Virus record (IMG/VR): IMGVR_UViG_3300037462_000153
Location: 1 to 46,081 of that record
Length of the DNA stretch: 46,081 bases
Reading direction: 5' to 3' (one strand)
Source of the DNA: a virus
Taxonomy: Duplodnaviria; Caudoviricetes
Part shown: piece after piece, positions 1 to 46,081 of the stretch
Numbering within the stretch: position 1 is the first letter of the stretch
How the letters are laid out: every line of letters starts with the position of its first letter
Program-made: the position numbers and the translations under genes
Notes under the pieces: generated by a model
Databases searched by the model: none
What the model saw: only the letters and a program-made list of their open reading frames with translations
What the model was told of the DNA's origin: nothing

Positions 1-127
1 GCGGGCCGGGGGGTGCGGGGCAAGTGAGGGGGTCAGGTTGGCGGGGGGTTCCGCTCAAACTCTTCGAATTCCGCGGCGGCGGCGTTTTCGACGTGCGTCA
101 GACCGAGAACGACATACCCACGCTGCA
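1..127. repeat. Terminal direct repeat, identical to 45955-46081 (circular assembly overlap)
   Basis: Bases 1-127 recur exactly at 45955-46081. 127 equals a common assembler k-mer, and the overlap cuts through a gene end. Confidence 0.95.
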
Positions 128-401
128 GGCCGAATTGTTCCCACGTGTCATGCAGGACGTAAGCGACCGTTGCAAGCAGTTCGCGGCCCGTGTAGCCGTC
201 ATGATCCTTGGGCGCGTCAACGGGGCGCGAACCGATCGGCCACGGCGGGTTATTCGTAACCAACGCCGGATCCCACTCGCGCAACACCAACGTGTCCTGC
301 GCTTGGAAATCTCGGTCATTCTTACGAATTTCGAAAGTCTTGTCGCCGCGCTGCACAGCGTCAAAGTAAACGGGCAGCGTCTTGAGCTTGTGTGTTTTCA
401 T
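33..401 (-). CDS. ASCH/PUA-like (DUF3850-type) protein
   Basis: HKLKTLPVYFDAVQRGDKTFEIRKNDRDFQAQDTLVLREW motif; ATG 401 overlaps the upstream stop (ATGA). Confidence 0.8.
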   Translation of the reverse strand: MKTHKLKTLPVYFDAVQRGDKTFEIRKNDRDFQAQDTLVLREWDPALVTNNPPWPIGSRPVDAPKDHDGYTGRELLATVAYVLHDTWEQFGLQRGYVVLGLTHVENAAAAEFEEFERNPPPT

Positions 402-592
402 GACGTGACCCCCTCGTCGCAAAGAATGAGCTTGTATCCGTGCTCGTTTTCTTCGTCCAAACCGTGCCACTTTCCGTAACGCCCCGCTTCGACCGAAATC
501 ACGCGGGTGGTGCCCGGCAACGCGTTGAGGAATTCCAAAAGCTGTTCGTCGGCGCGGTATCCGCCGCCAACTTTGTGAATGGTGTATTTCAT
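398..592 (-). CDS. Hypothetical protein, first gene of a promoter-led cassette
   Basis: AAAGGAG RBS before ATG 592; coupled to the next gene. Confidence 0.65.
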   Translation of the reverse strand: MKYTIHKVGGGYRADEQLLEFLNALPGTTRVISVEAGRYGKWHGLDEENEHGYKLILCDEGVTS

Positions 593-623
593 GGGGCCAA
601 CTCCTTTTGTAAGTGCCGGCCCC

Positions 624-651
624 ACCATAGCTTATTTGACGGTCGCGTCAA
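624..651 (-). promoter_or_regulatory. TTGAC-N6-GTCAA palindrome (636-651) overlapping a sigma70-like promoter
   Basis: TTGACGGTCGCGTCAA; minus strand reads TTGACG-16-TATGGT. Confidence 0.7.
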
Positions 652-1094
652 GTGCGTTCCACTTTGCCCGTCACACTCTGCAACATCTGCCCGGTATCCA
701 CCAGTGGTTTGTCGAAGCCCTTGCGGGCGACCGTGACGGGCGACAGCGGCGGCGACGTGACGGCTTGGATCTTCTCCGCCACATTACCCGCAGCCGCCAG
801 CGTGACCATTTCAAGCACCTGCTCGGGGGCCGGCCCGCCATTCAACGACGCCTTGGCGCCCTCGCCGAGCAACTGGATCCATTCGCCCCCATGATCGGCA
901 ACAGCGGGCCGCGCGAACGGACGGGCGGGAATGCGGGGCGTGCCAAACTCGTGGATCGTGGCCGCGTACGCCACAGCCGTGCCGTCGGGATAATGCGCCG
1001 TCTCAAACCAGCCGGTTTTACCTTCCAGGCCGTCGAGCCCCTTGATCGCGGCGAGCACCTTGGCCGTGCCGGGGCCTTCGCGCCGCACGGTCAC
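648..1094 (-). CDS. Neck / virion morphogenesis protein
   Basis: VAYAATIHEFG, IPARPF and KGFDKPLVDTGQMLQSVT motifs; position in the head-tail block. Confidence 0.8.
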   Translation of the reverse strand: MTVRREGPGTAKVLAAIKGLDGLEGKTGWFETAHYPDGTAVAYAATIHEFGTPRIPARPFARPAVADHGGEWIQLLGEGAKASLNGGPAPEQVLEMVTLAAAGNVAEKIQAVTSPPLSPVTVARKGFDKPLVDTGQMLQSVTGKVERT

Positions 1095-1273
1095 AGCACC
1101 ACCAAAAGCTTGCGTTCGCCGTCAACCTGCAGGCACGTGCCTTTCGCATCGACCAGCTGATAAAGGCGGATGGCTTGCCGCAGCACGGCGGTTTTCGACA
1201 TACCCTTGGCCTCGGCCAGTTTCTCCAGCACTTCGTTTTCCGCGTCGGGCAGATTAAGCGTGACGGTGGCCAT
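1091..1273 (-). CDS. Ribbon-helix-helix (CopG-like) DNA-binding protein
   Basis: MATVTLNLPDAENEVLEKLAEAKGMSKTAVLRQAI is a typical RHH pattern. Confidence 0.75.
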   Translation of the reverse strand: MATVTLNLPDAENEVLEKLAEAKGMSKTAVLRQAIRLYQLVDAKGTCLQVDGERKLLVVL

Positions 1274-1274
1274 G

Positions 1275-1718
1275 TTAGAACAGCCCCCCGACTTTGCGGA
1301 ATGCGGCGCGCTCGGGCAACCCGCCGATGTACGGCCCGACGTTCGCGGCCGCGCGCAGGAGCGCCCAAAGCTGCGAGCCGTACGGCGTCGTTGCAAGCCA
1401 GTATTCCCAGCCGTTCGTTGCGGGCGGCGGCATGTTGGTGATTGTGACTTTGTCAATGGTGGCCGAGGTCAGCACGCCGATCGTGGGCGTTACGCCGCCG
1501 TTCGCCAGCAGCACGTTGATCTGCACCAGATGCGCGGTCATGAGGTTCAACGCAAGTTGCAACTGCTCGCCGCCCAACAGACACGTGTCGTACTTGAGGA
1601 TATATGCGGTTGCGGCGGTCCACTGCGCGGACAGATAGACGTCGGGGAAGGTGGTCGTGTTAGCGAACGCCGGATAAAGCAGCCGGAACGTTGTGACGTC
1701 AAAAGTGTGCTCGGCCAT
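1275..1718 (-). CDS. Head-tail adaptor (DUF4054-like)
   Basis: FDVTTFRLLYPAF, LNLMTAHL and WLATTPYGSQLWALL motifs; start revised to ATG 1718 with GGAG RBS. Confidence 0.8.
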   Translation of the reverse strand: MAEHTFDVTTFRLLYPAFANTTTFPDVYLSAQWTAATAYILKYDTCLLGGEQLQLALNLMTAHLVQINVLLANGGVTPTIGVLTSATIDKVTITNMPPPATNGWEYWLATTPYGSQLWALLRAAANVGPYIGGLPERAAFRKVGGLF

Positions 1719-1737
1719 GCGGTGCGCTCCAAATGAT

Positions 1738-1779
1738 AACGGCCCGCATGATAGCGGGCCGTTGGGCGTGGGGCAAGTG
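1738..1779 (-). promoter_or_regulatory. Hairpin-embedded promoter/terminator element, copy 1
   Basis: Perfect 10-bp inverted repeat AACGGCCCGC-ATGATA-GCGGGCCGTT; minus strand reads TTGCCC-17-TATCAT; near-identical copy at 45939-45980. Confidence 0.6.
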
Positions 1780-1840
1780 AACCGGATGCTGCAGTTTCGA
1801 CCCGTCCGGCGCGGATCCGCATAACGCACCAGCAGCGTTG

Positions 1841-2275
1841 CTATGCCTTCCGGCTGTTCCGGCCCTTCGCGGGCTTGTCGTCGTCCTCGGCTGCGGCAGT
1901 CGGCTTGAAAGACCCCTCCAGACCGTCGGTGTTAACCCCGGCCGGCGGCGCGTCAAAGTCCGCATCGACGAGCGGGGCCGACTGGTCGCGGGTTTCCATT
2001 TCCGTGGCGACCTTCTCGGCGTCGGCCTTCTTGTTCTCAACCTTGATGAACCCGTTTTCCATGTGCAGCTTGAATACGGGATGCTGCGCGAGCCATTCAT
2101 AGTCCTCGTCGGTCACCTCGGTCATGTAGCCGATCGACGTCAGCATATGCTTGCTCGGCAGGTTCGAACCGCCCTTGATGGTCACGGCGCGTTCGGTCAC
2201 CGGCATGTCGCCCCCGCCTGGAACGGTCTTCGTGTAGGTGTTGGACGCGGTGAGCGTGCTGAATACGTATTTCAT
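1841..2275 (-). CDS. Conserved virion-cluster hypothetical protein
   Basis: GGAGG RBS; 144 aa; lies between capsid and adaptor genes. Confidence 0.75.
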   Translation of the reverse strand: MKYVFSTLTASNTYTKTVPGGGDMPVTERAVTIKGGSNLPSKHMLTSIGYMTEVTDEDYEWLAQHPVFKLHMENGFIKVENKKADAEKVATEMETRDQSAPLVDADFDAPPAGVNTDGLEGSFKPTAAAEDDDKPAKGRNSRKA

Positions 2276-2316
2276 ATGTGGCCCCTCCTATGGGCTATCT
2301 GGTCAGACGCTGAAAC

Positions 2317-3278
2317 CTACTCTGGTTTGACGGGTGGGTCAACGCGCCGGGCTTTGCCGTTCTTCACGCGCAAGCTCACGGCCCCGTCAGACAGCCCAAG
2401 CGCCCGCGCCATTTCGCGTTGCGACGCATAAACAATGCCGGTTTCCAGATCCTCGACACCCCGGCGGCATTTCTCTGCAGCTAACGCGGCCATGCGCTGA
2501 CAGTTCCGCCGGTTTTCGTCGGACGCGCGCCACCCATCCAAGGCTTTCCGGTTTGTTGCGATGTTGTCGGGGTTTGCGGCCCATGCGTCGTACCCACGCC
2601 GAGCGCTTGCTTTTCCTTCTGGAGTGGCGAGATATGCGCGATTTTTCTCGCGTTGCGCTTGCTTACCGGCATCACTGCGTGGGTCCGGCCGCCCGGTATG
2701 TATGCGGCTCAAGTGCTGGCGAACCTCGGGCGTCATCTGCGCTTTAGTTTTTGCGCTCATGTGGTCCCGCATGCCGGGTTTTGCCCATCTACGCTTAGAC
2801 TGTTCGGAGCGAATTTCCCGCCCACCAGCGTCCAGCCATTCACGATAGGCTGCGATCGTTTCAGCCGCGGGCGCACGCCCCTTTAGTGCTTTAGATAGTT
2901 TGGCGTTGCGCTCTGGATTAGCCCATACCTTTTCCGTCATGACGACGTGAACTCTCGACCCTTTAGGCGCGTGCATTCCTCCCCCGCCCTCGGTCAAATT
3001 ATACCCCTTTGCGGGGTTCAGGGCGTCAAAAAGATCAATTGCCGCGCGTTCCGCAACCGCGCATTCTTCGCGATTTCCATGCTCGGAAATTACGTGAAAT
3101 CGAGGCTCGCCATGTTTGCGCCAGGCTCGGTAAACCGGCAAATCCTTGCCCTTCTTAGCGTCCCGGCGGTGGTTAAGAAAACGCGCTGTGTACAGGCCCT
3201 TCGCGTCTGTCCGGCTCATGCCGACGTAAAATTTTTCGTTCGGAAAACCAGTAGGTACACAAAGAAAATTTGACGCAT
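2317..3278 (-). mobile_element. Free-standing GIY-YIG homing endonuclease gene with a frameshift near its 5' end
   Basis: ATG 3278 reads MRQIFFVYLLVF; the -1 frame reads PNEKFYVGMS...KGYNLTEGG; NUMOD3-like repeats and C-terminal HTH (YASQREMARALGLS). Confidence 0.75.
2327..2342 (-). promoter_or_regulatory. TTGAC-N6-GTCAA palindrome / promoter
   Basis: TTGACGGGTGGGTCAA; minus strand reads TTGACC-17-TAGGTT. Confidence 0.6.
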
Positions 3279-3313
3279 GAAAAAGCTCCCCAAGTTAATG
3301 ACCTGGGGAGCTT
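3279..3313 (-). terminator. Intrinsic terminator-like hairpin after the capsid gene that also sequesters the endonuclease RBS
   Basis: AAGCUCCCCAGGU-CAUUA-ACUUGGGGAGCUU followed by UUUC-AUG. Confidence 0.7.
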
Positions 3314-3351
3314 AACACCCCTTGCGGGGCTTGTCTATTTAATTCTATTTT

Positions 3352-4485
3352 TCAGATGCCGGAGTATCTGACGATTGCCCACGGACGCTTGAGCATGACG
3401 CCCGCAAGCGCGTTGGTGTAATCCTCAACGTACGACTTGGCGCGCTGTTCCACGCCGAGCGACTGCATTTTGGCCGGTACGATCTGGTCGAACGTACGAC
3501 CGCCGTCGCTCGAGCCGTCCGGCACGCTGTCGGCGTAGAGATAGAAGACCGCCGCGCCGCCGTTGGCCGCGTTCAGTTCCGGCGCCGTGACCACCCGCAG
3601 ATTGGGGTAGGTCTGCCGCATCCAATCGCGCACCGAGATGCCGAAATCGGACGTAACCGTGAGGTACTGCGCGCGGTTGGTCGCGAGGCCCATGGTCATG
3701 GCCGTGCGTTCCGGGTCGATGTTGTCGCCGGACTGCGTCTGCAGGGCCGCAACGGCGGTGCGGATATCAGCCGTGATCTGCAAGAACGTCTTCGTGCTCC
3801 AGAGGGTCGACGAGCCGGTTCCGGTGGCTGCAACAGTGACGTATGCCGGCAGGTTCGGGTCGTTCAGGAAACCGAACGTACGGCCCGCGCCGCTGATATA
3901 ACCATAGAAGCCGACGCGATTGCGCAGGATTTCCAGAGCAACAGCAACCGCGGCGCGTTTCTCGGCTGGGCTGTTGATGTTCGGAATACGCGACGTGCGG
4001 GCTTCCTCGAGACGGCCAACGTTGAGGCCGAGCTCAAAGCGGACGACGGTGCGCCGCTCAAAGCTGTTGTTCCAGGACGCCAGCGGAATGTTGTTGGCGT
4101 CGCCGTACGGCTGCGGGTTGCCGGTCGGCTCCAGAACCTGCTGGACGACTTCTTCGTCTTCCCACGAACCGCCCACGGTCATGCCGATCAGTTCGTCAAT
4201 GCGACGGGCGGCGGTGATCGTGCGGACCAGACCGGGCAACCAGTTCTGCAGGAACTGTGCCGGCGTGGAAATCGTACCGGGCTGAATGGTCGGCGTGAGG
4301 GTGTTGGCGTCCATAGCCATGCCGACGGCGCGGGCCATATCGGCAACGTCACGCGGCGAAAGGTTGATGCCGAGGTCGGCAAGCGCCGCGAAGTCCTCGA
4401 CCTGGTCGGCGGCCATGACGAACGGCCCCCGGATCATGGTAGAGGCCGCGAAGTGCTGCCGGATTTGGGTTACGGATTTCGACAT
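3352..4485 (-). CDS. Major capsid protein (DUF2184-like)
   Basis: 377 aa; NRVGFYG, GFLNDPNLP and AGVMLKRPWAIVRYSGI motifs; follows the protease and decoration genes. Confidence 0.9.
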   Translation of the reverse strand: MSKSVTQIRQHFAASTMIRGPFVMAADQVEDFAALADLGINLSPRDVADMARAVGMAMDANTLTPTIQPGTISTPAQFLQNWLPGLVRTITAARRIDELIGMTVGGSWEDEEVVQQVLEPTGNPQPYGDANNIPLASWNNSFERRTVVRFELGLNVGRLEEARTSRIPNINSPAEKRAAVAVALEILRNRVGFYGYISGAGRTFGFLNDPNLPAYVTVAATGTGSSTLWSTKTFLQITADIRTAVAALQTQSGDNIDPERTAMTMGLATNRAQYLTVTSDFGISVRDWMRQTYPNLRVVTAPELNAANGGAAVFYLYADSVPDGSSDGGRTFDQIVPAKMQSLGVEQRAKSYVEDYTNALAGVMLKRPWAIVRYSGI

Positions 4486-4497
4486 TCAAGCCTCTCC

Positions 4498-5040
4498 TTA
4501 CGCGATCGCGTCAAGTTCGATAACGGCCAGACCAGCCGCCGCGCTTTCGAAGCGGGCGACCCGGCCATTCGGGACACGGGCGGTCCCGGCCGGTGCGGAT
4601 GCGCCAGGCGCCGTGGTCTGCAGCGCGCCGGTCGTGGTGTTGTACCAGACCCAATCGCCGACCGAGTACGCCGTGGACACGGACACGATGATGCCGGCGG
4701 TCTGCTGCACGAGCTCCACAATGCTTTCATCGGGCAACGTCAGCGACGACGCAAGCGTGCCGCCGGCAACGGTGCCGCGAAGCACGTAGTTCTTGGGGAG
4801 CGCCAGGATACCGGCGAATACGCCCGTACCGCCCGCCGCAACCGTGATGGGCTTGGGATCCGCCGACGTCTCGAAAGACGCAGTGCCCTGTCCGCTGACC
4901 GTGAAAGCACGGCCCACCACGTTGTTGGCCGGGTCGGCGCTGTCCAGCTTCGCCGGCTGCGCGCGGGTCGGGCCGTCGAGGTAGATTTCGCCGACGACGC
5001 CGAAACCGATCTGATTGTCTACTGTGGTCTGAAACGGCAT
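4498..5040 (-). CDS. Capsid decoration/cement protein
   Basis: Start MPFQTTV at 5040; FAGILALPK motif; between protease and MCP. Confidence 0.7.
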   Translation of the reverse strand: MPFQTTVDNQIGFGVVGEIYLDGPTRAQPAKLDSADPANNVVGRAFTVSGQGTASFETSADPKPITVAAGGTGVFAGILALPKNYVLRGTVAGGTLASSLTLPDESIVELVQQTAGIIVSVSTAYSVGDWVWYNTTTGALQTTAPGASAPAGTARVPNGRVARFESAAAGLAVIELDAIA

Positions 5041-5041
5041 G

Positions 5042-6166
5042 TCACTTGCCCTCGTTGTACTTGGCGATCGACGCACGAAGCGGCGACACCTGATTGGCTG
5101 CGTCCATGGCGGCGGCAGCGGTCGGCTTGGCCTTGACCTGCAGGGCCGCGTCGAGCGCAATGGCTTCACCACCCGGCTTGACCTTGAGGGCCAGCTTTTC
5201 GACACCGTAGGCCACGACCTGGGCGTGGGTCATCTTCGAATGATCGAAAACGCCGACGTGCTGCGCGAGGCGGTTGGCCAGATCGGTCTTGTCGGCGAGG
5301 GTGGCCACAACGGCGGCTTCGTCCATGACCGGCTTCGAAGCCAGCTTGTCGACCTTGGCGGCAAGAGCCTTGACCGTCTTGGTCAGTGCGTCCATGGCCT
5401 TGTAATCGCCGTCCTTGGCCGGCTCTTCCATGTCTTCCGACACTTCCGCCTCGGCTTCCATGTCTTCGTCCTTGGCCGGTTCCTCGGTCGCGGGCTTGTC
5501 TTCATCGGCTGCGGGGGTTTCCAGCTTGGCCATGCGATCGCTCAGATCCTTGACCGTGGCGGCCATGGCGTCGAGCACCTTTTTCAGTTCTTCGTCCACG
5601 GGCAAAATCTCCTTTGCGTCGGCCGTGAAAACCATATGATCCATGACGCGAACGCCTGGACCCATACGCCCTTCGTCTACAAGTGCAAGATGATTGCCGC
5701 GAATTTGGCGCTGCACAGCGTCGTAAGGCTGGCCGTTCCAAAAGCCCGGCGTGAAGTCGTACACGCACCGGTATCCACAGGATAGCTCAGTTTTACCGGA
5801 TTTTATCTTTTGAGCAAGTGCGCCGTCGTAAATCTTGAGGTTGGCCAGTAGCGTGCCGTTTTCAAACCGCACGTTTTCCCCAATTACGCCCGACACGCCC
5901 GCCTCGTCCGCAGGCGTGAAGCCCTCGCCCAACATCGTGTGGTCGTCGATGATCGGCAGGAGGCGGAAGGACGCCAAAGCCTCTTCGTGGCCGAGCTCTT
6001 CCGCTGGGCGATACACGCGATAAATGCGCTCGGCGTCGGGCGCCCCGACCTGCGCGCCGCTGTAGGGAAAGATGCCCTCTTTGCTGATCGGGTTGTTTGG
6101 AACCTCAAACCAGCCGTTCAGGTCGTACTTGCGGGCGCTTTGGGCGCGGTCCATTGCGTGAGTCAC
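5042..6166 (-). CDS. Prohead protease-scaffold (DUF2213-like)
   Basis: NPISKEGIFPY, ELSCGY and NHLALVDEGRMG motifs, then an acidic coiled scaffold; GTG 6166 overlaps the upstream TGA. Confidence 0.85.
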   Translation of the reverse strand: MTHAMDRAQSARKYDLNGWFEVPNNPISKEGIFPYSGAQVGAPDAERIYRVYRPAEELGHEEALASFRLLPIIDDHTMLGEGFTPADEAGVSGVIGENVRFENGTLLANLKIYDGALAQKIKSGKTELSCGYRCVYDFTPGFWNGQPYDAVQRQIRGNHLALVDEGRMGPGVRVMDHMVFTADAKEILPVDEELKKVLDAMAATVKDLSDRMAKLETPAADEDKPATEEPAKDEDMEAEAEVSEDMEEPAKDGDYKAMDALTKTVKALAAKVDKLASKPVMDEAAVVATLADKTDLANRLAQHVGVFDHSKMTHAQVVAYGVEKLALKVKPGGEAIALDAALQVKAKPTAAAAMDAANQVSPLRASIAKYNEGK

Positions 6167-6240
6167 AGTAGCGCCCAACCGATCAGAACGCCAAAACCGA
6201 CCAACGCGCCGCCCATGATCCACACGGCGGCTTTCATCAT
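6163..6240 (-). CDS. 25-aa single-TM peptide (not in ORF track)
   Basis: MMKAAVWIMGGALVGFGVLIGWALL; GAGG RBS; GTGA coupling to the protease. Confidence 0.55.
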   Translation of the reverse strand: MMKAAVWIMGGALVGFGVLIGWALL

Positions 6241-6263
6241 TCGGGCCTCTTCGTCGCTGAACA

Positions 6264-7151
6264 TTACGCAGCCTCCGCTTTAAATTCGATCACCGGCACC
6301 ATGCGACACCGGCAGTTGATTAGCTGACCAGGGAAACCCCGTTCGCCCGTGCGATCGTCGATCACGGGTGGGTCGTCCATGGAATACACGTTACCGTTAA
6401 GCACGTTCTTGTGCAACGGGCGCGGCTCTTTCCCGCCGCCGGAATGCAGCCACTTAAATTTGCGAACGCCGAGGCCCTGCATGCGCGCCCGGTTGATCGC
6501 GGTCGTTGCTTTGCTCGTCTGGTCGCGGGCGATCAACGCCGCGCGCTTTTTGGTGATGTTGCCGCGCTTCTCAAGGAACGGCTGCAGATCCGCCATGCCT
6601 CGGCCCGACTGGATAGAGCGCATAACCTCGCCTTCAATCTCCAGGAAGTATTCGCGCGGGATGGACCGGATAAGCGCAACGTTGGATTTGATTGACGCTT
6701 TGACCACATCGGCCACCGCGCCGCTCACAACGTCCGTGCGCAGCGTAACGCCCCCGCTCGCTTTCTTGAGCGACCCCTGCAGACCGACGGCCGCCTGCTT
6801 GCTGATACCGTGCGCCCAAGCCTCGGCCAACCCGCCCGCCTTGTCGGTGAATAGCGCCGTGAACCGCTTCGTCAGCTCGCGCACCAGGCGCGCCGCCATG
6901 CTGGCAAATGACGCGTCCATAGCGAGCCCCGCCTCACGCGCTGCGCTGGTCTTGTAGAGGCGGCGCAACTCGCGCACCGTCGTGGCCTGCATGCGCTCGA
7001 CCATGTCGCGCAATGCGGCGTTGAGCTTTGCCTCTATGACGTCAGGGGGATTTAGGGGCGTGCCGTCAAACTCGTGGCCATCGTCGCCGCGCTGCTCGGC
7101 CCAAAGCTTACGCGTCGGCGACAGGCGGGCTTTGCGTGCTTTCTTGACCAT
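6264..7151 (-). CDS. Minor head morphogenesis protein (Mu F / SPP1 gp7-like)
   Basis: RAALIARDQTSK, KWLHSGG..PRPLH and PGQLINCRC motifs. Confidence 0.88.
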   Translation of the reverse strand: MVKKARKARLSPTRKLWAEQRGDDGHEFDGTPLNPPDVIEAKLNAALRDMVERMQATTVRELRRLYKTSAAREAGLAMDASFASMAARLVRELTKRFTALFTDKAGGLAEAWAHGISKQAAVGLQGSLKKASGGVTLRTDVVSGAVADVVKASIKSNVALIRSIPREYFLEIEGEVMRSIQSGRGMADLQPFLEKRGNITKKRAALIARDQTSKATTAINRARMQGLGVRKFKWLHSGGGKEPRPLHKNVLNGNVYSMDDPPVIDDRTGERGFPGQLINCRCRMVPVIEFKAEAA

Positions 7152-8667
7152 TGAGCAGGCCCTCCAGGTCCAGCGGGTCGTCCCCGTCCGGTATTGCCGG
7201 CGCGTCTAGGTCGGCCAGATCAGTGTAACCGCTGTTGTTGTCGTTCCGCAACCGGTTGCGCGCGTCGATGGCGTCAATCGCGCCGATCGTCACCAGTACG
7301 TTGTCCGTCTCGGCGTTGATCTTGTTGATTTCTGCGTATTCCTTGGCGGTCGGGCTGTCGACCGGGTTCCAGTCGATTTCCACGCGCACGGCCCGCGGGT
7401 CCAGCCCAAGCGCCGGGCCGACGTCCGAGCGCATGACAAGCATGTGGTGACGGTTCACAAAGTCGGTCAGGTCGTTCGCTTGGATAGTCTCGAGCTCTTC
7501 GTGGTAGCTGCGCGCGTCGTATTCGCCCGTTGCGTTGAACCCCTTGGGGCTGGTGCCGAACAGCTTGGTCACGGGTACGCCGGACGCGCTGGCGACGATC
7601 TGGTATTGGGACATGATAACGGCGTCGAGGTCGGCCAGGCTCGTGTCGAACTGCGTCACGGTGTCTTCCGTGTCGGCCAGCTTAACGCCGTAGTTGTCCC
7701 GATAATACGCAAACGCCTGCATGTGCTTCACCATTTTGTCGGTGTCGGTATATGCGGCGGTCAGGTCGGTGTTCTGCACCATCGTGCGCTTTGTCATGGC
7801 TAGCTGCGGCGCTTCGTTCGCCGTGCGCTCGGCCGCATACACGCGCTCATAGATACGCTGCGGGATGCTCACCCCGCCATACATGTACATCGGTTTCAGC
7901 ACGTCCGGCAGTTCGCCCGTGCGGAAGATCATGAGGTGCGAGCGGTGAAACTTCTGCCCGCGGATCAACCACCATTCGGGTTCGTAAAAGTGCATGCTCG
8001 TGGGGTCGGAAGCACTCTCGCCGGACAGCTGCGGAATGCACCAATACGGATCAACCTGCACGATCCCCTTATACGAACCGGGCGTGACGCCGTCGGGGTT
8101 AAACGGCAGTTCATAATACCGGTCGTCTTCGCTCTCAACTTTGAAGAACGCAACGCGGATCCCGAACACGCGGCCCATGCGCACGAATTCGGACAGGTTG
8201 CGAAACAACTGGTGCCGGCGGTCGGCGCGCTTCAGTCGCTCGACAATGTCGGTCTGCTGGTCGTCCGACAGTTCGACCGTCTCGCTGTCGCCATATGCGC
8301 CGATCTCAAACCCATGGCGGATCGCATCACGGGCGGGCATGGTGCAAGCTTTATCAACAAGCCAGTGCTGCGAAATCATCGCGCACGTCTGGTAGCCGAT
8401 AAAGCGCTGCGACGCGTACCAAGCGAGCAGGGCTTCGGGAACTTCAACGATTGCTTGTTTGAACTGCGGGGGAATGCCGGTGCTGTCGTCCATCGCGATA
8501 CCGGCAGGAGCGAGACCGGCCGCCAGTGCTTTGTTGAACCGGGCGAGCACAGCGCTGTCGTGCGCCGGGTCCTGCGGTGCCGTCAAAAAAGCCCCCCGGC
8601 GTTGTGGTGCCGGGGGTTCAGTCGGCGCCCCATTGGAACGCTGGCGGGAGAAAGGCCAAATGCTCAT
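7108..8667 (-). CDS. Portal protein (DUF1073-like)
   Basis: FHRSHLMIF and ASASGVPVTKLFGTSPKGFNATGEYD motifs; likely start ATG 8667. Confidence 0.88.
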   Translation of the reverse strand: MSIWPFSRQRSNGAPTEPPAPQRRGAFLTAPQDPAHDSAVLARFNKALAAGLAPAGIAMDDSTGIPPQFKQAIVEVPEALLAWYASQRFIGYQTCAMISQHWLVDKACTMPARDAIRHGFEIGAYGDSETVELSDDQQTDIVERLKRADRRHQLFRNLSEFVRMGRVFGIRVAFFKVESEDDRYYELPFNPDGVTPGSYKGIVQVDPYWCIPQLSGESASDPTSMHFYEPEWWLIRGQKFHRSHLMIFRTGELPDVLKPMYMYGGVSIPQRIYERVYAAERTANEAPQLAMTKRTMVQNTDLTAAYTDTDKMVKHMQAFAYYRDNYGVKLADTEDTVTQFDTSLADLDAVIMSQYQIVASASGVPVTKLFGTSPKGFNATGEYDARSYHEELETIQANDLTDFVNRHHMLVMRSDVGPALGLDPRAVRVEIDWNPVDSPTAKEYAEINKINAETDNVLVTIGAIDAIDARNRLRNDNNSGYTDLADLDAPAIPDGDDPLDLEGLLNGQESTQSPPVADA

Positions 8668-8698
8668 GGCGTGACTATGCAACGGGCGGCGCGGCGCG

Positions 8699-8965
8699 TC
8701 AATCACCTGCCGCGGCGTTCAGTGCGGCGCGGGCTAGGATCTTCCAACTTTCAAGGCTCAATTCTTCCATGAGCTCTACACTATCATATGGGTCAAAATC
8801 CGGGTCTTCCTTTCGTCGTCTTATCCCAGCCTCAGACCCCACGTAGTGCTCTACCGGATTGAAAAAGTTGAGCGCTTCGGTCTGCATCGCCCTAGCAACC
8901 GCAGTAATTTTCTCATCCGTGAACGTCACATTCGGTTGGGGCGCGGGGGCCTTATCAATTCCCAT
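8699..8965 (-). CDS. Hypothetical protein
   Basis: GGAGG RBS, ATG 8965; part of a coupled cluster. Confidence 0.55.
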   Translation of the reverse strand: MGIDKAPAPQPNVTFTDEKITAVARAMQTEALNFFNPVEHYVGSEAGIRRRKEDPDFDPYDSVELMEELSLESWKILARAALNAAAGD

Positions 8966-9374
8966 AGCTTGCAAGCCTCCTGCACTGGTCGGGCCCTTTG
9001 CGCACGGCGTCGCGCAGCAAGTCGGCCGGGTTGGGCGGCACCTCGGGGTCAAGCCCCGCCACGACCGCCGCGATTGCCTCGCGCTCGGCCTTCTCTGCCA
9101 GGTTCCGCGCGTGCGTCAGGTACGCATGGTTTGCGGCGTGTTGCTCGCGTACCCGCTTGACCCGATCGACGACGGCGCGGGCTTCCTGCTCGGTGTCGAA
9201 CCGTCCCGTGCATTGATCGGCGCGGCAATGGGTCGGGCCGCTGTCTTGCGAGCCATAGTAGTGGGTTGGAGCGTTATCGGTCCAGCGTTTGCGCTCACTG
9301 GTCACACGCATGATTTCAAAGCCGCCTGCGTACCAGTTGCGTTTGAGGGTGTAGAAGAGGGTTGGCTTAGTCAT
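8955..9374 (-). CDS. Hypothetical protein
   Basis: GGAGG RBS; ATGA overlap with the upstream gene. Confidence 0.6.
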   Translation of the reverse strand: MTKPTLFYTLKRNWYAGGFEIMRVTSERKRWTDNAPTHYYGSQDSGPTHCRADQCTGRFDTEQEARAVVDRVKRVREQHAANHAYLTHARNLAEKAEREAIAAVVAGLDPEVPPNPADLLRDAVRKGPDQCRRLASYGN

Positions 9375-9979
9375 TCCGTACCTCCCCAACCCGCAGCCCG
9401 GCGACGGTGTTCCGCCTTGATACGAGCGCGGTATGTGCTGTCGGCTTCAAGCTCGTCGGAGCCCTGTCGACGGATCACGTCATAGAGGCGGCCAAGCGCG
9501 TCAAGCTGTTCGCCTGACGCCGCTTCTACGCTAACGTTCTCGACGACGCGCGGTTCGGTCGGCACGATCATAGTCCCGTGCGGCCCCTGTTCAACGGTGA
9601 CCCCGAGGTCCGGCACCCCCTCCAACTCCAGCAGCCCCGCCGTCGCCGCATCACGCGCCCGGCGCACGTCGGCAAGCTCGGCCTCACGGTCGGCTATCTC
9701 GCGTTGCAAGGTCTGTTCGCGCTGCAGGTAAGCGGTCGCGGCTTTCTCCAGGTTGGTGCGCAGCTGCTCGGTCGCGGGCAGTACGCGCGGGGGTGCCACG
9801 CCCGGGAAATATTTTTCTTGCAGTTCGGCGCGTTCCGCATCTCCGTAACGTTCTTCGAACGACTTTTTGGCGTCAGCGTGGATAGCTTCCAACACTTCTG
9901 GCCGGGTCGTTACGGCGAGCCGTACGGCGGCGTCCGCATAGGTCAACGCGTCCCAGTTCTCTTTCAGCCACTTTTTCAT
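9371..9979 (-). CDS. Coiled-coil protein with a C-terminal baseplate-wedge-like motif
   Basis: AAGGAG RBS; C-terminus ASGEQLDALGRLYDVIRR...ADSTYRARI. Confidence 0.6.
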   Translation of the reverse strand: MKKWLKENWDALTYADAAVRLAVTTRPEVLEAIHADAKKSFEERYGDAERAELQEKYFPGVAPPRVLPATEQLRTNLEKAATAYLQREQTLQREIADREAELADVRRARDAATAGLLELEGVPDLGVTVEQGPHGTMIVPTEPRVVENVSVEAASGEQLDALGRLYDVIRRQGSDELEADSTYRARIKAEHRRRAAGWGGTE

Positions 9980-10227
9980 GGTTTGCCAACTCCTTTCATA
10001 AATTCCAGTGCAACCATCTTCGTTGTATCGACCGGCACGCCATCCGCCAGGAACCCCAGCACCAAGGCGCGCACGTCTTCCATGCACTTGCAGGACACGC
10101 CAAGGGCCGCGCGCCGATCGTTCCACAGGTACGCCCACAATGCGCGGTACTCTTCGACAGCCGCAGGCTCGCATTGCGCCGCCCGATCGCGAAGTGCGTT
10201 CAACGCTTTTACAACTTTCTTGGACAT
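9976..10227 (-). CDS. Hypothetical protein, first gene of a cassette
   Basis: GGAGGT RBS; downstream of a palindromic promoter. Confidence 0.6.
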   Translation of the reverse strand: MSKKVVKALNALRDRAAQCEPAAVEEYRALWAYLWNDRRAALGVSCKCMEDVRALVLGFLADGVPVDTTKMVALEFMKGVGKP

Positions 10228-10317
10228 GCTAACCTCCAAACTTAGAGGCCCGGTCGCTCCACCCGGATTGCTGCGCGCTTCCTTGGCTCAAATCGTCCGC
10301 GCGTCACCTCTAGCGGC

Positions 10318-10345
10318 ACCATACGCGATTTGACGCAGCCGTCAA
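10318..10345 (-). promoter_or_regulatory. TTGAC-N6-GTCAA palindrome (10330-10345) / promoter
   Basis: TTGACGCAGCCGTCAA directly after the terL stop; TTGACG-16-TATGGT. Confidence 0.7.
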
Positions 10346-11956
10346 CTACTTTATGGCGTCGAGGAACGACCCCCGGCGCGGCGCGTAGCGGATCATGATG
10401 CTATCCGCGTAGTTGGGGCTCTTCGTCCCGTCCGGCGCTTTGACGACTTGGATCTTGCCGGCGGTCGTCTGCTCGTACGTGGGTTGGCTCAATTCCATGA
10501 TAACCTTAGCCAACGCGGGCATGGACCCATTGAGGCAAATTAGGTCGTCGACCGCATAGTGGCCAAGGTCGCCTGCCTCGACCGCGCGAAAGGTGCGCTG
10601 GAACCGGACGCGCAAATTCCACCAGCCTTGCGCCTTGGCGTTCAGGAAGTAATCGCCGTTCTTGCGCGCGTTGCGTCGGTCCTCGGCGGTCTGCGGGTTG
10701 GCTGTGGGTATCGGTTCGTCTGGCTTGTGAACCGCACCGGACCCGCGGAACGGCTCGACCTTCACCTTCCGCTTCCTCGCGTCGTTGATCACACGCGCGT
10801 CACCCCGCACGCCCGCGCCGAGGCCGTCCGCATCGTACCAGAATTCGTCCAGGTTCTCGTCGTCGCAGATGCTGAACGCCTTCTGCACCGTGCCGAATAT
10901 GTCGTCGCCCTTGCCGCTCCAAGCTTCAACGTTCTCCACGCGCATGCCTTGGCCGCTGCAGAAGGCGTTGAGATCGATACCTTCGTCTGCCACGTCAAGC
11001 GCGCCGGCGCGCTTGCCCCTGAACTGAATGCCGAGCTTCTTGTCGCAGTCGATCGCCGCTTGCACCCATGCGCCGGGAATGAGGATGCCGGACGCGCTGG
11101 CGGTGTACGATAGATCGACTTCCTGCGCGAGCGAGACGGGGTCAAGCTCGGCCTGCTGCTTGGCATACCAAACGTCGTCCTTGCGCGGATCGTCGCGCCA
11201 ATGGAACGTAAACACCTTGATGCGACCGGCAAAGCGCTTCTGCGCGAACGAATTGCCCATGCCGTTGGGGGTGCTGATATCGATGCGGCAGTTTGTCGTT
11301 TGCGACAGGGACGCGTCGACCTTTTGGGGTCGCTCGAGGAACGCCGCTTCGTCGACGAAATAGATGGATTGTCGGTCACCGCGCCCGATCCCGTCGCCCG
11401 CCTCACCTGTGATAATCGATCCGGTGGCGGGGAACTTGATCAGCATTTCGACGCTGTCGCGCCGTTCGTCCCACCCGCCTGTAAACTCTGGTGGCAGCCG
11501 CTTGATGAATTCGCGCGCTTTCCAAAAGAGGCTCTTGGGGCTGCCGAGCTTGTCGACGTACTCGGCTTTGCGCGATCCGAAGCCCGCGCCGAAACCGGTA
11601 TGGAACAGACACAGCGTGCAGGCGAGCGACACGGATAGCCACGACACGCCGGCATCTCGGCTTTTTTCGGTAATGCCGGGCTCGCGGGACTTCCAACGCT
11701 CAACGACCCATTCAATCCATTCGCGCTGCTTGGGGAACAGGATAAACGGCACGATCGCAGGCAGCCCTACGTCGGTGTTGCGGGGATCGAACGTTACGCC
11801 CCAATCGTTGATGAAGTCGGCCGGGTTGTCCCGATACCAGGCGCGCACGCCGGGCAGGAGCTCGGGCCGCTCGCGCAGCCGTTGCAGCCGTTCCAGCCGG
11901 GCTTTGAACACCTGGACGTAGTCGGGATCACGCCAATTGAATGCGGGGTCAGTCAA
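10346..11956 (-). CDS. terL: Terminase large subunit
   Basis: [10 protein letters not shown] (Walker A region), YFVDEAAF (Walker B), nuclease LDVADEGID and KSPNYADS; likely TTG start at 11956 coupled to the upstream stop. Confidence 0.93.
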
Positions 11957-12078
11957 TCGGATGGCTTCCCGCAACGCTGGCACCCGCCGTATCGCGGGTA
12001 CCCGGGGCGCAACGCGCCACCATGACGGGGGCGTTTATGCAGCCCAAACCAGCAAAGAAATCGCAGTAAGACGTTCAT
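11953..12078 (-). CDS. 41-aa Cys/His zinc-binding peptide (DUF1660-like; not in ORF track)
   Basis: [14 protein letters not shown]...CQRCGKPSD; start and stop both overlap neighbouring genes. Confidence 0.55.
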
Positions 12079-12296
12079 GCGATGTGCCGCCTCTCGTACC
12101 GCTCGCGATACGGGATCGCGCCGACCTCGACGAGCGCGGCAATCTGGTCGTCAGGCTTGCGAAAATCCCAAACCAAACCACGTTCAGCAACACGCCGCAT
12201 TGCCTGCGCTTGCTTAGCGCTATTAACGCGTGGCCATTCATGGTCGGGCCCGTGCACGTACTCTACGCAAGGTATCAGCGTTTGATAGCCCATCAC
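12075..12296 (-). CDS. Hypothetical protein
   Basis: Tightly coupled ORF in the terS-terL insert. Confidence 0.5.
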   Translation of the reverse strand: MMGYQTLIPCVEYVHGPDHEWPRVNSAKQAQAMRRVAERGLVWDFRKPDDQIAALVEVGAIPYRERYERRHIA

Positions 12297-12448
12297 TCGA
12301 CCCCATCCAATCCGATCGTTTCCACCTCAAACCGCGCAACGTACATGGTACGCCCCGCCCGGCTCGTCGACCAGTAGGCCCGGCCGATCGCCACGTGTCC
12401 CAAGCGGTCGGCCCATACGGCCCAATCCCACCAGTCGCTGTGCATCAT
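12293..12448 (-). CDS. 51-aa Trp-rich hypothetical protein (not in ORF track)
   Basis: MMHSDWWDW...ETIGLDGVE; ATGA and GTGA overlaps at its ends. Confidence 0.5.
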   Translation of the reverse strand: MMHSDWWDWAVWADRLGHVAIGRAYWSTSRAGRTMYVARFEVETIGLDGVE

Positions 12449-12894
12449 CCTTCATACCTCGCCATTTCCGCAATCAGGTCAAGCATGTCGAGCTCCCGTG
12501 CCCGGCAGTCCATGCCGCTCGGTTCGCGCGTGTCGAACACGTTCAGGAACATGGTGCGGACGGCGTCGCGCAGTCGTTCGAAGTCCTCTTGCAATTCCTC
12601 GAGCTTGTGCGCGGGGACCGTGTCGGCCAACGCTTCGCACTGCTGGACAACGACCGCCTGAAGCGCGTCACGCTCTCCGATCAACTCGTTAATCCGCCCC
12701 TCAAGGGTCGTCATGTAATCTCGTGCCGGGTTGTCCATCTCGCCAACTCCCTTATCCGTCAGTACCCACCCGCGCCCATCGTGCCATACCAACCCCAGCG
12801 CCTCCAGCCGCTGCATCTCGCGCAGACGGCCATTGTAGGGGCCGGGGTGGTGGTGAACTTCGAGCAGCAAATAGCGGTCAATTGTACGCTGCAT
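12445..12894 (-). CDS. Hypothetical protein with possible internal start at 12738
   Basis: Short wHTH-like N-part and coiled-coil C-part; internal AAGGGAGTTGGCGAG-ATG. Confidence 0.5.
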   Translation of the reverse strand: MQRTIDRYLLLEVHHHPGPYNGRLREMQRLEALGLVWHDGRGWVLTDKGVGEMDNPARDYMTTLEGRINELIGERDALQAVVVQQCEALADTVPAHKLEELQEDFERLRDAVRTMFLNVFDTREPSGMDCRARELDMLDLIAEMARYEG

Positions 12895-13048
12895 TGGTCA
12901 CGACACGGCGGCCGCAGGGGACGCGGAAAACGAGAACCCCGACAGACGCCCAGAATTCTTGTCCGTCGTCCCACTCAACCCAAACCGAGCGCCCTTTTAG
13001 GTTCGTCGCGGTGCCACGCCTTTTGGTGAATTTCGACCATACCCGCAT
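12878..13048 (-). CDS. Hypothetical protein, first gene of a cassette
   Basis: TTGGAGGTTGGCGAA-ATG leader. Confidence 0.55.
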   Translation of the reverse strand: MRVWSKFTKRRGTATNLKGRSVWVEWDDGQEFWASVGVLVFRVPCGRRVVTNAAYN

Positions 13049-13158
13049 TTCGCCAACCTCCAAATTTGTAGGAGCATGGCGATCGACATTCGCCCGTTTC
13101 CGACACCAGCCGTCCGTCACGCGTAACCGGTTGCCCCTAGCCTATAACCTGCCACCAT

Positions 13159-13174
13159 TTGACGCCGCCGTCAA
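13159..13174 (-). promoter_or_regulatory. TTGAC-N6-GTCAA palindrome at the terS stop
   Basis: TTGACGCCGCCGTCAA; the -10 element is less clear here. Confidence 0.6.
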
Positions 13175-13917
13175 GCCTTGCCGCTCACCATCTTCAAATA
13201 CGCCTCTGCGGCTTCCTTGGGATCGTCTGTCACCAGCCGCAGGTCAGCAACCCGGCCGGTCAGGTCAACGCGCATCTTGTCGTCAAAGGCGCCGAGGATC
13301 CGCCCAATCTGCTCAAGCGCCTTGTCCTTGTTGGCGAACAGGATCTTGACGCCGTCGCGCGTCTGCTGGACGCCTTGATACAGCAGCTTGGCACCGGGCG
13401 ACAGTTGAGTGGTGTCCATGATCCTGGTGCGCGGGATGCCCTCCCCCTCGCATTCGACGCACTCGGGATTAGGGGCGGCCGTGTGGCGGTATCCGAAGCC
13501 GCCGCCTATGTCGGGCATCGGGCCGTCCGGCTTGCGCTCCCATTCCGCCAGCGCCTCGACGTATTCGCGTTCCTTCCAATGGTAGCCGCCCCCCTCGCCC
13601 CAACAATGGCGGCATGCGCCGACGCGCATCTGGATAAGCTCGTTGGGGTCGACAAAGCTAATGGCCAGGTAGGTTTCGAGGAGCTTTTTGACGTCGAACG
13701 TTGATGCCGCCACGACCTTGTCCACGCGTTCGGCCTTGAGCTCGGCAATCCTTTGCGAAACCTTCTCATGCTTTGCGAGCATGCTTGCTGCCACCCATAC
13801 GTCCTTTTCGCTCATTTTATCAGCGGCATACGCGCGCCGGTACGCTTCGGACTGGGAAACCCCCTCAATCCCGACCGCTTGGGCGAATTTTTCTTGCTTT
13901 TCCGTTAACTTGCGCAT
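13171..13917 (-). CDS. terS: Terminase small subunit with a zinc-finger insert
   Basis: LTEKQEKFAQ...SQSEAYRRAY HTH; CRHC and CVEC pairs; KDKALEQIGRILGAF. Confidence 0.85.
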   Translation of the reverse strand: MRKLTEKQEKFAQAVGIEGVSQSEAYRRAYAADKMSEKDVWVAASMLAKHEKVSQRIAELKAERVDKVVAASTFDVKKLLETYLAISFVDPNELIQMRVGACRHCWGEGGGYHWKEREYVEALAEWERKPDGPMPDIGGGFGYRHTAAPNPECVECEGEGIPRTRIMDTTQLSPGAKLLYQGVQQTRDGVKILFANKDKALEQIGRILGAFDDKMRVDLTGRVADLRLVTDDPKEAAEAYLKMVSGKA

Positions 13918-13959
13918 GCCTCACATAGCCACAATCAAGGGCCGTCCGTCAATAACCCC

Positions 13960-14230
13960 GTACTTCCCCGCATTTACCCTCCACGTTGGGGGTGCTAAAA
14001 ACCCTTTATATTCTTATACTTATTCTTCTATACCCCTAATACCCCTAATAATATGATATTACGTGTGTTGCACGCACACGCTCGCTACGCACATGCGCTC
14101 GCACATGCACATGTATGAGAGTTACGCTATCCGGGGTATTCGGGGTGTTCGGGGTATCGCGCTCTAAGCGGCTGATAACATTACGCAATTGGTACACCCC
14201 ATATGCGGGGTGGTCCGGGGGTATTGACAG
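13960..14230. other. Putative replication origin: AT-rich tract, inverted 9-bp iterons and an alternating purine/pyrimidine tract
   Basis: TACCCCTAA x2 (14031-14048), CGGGGT(A/G)T(T/C) x3 (14132-14158), RY tract 14061-14116; lies in the divergent terS/primase gap. Confidence 0.5.
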
Positions 14231-14272
14231 TGCATACAGAACGGCGCGATAAATACAGCGCCGCCGGAAACG

Positions 14273-14303
14273 AAAAAGCCCGGCAGTTTTCACCACCGGG
14301 CTT
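14273..14303 (-). terminator. Hairpin with a U-tract on the minus strand
   Basis: AAGCCCGG...CCGGGCTT stem with an A-run on the left. Confidence 0.4.
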
Positions 14304-14386
14304 CAAAGCGCACCAAAATATAGAGGCACAGGAACACCCTCTTTATGCCACGCGCTTCGACGCTCGTCAACATATTGAGGAACACA

Positions 14387-16810
14387 ATGGACTTCCGCAC
14401 GTCCCCGCTTGCCCCCCTGACACTCTATCCGCAATGGGTCGCCTGGCGCATTGAGCCCACCATACGCAACGGCGTCGAGGTGCCCGCCAAGATGCCGTAC
14501 AGCCCCATCCACGGCGGCAAAGCCAGCAGCACCAATCCGGCAGAATGGTCCAGCTATGACGACGCCGTCAAATACGCCTCGGCAACTGGCATGGGCGTGG
14601 GGTTTGTCTTCACCTCGTCGGACCCGTTCTTTTTCCTCGACGTGGACAAGGCGCTGCACGCTGGCCAATGGTCACAGCTTGCACAAGAGCTTTGCGCCCG
14701 GTTCGCGGGCGCAGCGGTCGAGGTGTCCCAATCAGGCACCGGCCTGCACATTATCGGCATGTATTCCGCGCAGCCCGAGCACCGGAAGAAAAACGTTCCG
14801 CTTGGCCTTGAACTCTACACGCAGGAGCGTTTCGTAGCGCTGACCGGCACCAACGCCATGGGCGACGCCTCGGCCCTCATGGACGACCCGCTGGCGGCTG
14901 CGGTAGCGCAATACTTCGACCCGCTCAAGGTGGCGGCCGGCGCACCGCTGGACTGGACGACCGAGCCGGTGGCCGAGTGGTCGGGGCCTGACGATGACAG
15001 CGAGTTGCTTGCACGTGCCATGCGATCGGAACCGGCGGCCAGTGCTGCGGCTGCGTTCGGTGACGGGGCGGCGCCTGTACGGTTCAGCGACCTATGGACG
15101 GCGAACGCCGAGGTGCTGGCGGCGCGCTACCCGGGCAACGGTGCGGGCGGTTATGACGCGTCGAGTGCTGACCAGGCGTTGGCCAATGCGCTGGCCTTCT
15201 GGACCGGCAAGAACTGCGAACGCATAGAGCGCATGATGCGGGCGAGCTCGCTCACGCGCGACAAGTGGGACGACCGGCCCGAGTGGCTGGCGGATACCAT
15301 TATGAACGCCGTTCGGTTCGTTAAAGGCGTGTACGCCGCACCGGCCACGGCAGCGCGTCCAATCGCGCCACCGGCCGAGGTTACGCCGGGTATTCACGCA
15401 GGCCACCCGGATCTGCTTGGGCGGGTAATCTTCAACCATGACCTGCCGATGCTGTTTGACGGGTATGTGTTCGTGCATGGCGTCGACAAGATCATGACGC
15501 GCGACGGGCGACTACTCGGCAAGGCGGGCTTTGACGCCGAACACAACGGCCCGGTATGGAACCCGGCGATTGACGGGCGCCGCAAGACAACGAGCGCGTG
15601 GGAAGCCCTCATGACCAACGAGGCGTACCGGCTGCCCATTGTGGACGGCATGTGTTTCAGGCCGGAACAACCTGACGACCGGATAATTGAGGAGGGTCGG
15701 CGAAACCTGCTCAACATGTACGTGCGGCCCAAGCTGTCACTTGTGGACGGTGACCCGTCAAAGTTCCTCACGCATATGCGCCGCATGCTGCCGGTCGGCG
15801 ATGACCTGGAGATATTGCTTTCATACTTTGCCGACTGCGCACAAAACCCGGGCGTCAAGGTGCAGTGGTGGCCGGTGCTGGTCGGCGCAGGCGGTTCATT
15901 CAAGACCACGTGGGTGACGATCATGCGACACGCGCTCGGTAGCGAATATGTCCACGAGGTCAACACGCGCAAGCTGGTGGCGGGCAGCAGCAACTTTAAC
16001 GGCTGGATAGAGAACAAGCTGTTTATCGCGCTTGACGAGGTGTACGGCCGGGACCGCCGGGAATTCCTCGAGGGCTTCAAACCCACTGTGACCAACCGCA
16101 CGATTGACATTGAAGCCAAGGGCAAAGAGCAGGTGACGGGTGACAACCGGGCGAACGGGTTGTTCACGTCAAACGACCAGGCGGGATTGCCGATCCTTGA
16201 GGGGGAACGTCGGTATGCGCCATTTTTCTATGCGTACCAGGAAACCCAAAAAATGTGGGCGGCGGGTATGGATAGCAGGTATTTGGGTGATCTTTATAGC
16301 TGGTTTGCCGGCACGGACGCATATGCCGAGCTTGGCCGGGATTATGGTTTCCGGGTCATGGCGCATTATTTGCACACTCGCGCACTGTCATCGGCTTACG
16401 ATCGGGTTAAGGCGCCTGAAACATCGAGCACGCTAGCGGCGATCAAAGCCGGGTTGGGTCGCGCCGAACAGGAAGTGATTGAGGCGATCGAAGAGGGCCA
16501 GCCGGGCTTTGCAGGCGGGTGGGTATCCTCGACAAAGCTGGACGACCTGTTGACCCGCAAGCGCATGAACGTACCGCCGAACAAGCGCCGCGACATGATG
16601 AAGTCCATAGGTTACGACTGGCACCCGGCCCTAGCGAACGGCCGGGTAAACAATGTCGTGTCGCCCGACAACAACAAGCCCCGGCTATATTGCAAGGTCG
16701 GGTCGATCGCCTGGAGCAACTTGACAGACGCGGCGGCGGTGGCGGCGGCGTACAGCAAGGCGCAAAGCGTGGGACTGGAAGAGACGACGCGGAGCCAATT
16801 CAATGGTTGA
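14387..16810 (+). CDS. NrS-1-like primase-polymerase fused to a helical bundle and SF3-type helicase
   Basis: FLDVDK, EVSQSGTGLHI and ELYTQERFVALTG (prim-pol); SSADQALANALAFWTG (helical bundle); Walker A GAGGSFKT and IALDE; GAGG RBS before ATG 14387. Confidence 0.88.
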   Translation: MDFRTSPLAPLTLYPQWVAWRIEPTIRNGVEVPAKMPYSPIHGGKASSTNPAEWSSYDDAVKYASATGMGVGFVFTSSDPFFFLDVDKALHAGQWSQLAQELCARFAGAAVEVSQSGTGLHIIGMYSAQPEHRKKNVPLGLELYTQERFVALTGTNAMGDASALMDDPLAAAVAQYFDPLKVAAGAPLDWTTEPVAEWSGPDDDSELLARAMRSEPAASAAAAFGDGAAPVRFSDLWTANAEVLAARYPGNGAGGYDASSADQALANALAFWTGKNCERIERMMRASSLTRDKWDDRPEWLADTIMNAVRFVKGVYAAPATAARPIAPPAEVTPGIHAGHPDLLGRVIFNHDLPMLFDGYVFVHGVDKIMTRDGRLLGKAGFDAEHNGPVWNPAIDGRRKTTSAWEALMTNEAYRLPIVDGMCFRPEQPDDRIIEEGRRNLLNMYVRPKLSLVDGDPSKFLTHMRRMLPVGDDLEILLSYFADCAQNPGVKVQWWPVLVGAGGSFKTTWVTIMRHALGSEYVHEVNTRKLVAGSSNFNGWIENKLFIALDEVYGRDRREFLEGFKPTVTNRTIDIEAKGKEQVTGDNRANGLFTSNDQAGLPILEGERRYAPFFYAYQETQKMWAAGMDSRYLGDLYSWFAGTDAYAELGRDYGFRVMAHYLHTRALSSAYDRVKAPETSSTLAAIKAGLGRAEQEVIEAIEEGQPGFAGGWVSSTKLDDLLTRKRMNVPPNKRRDMMKSIGYDWHPALANGRVNNVVSPDNNKPRLYCKVGSIAWSNLTDAAAVAAAYSKAQSVGLEETTRSQFNG

Positions 16811-17552
16811 GGCCGTCCAATTCCGAACCGGGGTGTTCTTCCTTGGCGATTGCTTCGACGTCATGGCCACGCTGCCTGCCGGTATGGTCGACATGGTTCT
16901 GTGCGACCTGCCGTATGGGGCGACGCAGAACAAGTGGGATAGTGTCTTGCCGCTCGGGCCGTTGTGGGGCGAGTATTGGCGGCTGCTCAAGTCGAACGGC
17001 CCGGCGGTGTTGACCGCAGCGCAACCGTTCACAACGGTGCTTGGAGCTAGTTGCGTTGAGCGGCTGCGGTATTCCCTCATATGGGACAAGGTGCGGCCGG
17101 TCGGCCATCTGAACGCAAAAATCCGCCCGATGCAAAGACACGAAGACGTTTTGATTTTTGCTCGGGAAAAAGAAACTTATAACCCGCAAGGATTGGTGTA
17201 CGCTCCCAAGGTCAATAAACGCACCACCAGCGGGGACAACTACGGCAAAGCCGGGAAAGAAAATCTATCCGAATATACAGGATACCCGCAAAGCATTTTG
17301 AAATATGAAAGCGCGCAGACTGGCAAATTTCACCCAACCCAAAAGCCCGTCGCGCTCTTCGAATACCTGATACGCACCTACACCAACCCCGGCGAGCTCG
17401 TACTAGACAACACCGCTGGCAGCGGCACCACCGCCGTGGCCGCCATTCAATCCGGCCGGTCCTGGATCTGCATTGAGCGCGACCCCGAGTACTTCGCAAA
17501 GGCATGTGTGCGGGTCGCGGAAGCCGAGGCATTGACACCCGCCAACCCCTAA
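16803..17552 (+). CDS. Orphan beta-class amino (m6A/m4C) DNA methyltransferase
   Basis: DLPY (motif IV) precedes HPTQKPV and VLDNTAGSGTT (motif I). Confidence 0.9.
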   Translation: MVEAVQFRTGVFFLGDCFDVMATLPAGMVDMVLCDLPYGATQNKWDSVLPLGPLWGEYWRLLKSNGPAVLTAAQPFTTVLGASCVERLRYSLIWDKVRPVGHLNAKIRPMQRHEDVLIFAREKETYNPQGLVYAPKVNKRTTSGDNYGKAGKENLSEYTGYPQSILKYESAQTGKFHPTQKPVALFEYLIRTYTNPGELVLDNTAGSGTTAVAAIQSGRSWICIERDPEYFAKACVRVAEAEALTPANP

Positions 17553-17632
17553 GCTACCGTGCACCCGTCCTCACCTCATGGGACTGTGCTCCGCATCAGA
17601 ACCGCTCCCGCCGCCAACCGGGGGCGGTTTTG
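17532..17632 (+). ncRNA. Candidate ~65-nt small RNA with its own promoter and terminator
   Basis: TTGACA-17-TACCGT, then GUCCU-CACCUCAU-GGGAC hairpin, then AACCGCUCC/GGGGCGGUU-UU terminator. Confidence 0.3.
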
Positions 17633-17762
17633 CTATAAGCAGGGGGCCGCCCCCAAGCAAATGAAGACGGCGCGCCGCATCGCGTCCGATGGGTTCGCGG
17701 CTACAATATGTCAAGGCGGAATGCGGATTTACACCCGGCACGCTTGCGGCCCCCGTTCACTA

Positions 17763-17790
17763 TTGACACACCCGTCAAATCCCCTACACT
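17763..17790 (+). promoter_or_regulatory. TTGAC-N6-GTCAA palindrome / lysis-cassette promoter
   Basis: TTGACACACCCGTCAA; TTGACA-16-TACACT. Confidence 0.7.
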
Positions 17791-17963
17791 GTCCAAGCCG
17801 ACCCAACCGCGTGACCTTGCGAGGCCCGGCGGTCGGATTGTTGTTAACCAAGGGCGGCCCGTAGGGCGCGAGAAATGGTAGGTTCGTCTTGTAGGTGATG
17901 CACAACCGCTACAATGGCCGCAGGTTCCGCCGAGCCTGCGGCAACTCTTATGGAGGGGCCGAT

Positions 17964-18725
17964 ATGGTCACAGTTCAGCAACTCATGCAGATCGCGGGGC
18001 ATAACCGGCCGAACGCGACGACGTCCGCAATAGCCGACGCATTCAACCGGTTTGCCTCCCGCCACGGTGTTACTAACTCCAAACGGGCCGCACAGTTCCT
18101 TGCAAATGTGAGTGTCGAGACGGGAGGCTTTACGCAGCTGGCGGAAAGCCTCAACTACTCGGTTGATGGCCTGCTCAAGACATTCGGTCGTCACCGCATC
18201 AGCGAGGCCGACGCCAAGCGGTTGGGCCGCACGGCCATGCGCCGCGCCGACCAGGTCGGAATTGCCAATACCATCTATGGCGGCGCGTGGGGTCGGAAGA
18301 ACCTTGGCAACACGCAACCGGGCGACGGGTGGGATTTCCGCGGATCCGGTCCGGGCCAAGTGACGGGACGCGCCAACTTCCAGCGCATTGCCGCCGAGAC
18401 GGGGCTTGACGTGGTCAACAATCCCGACATGCTACGCACCGCCGACACCGGCATGCAGGCGGCTTTGATCTTGTGGGGAAAGTGGGGGCTCAACGATATG
18501 GCCGACAAATCCCTGACGACCGATATTCGCAAGCGCTGGAACGGCGGCGACCACGGGTTGGCCGAGGTACGCGCCGCGTATGGCCGCGCCCGACTGCTGG
18601 ACTTGCAAGTGCCCGCGGCTGTCGTACCGCCTCCCAAGCCCACGTTGGTGCCGGCGCCCGTCACCCCTGCCGTACCCAAGCCGACCCTATGGGCCGCACT
18701 GTCCAAGCTGTTCACCCGTAAGTAA
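17964..18725 (+). CDS. Endolysin, glycoside hydrolase family 19
   Basis: AQFLANVSVETGGF..LAESLNYS, FRGSGPGQVTGRANF and RKRWNGG motifs; GGAGG RBS before ATG 17964. Confidence 0.9.
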   Translation: MVTVQQLMQIAGHNRPNATTSAIADAFNRFASRHGVTNSKRAAQFLANVSVETGGFTQLAESLNYSVDGLLKTFGRHRISEADAKRLGRTAMRRADQVGIANTIYGGAWGRKNLGNTQPGDGWDFRGSGPGQVTGRANFQRIAAETGLDVVNNPDMLRTADTGMQAALILWGKWGLNDMADKSLTTDIRKRWNGGDHGLAEVRAAYGRARLLDLQVPAAVVPPPKPTLVPAPVTPAVPKPTLWAALSKLFTRK

Positions 18726-18777
18726 CTTGCAACTTTGACGACCATGTGGTTATGCTCACGCAACAGGAGTATGGCCC

Positions 18778-18981
18778 ATGGTCGCTTTCGCATCGCGCAT
18801 TTTTATCGTTTGGTTTTCCGGTGTTCTTTTTTCGTCGGGCTGGCTGAATGAAGAACTCCAGCAAATGCTGCTCACGGATCCGGCGATTGCCGATGCGGTT
18901 CAGGTCGCACTATCCGCCGTCACCATGGGCCTTTGGGGCTTTGCCTGGAAGCTGGCCAAGCGTTGGGGTTGGGCCACATGA
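18778..18981 (+). CDS. Putative holin (2 TM)
   Basis: 67 aa, two hydrophobic segments, basic C-terminus, follows the endolysin; AGGAG RBS. Confidence 0.65.
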   Translation: MVAFASRIFIVWFSGVLFSSGWLNEELQQMLLTDPAIADAVQVALSAVTMGLWGFAWKLAKRWGWAT

Positions 18982-19205
18982 CCGTCACCGCCGTCCTTGC
19001 CGCTCTCGGGGCGGCCATCGCTGCCATGGTCGCGGCGTATTTCAAGGGCGCCAAGGCTGGCCGCAATTCTGAAATCGTGAAAAGGGCGCAAGCCGATGCG
19101 AACAAGCAAGCGCAATTCGACGCGATCGATAATCGCGCTCCTGACCTTGACGACGCTGTTGACCGCCTGCGCAAGCGCGCCGGCAACGGTAGCGCCCCGT
19201 CTTAG
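18978..19205 (+). CDS. Putative inner-membrane spanin (Rz-like)
   Basis: N-terminal TM then helical segment; ATGA coupling to the holin. Confidence 0.6.
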   Translation: MTVTAVLAALGAAIAAMVAAYFKGAKAGRNSEIVKRAQADANKQAQFDAIDNRAPDLDDAVDRLRKRAGNGSAPS

Positions 19206-19326
19206 CAATCCCCCGGCGTCGGTTGTCGATGCGCTTGAGCGCGTGGCACGGTCGGACCCTTCCGCGGCTTCATGGGTTATCGGGTTGAGCCGCTTTTATG
19301 AAAAGCAGGATATTACGGCGCGATGA
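19096..19326 (+). CDS. Putative outer-membrane lipoprotein spanin (Rz1-like), overlapped
   Basis: Signal peptide with lipobox LLTA-C; overlaps the i-spanin in the +1 frame. Confidence 0.65.
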   Translation: MRTSKRNSTRSIIALLTLTTLLTACASAPATVAPRLSNPPASVVDALERVARSDPSAASWVIGLSRFYEKQDITAR

Positions 19327-19748
19327 CGGGTGAAGACGTGAAACAGAATGCGCAACTGACGATCAACTGGCTGACGGCGAATGTGCCCACGATTGCGGCA
19401 ATCATCGGCGTGGGCCTGTATATCGGCACGTGGCAAACGTCCATTCAGGCAACATTGACCGGTCTGCAGGCCGACACGGTGGCGCTGAAAGCGCAGCTGC
19501 ACCAAATGCAAATAGTGCCCTACCGGGTCGACCAGGCCGAGGCGGCAATACGAGACGTCAATACGCGCGTCGACAATTTGTCCAACACTATTATCAATCA
19601 AATGGATTTGATCCGCCGTGATGTGAACCGACTGACCACAGAGGTGGAAGTGTTGAGCTCACGGGTTGGGATTCTGACAGGCGACGTTGAAGAGCCAAAG
19701 CAGCGGCGGTCGCGGCCGGGGCCGGAAGGCAATGAGCCCCAACCTTAA
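19323..19748 (+). CDS. Membrane-anchored coiled-coil protein
   Basis: TM segment IAAIIGVGLYIG then heptad pattern; ATGA coupling. Confidence 0.65.
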   Translation: MTGEDVKQNAQLTINWLTANVPTIAAIIGVGLYIGTWQTSIQATLTGLQADTVALKAQLHQMQIVPYRVDQAEAAIRDVNTRVDNLSNTIINQMDLIRRDVNRLTTEVEVLSSRVGILTGDVEEPKQRRSRPGPEGNEPQP

Positions 19749-20062
19749 CGGGCAAGCTTACGCGGCCACAGGCTGACGACACTGAGCAGCAAAGCCATCA
19801 CGCCCGCCGCCGGGTCCAGCGCGGTCATGCCAAGCCACAGCACGACGCAACCGAACAGCATGGCCGGTACGCGCAAACCCGTGCCCCAACGCCCGGCCTT
19901 GAGCAACCACCCGACCAGATAGAGCGCGCCAAGCATGGCGAGATAGACGGCCCAAAAGCCGACAACCGTGGAGACGAGCGGCGGGGCTACCGCCAGCAGC
20001 GTGCCGGACATGGCAACGGCGCCGATGACGTGCAGGGCGTATAGCTTGGTGCGCGTAGTCAT
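19745..20062 (-). CDS. Small multi-TM membrane protein
   Basis: About four hydrophobic segments; GGAG RBS; ATGA coupling. Confidence 0.6.
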   Translation of the reverse strand: MTTRTKLYALHVIGAVAMSGTLLAVAPPLVSTVVGFWAVYLAMLGALYLVGWLLKAGRWGTGLRVPAMLFGCVVLWLGMTALDPAAGVMALLLSVVSLWPRKLAR

Positions 20063-20271
20063 TGCTTTGGCTCCCAAGTTGCACAGTTGTCCATCTGATA
20101 CCCCGCCATTTGCGATACGAACATGTCGGCCGTCATTGCGTTTACCCAAGCCGGGTCGCCAGTTTCATAGCGTGGCGTCTTTGCCAACGTGATAGGGTGG
20201 CTACACGACACTGCGTCGCAGCGCTTAAGGTTCTGGTACGTGTTGTATTTGCAGGTGCGGCAGTCGCTCAT
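20059..20271 (-). CDS. Cys-rich hypothetical protein
   Basis: CRTC..C..C..C pattern; coupled on both sides. Confidence 0.55.
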   Translation of the reverse strand: MSDCRTCKYNTYQNLKRCDAVSCSHPITLAKTPRYETGDPAWVNAMTADMFVSQMAGYQMDNCATWEPKQ

Positions 20272-20570
20272 GCCGTCACCATATGAGCCGCCGCCTCGCG
20301 CCGCAGCGCTTCCGGGGCTTCCATCACAATGCTGTGCCGATCGGCCAACCCCTGCGCGATCAGCGCCAGGTTGCGGCGTTCAACGGCAGCGGTCAGCACG
20401 GCGCGTTTGAGCTCGCGCATGGTGCCGTACGCCGTGTTGATCGTGCCTACCGAGACGCCTGCAGCGGCCGCCACTTGTTCGCGCGTGATCCACTGGTAAC
20501 CGTCAGCCTCGGCGCATCCCATCGCCGCGTTGAGGATGCGGCTATCCCTGTCTTCAATGACCTTGACCAT
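20268..20570 (-). CDS. TetR-type HTH transcriptional regulator (short)
   Basis: RILNAA...GYQWITREQVAAAAGVSVGTINTAYGTMREL; AAAGGAGG RBS. Confidence 0.8.
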   Translation of the reverse strand: MVKVIEDRDSRILNAAMGCAEADGYQWITREQVAAAAGVSVGTINTAYGTMRELKRAVLTAAVERRNLALIAQGLADRHSIVMEAPEALRREAAAHMVTA

Positions 20571-20593
20571 ATCGGCCCTCCTTTGGTGGTGGC

Positions 20594-20623
20594 ACTATAG
20601 GGGTTAACTGACGGGGGCGTCAA
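20594..20623 (-). promoter_or_regulatory. Palindrome variant CTGAC-N6-GTCAA / promoter of the TetR-like gene
   Basis: TTGACG-18-TATAGT on the minus strand. Confidence 0.65.
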
Positions 20624-21758
20624 GTAGGTCACCCAACGCGGCCCTTAGGAACTCTTCCGCCGCTTGGGCAACGATTGCATTGCCGTAACCGCGCAGTCGT
20701 CCCACACGGGCGGCAGCCCCATTAACCAGCGGGAATGTCCCGGGCATAACTGGCCGCCACTTTCCATCCCGGCAGAAGAGCCAATCAGCATCTCGCCAGT
20801 GGCCGTTAGTCGGGCCGGTTCCTTGCCAGTCAACAGCGCCGCACACTCCAAACTCACTTGCTTGCCGTTCGCTACTCGGCGTTCCGCCGCTTCCGTTGTG
20901 GAGTACCGCCATTTCGCATCCTCCGCTCCCGTTGTCGGCCACCCCGCCAAGTTGGCCTGTCTCGGCAACTGGTCGAACCTCTCCGATCCATCCGCCCTCG
21001 GCTTGATGTCCGCCCCGCTGTCCTTCCAGTCCCGTGTGGTGGTGGTGGTCCAGCCCGCCAGTGCCGCATCCGCCGGTAACGCCCCGCCCGCTTGGTTCGG
21101 GCCGCCATTGCTGCCGTCCGTCGCTCGGGGTGTGTTCCATGTGGCTAACTGCACATGGTCGTTCAAATTCTGCATCCCGTGGCCCTGCGCTTTCTTGGCC
21201 GCTATGTATTCCGGGGAGTGCGCCGGGAAATGGTCCCGGGCTTGCGGCGTCGGCCAACCGGATGGCAACCCACCAGAGCCTTTGTCTGATATGGGGCGCG
21301 CCGACGCCCGCAGCGCATAGATCGACCGCCGCGACGGCATAGCCCGAAGCTTCCAAGTCAGTTTGTACAACTTCGAACCAAGCAAGGCCGTCCTTGCTTG
21401 CAACCTGCTCACCAACGATGACGTCAGGCCGACACTGTTGGATAAGGTGGAGGCCGAGGGGCCACAAATGCCGCTCGTCAGCAAACCCAAGTCCCTTGCC
21501 TGCCGCGCTGAAAGGTTGGCAGGGGAAAGACGCGCTCCAAATTCGGCGATCGTCAGACCACCCAATATTTCGTAGCGCGTAGCTCCAGACGCCAATCCCG
21601 GCGCACAGGTGGACTTGTGTATATCGTGCAACGTCATGGGGTAGCAGATCCTCTAGGGGTGTTTCGGTAACGTCGCCGGGCGCGATCTGGCCAGCTTTGA
21701 TAAGCTCGCGCAGCCACGCCGCAGCAAACGGGTCAATCTCGCAATAGAGGGCTGTCAC
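20604..21758 (-). CDS. C5-cytosine DNA methyltransferase, catalytic (alpha) polypeptide
   Basis: HLCAGIG (I), FPCQPFS (IV), GEQV (VI), PHIRQRLW (VIII), RLRGYGNAIV (X); motif IX absent in this frame. Confidence 0.88.
   Translation of the reverse strand: MTALYCEIDPFAAAWLRELIKAGQIAPGDVTETPLEDLLPHDVARYTQVHLCAGIGVWSYALRNIGWSDDRRIWSASFPCQPFSAAGKGLGFADERHLWPLGLHLIQQCRPDVIVGEQVASKDGLAWFEVVQTDLEASGYAVAAVDLCAAGVGAPHIRQRLWWVAIRLADAASPGPFPGALPGIHSGQESAGPRDAEFERPCAVSHMEHTPSDGRQQWRPEPSGRGVTGGCGTGGLDHHHHTGLEGQRGGHQAEGGWIGEVRPVAETGQLGGVADNGSGGCEMAVLHNGSGGTPSSERQASEFGVCGAVDWQGTGPTNGHWRDADWLFCRDGKWRPVMPGTFPLVNGAAARVGRLRGYGNAIVAQAAEEFLRAALGDLLDAPVS
20645..21637 (-). CDS. Alternative-frame (beta) polypeptide of the C5-MTase with TRD-like repeats and motif IX
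   Basis: Nested 330-codon frame; W-x-T repeats; GQLCPGHSRWLMGLP; probable TTG start near 21484 behind AAGGGA. Confidence 0.7.
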   Translation of the reverse strand: MTLHDIHKSTCAPGLASGATRYEILGGLTIAEFGARLSPANLSARQARDLGLLTSGICGPSASTLSNSVGLTSSLVSRLQARTALLGSKLYKLTWKLRAMPSRRSIYALRASARPISDKGSGGLPSGWPTPQARDHFPAHSPEYIAAKKAQGHGMQNLNDHVQLATWNTPRATDGSNGGPNQAGGALPADAALAGWTTTTTRDWKDSGADIKPRADGSERFDQLPRQANLAGWPTTGAEDAKWRYSTTEAAERRVANGKQVSLECAALLTGKEPARLTATGEMLIGSSAGMESGGQLCPGHSRWLMGLPPVWDDCAVTAMQSLPKRRKSS

Positions 21759-21770
21759 GGCGCCACCCCC

Positions 21771-22004
21771 TCACGCTGCGTACGGCGAGTAAACCGGCTC
21801 TTCGCCGGGCGTCCACACGAGCGACGCCCAAACCTTGCCGTTGTATGAAATGCGGAACTGTTCGCCGGTTTCCGACGTAACGACGGCATCCGGGAAAGAG
21901 CGCATGCCACGACCCGACTTGTCGCGGGCGGCGCTGAACTTTGCAGAAGCCTCAGCAAGCGTTGCGGCGGCGTGGGTCTTCTTAAGAACGGTGAAAGTGA
22001 ACAT
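21771..22004 (-). CDS. Hypothetical protein, first gene of a cassette
   Basis: AAAGGAG RBS, ATG 22004; RISYNGKVW motif. Confidence 0.65.
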   Translation of the reverse strand: MFTFTVLKKTHAAATLAEASAKFSAARDKSGRGMRSFPDAVVTSETGEQFRISYNGKVWASLVWTPGEEPVYSPYAA

Positions 22005-22039
22005 GACGTGCTCCTTTGTTGATGACCCTTTATCGCACG

Positions 22040-22059
22040 ATTTGACGGTGCCGTCAAAT
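22040..22059 (-). promoter_or_regulatory. Extended palindrome ATTTGACGG-TG-CCGTCAAAT
   Basis: Perfect 9-bp arms overlapping the nuclease stop codon. Confidence 0.7.
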
Positions 22060-22548
22060 AGAAAATGAACCCGGCCCCGTAACAAACCGAGCATCTCCGC
22101 CGTACCGTATGACCAACGCTGCCCAAGCCATCTGTGCTTGCTCGTGCGCGTCGCCCTTGTAGGTCCAGCCGGGCCGCTTGCATTCCCGCGATACGATCCG
22201 ACCACGCGGGCGGCCCACTTCCCACGGTTCGATCGGTCGTCCGTCAATGCCGATCAGGTCGGCGGATTTCACGGCTTTGTTACGTGCCGCATTCTCATTG
22301 CACAGGCCAAAGCGCACCGGCACGCCGCGCTTGTCGACCAAGGCCCCAACGTTGTTGCGCGTGATGAACACGCCGAACTTGGGCGCTTCCAGCACAACGG
22401 TCGATTGGGTCCAGACTTCTGTGCTGGTATTGGCGGGTGCGGCGGGCTCGGGAGGTTGATCCGCCGCACCCATTGCCCCGAGGAGGTCCGCCAGGCACGG
22501 CGCGGGTATGCCCCAACGCTTTGCCCATTCATGCAGTGCTATGGTCAT
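22054..22548 (-). CDS. VRR-NUC-like PD-(D/E)xK nuclease / resolvase
   Basis: RNNVGAL..VRFGL, KSADLIG, ECKRPGW and EQAQMAW motifs. Confidence 0.75.
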   Translation of the reverse strand: MTIALHEWAKRWGIPAPCLADLLGAMGAADQPPEPAAPANTSTEVWTQSTVVLEAPKFGVFITRNNVGALVDKRGVPVRFGLCNENAARNKAVKSADLIGIDGRPIEPWEVGRPRGRIVSRECKRPGWTYKGDAHEQAQMAWAALVIRYGGDARFVTGPGSFSI

Positions 22549-22898
22549 GACAGCAAACCCTCAATTATCGCAACGGCTGCGCGGCAAGCGTCGGCCCGAT
22601 CGACGACGCGGCGCGCTCGGTCGGCCTGCCATTCCTTGCGGATCCGGTACGAGTTGAGGGCAAGCGCTTTCGTGGGGTAGGCCCAACGACGCCGCGCGTT
22701 TTTCAGCACGCGTTTGCGCTCGACCCAATCGTAATTTGGCTGCAGGTCTTTGCCCACGTGAGCGCGCCGGGCGAGCAAAACCGTCTTGGGCGTCTCGTCA
22801 ATAACCACGAGCTCGACAAGAACGATTTTGCGGTCGGGGCCGCGCCAGCTGTCCCAATGCTCGAGGTCGATGTACCTGTACCAGATATCACCAATCAT
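22545..22898 (-). CDS. Hypothetical protein
   Basis: Coupled ORF; AAGGAGG RBS. Confidence 0.6.
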   Translation of the reverse strand: MIGDIWYRYIDLEHWDSWRGPDRKIVLVELVVIDETPKTVLLARRAHVGKDLQPNYDWVERKRVLKNARRRWAYPTKALALNSYRIRKEWQADRARRVVDRADACRAAVAIIEGLLS

Positions 22899-23383
22899 TG
22901 CCGCCCCTCCTTAAGCCTAGCCTCAACCCGTTCAATTGTGACGGTCAGCCTGTTCAGGTTCCACCGTGTCGGGTGCTGCGTTCCCTGCCGGAAGTCGTCG
23001 ACCATGCGCAACGCCGCGCGCAGATCCTCCAGGCATAGGGCCATGTCGTCCGTCGCCTCACGCAGCGCCGCAGCCGTAGCGTCATCAGCGGACGCCCCGC
23101 GCACATAGTCGGCCAGCCGACGGCGCGCGTCGGTCACGGCCATGCGTTCCCATGGGCGCCCCTCAATGACCGCCATCGCCTCGCATGGCGTGAGGCCCCC
23201 GCGCTCGGCCAGCGCGTCCAGCCCCCGGCGGTGGTTGCGCAACGCCTGAACTTCGTGCGGCTTGATGACGTCCCACGGAATGCCGGTAATCACATCGTCA
23301 AGGCGGATCGGGAATTCACGCATGGCCACGGTGAAGCCTTCGCCAAACTCCCCATCCTCGCGCATGTTTATGTACGTGGTCAT
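22895..23383 (-). CDS. Hypothetical protein
   Basis: IPWDVIKPHEVQALRNH..LAERGGL; ATG 23383. Confidence 0.6.
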   Translation of the reverse strand: MTTYINMREDGEFGEGFTVAMREFPIRLDDVITGIPWDVIKPHEVQALRNHRRGLDALAERGGLTPCEAMAVIEGRPWERMAVTDARRRLADYVRGASADDATAAALREATDDMALCLEDLRAALRMVDDFRQGTQHPTRWNLNRLTVTIERVEARLKEGRQ

Positions 23384-23616
23384 GGCTTTGCGATCTCCCC
23401 GGATGCGAGCGGTTTGGTCGGTGCGTATGGGTGGGCCGGTATCTCCAGCCACGCCACCGGCCAATCGGTCGACGCGAGACCAGACCAGCGCCCGGCGGGA
23501 TGATGCTTGTTCGCGGCCACATACCGGCTGATAAGCACCTCGCCGCGCAGCGTGCCGACGAGCACGTGGCTGCCGTCGAGCGGCAACTGGTCGATGTCAG
23601 TGCGCAGCGTTACCAT
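23380..23616 (-). CDS. DUF551-like small protein
   Basis: LPLDGSHVLV...PVAWLEIPAHP pattern. Confidence 0.5.
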   Translation of the reverse strand: MVTLRTDIDQLPLDGSHVLVGTLRGEVLISRYVAANKHHPAGRWSGLASTDWPVAWLEIPAHPYAPTKPLASGEIAKP

Positions 23617-23720
23617 GCCCGCACCAGCAGCGCGCCGCATACCGCGACGGCCCCCAAGAACTCGACAACGCGGGCGAAGACGCCCCATGCGCGCAGGTAT
23701 TCAAGGGTTATAGGGGTCAT
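23610..23720 (-). CDS. 36-aa hydrophobic peptide (not in ORF track)
   Basis: MTPITLEYLRAWGVFARVVEFLGAVAVCGALLVRAW; fills the gap with overlaps at both ends. Confidence 0.45.
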   Translation of the reverse strand: MTPITLEYLRAWGVFARVVEFLGAVAVCGALLVRAW

Positions 23721-24046
23721 CGTCCGTACCTTTCCATAACTTGAGTGACGTACTCGGGCGTAAGGAACCCGCCCGACTTGGCGCGTGCCAAGAGCTCAAC
23801 GATCGCCCGGGACTGCACGGCCGCCGCAGCGTCGCGCACGGTCTGCATCTCGCCGACAATCACTTGCCGACCGTCGCGAATAACGATCAGCTGCGACATG
23901 TGGTAAGCGTTGAGCCGCCACGGCTCGCCCGGCAATGTGATGGCAGGCGGCTGGTTTTCAAACGGCACCATGCGGATATCGTCCAGCCGGTGCTTGGGCT
24001 GCGGGCCGCGCGGTCGGTTCGGTGGGAATGCGATAAGGTCGCCCAT
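23717..24046 (-). CDS. Hypothetical protein
   Basis: GGAGG RBS; TAATG coupling. Confidence 0.55.
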   Translation of the reverse strand: MGDLIAFPPNRPRGPQPKHRLDDIRMVPFENQPPAITLPGEPWRLNAYHMSQLIVIRDGRQVIVGEMQTVRDAAAAVQSRAIVELLARAKSGGFLTPEYVTQVMERYGR

Positions 24047-24150
24047 TACACGCGGTCCTCCATTGCATAGCGGTGTTCAAGCTCGGTCAGGGCGTAGGTG
24101 CCGAGAATGCCGAGCGTGAGTGTCAGGGTGATCAGAACGGCGCGGGTCAT
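24046..24150 (-). CDS. 34-aa single-TM peptide (not in ORF track)
   Basis: MTRAVLITLTLTLGILGTYALTELEHRYAMEDRV; coupled at both ends. Confidence 0.5.
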   Translation of the reverse strand: MTRAVLITLTLTLGILGTYALTELEHRYAMEDRV

Positions 24151-24341
24151 TCGACACCTTCAAACACGAACGTCAGCCCGAGCTCGGTGATGCGAATTTG
24201 AGAAATGCGCTCGCCCGGCTTGAATTCCCCGCTATCCGATAGGACCCCCAACAGTCGATTGAACGAGATAAACCCGCACGATCCATATTCCTGACGGTCT
24301 GTGATCTTTCCGGTTCTTACGTCGTAGAGAATTTTTTGCAT
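24147..24341 (-). CDS. Hypothetical protein, first gene of a cassette
   Basis: AGAGGTTGGCGAG leader. Confidence 0.55.
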   Translation of the reverse strand: MQKILYDVRTGKITDRQEYGSCGFISFNRLLGVLSDSGEFKPGERISQIRITELGLTFVFEGVE

Positions 24342-24376
24342 AACTCGCCAACCTCTTGTGCGTTGTTGATGTGAGC

Positions 24377-24407
24377 ACCCTACAATGATTTGACGGCCCC
24401 GTCAAAT
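24377..24407 (-). promoter_or_regulatory. Palindrome ATTTGACGG-CC-CCGTCAAAT / promoter
   Basis: TTGACG-17-TAGGGT, embedded in the helicase 3' end. Confidence 0.7.
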
Positions 24408-26134
24408 AAAATCCGCTCAATGAGTTGCCCCGCCTCGGTCGGTCCGTACGACAGCGGCGTGAGCACATCGACCCCGAACCGCTCAAAGAACAATCGCTGT
24501 ATCTCCCGGTCGCTCAGTCCGGCCGCTTTAGCATACCCGCCCCAATCCGCCATGACCACACGCAACGCCTCTTGCGCCTGCACCTTGACCGCATGGCTCT
24601 TGGCGTTTTTCCATATGTATTGTTGTGGCAGACCGGACGCCGCAAGCTTTGCCCGGTAGTCGTCCAGGCTCATGACCGCCGCGTCCGCCTGACCGCGCAA
24701 CGCAGCCAACACTTCCGGGTCCAGCATGACCATATCGCCTGCAACCTGGTCGGGGCTTGACCGGCCGGCCGGCGGTGGCGGTTCCCAACCGCAATACGGG
24801 CAGCATGGGCGGAAGCGTTCGAACGCCTGCAGGCACGTCGGCTCGCAACAATAGCGCGTCGCAACTGCATCGGACGGCCCACGCTTGCGGGCGGTCGACA
24901 CAAGCGACCATTGGCGCGGGCGATCGGGCGGCCCGTGGCGGGTGAAGTTGCCGACGTGGTCAATGATATAGGCCAGCGGCTTGGGGCTGGCGGCAATGGC
25001 GGCTAGCCGCTCTTCGCGCGTGCGGGCGGCTTTATATTGCGGCGTCATGAGCGGGCGCAACACGCGGCCAAACTGCTGCATGTAGACGGCGAGCGACATG
25101 GTGGCCCGGCAGAAGATACCAAGCTCAAGGGCGGGAATGTCCGTCCCCTCGCTCACGATATCCACAGCCACGACAAGCTCCAGCGTGCGCGCCTCCAGGG
25201 CGGCGAACGTGTTGCGCCGCACGGTCGGGTCGGTTTCACCCGTGACGAGCTCGGCCCGTACGCCGCGTGCTCGCAACTCGCGCAGAAAGTCGCCGGCCAT
25301 GTCGACGTCGGGGGCGAACAGAATGCCCGTGCGTCCGTTGGGCGCTGGTGGAACGCCCCGGATCGTTCCGGCGTTCAGGGCGGCGTATGTGGCGGCGGCA
25401 TCGCCCACGATCGGCGTGCGCTCGGTCGCGGCCCGCAGCTGCGCGGTCGACCAGTCGCCGGACGCGCCCACCTCGCCGAGCAATTCCTCAACGTGGCTAT
25501 TGGCGCCGATCACCCGGTAATCGCACAGATACCCCTCGTCGATCAGCCAACGCGGCTCGGGGCCGATCGTCAGAGCATCGGCCACGCCATTGCCGCCGAG
25601 CTCGGGGCGGCCCAAGCCTTGACCGTCGGCGCGCAGGATGGTGGCCGAGGGCTGCAACCCGCGCACGTTGGGGTTGGTAAAGCGTTTGATCGCCTTGTCC
25701 CACTTGTTATCCAGCACCAGGTGGTGCCCTTCGTCAGTTACCCACAACGTGACTTGTGCGGCCCACGCGTCCAGATCCTTGCGGCGTATCAAGGTGTCCA
25801 CGCTGGCGACCGCGCACGGTGCGCCGGGGTCGAAAAAGCACTTGCCGAGCGCTTTGATGTGCAGCGCCGCAATCGCGTCCTTGTCTCGCTTTGATGCGAT
25901 CAGGTTATGACGTACGCCGCATTCCGCCAGTGCAAGCGACAACTGCGCGACAATTTCGGAACGGTGCGCAATGACGCAGGACGCGCCGCGGTGCGCCTCG
26001 ACGATCGCTGATAGGATCCGGGTTTTGCCCCCGCCGGTCGGCAGGACCATGACGACATTGCGATGGCCTTGCGCCCATAGGCTTGCGACGCTGGCGGATA
26101 GTTCAAGTTGGTATGGTCTGAGGTGAACGGTCAT
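24380..26134 (-). CDS. SF2 (DEAD/DExH-like) helicase with C-terminal zinc finger
   Basis: LRPYQ, LPTGGGKT, DEGHH, SAT, EGTDIP and QQFGRVLR motifs; CEPTC and CPYC. Confidence 0.92.
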   Translation of the reverse strand: MTVHLRPYQLELSASVASLWAQGHRNVVMVLPTGGGKTRILSAIVEAHRGASCVIAHRSEIVAQLSLALAECGVRHNLIASKRDKDAIAALHIKALGKCFFDPGAPCAVASVDTLIRRKDLDAWAAQVTLWVTDEGHHLVLDNKWDKAIKRFTNPNVRGLQPSATILRADGQGLGRPELGGNGVADALTIGPEPRWLIDEGYLCDYRVIGANSHVEELLGEVGASGDWSTAQLRAATERTPIVGDAAATYAALNAGTIRGVPPAPNGRTGILFAPDVDMAGDFLRELRARGVRAELVTGETDPTVRRNTFAALEARTLELVVAVDIVSEGTDIPALELGIFCRATMSLAVYMQQFGRVLRPLMTPQYKAARTREERLAAIAASPKPLAYIIDHVGNFTRHGPPDRPRQWSLVSTARKRGPSDAVATRYCCEPTCLQAFERFRPCCPYCGWEPPPPAGRSSPDQVAGDMVMLDPEVLAALRGQADAAVMSLDDYRAKLAASGLPQQYIWKNAKSHAVKVQAQEALRVVMADWGGYAKAAGLSDREIQRLFFERFGVDVLTPLSYGPTEAGQLIERILFDGAVKSL

Positions 26135-26310
26135 TCGACACCGTCAAGGCCGATTGTTTGAACGCCGAGCATCGCAGAAAACCTCAGCACCCCCACAGGT
26201 AACGCGTCGTTTGTTTTGGGTTGTAATGCTATTTCGCGTCCGTTGGTCTCCCGTCGGATTTCGTAGTGCTCAAAAACCGCACGCCAGTTTTTCTCATAGA
26301 TATGTTGCAT
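26131..26310 (-). CDS. Hypothetical protein coupled to the helicase
   Basis: TTGGAGGTTGGCGAA-ATG leader; ends TIGLDGVE. Confidence 0.6.
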   Translation of the reverse strand: MQHIYEKNWRAVFEHYEIRRETNGREIALQPKTNDALPVGVLRFSAMLGVQTIGLDGVE

Positions 26311-26333
26311 TTCGCCAACCTCCAAAATTCTAT

Positions 26334-26362
26334 TTGACGCCCCCGTCATATCGCGGTATCAA
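26334..26362 (+). promoter_or_regulatory. Palindrome variant TTGAC-N6-GTCAT in the divergent promoter region
   Basis: TTGACG-17-TATCAA, pointing toward the replication genes. Confidence 0.6.
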
Positions 26363-26389
26363 TCGGCGGTCAACACCAACAGGAGCACA

Positions 26390-27277
26390 TTGACAATGAA
26401 GATCGAATTCGAAACCGGCGATTTGACCGAGGCCGAGGCAACGGGGCTTATCGCCCTCATGGCGGCCATTCATGGCGAAGGGATCATTCCGACGTCGTAC
26501 GCACGTGTCGGTGAAGTTGAGCGCGCCACGGGGCCGGTAACTCTGCACATCCACCGCGACAGCGCAGCACCGGACGGCTACCCGTCGACCGGTTCTATTG
26601 AGGTCAAACAGGTTGTGGACGTTTCCGACAAGTTCGACCCCGACCACCCGGCGTACACCCCGCCCGCCCCCACCACGGCTGGAGACCGCGACGCCGACGG
26701 CATTCTGTGGGACGAACGGATCCACACGTCCAACAAGTCGACCAAGCAGGATGGCACGTGGAAGCGCAAGCCGGGCCTTGATGACGCGTATTTTACCAGC
26801 GTCATGGCCGAGCTCAAGGCAGCGAACACGGCGCGCACGTTGGAAGCGGCGCAAGGGCTGACCGCGCCTGTGAGCGGGCCGGTCAACGACATTGCGCCCA
26901 ACGCGCCGCCGCTCGTACCGACCGCGCGGGAGGCGTTTACCCCGCCCGCATCCGTGACCATCCCGGCATATGTCCCGCCCGCCCCGGTCGCTGACCCGTC
27001 GTCGCAGACCGTCGTCGCTGTTCCGGTCACCGTGCCGCAGCCCCCGGCCCCGCCGGTTCCCGCCGTACCCACCCCGCCGCCCGTACCGACCGGTGACGCT
27101 CCGACCTTCCCGCAGCTTATCCAGCGCATCACGCCGCTGCAGGCTGCCGGCAAGATTGACGCCGCCAAGCTGGCCGAACTGCTTGAGGCTGTCGGCCTCA
27201 AGAGCATTGCCGAACTGGTCAGCGCGTCGGCCGAGGCCCGCACCAACCTGTCCGCCCTGCTTGACACGGTGCAGTGA
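26390..27277 (+). CDS. Conserved replication-module protein with a Pro/Ala-rich linker
   Basis: DADGILWDERIH...DGTWKRKPG motif; AGGAG RBS. Confidence 0.75.
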   Translation: MTMKIEFETGDLTEAEATGLIALMAAIHGEGIIPTSYARVGEVERATGPVTLHIHRDSAAPDGYPSTGSIEVKQVVDVSDKFDPDHPAYTPPAPTTAGDRDADGILWDERIHTSNKSTKQDGTWKRKPGLDDAYFTSVMAELKAANTARTLEAAQGLTAPVSGPVNDIAPNAPPLVPTAREAFTPPASVTIPAYVPPAPVADPSSQTVVAVPVTVPQPPAPPVPAVPTPPPVPTGDAPTFPQLIQRITPLQAAGKIDAAKLAELLEAVGLKSIAELVSASAEARTNLSALLDTVQ

Positions 27278-28398
27278 TGGCAGGTGACCACGCGTACCTT
27301 GCGCCGTCGAGCGCTGGAATATGGGGGCCGGGCGGTTGCCCGGCTTTCCCCCGGATGGCGCAAGCCTACCCGGAACAGGAAGACACGCCCGAGGCGCGCG
27401 AAGGCGAGGCCGCGCATTACTATCTGACCGAGGCTGCGCAGGGCCGCCCGCCCGCCGTGGGATCGCTTGCGCCCAATGGCCATCCGATCACCGACGAAAT
27501 GGTGGAAGGGGCGGCGGCAATGCTGGCCGACATGCGCGCCCTCATTGCACAGCCGGGCGTCCGATGGGCCGTCGAGCAACGTGTGGTCATGCCGGAAGTA
27601 CACCCTGACAATTGGGGGCGTGCTGACTTCATCGCGGTTGACGAAACGCGTCAGACGCTGCACGTGTGGGACTACAAGTATGGTCACGGTTACGTCGACG
27701 CGTTCGAAAACTGGCAGTTGTTGGACTATGCAATTGGGGCGGCGCGCCATTTTGACGTGACTGTGCGGGCGCAATGGGACTTAGACTTTCGCATTTACCA
27801 GCCCCGGTCTTTCCATGCCGACGGCCCGGTGAAAAGTTGGCGCCCGAGCCACACCCGCTATTCGCAGATGTTCTACGACCTGCAGAACGCAGCGCACCTG
27901 GCCGGTCACCCAGGTGCCCCGCTGTCGACCGGCGCCCACTGCTCGTATTGCCCGGCCCGGCATGCCTGCCCTGCACTGCGCAAGGTTGGCGGCTTGGCGG
28001 TCGACATGTCCATGCAGGGCGTCCCGCACGACATGGACCCCGCCGACGCGGGCCGGGCGCTGCGCACAATCCGAACCGCGCGTGAACGCTTGGAAGACTT
28101 AGAAACCGGCCTTGAGGCGCAAATACTGGCCGCGATCCGTGCCGGCAATACGTCAACAGGCTGGGAGGCGTATCAGGGTTACGGCCGCGAACGCTGGACC
28201 GTATCGGCCGCCGAGGTCGTCGCGCTCGGCCAGTTGTTCGGCAAGGACGTGGCGGAACCACTCGACGTGATCACTCCGGCGCAAGCGCGCAAATTGGGAA
28301 TTGACGAAGCCGTCATTTCGCTATATACCGAGAAACCGAAGGGCGAAATCAAACTGCGCCCCTTGGATAGCAAGAACATTCGCAAAGCTTTCCAGTAA
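27274..28398 (+). CDS. Cas4-like PD-(D/E)xK exonuclease (DUF2800-like)
   Basis: HAYLAPSSA..CP, WGRADF, DYKYG and HCSYCPARHAC motifs. Confidence 0.82.
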   Translation: MMAGDHAYLAPSSAGIWGPGGCPAFPRMAQAYPEQEDTPEAREGEAAHYYLTEAAQGRPPAVGSLAPNGHPITDEMVEGAAAMLADMRALIAQPGVRWAVEQRVVMPEVHPDNWGRADFIAVDETRQTLHVWDYKYGHGYVDAFENWQLLDYAIGAARHFDVTVRAQWDLDFRIYQPRSFHADGPVKSWRPSHTRYSQMFYDLQNAAHLAGHPGAPLSTGAHCSYCPARHACPALRKVGGLAVDMSMQGVPHDMDPADAGRALRTIRTARERLEDLETGLEAQILAAIRAGNTSTGWEAYQGYGRERWTVSAAEVVALGQLFGKDVAEPLDVITPAQARKLGIDEAVISLYTEKPKGEIKLRPLDSKNIRKAFQ

Positions 28399-28416
28399 CC
28401 ACAGGAGCACAAGACC

Positions 28417-29343
28417 ATGGCAGGAATTCAACCCATTCGCCTGACCAGCCCGCGCGGCCGGTTCGTCCAGGGAGACGCATTTGAACCGCAGACGACCGAC
28501 CAGCAGGGCGCGCCGCTGACGATCAAGACCGGCCCGAACGCCGGCCAGCCGACCAAGCGTTGGTTTATGGCCGCGGCGTTCGCCAAGAACGATCCGCAGA
28601 CCATTCCGTATCTCATGCAGATGGTGACCTATGCCGCGCAGGCGTGGCCGTCGTATTTCCCCGGCGGCCCGATGCCCGCCCCGCCGTCGTTCGGCTGCAC
28701 GCACCCGCGCTTTTCGTTCAAGATCATGGACGGCGACGGCGTCGACGACAACGGCAAGCCGAACAAGGACAAGCCCGGTTTTGCCGGTCACTTCATCGTG
28801 AAGTACTCGACCAGCATTCAAGCGCCCGGCGTCTGGCAGGAACCCAACTTTGACGAAATGGCCCGTCTGTCGGACCCCCGCATGTGCCCGCGTGGCTATT
28901 ACGTTCGGATCAATCACACGATCCAGTCGAACGACAACGACCAGCGGCCCGGCCTTTACGTCAATCTGGACAAGGTTGCTGTGAGCCAGGACCAGACCGG
29001 CGCCGAGGTCATCCAGTCCGGCCCGACTGCGGCCGAGGCGTTCGGGGGTGCCGCGCCTGCCGTCCCCCCGTCCTATGCGCAGTCGCCCGCAACGCCGCCT
29101 GCACCTACCCCCGCTGTCTACACACCACCCGCACCGGTTGGCGCTTCTGCGACGCCATCCCCTTCTAGCCCGCCGCCCGCGCCGTACAGCGGGTATATCC
29201 CGGCCGCACCGCCGGCACCCCCAGCCCCGCCTGTGCCTGCGGGTCCGGTCATGCTGCCCGCAGCTGGTGGCGCGAGCTATGAGCAAATGATTGCGGCCGG
29301 CTGGACCGACGCGACCTTGCGCCAGCACGGCATGATGGCGTAG
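28417..29343 (+). CDS. Single-stranded DNA-binding protein (DUF2815-like)
   Basis: FKIMDGDG, GYYVR and PGLYVNL motifs; Pro-rich tail; between exonuclease and polymerase. Confidence 0.72.
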   Translation: MAGIQPIRLTSPRGRFVQGDAFEPQTTDQQGAPLTIKTGPNAGQPTKRWFMAAAFAKNDPQTIPYLMQMVTYAAQAWPSYFPGGPMPAPPSFGCTHPRFSFKIMDGDGVDDNGKPNKDKPGFAGHFIVKYSTSIQAPGVWQEPNFDEMARLSDPRMCPRGYYVRINHTIQSNDNDQRPGLYVNLDKVAVSQDQTGAEVIQSGPTAAEAFGGAAPAVPPSYAQSPATPPAPTPAVYTPPAPVGASATPSPSSPPPAPYSGYIPAAPPAPPAPPVPAGPVMLPAAGGASYEQMIAAGWTDATLRQHGMMA

Positions 29344-29349
29344 CATCCG

Positions 29350-29429
29350 ATCGGCAGCGCGCCTCTCATCCCCGCCCGCGCTGCCCGATGACGGCCCGCC
29401 GACCTCCTCCCCGGCGGGCCGTTTTATTT
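29350..29429 (+). ncRNA. Two-hairpin element with a CCUCCUCCC loop (cuckoo/CcsR-like); second hairpin doubles as terminator
   Basis: 9-bp stem with loop CCUCUCAUCCCCGCC; 11-bp perfect stem with loop ACCUCCUCCC, then UUUAUUU. Confidence 0.5.
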
Positions 29430-29453
29430 CAAGCACAAGGCAAGGTTGGCACC

Positions 29454-32400
29454 ATGTGGGCAATTGAGACGCACGGCACTATAGATTTCGAAACCTACAG
29501 CGAAGCCGGCCACGAGTGGGACGACGCGGCGGGCACGTGGCGCGCACCGCCTGGAGCGACCAAGAAAGGCATTGCTGCCGTCGGGTCGGTCGCCTACGCC
29601 GAGCACCCAAGCACGGAAGTGCTCACAATGTCGTACCGGCTCCCCGGCGGCGCGTTGCGACGCTGGCGGCCCGGCCTGCCCAATCCTCAAGACCTGTTCG
29701 ACTACCTCGCCTCGGGCGGTCTGATCGAAGCGCACAACGCCATGTTTGAGCGCGCGATATGGCACTACGTATGCAGGCGGCTTTACGGTTGGCCCGAGCT
29801 TCCGGCCGCTCAGTTGCGGTGCAGCATGGCAAAGGCCCACGTGAACAACCTGCCCGGCGCGCTCGGCAATCTCACGGACGTGTTGCCCGTCAAGATCAAA
29901 AAGAACCCCGACGGCAAGCGGTTGCTCAACAAATTCAGCGTGCCGCAAAAACCGACCAAAGCCAAGCCGGTGACGCGGATCCGCCCCGAGGATGACCCGG
30001 AAGACGCCGAACGGCTCTATGCATACTGCGACGTCGACGTGGAAGCCGAGGAAGAGGCCAGCGCGCTCATGATGCCGCTGTCTCTCAACGAGTTGCGCTT
30101 TTGGTTGCTCGACCAGCGTATGAACTGGCGAGGGATCGGCGTGGATCGGCCGGGCGTGCGCAACATGATCGCGGTGCTCGAGCAAGCGCAGGACAAATAC
30201 GGCACGCGCTGCCGGGAAATTACCGGCGGTTTCGGCCCCGGCCAGGTCAAAGAGTTGCGCGGGTGGCTGGCGGCGCGCGGCATATATCTCGACAGCATGG
30301 ACGCCGAGGCGGTCGAAACGGGATTGGCCACGCTGGGCATTACCGACGAGTGCAAGGGAGTGCTGCGCATTCGTCAGCTGGTCGGATCCGCCAGCGTCAA
30401 AAAGCTCTACGCGTTCGAACGATCGGCCAACACTGACGACCGCGTGCGCAACGTCATCACACACCACGGCGCGCGGACGGGGCGGCCGACGGGCGAACTA
30501 GTGCAGCCACTCAATCTCCCCAAGTCCGGCCCCGACCTGTTCTATTGCGGGTGCGGAAAGCCTCACGCGCGCCGCGACGTTTGCCCGTGGTGCGGCGTCC
30601 CAGTCGCGCCGGGGTCCAAGTCCTACAAGTGGCCGGACGTACCCAAGGGTTACGCCGACAACCCCGTGGACCATGTGCAAACGATCATGGCCACACGATC
30701 GCTCGACGCCGTGGAATGGTTCTTTGGTGACGCGCTGTTGAGCATATCCGGCTGTGTCCGTGGAATGATCGTGGCCGGGCCGGGGTACGACCTGGTTGCG
30801 TCGGACTACTCGGCAATTGAAGCCGTGGTTACGGCAGCGCTGTCCGGCTGCGAATGGCGCGTGCAGACCTTTCGAGAGAACCGAGATATCTATCTCATGT
30901 CGGCCGCGCAACGCCCCGGCGGTCTGACCTATGAGGAATATCAGGCGTACAAGGAAGAGAACGGCGCGCATCATTGGCACCGTCAAAAGTGGGGCAAGGT
31001 TTTCGAGCTTGCGTGTCTCGGCCCCCGAACCCAAGTGTTGACCGACAAAGGTTACTTGGCTATTGTGGATGTTACGACAGATCACAAGGTATGGGACGGT
31101 ATTGAATGGGTGCGGCACGAGGGGTTGGTAAAAAGGGGTACAAAAACGGTGTTAAACCTGGATGGTCTCCAGATAACCCCGGACCATTTGGTCAGTTTGA
31201 ACGGTTCGTGGAAGGCGGCGAACGAACTCGCTTCCGACGATCGCTTGTTGACCCAAGCGCTGGTGAGCGGTTTGGAAGCCTTGTTGCGTCTGGAGCAATC
31301 GAACGGCGGGGCAACGGCCAATATGTCGCGGAAGTCCAGTGCGACTGTGGCGCGACCGCGCATTGGGTGGCGGTTCATAACCTCCGCAACGGCAAGTCTA
31401 CTCGGTGCAATCCGTGCGCTAAGAAAGCGACCGCAGCGTACCGTAAGCAGTATTTTTGTTACGCCGGCGCGCTACCAGATGACGAACACCGTAGGCGGCT
31501 GCTCAACCGACTTTCTGCGGCCATTGGACGTTGCCACAATCCAAAATCAAAAGGGTTTGGCAACTACGGCGGGCGCGGGATCCGAGTGTGTGAAGAGTGG
31601 CGCGGCGACAAGGCCGCGTTTCTTCGACACGCCCATACTTTGCCGGGGTGGGACGTCCCGGCTCTTGAAATGGATCGGCGAGACACGAACGGCCACTATG
31701 AGCCTGGAAATATTAGGTTCGTTTCCAAAGTGGCCAACTCTCTCAACAAACGGAAGATCGGCGACCGGCAGGCCCTCGTCGACTACTACGAGCAGTGTCT
31801 ACGATCTTGCAAATGCGGGGCCGCGCCACCGTTTCACTGTGAAAACTAATAGCGGCCACTTGGTTGTCCATAACTGCGGATTTGGCGGTTGGGTGGGTGC
31901 CGTCCGTGTTTTTGATACCGAGACGCCGGACGATGAAGTTAAGGCCGGTATTCTCGCATGGCGCGCAGCCTCTCCCGAGATCGTCGAAATGTGGGGCGGC
32001 CAGGCGCGGGGCAAGCCGTGGATGCGTGACTATCGGTTGGAGCGGTTCGGCTTCGAAGGCGCGTTCGTCAACGCCGTGCAGTACCCGGGCCATGCGTTTA
32101 CGAGCAACGGCATAATCTTCTATACTCGGGGCGACGCGTTGATTATCCGGCTGCTGTCCGGTCGCGAGCTCACCTATCACAGCCCACGCCTATGGCCCAA
32201 AGCCGACGAACCGGGCGTGTTCAAAATCACTTACATGACTTGGAACAGCAACCCCAAGTACGGCCCGACCGGGTGGGTTGCGATGGAAACCTACGCTGGC
32301 CGCATTGCTGAAAACATTGTCCAGGCCACCGCGCACGATATCCAGCGGTTCGGGATCGAAGCACTCGAGGCGGCCGGTTATGGCGTGGTGCTGCATGTCT

Positions 32401-32546
32401 ATGACGAGAACGTGGCCGAGGTGCCGCACGGGTTCGGGTCAATCGAAGAGTTTGAGGCGATCATGTCCACGATGCCGCCATGGGCCGCCGGCTGGCCGGT
32501 GAGGGCGTCCGGCGGCTGGCGAGGCCGCCGGTATAGGAAAGGTTAA
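29454..32546 (+). CDS. Family A DNA polymerase, intein-containing
   Basis: Exonuclease motifs IDFET, AHNAMFER and YCDVDV; motif A SDYSAIE; motif B KVFELA/CGFGG split by the intein; motif C HVYDE. Confidence 0.93.
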   Translation: MWAIETHGTIDFETYSEAGHEWDDAAGTWRAPPGATKKGIAAVGSVAYAEHPSTEVLTMSYRLPGGALRRWRPGLPNPQDLFDYLASGGLIEAHNAMFERAIWHYVCRRLYGWPELPAAQLRCSMAKAHVNNLPGALGNLTDVLPVKIKKNPDGKRLLNKFSVPQKPTKAKPVTRIRPEDDPEDAERLYAYCDVDVEAEEEASALMMPLSLNELRFWLLDQRMNWRGIGVDRPGVRNMIAVLEQAQDKYGTRCREITGGFGPGQVKELRGWLAARGIYLDSMDAEAVETGLATLGITDECKGVLRIRQLVGSASVKKLYAFERSANTDDRVRNVITHHGARTGRPTGELVQPLNLPKSGPDLFYCGCGKPHARRDVCPWCGVPVAPGSKSYKWPDVPKGYADNPVDHVQTIMATRSLDAVEWFFGDALLSISGCVRGMIVAGPGYDLVASDYSAIEAVVTAALSGCEWRVQTFRENRDIYLMSAAQRPGGLTYEEYQAYKEENGAHHWHRQKWGKVFELACLGPRTQVLTDKGYLAIVDVTTDHKVWDGIEWVRHEGLVKRGTKTVLNLDGLQITPDHLVSLNGSWKAANELASDDRLLTQALVSGLEALLRLEQSNGGATANMSRKSSATVARPRIGWRFITSATASLLGAIRALRKRPQRTVSSIFVTPARYQMTNTVGGCSTDFLRPLDVATIQNQKGLATTAGAGSECVKSGAATRPRFFDTPILCRGGTSRLLKWIGETRTATMSLEILGSFPKWPTLSTNGRSATGRPSSTTTSSVYDLANAGPRHRFTVKTNSGHLVVHNCGFGGWVGAVRVFDTETPDDEVKAGILAWRAASPEIVEMWGGQARGKPWMRDYRLERFGFEGAFVNAVQYPGHAFTSNGIIFYTRGDALIIRLLSGRELTYHSPRLWPKADEPGVFKITYMTWNSNPKYGPTGWVAMETYAGRIAENIVQATAHDIQRFGIEALEAAGYGVVLHVYDENVAEVPHGFGSIEEFEAIMSTMPPWAAGWPVRASGGWRGRRYRKG
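31014..31874 (+). mobile_element. Intein (287 aa) in PolA motif B
   Basis: Starts CLGPRTQVLT; block B ITPDH; block F VYDL; ends VVHN followed by +1 Cys. Confidence 0.92.
31106..31849 (+). CDS. HNH-type homing endonuclease nested out of frame inside the intein
   Basis: GERFGSL, CDCG, RCHNP...NYGGRGIRVCEEW and MDRRDTNGHYEPGNIRF...NSLNKR; true start uncertain. Confidence 0.85.
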   Translation: MGAARGVGKKGYKNGVKPGWSPDNPGPFGQFERFVEGGERTRFRRSLVDPSAGERFGSLVASGAIERRGNGQYVAEVQCDCGATAHWVAVHNLRNGKSTRCNPCAKKATAAYRKQYFCYAGALPDDEHRRRLLNRLSAAIGRCHNPKSKGFGNYGGRGIRVCEEWRGDKAAFLRHAHTLPGWDVPALEMDRRDTNGHYEPGNIRFVSKVANSLNKRKIGDRQALVDYYEQCLRSCKCGAAPPFHCEN

Positions 32547-32854
32547 GGCGCGTAGGTCAGTACGTCCTCGGGGGCAACCGTAGGGGCTGCCTTGAACGCG
32601 TTGATGCGCGACTGTGTGACGCTGGCGGTCGCTCCGCACAGAACCGCCCCCGTGAAATCGACGGCGATGATCGTGCCGGGTGGCGTGCTATCCCAACACC
32701 ACACGGGCTTACCCTCGGGGCCGCCCACTTCATTCTTGAGGCGTTGGTGGGCGACGATGCCCTCAGCTCCGGGGACACACGTCAGGTTCTCAATGGACGT
32801 AACGCCGCCCACGGTGCGCTCAAGTACCAATCGGCTCATTGTCATAATCTCCAA
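32543..32854 (-). CDS. Hypothetical protein at the end of the tail operon
   Basis: 103-aa ORF; convergent with the polymerase at a shared TTAA. Confidence 0.55.
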   Translation of the reverse strand: MEIMTMSRLVLERTVGGVTSIENLTCVPGAEGIVAHQRLKNEVGGPEGKPVWCWDSTPPGTIIAVDFTGAVLCGATASVTQSRINAFKAAPTVAPEDVLTYAP

Positions 32855-32857
32855 TCC

Positions 32858-33322
32858 TTAGAATTCGTAAAGGGAAAAGCCGAACGACTGCGGTGTAATC
32901 AGCGACCCGCCGGCATGGTCGCGAACTTCTATCATCGCGTAGTCCCCGCCCCAATCGGTGATTTCGATCGAGACACCGTTATTTGGAACAAGGAACGGAA
33001 TTGACGCCCCGAGGTTTTGAGTAAAGATCGCCAGGAAAGTGCCGACGTCCATGTAAAGCATGGCGGCGAGCCTGTACGGGCCGCCGACGGCTTGCACCTC
33101 GTCATCTATCACCGGGACGCGGAGCGCGCAGGCTATTCGCGTCGGCTCTTGGTCACTTGGCGGCGGCGGTGGGATCGGCCCCCACTCTTCCGCGACAAAG
33201 TCCCATATCTGCCGCGCGTCCTCGGGGCATGATGGCACCTCAAAAGCTCCAGCTGGGGGCGGCACCGGGCCCTCAAACCCAAAAAGGAAAACCCCGTCTT
33301 CATTGACGTAAGCAAGGGTCAT
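32858..33322 (-). CDS. Tail fibre assembly/accessory protein
   Basis: AYVNEDGVFLFGF..PPAGAFEVPSCPEDARQIWD; follows a fibre gene. Confidence 0.6.
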   Translation of the reverse strand: MTLAYVNEDGVFLFGFEGPVPPPAGAFEVPSCPEDARQIWDFVAEEWGPIPPPPPSDQEPTRIACALRVPVIDDEVQAVGGPYRLAAMLYMDVGTFLAIFTQNLGASIPFLVPNNGVSIEITDWGGDYAMIEVRDHAGGSLITPQSFGFSLYEF

Positions 33323-34314
33323 GCGTAGGCCCTCACAACTAGCCGCCAGTTTGCGTTTGTGAGGTTGGCCGTCACCCCGGTTGAACGATTAGGAACGTAA
33401 AAGACCGACGCGGCCGATCCGAACCGAATAGATATATTCGTTGCATCTGGAATAACCGCTATCCCGGCGTTACCCGTGGTCACGCCGGCCGGAAAACCGA
33501 TCGGCACCTCATCCCCAATAGAATAGCCCTCTTGCGCCGTCGTGCACTGGATAACACAAAACATGATCTTAGGTTTGACCCCAAGCCCATGGGCTAACGT
33601 GAGACCCCCCGCGCTGGTGATGGTCTGCTGCGCGCTTTCGTAAGAGCCAGAAAACGCCGCAGTTGACCAAACTCCGTCCCCGCGTAGAAAGTTGGCCGCT
33701 GACGGCGATCCCGTGCCAAGGCGGGCTGGCGCAAGCACCCCGCCAGTCTGCAGCAATGGCACGTCCCCGGATGCGGTGCCGGTGTTGACCGTGGCGGCAG
33801 TCCCCAATCCCAAGTTGGTGCGGGCGTTTGCGGCCGTACTAGCGCCCGTCCCACCATCGGCAATAGCCAGATCCGTAATCCCGGTGATTGACCCACCCGT
33901 GATAGCCACGGCGCTCGCCGCCTGCGTGGCCATGGTCCCCAAGCCGAGCGTTGTCCGCGCCGTGGCGGCGTCGACGTCGTCCAGCAGAGTGCGGGCGTAT
34001 GACGTCAGGGTGGTGACCGCCCAAGTGTCTGACGCCGTCGTGTAGGCCATTCGGTCGGCGGCCGTTGTCAACCCCGCCAGGGACGTCAACGACGTACTGA
34101 ACGCCTGCACGTCCGTGCCGATGATAGCGCCGATATTTGCGCGGCCTTGGGCCTTTTCCGGGTTGGTAAACGTCTGTGCGGCGTCGACCCGCACATACTT
34201 GCCGACAAGAGCCGGAATGTCCGACGCTTGGAGAAAACCGAGGTTTCGAAACCCCTGCACCGTATTGGGGCCAGCCGTTCCGAAATTGAGTGTATACTCA
34301 GACCATTTAGTCAT
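33319..34314 (-). CDS. Second tail fibre / receptor-binding protein
   Basis: ARTTLGLG and ARTNLGLG repeats, LAIADGGTGAS, C-terminal LAHGLGVKP domain. Confidence 0.78.
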   Translation of the reverse strand: MTKWSEYTLNFGTAGPNTVQGFRNLGFLQASDIPALVGKYVRVDAAQTFTNPEKAQGRANIGAIIGTDVQAFSTSLTSLAGLTTAADRMAYTTASDTWAVTTLTSYARTLLDDVDAATARTTLGLGTMATQAASAVAITGGSITGITDLAIADGGTGASTAANARTNLGLGTAATVNTGTASGDVPLLQTGGVLAPARLGTGSPSAANFLRGDGVWSTAAFSGSYESAQQTITSAGGLTLAHGLGVKPKIMFCVIQCTTAQEGYSIGDEVPIGFPAGVTTGNAGIAVIPDATNISIRFGSAASVFYVPNRSTGVTANLTNANWRLVVRAYA

Positions 34315-34717
34315 CGGTCAACAATTCCCCGGTGTCCGTCGTGATGTAAAAGCCCCCATCCGTGATAAGGAAGCTCGGTTGCACTGTGGCGGCAAGCTCG
34401 CCAAGGGTCAAGGCGGGGATCGCCGCCAGTTCGGTGGCGCTGGCATAGACCAGGAATTGCGAAACCTGGAATTGTTCCCAATACGGCAGGTCGTCGTTGA
34501 GCGTGATAAATAGAAAATTCCCGGTTTGCAGGTACGCGTAGGGAATGATCGCCTCACCGGCAAGCGCCCGTGTGTTGGCCAGAACTTCAACGCCCTCGCG
34601 CAGAACCGTGCAGGACGTGCAACCCGGCACCGTACGCAGGGAGAGGCCCCACCGCACGGCGTCAATCGTGACGGTGAATTCCTGATTGGGCGCCTGCGCG
34701 AGCAACACGGTTTGCAT
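34307..34717 (-). CDS. Baseplate plug-like protein with a C-terminal acidic extension
   Basis: APNQEFTVTI, GNFLF and PYWEQF motifs; tail FLITDGGFYITTDTGELLTDD. Confidence 0.6.
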   Translation of the reverse strand: MQTVLLAQAPNQEFTVTIDAVRWGLSLRTVPGCTSCTVLREGVEVLANTRALAGEAIIPYAYLQTGNFLFITLNDDLPYWEQFQVSQFLVYASATELAAIPALTLGELAATVQPSFLITDGGFYITTDTGELLTDD

Positions 34718-35943
34718 TATGAGCTCTTTCGGATCCAAAATTCTTCATACTGGACGTTACCGGAACTAGCCCGAGCCCGCACCGCCAGCGCCGTGACCGT
34801 CCCGGTGCTGCCGTCCGAGCGGCTTACGTTCAAGCTGTTGGACTGTACGATTACCGCTTTCCAAACGCCCCCGCCAACCGCAAGCAGGATAGATGCGTTT
34901 TCCCCCGGGGCGTTGATGTTGTCTTGGTAAACTACCGTCCATGACGACCCACCGTTAAAGCTGACGTCAATCCCACAGGCCGCTCCGGCCGAGGACGACC
35001 GCAGCAAACCAATCTTGATATCAAACAGCCCCCGCGTCGCCCCAAGAGCGACCGCTACCGACGTGCCGGACGCGGGCGGGGCCGTGAGCGCGCCACCAAC
35101 GGAAGACTGAAACTGTGTCCCGTCGTAAATCATGGACACAATGACGCCCGCAATGAGCGTGGAAGCCGGGAGAGACTGCAAGTCCGGCCCGACGATTGCA
35201 ACCGCGCCAAGGCCGTTGACGTTCAATGTTGCGGCGCCGGTGTTTGTCGTGGCGATCTTGACGCGCAGTTCAGCGCCCAACAAGTCCGTGAGAGACGCAG
35301 GCGCCGGGGACAGCGTGGCGGTCAGGGCGTTGGCAGTTCCGGCAGCCTCGGCGTATGACCACGGGGCTTTGCGTACCGACGCGGCGAGCACGTTGACCGC
35401 GGGCACTCGACCCGTATCCGTGCCAGTCTCCGCCTCGGCCTGCGTAGCAAGCTCCACCAGGCCCGTGCGTGTCAGCGTGGCCGATCGGGAGGACAACCCG
35501 GCAGGCGTCACGATGCGGTCGGTAACGACACCGGCCTGTACTTCCGCATCCGTGGCCACGGCGAAAACCGACAGCGCCGCCCACTTCGTTGCGTCCGTGC
35601 CCGGCTCAACCGTGTTGTTGGCAATCAGCGACCGCCACAGCAGATCGGACCAGCGCACGACCGAATTGATCGGGTAATTGATCGAAATACCATCATTGTC
35701 TGCGGCCGGATGCCAGTCCGGCGCGCCGTTCAACTGGTACTGCCGGATGTTGTCCGTGAGGTCATTGTAAAAACCGTTGGTTTCATCGCGCGGGACGGGC
35801 TTCCAACCCGGATCGCCCGGGGCGATTTCGTAGTCCGGCCCAAAGCCTTGCGCATAGCTGACCGAACCGCCCGGGTCAGTATCAAACGGCACCTCGGCCT
35901 TGTCGCCAGTGGTCGCCCAGGGAAAACGGATAAAGCGCGCCAT
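34717..35943 (-). CDS. Tail fibre protein 1
   Basis: N-terminal PWATTGDK..VSYAQGFGPDY anchor; GLVELATQAE repeats; NTGAATLNVNGLG. Confidence 0.8.
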   Translation of the reverse strand: MARFIRFPWATTGDKAEVPFDTDPGGSVSYAQGFGPDYEIAPGDPGWKPVPRDETNGFYNDLTDNIRQYQLNGAPDWHPAADNDGISINYPINSVVRWSDLLWRSLIANNTVEPGTDATKWAALSVFAVATDAEVQAGVVTDRIVTPAGLSSRSATLTRTGLVELATQAEAETGTDTGRVPAVNVLAASVRKAPWSYAEAAGTANALTATLSPAPASLTDLLGAELRVKIATTNTGAATLNVNGLGAVAIVGPDLQSLPASTLIAGVIVSMIYDGTQFQSSVGGALTAPPASGTSVAVALGATRGLFDIKIGLLRSSSAGAACGIDVSFNGGSSWTVVYQDNINAPGENASILLAVGGGVWKAVIVQSNSLNVSRSDGSTGTVTALAVRARASSGNVQYEEFWIRKSS

Positions 35944-35954
35944 GCGTCAAGCTC

Positions 35955-36602
35955 CTAAGCCCCGAATGGGCCGTTGTTGAAATTCTGGTTATTGGGGCCA
36001 AAGCCCCAAACCGGGTCTGTCAGATAGACGATATTGATACCAACGCCAGCGGGTCGCGGCAATAGGTCGAATTGCTCGATCACGGTACGCACCTGCGTGT
36101 CTAGCTCGGTTTGGAAAACGTAAGTGGCCGTCATGTCGAGGTTATCCACAACGTAGCCTTGGCCGAACACGGTACGCAGAACGAAATTAGTATGCGGCAC
36201 GGACCCGTCAGAAATTAACTGAAACCACCGTAGCCGCAGCACCAGGCGCTTTTGCTCAAGCGTGAGCGACGCGACGCCATCCGACAGACGACCGAACGTG
36301 CCAAGCTGGAAAGGCAAGTTGTCCGGGCCAAAGCCCCAATTGGGACGGTCGCCTGTACCGGGCTGTCCGATCGACAACGGCAATCCAAGGATGACGCCCC
36401 ACACCGCACAGCCGAAATCGTTGGCCGTGGTCAGGTCGAACACGTCACGCGTCCAGTTCGTCCAGAAGTCCCGTTGGTTCTCGTCGTACCAAGTCGACTT
36501 GGACTGCAACACGGACTGCAACCCCGTTGCGTCCTGATATTGCCAAAGGACGGCGCGAAGAAGATTAACGTTGAAATCGAATTCCTGAACCGTGGCCATC
36601 AC
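35955..36602 (-). CDS. Baseplate wedge protein (DUF2612-like)
   Basis: VFDLTTANDFG..WGVILG and DLLPRPAGV motifs. Confidence 0.8.
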   Translation of the reverse strand: MMATVQEFDFNVNLLRAVLWQYQDATGLQSVLQSKSTWYDENQRDFWTNWTRDVFDLTTANDFGCAVWGVILGLPLSIGQPGTGDRPNWGFGPDNLPFQLGTFGRLSDGVASLTLEQKRLVLRLRWFQLISDGSVPHTNFVLRTVFGQGYVVDNLDMTATYVFQTELDTQVRTVIEQFDLLPRPAGVGINIVYLTDPVWGFGPNNQNFNNGPFGA

Positions 36603-37795
36603 GTCACCGTCACGGCTATGTTACCGGCCGTCGTACGCGCAACCTGCGAAATGGTCAGCGGGATCGTCGCCGCCGAAAACGTAACGTTGTCGGTCGAAAG
36701 TAACAGGTTTGTAATGTAGATCGGCGCGGCCACGCGGTTGACGGCCGAAGCAATTTCAAAGGCCGAGACGTCGCCGCCGACAACAAATCCGTCTTCGCCC
36801 TCTTGGCCGCCATTTGCGTACGCCAGAATGGCCGCGCGGATCGTACCGGGCACGTCGGCAAAAGGCGCGCCCGCCTTGACGGTGACCTGCATGTAAATTT
36901 GCACTTCCTCGGGGCGCTGAAAAAGCACCTCGTAAAACTGACCGGTCACCGGGTCTTGCACGTCCACGGTCGTGTCGCCATTATAGCCCGCGCCCATGGA
37001 TTTTTTACGCAGAAGCATCAAACCGATATCGTTGTCCAGGCCACCGTCAACGCAAGCGTAAATGCTGTGCGGCGCCAGTTCGATGTCGTCAATAGTCACA
37101 GGGGCGTTGGTGTAGTTCTCCCGGAACAGGGCAGACTTGACGCCCGGTAGCGCGTTCAGGCCCGAAAGGATCGCCTCACCCAACGCCACGCCCTGCAACG
37201 CCAACGTCAACCGGCGACGACGGCGCGCGGCCGCGTCGCTTTCCTCCGCTTGGCCGTTCTCCGCGGCGTAGGGGTTGCTGACTGTTTCCCACCCAAGCAC
37301 GGGTGTAACGATCGTGTTGAGCGCGCCAACGCCCGCCGGGAACGCGCCAAGCTGCTCGGACTGGAAAACCCCCAACCCTTCACCGGATGCGTCAAGAATG
37401 ACGGCGCTTTGCAGAAGGAACCGCGCGCCCGATGTGCTGACCGCCGCAACAGCGCTCGCGGGAATGATCGCACCTGGAATACCGGTAAGCTCAACGCCAC
37501 GAATGACCGTGGGCGTGGCCACAAAGCGCGCGCCGCCAGTCAGCGCCCAAAGCGCGTCAAGAAACACTCCGCCGGCTAGATTGGGGTTGATCTGGTTCGC
37601 CAGCGCGGCGTTGTTGCGGGCGACCGCATCGCGTGAAAGCGTTTCGGCGGTGATCAACACGCCCTGCGGCGTCTCGGGGCTCACGTCCAGGTCGTCACCG
37701 AACGCTGCCCGGTATTCGTTCTGCACCTGGTCAAGCGTGGTCGACGTGTCCGGCACGATTACGCCCGTTGCGGTGATGAATGCATAATCAACCAT
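36599..37795 (-). CDS. Baseplate J-like wedge protein
   Basis: SPETPQGVLI, NPNLAGGVFLDAL, EESDAAARRR and PHSIYACVDGG motifs. Confidence 0.88.
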   Translation of the reverse strand: MVDYAFITATGVIVPDTSTTLDQVQNEYRAAFGDDLDVSPETPQGVLITAETLSRDAVARNNAALANQINPNLAGGVFLDALWALTGGARFVATPTVIRGVELTGIPGAIIPASAVAAVSTSGARFLLQSAVILDASGEGLGVFQSEQLGAFPAGVGALNTIVTPVLGWETVSNPYAAENGQAEESDAAARRRRRLTLALQGVALGEAILSGLNALPGVKSALFRENYTNAPVTIDDIELAPHSIYACVDGGLDNDIGLMLLRKKSMGAGYNGDTTVDVQDPVTGQFYEVLFQRPEEVQIYMQVTVKAGAPFADVPGTIRAAILAYANGGQEGEDGFVVGGDVSAFEIASAVNRVAAPIYITNLLLSTDNVTFSAATIPLTISQVARTTAGNIAVTVT

Positions 37796-38129
37796 TGATT
37801 GACCCCGTGCCGTAAATCGTCGTTATTGTCGCCTGGTACTGCATGCGGTCACCGACCTGCTCGGTTGCCAACTCTTCGATGCCGGTCACGCCCTCAATCT
37901 GCTGGATCCGTTCGCGAAACGCCGCCTCAAACGGCGCTGTGGTCGGCGCGCCCACCCATATGGTTTGAAAGTAAGGCATGCCTTGTTGTTGCGCCAGCAC
38001 CATTTCACCAAGGATAGCCTGCGCACAGTGCCGGGCGACCAGCAACACAGCATCAAGGTCCGACGACAGCGTGAGCGATCGGCCGGACACTGCAAGGTCG
38101 TTTGACGCGTTGGTGGTAAATGTCCTCAT
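37788..38129 (-). CDS. Baseplate gp25/W-like protein
   Basis: LGE...GMPY, IEGVTGI and ITTIYG pattern; precedes J. Confidence 0.72.
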   Translation of the reverse strand: MRTFTTNASNDLAVSGRSLTLSSDLDAVLLVARHCAQAILGEMVLAQQQGMPYFQTIWVGAPTTAPFEAAFRERIQQIEGVTGIEELATEQVGDRMQYQATITTIYGTGSING

Positions 38130-38755
38130 GGGTTCGGCACATCCGTATCGTTGCTGCCGGTCGTCACCCCGCCATGCGTGTGAGTATCCCCGATGTTGAT
38201 ACCGTTCATCTTAAGCCCGTCCGGCCCAAACGTTAGAACATTGCCCCCTGCGGACCATTCAAAGCTGTCCCCATCAAACGCCATGTAGCTTGAACCGCTA
38301 TTGGCCCCAATTACCACGCGGCCCTCTTGACCTGCGGGTGGCGCGCCGTTGCTCATGGCGTCCGGCATGAACACGCCGTCTTGGAAAGAGTGCATGCGCG
38401 CGGTGTTCGGCGCGCCCTTCTGCAATCCCTGTTGAAACGTGGATATGTCCCGATCGGCCGCCATGAGCCAACCCTTATCGCCGGGCTGGATCGGCAACGA
38501 GATACTGAACGCGCCGTTCCCCGGCTGCATGACCCGAATGCTCGCCACGTCGGCGCGATCCACGGCCTCGCCGTCGCTGCCAACCATCTGTACCAAGTGC
38601 CGCACGGTCGCGCGGTTCGTTGCGCGGTCATAGGCCACAACCTCGACCGGCAGCATGCTGTCAAACGACTGCATCGCCTTATTGACGGCGGTCTTAATCA
38701 CACCGGGGAGGGTGCTTTCGTCAGCTGGTCGAATGCTTGGGGTTTGGTTAACCAT
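38126..38755 (-). CDS. Baseplate central spike (gp138/gpV-like)
   Basis: OB-fold with PIQPGDKG..ADRDIS and RMHSFQDG; C-terminal HTH metal-binding motif (THTHGGV). Confidence 0.85.
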   Translation of the reverse strand: MVNQTPSIRPADESTLPGVIKTAVNKAMQSFDSMLPVEVVAYDRATNRATVRHLVQMVGSDGEAVDRADVASIRVMQPGNGAFSISLPIQPGDKGWLMAADRDISTFQQGLQKGAPNTARMHSFQDGVFMPDAMSNGAPPAGQEGRVVIGANSGSSYMAFDGDSFEWSAGGNVLTFGPDGLKMNGINIGDTHTHGGVTTGSNDTDVPNP

Positions 38756-39572
38756 TGCGGCTCGCTTCAATGTCGAGATACCAAGGGGTGTCCCGACTGG
38801 CTAGATCGAAATCAATCTTATAGATCGTATAGTTTCCATTCAAGGCCGGGTTAAGCTCGCTGGTCAATTGCATTTCCCCGCCAAGCTCGGTTTGCAGGTC
38901 AAACAGCACGCGCACTTTTACGCCGCGCTCCGTGGCCTCCGGCACACCGACCATGCCGGTGGACGCGTTCACGATCTTGACGCGGTTGGCCAGCGGCTTG
39001 TTGCGCTCTTTGACCACAAGGGTGGTGTCGTCCAGGTACGCGTCGACGTTGCCCGCCTCGGCCAGTGCGTTGACCTGCCGCAGTACGGCGCCGCTAAACG
39101 AATAGTTTGCAATGAGCTTGTCGGTTGCCTCAAACACAAGGTTTGCTTCCAAATCCGTGGCCACCCGTTGCGCGATCGCCTGTAAGCCCTCTTGCGCCTT
39201 GCCCGACCGCGCAACAATTTCACCCTTTTTGAAGGAACCCGTTTGTGCCTCAAGGTCCAGGCGAATGTCTGGCGGCTGCGACGGGCTGGACCGGGTGATG
39301 TTGCCCACGAACAGCCGCGCCGTGCCGGTCGACACGCGCCCCGCCTCAACGATCAGCGTTTTAGGGGTACGGTTCTTGTTGAACGGGCTCGTCTCGGTCA
39401 GGATAAAATTGCGGACGTCGCGCGACAGGTTGGTGATTGAGACGCTGCAAGTGTTTTGCGTGTCGGTCACGCCCTTGGACCCCTGCGCGGTGATCTGCAG
39501 CCCTTCGTACCAGTTCAAGCCGCCGGAAACCTCAATGCCGATCCGTAGTATACGCTGGTCAATGTTGGTCAT
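38748..39572 (-). CDS. Baseplate hub protein
   Basis: SITNLS, VEAG, LFVGNI, TGMVGVPE and LNGNY motifs. Confidence 0.8.
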   Translation of the reverse strand: MTNIDQRILRIGIEVSGGLNWYEGLQITAQGSKGVTDTQNTCSVSITNLSRDVRNFILTETSPFNKNRTPKTLIVEAGRVSTGTARLFVGNITRSSPSQPPDIRLDLEAQTGSFKKGEIVARSGKAQEGLQAIAQRVATDLEANLVFEATDKLIANYSFSGAVLRQVNALAEAGNVDAYLDDTTLVVKERNKPLANRVKIVNASTGMVGVPEATERGVKVRVLFDLQTELGGEMQLTSELNPALNGNYTIYKIDFDLASRDTPWYLDIEASRNG

Positions 39573-40204
39573 AGGGCGTCGTACCACTGGCGCAGCGTGG
39601 AGCCCTGCGGGCTCGGCGTAGGCCCGGCGCCCGACTGCTGATAGGACGTACCCGCCCGGGCCGCTGTGGTGGCGTTGGCGGCGGTCGTCTGCTGCGTTCC
39701 CCGGTTGGCCGTCGACGAGTTGGCCGGGTTGGCGACTTGCGACTGGCTAAGGCCGGACTGCGGGGCCACAAGCCGGGCCTCCCGCAGTCGCAAGCGAATG
39801 GCGATCGCGTTGAACGCGTCCGGCGTCTCGTCGTGCGGCAGGTCTGTGATGACCATATTCGGATACGAGCCGGTGCGCGTGCGTATCGTCAGGAGCGTGC
39901 CGGCGCTGTAGACCGTCCGAATAGCGGCGTAGGTGGACCGATACGCAGCCTCGCCAACGCACAAAAGCGGCAACTCAATTTCGATTGGCTGAAACACGAT
40001 GTGATCAGCAATGACCGAGCCCGTCTCAAGCGGGTGCTCCATCACGTCCGCGAATTCGTATACGCTGGCGGTCAGGGGACGCGCCGCAGAGAACAGCGGC
40101 ACGAAACCCGCGCCTGTGATGGCCACGACGTCGACGGCCTTGCTCGGCGATATGAGGGACCGCCCGAGATTGATCGCACCGGAAAGAATGTCTGTCAGCG
40201 CCAT
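39569..40204 (-). CDS. Tail tube initiator / Dit-like baseplate protein
   Basis: EHPLETGSVIADHIVFQP and YPNMVI motifs; follows the tape measure gene. Confidence 0.75.
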   Translation of the reverse strand: MALTDILSGAINLGRSLISPSKAVDVVAITGAGFVPLFSAARPLTASVYEFADVMEHPLETGSVIADHIVFQPIEIELPLLCVGEAAYRSTYAAIRTVYSAGTLLTIRTRTGSYPNMVITDLPHDETPDAFNAIAIRLRLREARLVAPQSGLSQSQVANPANSSTANRGTQQTTAANATTAARAGTSYQQSGAGPTPSPQGSTLRQWYDAL

Positions 40205-42039
40205 TACCGGTCCACCCCGTCGTCAAACTGCGCAGCTGTGCCGCGCAACTGCTTTTGTAGTTCGCCGCGCACCGCACCGGCAACGGCCCGGGCGTCGGTC
40301 GCCTGCGTGTTCACGGTCACGTTACCAACCGACACGTTGGACGTGTTCGACACCGTCGTGCCCCCGACCGCCCCTGCCGTGTTGATCGCCGCCCCGGACG
40401 CCCCCGCCGCAAGTTTCTGACCTTGCCCCATCATGGCGCCGATTGCCGCGCCGCCGGCCGCGATATTGTCGTTTGCCCCCGCTGGAGCGGTTGCGCTGCC
40501 GACCCCCGCAATAGACGCCGCCAAGTCCCGAATGCCTGCGGCAATGTTAGAAATTTGACCAGCAATCAAGCCGACTGTGTTATCCCACACAGATTTTACA
40601 AATTGGAACGCCGCCGCTAGGCCATCACGTAGCGCAGTGGCCGCGCGATCCGTTGCGCCCGCGAACTGATCAAGATCCCCAAATACACCTTCAAACAGGG
40701 ATTTAGCAAAATCCGCAACGGTCTTAAAACTGTCGCCCATGCGCTGGATAACAGGCTGTAGGTCGGACGAAATGCGCGTACCGAGCGCGCCAAACAATTC
40801 GCCAACTGCGCTTACCAGATCTTTAAAGGCGGTCCAAATTGGTTCGACCGACGACCAAAACGCCTGCGTGGCTTCTGAAGCTTGATTAGACGCGTCGACA
40901 AAAAGACCCCATGCGTACTTCAGCGCCTCAACAGTAGCTTTACCCGCGTCTTTCACTGCCTCAAACGAGCGTTTTAAAAATTCAATGGCTTCACGAACTG
41001 CGGCGTATTTTTCAACCAAAGCGCCAATCAACGACGGCTGGTCATTGAGGAACGCCATGACGTCTTCATAAACAAGCGCCACAGCCACGCCGATACCAAT
41101 GATAGCGGCTGCCATAAGCAGAAAAGGCCAAGTTGCAGCAAAAGTAGCGGCCGCGGCGGCCCACATGGCCGGCAGGTACATGGCGGTAATCACGCCCGCA
41201 ATGCCGATGAAAAACCCCGTCACCAGCGTGCCGTTGCGGCTGACCCATTCCGCCAGATTGGCGAACATATCCACAGCTTTTGTCATGGCGGGTAGGAGCG
41301 CCTGGAGAATGGCGTTTCCGACAGAGGTCAGCGCGTTCTGCGCGCGGCCCAACTCGCCGTAATATTCGCGGACGTTCGCGGCTTGCTCTTCCGTGACAAC
41401 GCCGAGTTCTTTCTCAGCGGCTATCCTTGCCTCAAGGGCGGCGCGACCCCGCAACAGCAAGTCAATGCTGGCGGCGTCTTCAATGCCGAGCTTTTTGATA
41501 CGCGCCAGGGCCTCGGCGCGCGATACGTTCTCAAGGTTACCGGCGAGCTCCAGCATAGCGTCGGATGCTCCGAGCGCTTGGCCCTCGGCGTTTTTGAAAG
41601 CCAGCCCCCATTCGGTAAAGTCCTTGCGCGCGCCGCTTTCCGCGTCGCTGAAAGCCTCGTTGACCTTCTCCCCGAGCTTTACGAGCGTGTCGAGCGCTGC
41701 GGCCGTTTCGCCGCCCATGCCCTTGACGGATCGCTGGAACGCATCGACATCGGCCACGCTGGAATTGAGCTTGCTGCTGAACTGGTCGAGCTCACGCACC
41801 GCAGCCGCCCGGGCTATCGCGATGTTAAGCGCGGCCCCCGCCGTCGCCAGCGTGAGCAACGGCCCAACGATTGCCGCCGCCATACGCTTGAAAGACGCGC
41901 CGACCCCTTCCGCCGCCGCGTCTACCTTGTTGAGCCCGGCCGCTGCCTTGTCGCTGGCCTTGTCAACCTCATTGATATCCTTGGCCGCTTCGTCAGCGTC
42001 CGTTTTGAACAGGATATAAAAGGTTTCAAGGATGCTCAT
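40204..42039 (-). CDS. Tape measure protein
   Basis: 611 aa, Ala-rich and helical with a hydrophobic central segment; follows the chaperones. Confidence 0.85.
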   Translation of the reverse strand: MSILETFYILFKTDADEAAKDINEVDKASDKAAAGLNKVDAAAEGVGASFKRMAAAIVGPLLTLATAGAALNIAIARAAAVRELDQFSSKLNSSVADVDAFQRSVKGMGGETAAALDTLVKLGEKVNEAFSDAESGARKDFTEWGLAFKNAEGQALGASDAMLELAGNLENVSRAEALARIKKLGIEDAASIDLLLRGRAALEARIAAEKELGVVTEEQAANVREYYGELGRAQNALTSVGNAILQALLPAMTKAVDMFANLAEWVSRNGTLVTGFFIGIAGVITAMYLPAMWAAAAATFAATWPFLLMAAAIIGIGVAVALVYEDVMAFLNDQPSLIGALVEKYAAVREAIEFLKRSFEAVKDAGKATVEALKYAWGLFVDASNQASEATQAFWSSVEPIWTAFKDLVSAVGELFGALGTRISSDLQPVIQRMGDSFKTVADFAKSLFEGVFGDLDQFAGATDRAATALRDGLAAAFQFVKSVWDNTVGLIAGQISNIAAGIRDLAASIAGVGSATAPAGANDNIAAGGAAIGAMMGQGQKLAAGASGAAINTAGAVGGTTVSNTSNVSVGNVTVNTQATDARAVAGAVRGELQKQLRGTAAQFDDGVDR

Positions 42040-42269
42040 TTACGTTTCGCTTCCTGGACGGCCAGCCATTCGTTGAACTTGGACGTTACAACGACTTCCC
42101 ATAAATCAAAAGCGTCCTCTAGTGAGTATCGCGTTTTGAGCTCGTAGAGGGTTGCGCGGCCGCTTTGGACAATTGCTCCAATAAAGGGGTCAACGTTCCG
42201 GTAATCCACCGTTCGGCCTTCTGGCTGAAACTCCCGAAGAAACCGGAGCTCAGCGCGCGAACGAAAAAA
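42036..42269 (-). CDS. Tail assembly chaperone frameshift extension (gpT-like, -1 frame)
   Basis: Open -1 frame ...VDYRNVDPFIGAIVQSGRATLYELKTRYSLEDAFDLWE...; slippery T TTT TTC at 42263-42269; stop overlaps the TMP ATG. Confidence 0.7.
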   Translation of the reverse strand, partial: FFRSRAELRFLREFQPEGRTVDYRNVDPFIGAIVQSGRATLYELKTRYSLEDAFDLWEVVVTSKFNEWLAVQEAKRK

Positions 42270-42556
42270 CCGAAATTGTACTCCAGCATTTCCTTTTCGA
42301 GCAGCATCAGCGTGTGCGCGTCCGGCACGTGGTTGTTCACAAGTGCGCGGGTCGTCAGGGGCGTGCCGTCGCCGGTCTGCACGTAGGCCATGAGCTTGAG
42401 CATGATAGCCTCGGACTGGTCGTATTCCCCGAGCTTGGGGATATTGGACAGCGGGTACTTGGCCACAATCTCGCGGCCCTCGACCGCCGGCACCTTGGAA
42501 ATGATGTAGCGCCGGTCGTTTACGGTTACTTCCTTGGGCTCAATCATTTCAGCCAT
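42119..42556 (-). CDS. Tail assembly chaperone (gpG-like)
   Basis: LVNNHVPD..LEKEMLEYNFGFF; between tube and TMP. Confidence 0.75.
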   Translation of the reverse strand: MAEMIEPKEVTVNDRRYIISKVPAVEGREIVAKYPLSNIPKLGEYDQSEAIMLKLMAYVQTGDGTPLTTRALVNNHVPDAHTLMLLEKEMLEYNFGFFVRALSSGFFGSFSQKAERWITGTLTPLLEQLSKAAAQPSTSSKRDTH

Positions 42557-42734
42557 CGGCCAGCATCCCCCGTATTACGTCAGCCGCATGGGCTTTGAAT
42601 TGCGCATGCAGTTCGTCCGCGGTTTTCATGGAGAGCTGAACCGCGTCTAGCAACTGTTTGACGGCTTCCGGCGGCGCATCTTTCAAGCCGATTTTCAAAA
42701 TGTCCAAAATCATTTGGTCGCGGTCGTTTATCAT
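42549..42734 (-). CDS. Hypothetical cassette protein
   Basis: GGGAG RBS; ATGA coupling. Confidence 0.5.
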   Translation of the reverse strand: MINDRDQMILDILKIGLKDAPPEAVKQLLDAVQLSMKTADELHAQFKAHAADVIRGMLADG

Positions 42735-42958
42735 CCCAACAACTCCCGCGCCCACGATTGGAACGTGTGGCCCTCGGGGGCCGGTTCGTCATTCGCCAGG
42801 CGCTGCAGGAGCGCGCGGCATTCCTCAAGGCGGCGGGCGCCATCCCGGCATGACTTTGCCGACGACGGACCTTTTTCCGTCTCCAGCACCTCGCCGAGCG
42901 TGCGCAGGTCGTCAATCATATAATCCATGGTCGGTGATGGGTCTTGCCAGTGTGCCAC
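42731..42958 (-). CDS. Hypothetical protein, first gene of a cassette
   Basis: TTGGAGGTTGGCACATC-GTG leader. Confidence 0.5.
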   Translation of the reverse strand: MAHWQDPSPTMDYMIDDLRTLGEVLETEKGPSSAKSCRDGARRLEECRALLQRLANDEPAPEGHTFQSWARELLG

Positions 42959-43022
42959 GATGTGCCAACCTCCAATGAAAAACCGGGCGCGCGACATGCG
43001 GCCCGGTCCTCATGTAACCCCA

Positions 43023-43042
43023 ACTTGACGGTTACGTCAAGT
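43023..43042 (-). promoter_or_regulatory. Palindrome ACTTGAC-N6-GTCAAGT at the tube stop
   Basis: TTGACGGTTACGTCAA; possible TTGACG-17-TTACAT. Confidence 0.65.
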
Positions 43043-43480
43043 ACGCGCCAAGTTCTCAAACGCGAACATGTACGGCTTGGTCTTGATCCGGCCCGAGCTC
43101 GCCAGCGCCTTGCCGGGGATGCCGTCCGTGATCGCGCCATTGCTCCAAGTCTGCGTTGAGCCGTCGGGATAAACGGCCGTGAGCGTGATCACATCGCGGG
43201 CCGGGCGCTTGCCGCGCGCCGCGCGGTTCGCCTCGAGCAGCACCGACAGATTGCGGTCGTCGTCGGTCGCCGGGATGAGATTGAGCGTAACCAACAGCGG
43301 GTTGGCCTTGCTCCAGGTGATCAGATCACCGTTGACGCCCATTGTCTTGTCGGCAATCTGCTGCTGCGGCACGTCCAGGCTGTCGGCGTCGTCGGCGAAC
43401 TGTGTGAGGTCGATACCTGCGGGAAAGGTGACCGAAGCCACCAGTCGCACGCGAATGCCAAATGCAGAAATGTCAGTCAT
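43037..43480 (-). CDS. Tail tube protein
   Basis: [27 protein letters not shown] and [16 protein letters not shown]; follows the sheath. Confidence 0.8.
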
Positions 43481-43493
43481 GCGCGTGCGCTCC

Positions 43494-45002
43494 TTAAATC
43501 AGAATGTGGGTGCCTTCGACCTTGCGGATCGCGTCATCCTTGGCGTACACGAGCGTGTAAACCGCCTTGAATTCCGTCCGGCCGTCGGTCGTGACATACG
43601 ATTGCATTTCAGCGTTGAGCCAATAGCCCTTGTCCTGCACCTGATACCATGCGAGGTCGTCGCCGGTAATGTCGGTGATGTAGAGCTTTTGAACCGTGGT
43701 CAGCGCCTTGTCCACGCTGATGACGCCGTTGAATAGCGCCGGGTCAATCGCGCCCTCCTGGAGAACCGCGATCAGCGCGCCGCGACCCGAGGCATTGGCC
43801 GGGATCCGACCCACCGACAGGAGCAATGACAGGATGACGGCGCGGGCCGTGTCCTTGAGCCACATTTCGTTGGCGTAGGTGTTCTGGTCGGTCGGGTCGG
43901 TCGTTCCGCCGCCGAGCACGCCGCGCTGATAGAAGGCGATCAGCTGGCCGGCGGTCTGCGTCACGCCGTAATAGTTAATCCGCAGGGCGTCCAGTTCGGC
44001 CGACAGTGTGTTGGTGCTGACCTTGGCGGTGATACCGTCGAAATTCAGCTGGAACATGTAGTTCTGCACGCTGTTGCGGCGCGTGTAGTCGGTCGCGGCC
44101 AAGATGGTCATGGGGATCATCTCGTCATACTGGTCGGCGATCGGCGCATATGTCAGGGCGTTGCCTGGAATGCTGATCAGCGCCGCGCCAAGGGCCGCGC
44201 GGTTCGTGTCGTCGCAGCGCACGCAATACATGAATTCCACGTTGCGCTCGCCGTTCCATTCCGCCACTTCCACCACCTCGTCGGTCGTGAGCTCGGGCAT
44301 GAACAGGAACGATCCGAAGTTGGTCGACAGGTCGGCGTTGGTGTTGAGCGTGTCGGTCAGGCTGGTGACGTCGACGCCGGGCGAGAACACCGCGGACGGC
44401 CCCCAACCGATGCGGGTTGCAATGTCGTTGACCGTGCCGGTGACGAGTACCGAGATGGGCGCTTCCTCGGCGACGGTGCCGGCGAAGTTGAACGCGCCCG
44501 CCGTTGCGTCGTACGTGACCACAGCTGTCGCAAACTGCGCGCCCGTGGCGGCGCGAATGGCCGTCTGCAGGATCGTGGCGATTGCGGCAAAGCTGGCCGC
44601 GCCAGAAAAGTCCAAGCCGGTCAGGCTGGCGGTGTTGGCGCCCGCCGTGAGCGACAGTGTGCCGGTCGTGATAAGGTTGAGGTCGGCGAGGGTGACGGTC
44701 AGGCGCGAACCGTAGATGCGCGGGACGCTGGCAACCTCGGCCCACCGCGCAAACTGCAGCTTGCGCGGGCTCGAAATGTTCTTGCTGATCCACGAGAAAT
44801 AGAACAGCGCCCGGGCGTATTCCTCAGAGCTCGACCCGAAATAGGTTGCCGCGTCGGCCGCCGTGGTCAGTTCCACAACGCTGTCGATCGGCACGCGCGG
44901 GTTGGCCGTGAAGATGCGACCGATGAGGTCGCGCTGTCGGACGGTGCCCGCGCCCCCCACGCCGCTGACAATGTCAACGTATTTGGAAATGCTGATGGCC
45001 AT
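43494..45002 (-). CDS. Contractile tail sheath protein (DUF3383-like)
   Basis: [36 protein letters not shown] and [12 protein letters not shown] motifs. Confidence 0.9.
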
Positions 45003-45003
45003 T

Positions 45004-45555
45004 TTACACCCTTCCAGTGACCGGTTCGAAAGTGACTACCGGCGGCGTTGTCGTTGTAAGCGTCTCGGGGTACACCAACACCAGGTCGAAGATCGGCCAC
45101 GCCTCATATTGATCGCTTTCGTTGACCCATTGAATGAGCCGGATATCAGCGATGCGAAGCGGGCGAACACCTTGAACGGCAAGCGCGGTCAGTCCCTTGT
45201 CGGACTGTAGAATATCCGACGCCGCTTTGCAAATATCCATCGCGGACGGCAGCGTGAGAAAATCGGGGCTCTCGGGGTTGCGCCGGGCGGTGCAGCCGAC
45301 CTGAACGGTGGCGTTCCACCATTGCAACATCGTGCCCACCATATCGGCGTCGCCAGCCGGGGTGTACTTGCGGCCCAACGCGCCGACACGGTACGAGCCG
45401 ACAAACTGCATGGTGACCTGCGGGGGTGCCGGGATGCCCACGGTTAGCGGCTGGAAGACCTGTTTAACCTGCACGTCTTCGTATAGCTCGCCCTTGTCGG
45501 CGAGGCCCGCCAGCAGCGTGTTGCGCAGGAGCGTGGCGAGGGCGTTAGATTGCAT
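45004..45555 (-). CDS. Tail terminator / neck protein
   Basis: Immediately upstream of the sheath; NESDQYEAWPIFD motif. Confidence 0.7.
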   Translation of the reverse strand: MQSNALATLLRNTLLAGLADKGELYEDVQVKQVFQPLTVGIPAPPQVTMQFVGSYRVGALGRKYTPAGDADMVGTMLQWWNATVQVGCTARRNPESPDFLTLPSAMDICKAASDILQSDKGLTALAVQGVRPLRIADIRLIQWVNESDQYEAWPIFDLVLVYPETLTTTTPPVVTFEPVTGRV

Positions 45556-45919
45556 TGGTCACCTCGACACACAAAATGCTTTCCCACCCATCTTGCGGGA
45601 ACCATTCGGTTTTGCTTTCGATCTGCCAGGTTTTGCCGTTGTACGTGAGCCGGTCGCCCGTCTTGTCCCGGTCGACGTCCTGCATGGGCTGCGACGCGTA
45701 GAACGTGGCGTAATTCTTGGTCATGTCCAGCCCGAGTTGCTGGATAAGCGACGCGCTCACCGGCTGGAAACTGCCCCGGATCGTCACGGACGGTTGCCAC
45801 GTCGGCACGTCGACGCCCGCCGCGTTGGTCGTGATACCTTGGAAACGCCGCCAGCCGACGGCTTGGCTCGGGATGAGGCCCAAGGCCACGTTCAGGATAT
45901 TGCCGCCGGGGAATGACAT
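45545..45919 (-). CDS. Head closure / head-tail joining protein
   Basis: GSFQPV, QQLGLD, GDRLTYNGKTW and WFPQDGW motifs. Confidence 0.75.
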   Translation of the reverse strand: MSFPGGNILNVALGLIPSQAVGWRRFQGITTNAAGVDVPTWQPSVTIRGSFQPVSASLIQQLGLDMTKNYATFYASQPMQDVDRDKTGDRLTYNGKTWQIESKTEWFPQDGWESILCVEVTNAI

Positions 45920-45938
45920 GGTGCGCCCTTAATGTGCA

Positions 45939-45980
45939 AACGGCCCGCATGATAGCGGGCCGGGGGGTGCGGGGCAAGTG
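45939..45980 (-). promoter_or_regulatory. Hairpin-embedded promoter/terminator element, copy 2
   Basis: AACGGCCCGCATGATAGCGGGCCG identical to 1738-1761; TTGCCC-17-TATCAT. Confidence 0.6.
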
Positions 45981-46081
45981 AGGGGGTCAGGTTGGCGGGG
46001 GGTTCCGCTCAAACTCTTCGAATTCCGCGGCGGCGGCGTTTTCGACGTGCGTCAGACCGAGAACGACATACCCACGCTGCA

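Follow-up and report, generated by a model that had tools for sequence, protein, structure and literature searches.

A phage DNA polymerase intein overlapping a second conserved gene that probably encodes its homing nuclease

The DNA polymerase gene of the tailed phage studied here is interrupted by an intein within which another conserved gene runs in the -1 frame; we consider it probable that this gene is expressed independently and that its product acts as the homing nuclease of the intein. Both frames are under selection: the ends of the insert code for the splicing domain and its middle for the nuclease, stops in the polymerase frame being avoided. The window, i.e., the whole stretch of 46,081 nucleotides that was analysed, is a whole tailed-phage genome whose first 100 bases are repeated at 45955; it carries genes for terminase, portal, capsid, primase, helicase, exonuclease, single-stranded DNA-binding protein (SSB) and a family A DNA polymerase.

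Two reading frames in one intein

The polymerase precursor (PolA) is found in the list of open reading frames at 29388..32546 on the plus strand, with 1052 amino acids from its first ATG, and its true start may be the ATG at 29454. It matches the DNA polymerase family PHROG 17 (E 4.7e-71) and, below the cut-off, PF00476 (E 4.8e-06), and remains free of stops throughout 31014-31874. This segment (31014..31874, plus strand) encodes an intein of 287 amino acids placed between KVFELA and CGFGG in polymerase motif B. The original prediction of a complete splicing domain in the PolA frame holds, as the intein reads C1-L-G-P, W27-D-G-I-E-W32, T55-P-D-H58, V262-Y-D264-L and H286-N287, followed by Cys+1. 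It has the residues of class 1 inteins (Cys/Ser1, TxxH in block B, His-Asn in block G and Cys/Ser/Thr at +1), and C1, T55, H58, D264, H286 and N287 are invariant among 91 intein-frame sequences. The profile of these 91 sequences matches solved inteins with E-values of 2e-4 to 2e-3, such as the Neq polymerase intein (5oxw, E 2.1e-4) and PI-MtuI (E 5.6e-4), and 15 of them match the Hint-domain family Vint below the cut-off.

The closest intein-free polymerases found (L252 and L253, with 73% identity to the window polymerase in the N-extein and 77% in the C-extein) read KVAELA|LGFGG contiguously, with nothing between. Similarly, the insertion site is empty in 11 of the 12 loci found with the C-extein, the twelfth (L263) matching in the distal part only, and a contig of run X3 likewise bridges the intein, leaving 225 letters in between. 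The C-extein opens with Cys+1 (31875..31877, plus strand), a position held by Cys in 144 and by Ser in 11 of 155 intein representatives; since empty alleles present Leu, Ser or Phe there, homing would need to convert the +1 codon too. Motif B is the O-helix of family A polymerases, and the location of the intein in this motif implies that splicing is likely needed. From this site and from the conserved catalytic residues, we infer that the intein undergoes protein splicing.

In the AlphaFold2 model, residues 1-90 and 261-287 reach a pLDDT of 97-98 and residues 103-252 stay below 50. The splicing region at the N-terminus (roughly residues 1-100; 31014..31313, plus strand) is predicted with high confidence to be beta-rich then helical, and the C-terminal one, with blocks F and G, is encoded at 31785..31874 of the same strand. 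Between them, 31320..31769 (plus strand) codes for a filler (residues 103-252) rich in T, R, S, A and G and predicted to be disordered, in agreement with the low-information, S/T/R/A-rich middle initially described. A canonical in-frame endonuclease between blocks B and F was found in none of the 232 complete loci presented below.

The nested gene (31106..31849, plus strand) extends in the -1 frame from ATG 31106 to TAA 31847-31849, i.e., 744 nt encoding 247 amino acids. Lying wholly inside the intein, it covers intein codons 31-279 and so overlaps blocks B and F, in line with the original description, in which about 740 nt were seen to be open in both frames, blocks B and F included. By comparison, the +1 frame of the window intein is full of stops, and the longest stop-free run in the alternative frames of PolA exteins is 87-146 codons. 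Profile matches had been proposed as a check of both frames; the -1 frame indeed matches PHROG 374 'HNH endonuclease' (E 3.7e-36), but Pfam and NCBIfam searches returned no family for either the intein frame or the nested one.

A total of 252 loci were examined, namely the window and L001-L251, duplicates included, and 232 of them have a complete intein with a nuclease match. The nuclease is in the -1 frame in 194 of these, in the +1 frame in 38 and never in frame with the intein. The 20 loci left out comprise one without nuclease match, five whose two intein ends do not share a frame (SS3e among them), six partial loci and eight missing an intein end (five cut by contig ends, two free-standing and one weak). 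Removal of near-copies gave 122 representatives of the -1 form and 33 of the +1 form. Most loci were retrieved with the nuclease alignment, which in part selects for an open nuclease frame but not for an open intein frame, and the latter is stop-free in all 232 complete loci. Stops in the -1 frame of homologues had been named as potential counter-evidence, and an ORF of at least 225 codons from the conserved start is kept in 189 of the 194 -1 loci. Four of the others have a stop within the first ten codons, then an in-frame Met where the sequence was printed, and L090 has an internal stop.

The family takes in the polymerase inteins of Jerseyvirus, SO-1 and APSE phages, and its intein frame matches 194 phage records, of which 145 are Salmonella phages. 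The same element is carried by cultured coliphages. Within the +1 group, L028 is a mini-intein of 168 amino acids with a nuclease remnant only.

Genuine overlapping coding, as originally claimed, is supported by the stop-free intein frames, by a switch of the wobble position and by stop avoidance. In an alignment of 121 -1 inteins, variability (wobble entropy) peaks at intein position 3 for nt 1-180, then at position 2, which is the wobble position of the nuclease, for nt 271-765, and returns to position 3 for nt 811-855. Synonymous shuffling of the nuclease frame would bring 4.6 stops into the intein frame of the window, versus none seen; across sequences the mean expectation is 6.2 stops, and none was seen in 120. 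Free-standing relatives of the nuclease carry 5-23 stops in the frame equivalent to that of the intein in 9 of 10 cases, the remaining one having none in 88 codons. The two features of an intein whose homing endonuclease is out of frame, an open host frame and a separately selected nuclease ORF in a different frame, are hence both present.

Signs of mobility, possible origin and predicted active site of the nuclease

Signs of mobility are found in the patchy distribution of the intein and in the apparent incongruence between inteins and exteins. In an extein tree of 46 rows, the window polymerase groups with two empty alleles as its sisters (support 100). Empty alleles are scattered over the tree with 8 changes, 5 of which are forced by strong branches; this patchy distribution also fits repeated loss. 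The inteins nearest to that of the window (MR14, L116, L037 and L117) share 64-73% identity with it in the splicing domain and 55-61% in the nuclease, but they are inserted four codons upstream, in exteins only 52-55% identical to those of the window. Altogether, the -1 family occupies three neighbouring positions in motif B.

The likeliest origin, as far as sequence trees suggest, is the capture of free-standing nuclease genes, more than once. In the nuclease tree, the -1 clade falls on one side of a branch (support 99), as does the +1 clade inserted at site b (99), and these two clades join weakly (SH-aLRT 86), whereas +1 nucleases of site c are located among free-standing genes (support 84-90). 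The tree of splicing domains was computed in quick mode from 100 columns, and 81 of its 152 branches are open. A single capture followed by a change of frame may have occurred. In a related scenario, which we consider unlikely but worth weighing, an intein with an in-frame nuclease was shifted by paired indels, the -1 and +1 forms going back to one capture; it would account for the junction of the -1 clade with the +1 site-b clade, and for the only mini-intein found, L028, being derived and not ancestral. However, the intact in-frame form is absent from the 232 complete loci, and site-c nucleases group with free-standing genes. Moreover, a search for longer, fused nucleases among 1201 candidates, albeit a weak test, gave a single match, by eye a tandem nuclease without intein. 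The original prediction, in which a nuclease invaded a mini-intein, is so far only a possibility: free-standing relatives exist, but the sole mini-intein found looks derived, since it keeps a nuclease remnant, and the tree is compatible with one capture or several.

The model of the nested protein (mean pLDDT 82) comprises a disordered, overprinted start (residues 1-30), a four-Cys domain, a nuclease core and a C-terminal helix, and free-standing relatives in other phages match it only from residue 45-53 or so. Residues 45-111 (31238..31438, plus strand) are predicted to form a Zn-binding, SH3/Tudor-like DNA-binding domain, as suggested by alignment A1, by the model and by the invariant C79, C81, C101 and C104. 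Structural matches of this domain are weak (Z 3.8 for the N-terminal domain of Hpy99I), and a Pfam match to the CapR domain is found in only 2 of 46 members of the nested family (E 0.001). The following segment (31448..31753, plus strand) would form a beta-beta-alpha-metal nuclease core with D190, R191, Y198 and N211, as judged from motif counts and from the spacing seen in PacI. D190, R191, Y198, N202 and N211 are invariant in the 46 aligned proteins, and [DE]R-x6-Y-x12-N is found in 122/122 representatives of the -1 form and 32/33 of the +1 form.

The reading of the -1 frame as an HNH endonuclease needs to be amended. The ORF is real and matches a family of that name, but the catalytic histidine with which strand 1 ends in canonical HNH enzymes is replaced by Arg in all 122 -1 representatives, and D190-R191 stands where HNH enzymes have Asp-His. 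As described in the accessible parts of two papers, the site of PacI consists of H42-R93-Y100-N113, with Arg replacing the HNH histidine (PMC3765158), and Tyr takes over the role of this histidine (PMC5714182). The spacing of R191-Y198-N211 equals that of R93-Y100-N113 in PacI (Arg-x6-Tyr-x12-Asn). In a structure search, PacI (3m7k) came fifth in a flat list, with a Z of 4.9 that lies within the noise band (rmsd 3.0, 82 aligned, residues 115-216). Foldseek with the nuclease model gave no match in the PDB at E 0.001 or better, and nuclease sequence searches of solved structures returned Zn-motif noise only. Residue conservation suggests that the active site is likely a PacI-type Arg/Tyr/Asn site and not a canonical HNH one, and by analogy the nested nuclease likely works like PacI.

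The nested gene might nevertheless be expressed without being a homing nuclease, its product binding DNA without cutting it, or cutting the DNA of competitor phages or of the host. The general-base histidine is missing in all representatives, and nuclease-derived DNA-binding regulators such as CapR exist. In addition, one PacI-like phage nuclease, perhaps of another family, had no exclusion activity in the assay reported in the available part of its description (PMC12724721). Against this stand the five residues invariant in 46/46 proteins, with the catalytic spacing of PacI, and the presence of the nuclease gene alongside the intein across unrelated polymerases. We thus hold a role outside homing to be improbable, and favour a homing nuclease.

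Probable expression of the nested gene

Conservation at the nucleotide level indicates that a promoter and an ATG are likely written into silent positions of the splicing-domain codons. The ATG at 31106 takes its A from the wobble position of intein E31 and its TG from the invariant Trp32. It is present in 90 of 122 -1 representatives versus 7 of 32 members of the +1 clade, which has the motif but uses another frame, and Ser at codon 31 is encoded by TCA in 15/15 cases versus 25/125 elsewhere. A stop in the -1 frame occurs within the 30 codons before this start in 94 of 122 -1 representatives; within the next 34 codons, one is found in 3/122 of the -1 form versus 28/32 of the +1 form.

A Shine-Dalgarno-like GGGACGGT (31093..31100, plus strand; duplex with the anti-Shine-Dalgarno of -7.7 kcal/mol) arises from the conserved W27-D28-G29 codons. 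The mean duplex energy is -6.95 kcal/mol in the -1 clade and -6.79 in the +1 control clade, for a background of -2.2. Because the signal is equal in the control clade, it is not itself evidence of use, and the GGGA looks like a pre-existing by-product and no proof of use. Of the two internal starts originally put forward, ATG 31106 is retained on its enrichment. The other, GTG 31208, was rejected as the start on its Shine-Dalgarno energy of -2.2 kcal/mol, equal to the background; the codon at this position is GTG in 44, TTG in 42, ATG in 18 and CTG in 17 of the 122 representatives, and it may be a minor start.

Further upstream, a sigma70-type promoter (TTGACC-17 nt-TATTGT; 31038..31066, plus strand) is predicted in intein codons 9-18, at a position shared by part of the -1 clade. 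The strict promoter test is passed at this position (intein nt 25) by only 52 of 122 -1 representatives, versus 0/32 of the +1 form and 2/488 control windows, promoter and start counts alike being inflated by shared ancestry, as relatives are not independent samples. Leu9 is encoded by TTG in 70 of 106 cases versus 52 of 320 other Leu codons, and intein nt 48, the wobble base that opens the -10 box, is T at a frequency of 0.68 versus 0.27 in the background and 0.19 in the control clade. No enrichment was seen for ATA at Ile17 (48/105 vs 32/73).

If the nuclease were made through -1 ribosomal frameshifting, and thereby fused to the N-extein and the N-terminus of the intein, this would suit the -1 frame on the same strand and an A-rich run at 31129-31145. 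However, slippery heptamers are found in 22/122 -1 representatives at scattered positions, which leaves no conserved frameshift signal, and the frame opens right at the selected ATG, with the promoter upstream. Furthermore, RNA structure at both candidate starts is no more stable than in shuffled sequences (z 0.22 and 0.62). Frameshifting thus appears very unlikely, and the original preference for separate translation seems well placed.

The removal of the insert at the RNA level, as a group I intron, is hardly credible. The record of Sodalis phage SO-1 does present the nested ORF as a separate CDS for an HNH endonuclease with a 'type I self-splicing intron' note, but in all 232 complete loci the insert keeps the polymerase frame free of stops, the catalytic residues of the intein are invariant, the +1 nucleophile is kept in 155/155 representatives, the profile matches solved inteins and other records annotate an intein. 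Finally, two compensating assembly errors placing an in-frame nuclease out of frame, which the original prediction had named as its own possible refutation, are ruled out by homologues for practical purposes, as the ATG also falls at intein nt 93 in cultured phage records and in more than 100 distinct contigs, and as related contigs from other studies, where they align with portions of the intein, show substitutions but no gaps.

Proposed mechanism and known systems

The precursor would splice by the class 1 route (Cys1, TxxH, block F Asp, His-Asn and Cys+1), thereby discarding the disordered filler and restoring motif B. A host sigma70 RNA polymerase would start near 31073 from the promoter in intein codons 9-18, as conservation suggests, and ribosomes would start at ATG 31106 through the GGGA already supplied by the W-D-G codons. 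The product would be a free protein of 247 amino acids, with about 40 overprinted N-terminal residues, whose Zn-binding domain and PacI-type Arg/Tyr/Asn core may cut or nick intein-free alleles near motif B during co-infection, repair then copying the intein along with the Cys+1 codon. As the least certain step, a free-standing gene of the same nuclease family would have been captured out of frame at the origin. We are evenly balanced on a bolder proposal, in which the splicing-domain codons form a full expression cassette (sigma70 promoter, ribosome-binding site and ATG) serving a PacI-like homing nuclease of the tyrosine type; the same 861 bases would then encode a protein that splices itself and harbour a gene with its own transcription. 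These nucleases would make up a large family of homing endonucleases without the histidine, overlooked so far and repeatedly retargeted among neighbouring motif B codons.

The accessible parts of the papers describing hidden out-of-frame nucleases leave their expression open. The polymerase-intein family offers a concrete and testable answer, i.e., a putative promoter and a start codon drawn from silent intein positions, and points to a homing nuclease with the histidine-free chemistry of PacI. Moreover, in about 190 phage records, many from Salmonella biocontrol phages, the intein is annotated as lacking an endonuclease yet may still be mobile, and the presence of the element in cultured coliphages makes tests cheap.

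Among phages, the polymerase inteins of Jerseyvirus, SETP12, SO-1, EP23, MR14 and APSE are homologous and located in the same region of motif B, being 26-42% identical to the window in the intein frame and, for the -1 forms, 43-58% in the nuclease frame. Some of their records annotate the intein ('encoding splicing domains'), others list the nested CDS under an intron note; in APSE-1, the nested CDS is P46. The overlap is not mentioned in the accessible parts of four papers (PMC5418858, PMC2248197, PMC8579659, PMC8425127), and no account of the overlap, the promoter or the PacI-type site in this family was found in the literature, subscription journals and bioRxiv supplements aside (that of Gosselin being possibly relevant).

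PacI (3m7k) resembles the nested protein by its Arg in place of the HNH histidine, with Tyr seven residues on and Asn thirteen further, according to the parts available of its descriptions (PMC3765158, PMC5714182, PMC3384342, PMC3996161), and by the weak structural match over residues 115-216. It differs in being a dimeric restriction enzyme with 17% identity in the aligned part, and none of the invariant residues here matches its H42.

Out-of-frame endonucleases of inteins are already in print (Gosselin 2025; Phillips 2026). The accessible part of the Gosselin preprint reports that frame 3 of phage inteins encodes nucleases of the endonuclease VII-like kind, with the same general arrangement of a full-length intein, a beta-beta-alpha-metal nuclease out of frame on the same strand and an unstructured in-frame filler, and it also proposes the capture of free-standing genes as origin. 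The nuclease family and the hosts are different, and the second ORF is there described as 'typically' outside the splicing domain, whereas the ORF studied here extends over blocks B and F, its start, and likely its promoter, being drawn from splicing-domain codons. Phillips, DeSimone and Gogarten (bioRxiv 10.64898/2026.09.14.751524) described a cyanobacterial DnaX intein with a LAGLIDADG endonuclease in the +2 frame. Overlapping splicing and homing frames, frame-specific selection, a putative Shine-Dalgarno and a patchy distribution are common to both systems; on the contrary, the DnaX endonuclease is LAGLIDADG and not PacI-type, the host gene is cellular, and the part of that text at hand mentions no internal promoter. 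The ShiLan domain of Arsenault et al., an out-of-frame HNH in a phage methylase, likewise forms a hidden HNH-type ORF in a host frame that stays open; unlike the present case, it has no splicing domain, no detectable ribosome-binding site and a non-essential host gene, and its translation route is left open in the accessible part of the paper (PMC11855218). The general layout is therefore already known, its first descriptions, on other inteins, dating from 2025-26; what the sequences presented here would add is a promoter, a Shine-Dalgarno-like element and an ATG embedded in splicing codons, together with the active-site spacing of the PacI type.

Insertion sites of the PolA intein family

Inteins of the PolA family are inserted at three positions in a five-codon stretch of motif B, namely GKx|C, GKVA|C and GKxxELA|C (the bar marks the insertion point and C the first intein residue), and a fourth site, YGGKx|C, is found farther downstream. 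The varied sites are seen in the window (31002-31013) and in several homologous loci, including L002, L036, L081 and L025. The site labels are intermingled on the splicing-domain tree (a quick version on 100 columns, with 81 of 152 branches open), which suggests that the family underwent repeated short-range retargeting. One member with a +1-frame nuclease, L008:2501-3460, lies outside polymerase motif B, in the host context NKCLQF|C ... HN|CNGSPY.

Endonuclease- and methylase-like genes of the window

A free-standing homing endonuclease-like gene of 300 aa (2317-3219, minus strand; PHROG 314, E 9e-16), whose DNA-binding tail is I-TevI-like, is located directly downstream of the major capsid gene. 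This 46 kb phage also carries two DNA methylase-like genes, one of the N6/N4 type (16803-17552, plus strand) and one of the C5 type (20604-21758, minus strand). The latter is overlapped on the same strand by a second ORF of 330 codons (20645-21637), which had no match in Pfam, and the pair is possibly a second dual-coded or frameshifted region in the window.

Extended, decayed and double inserts

In many inteins of the +1 clade, from Bacillota prophages (L218-L249), the nuclease ORF extends 22-31 bases beyond the intein end into the C-extein. Streptococcus phage Javan422 (L028:2001-2504) harbors at the same site a mini-intein of 168 aa, apparently a decay product, in which the +1-frame nuclease survives as a remnant of 91 codons. 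In the record of Salmonella phage SS3e (L027), the polymerase is split over two CDSs with an HNH gene in between, and the intein region exhibits frameshifts compared with its kin, which stem from sequencing errors or else mark the allele as broken. Finally, locus L006 presents two intein-like inserts (1302-2300 and 2933-3775), each encoding a +1-frame nuclease. The ends of the upstream one lie in differing frames with a stop in between, an arrangement that resembles a split intein.
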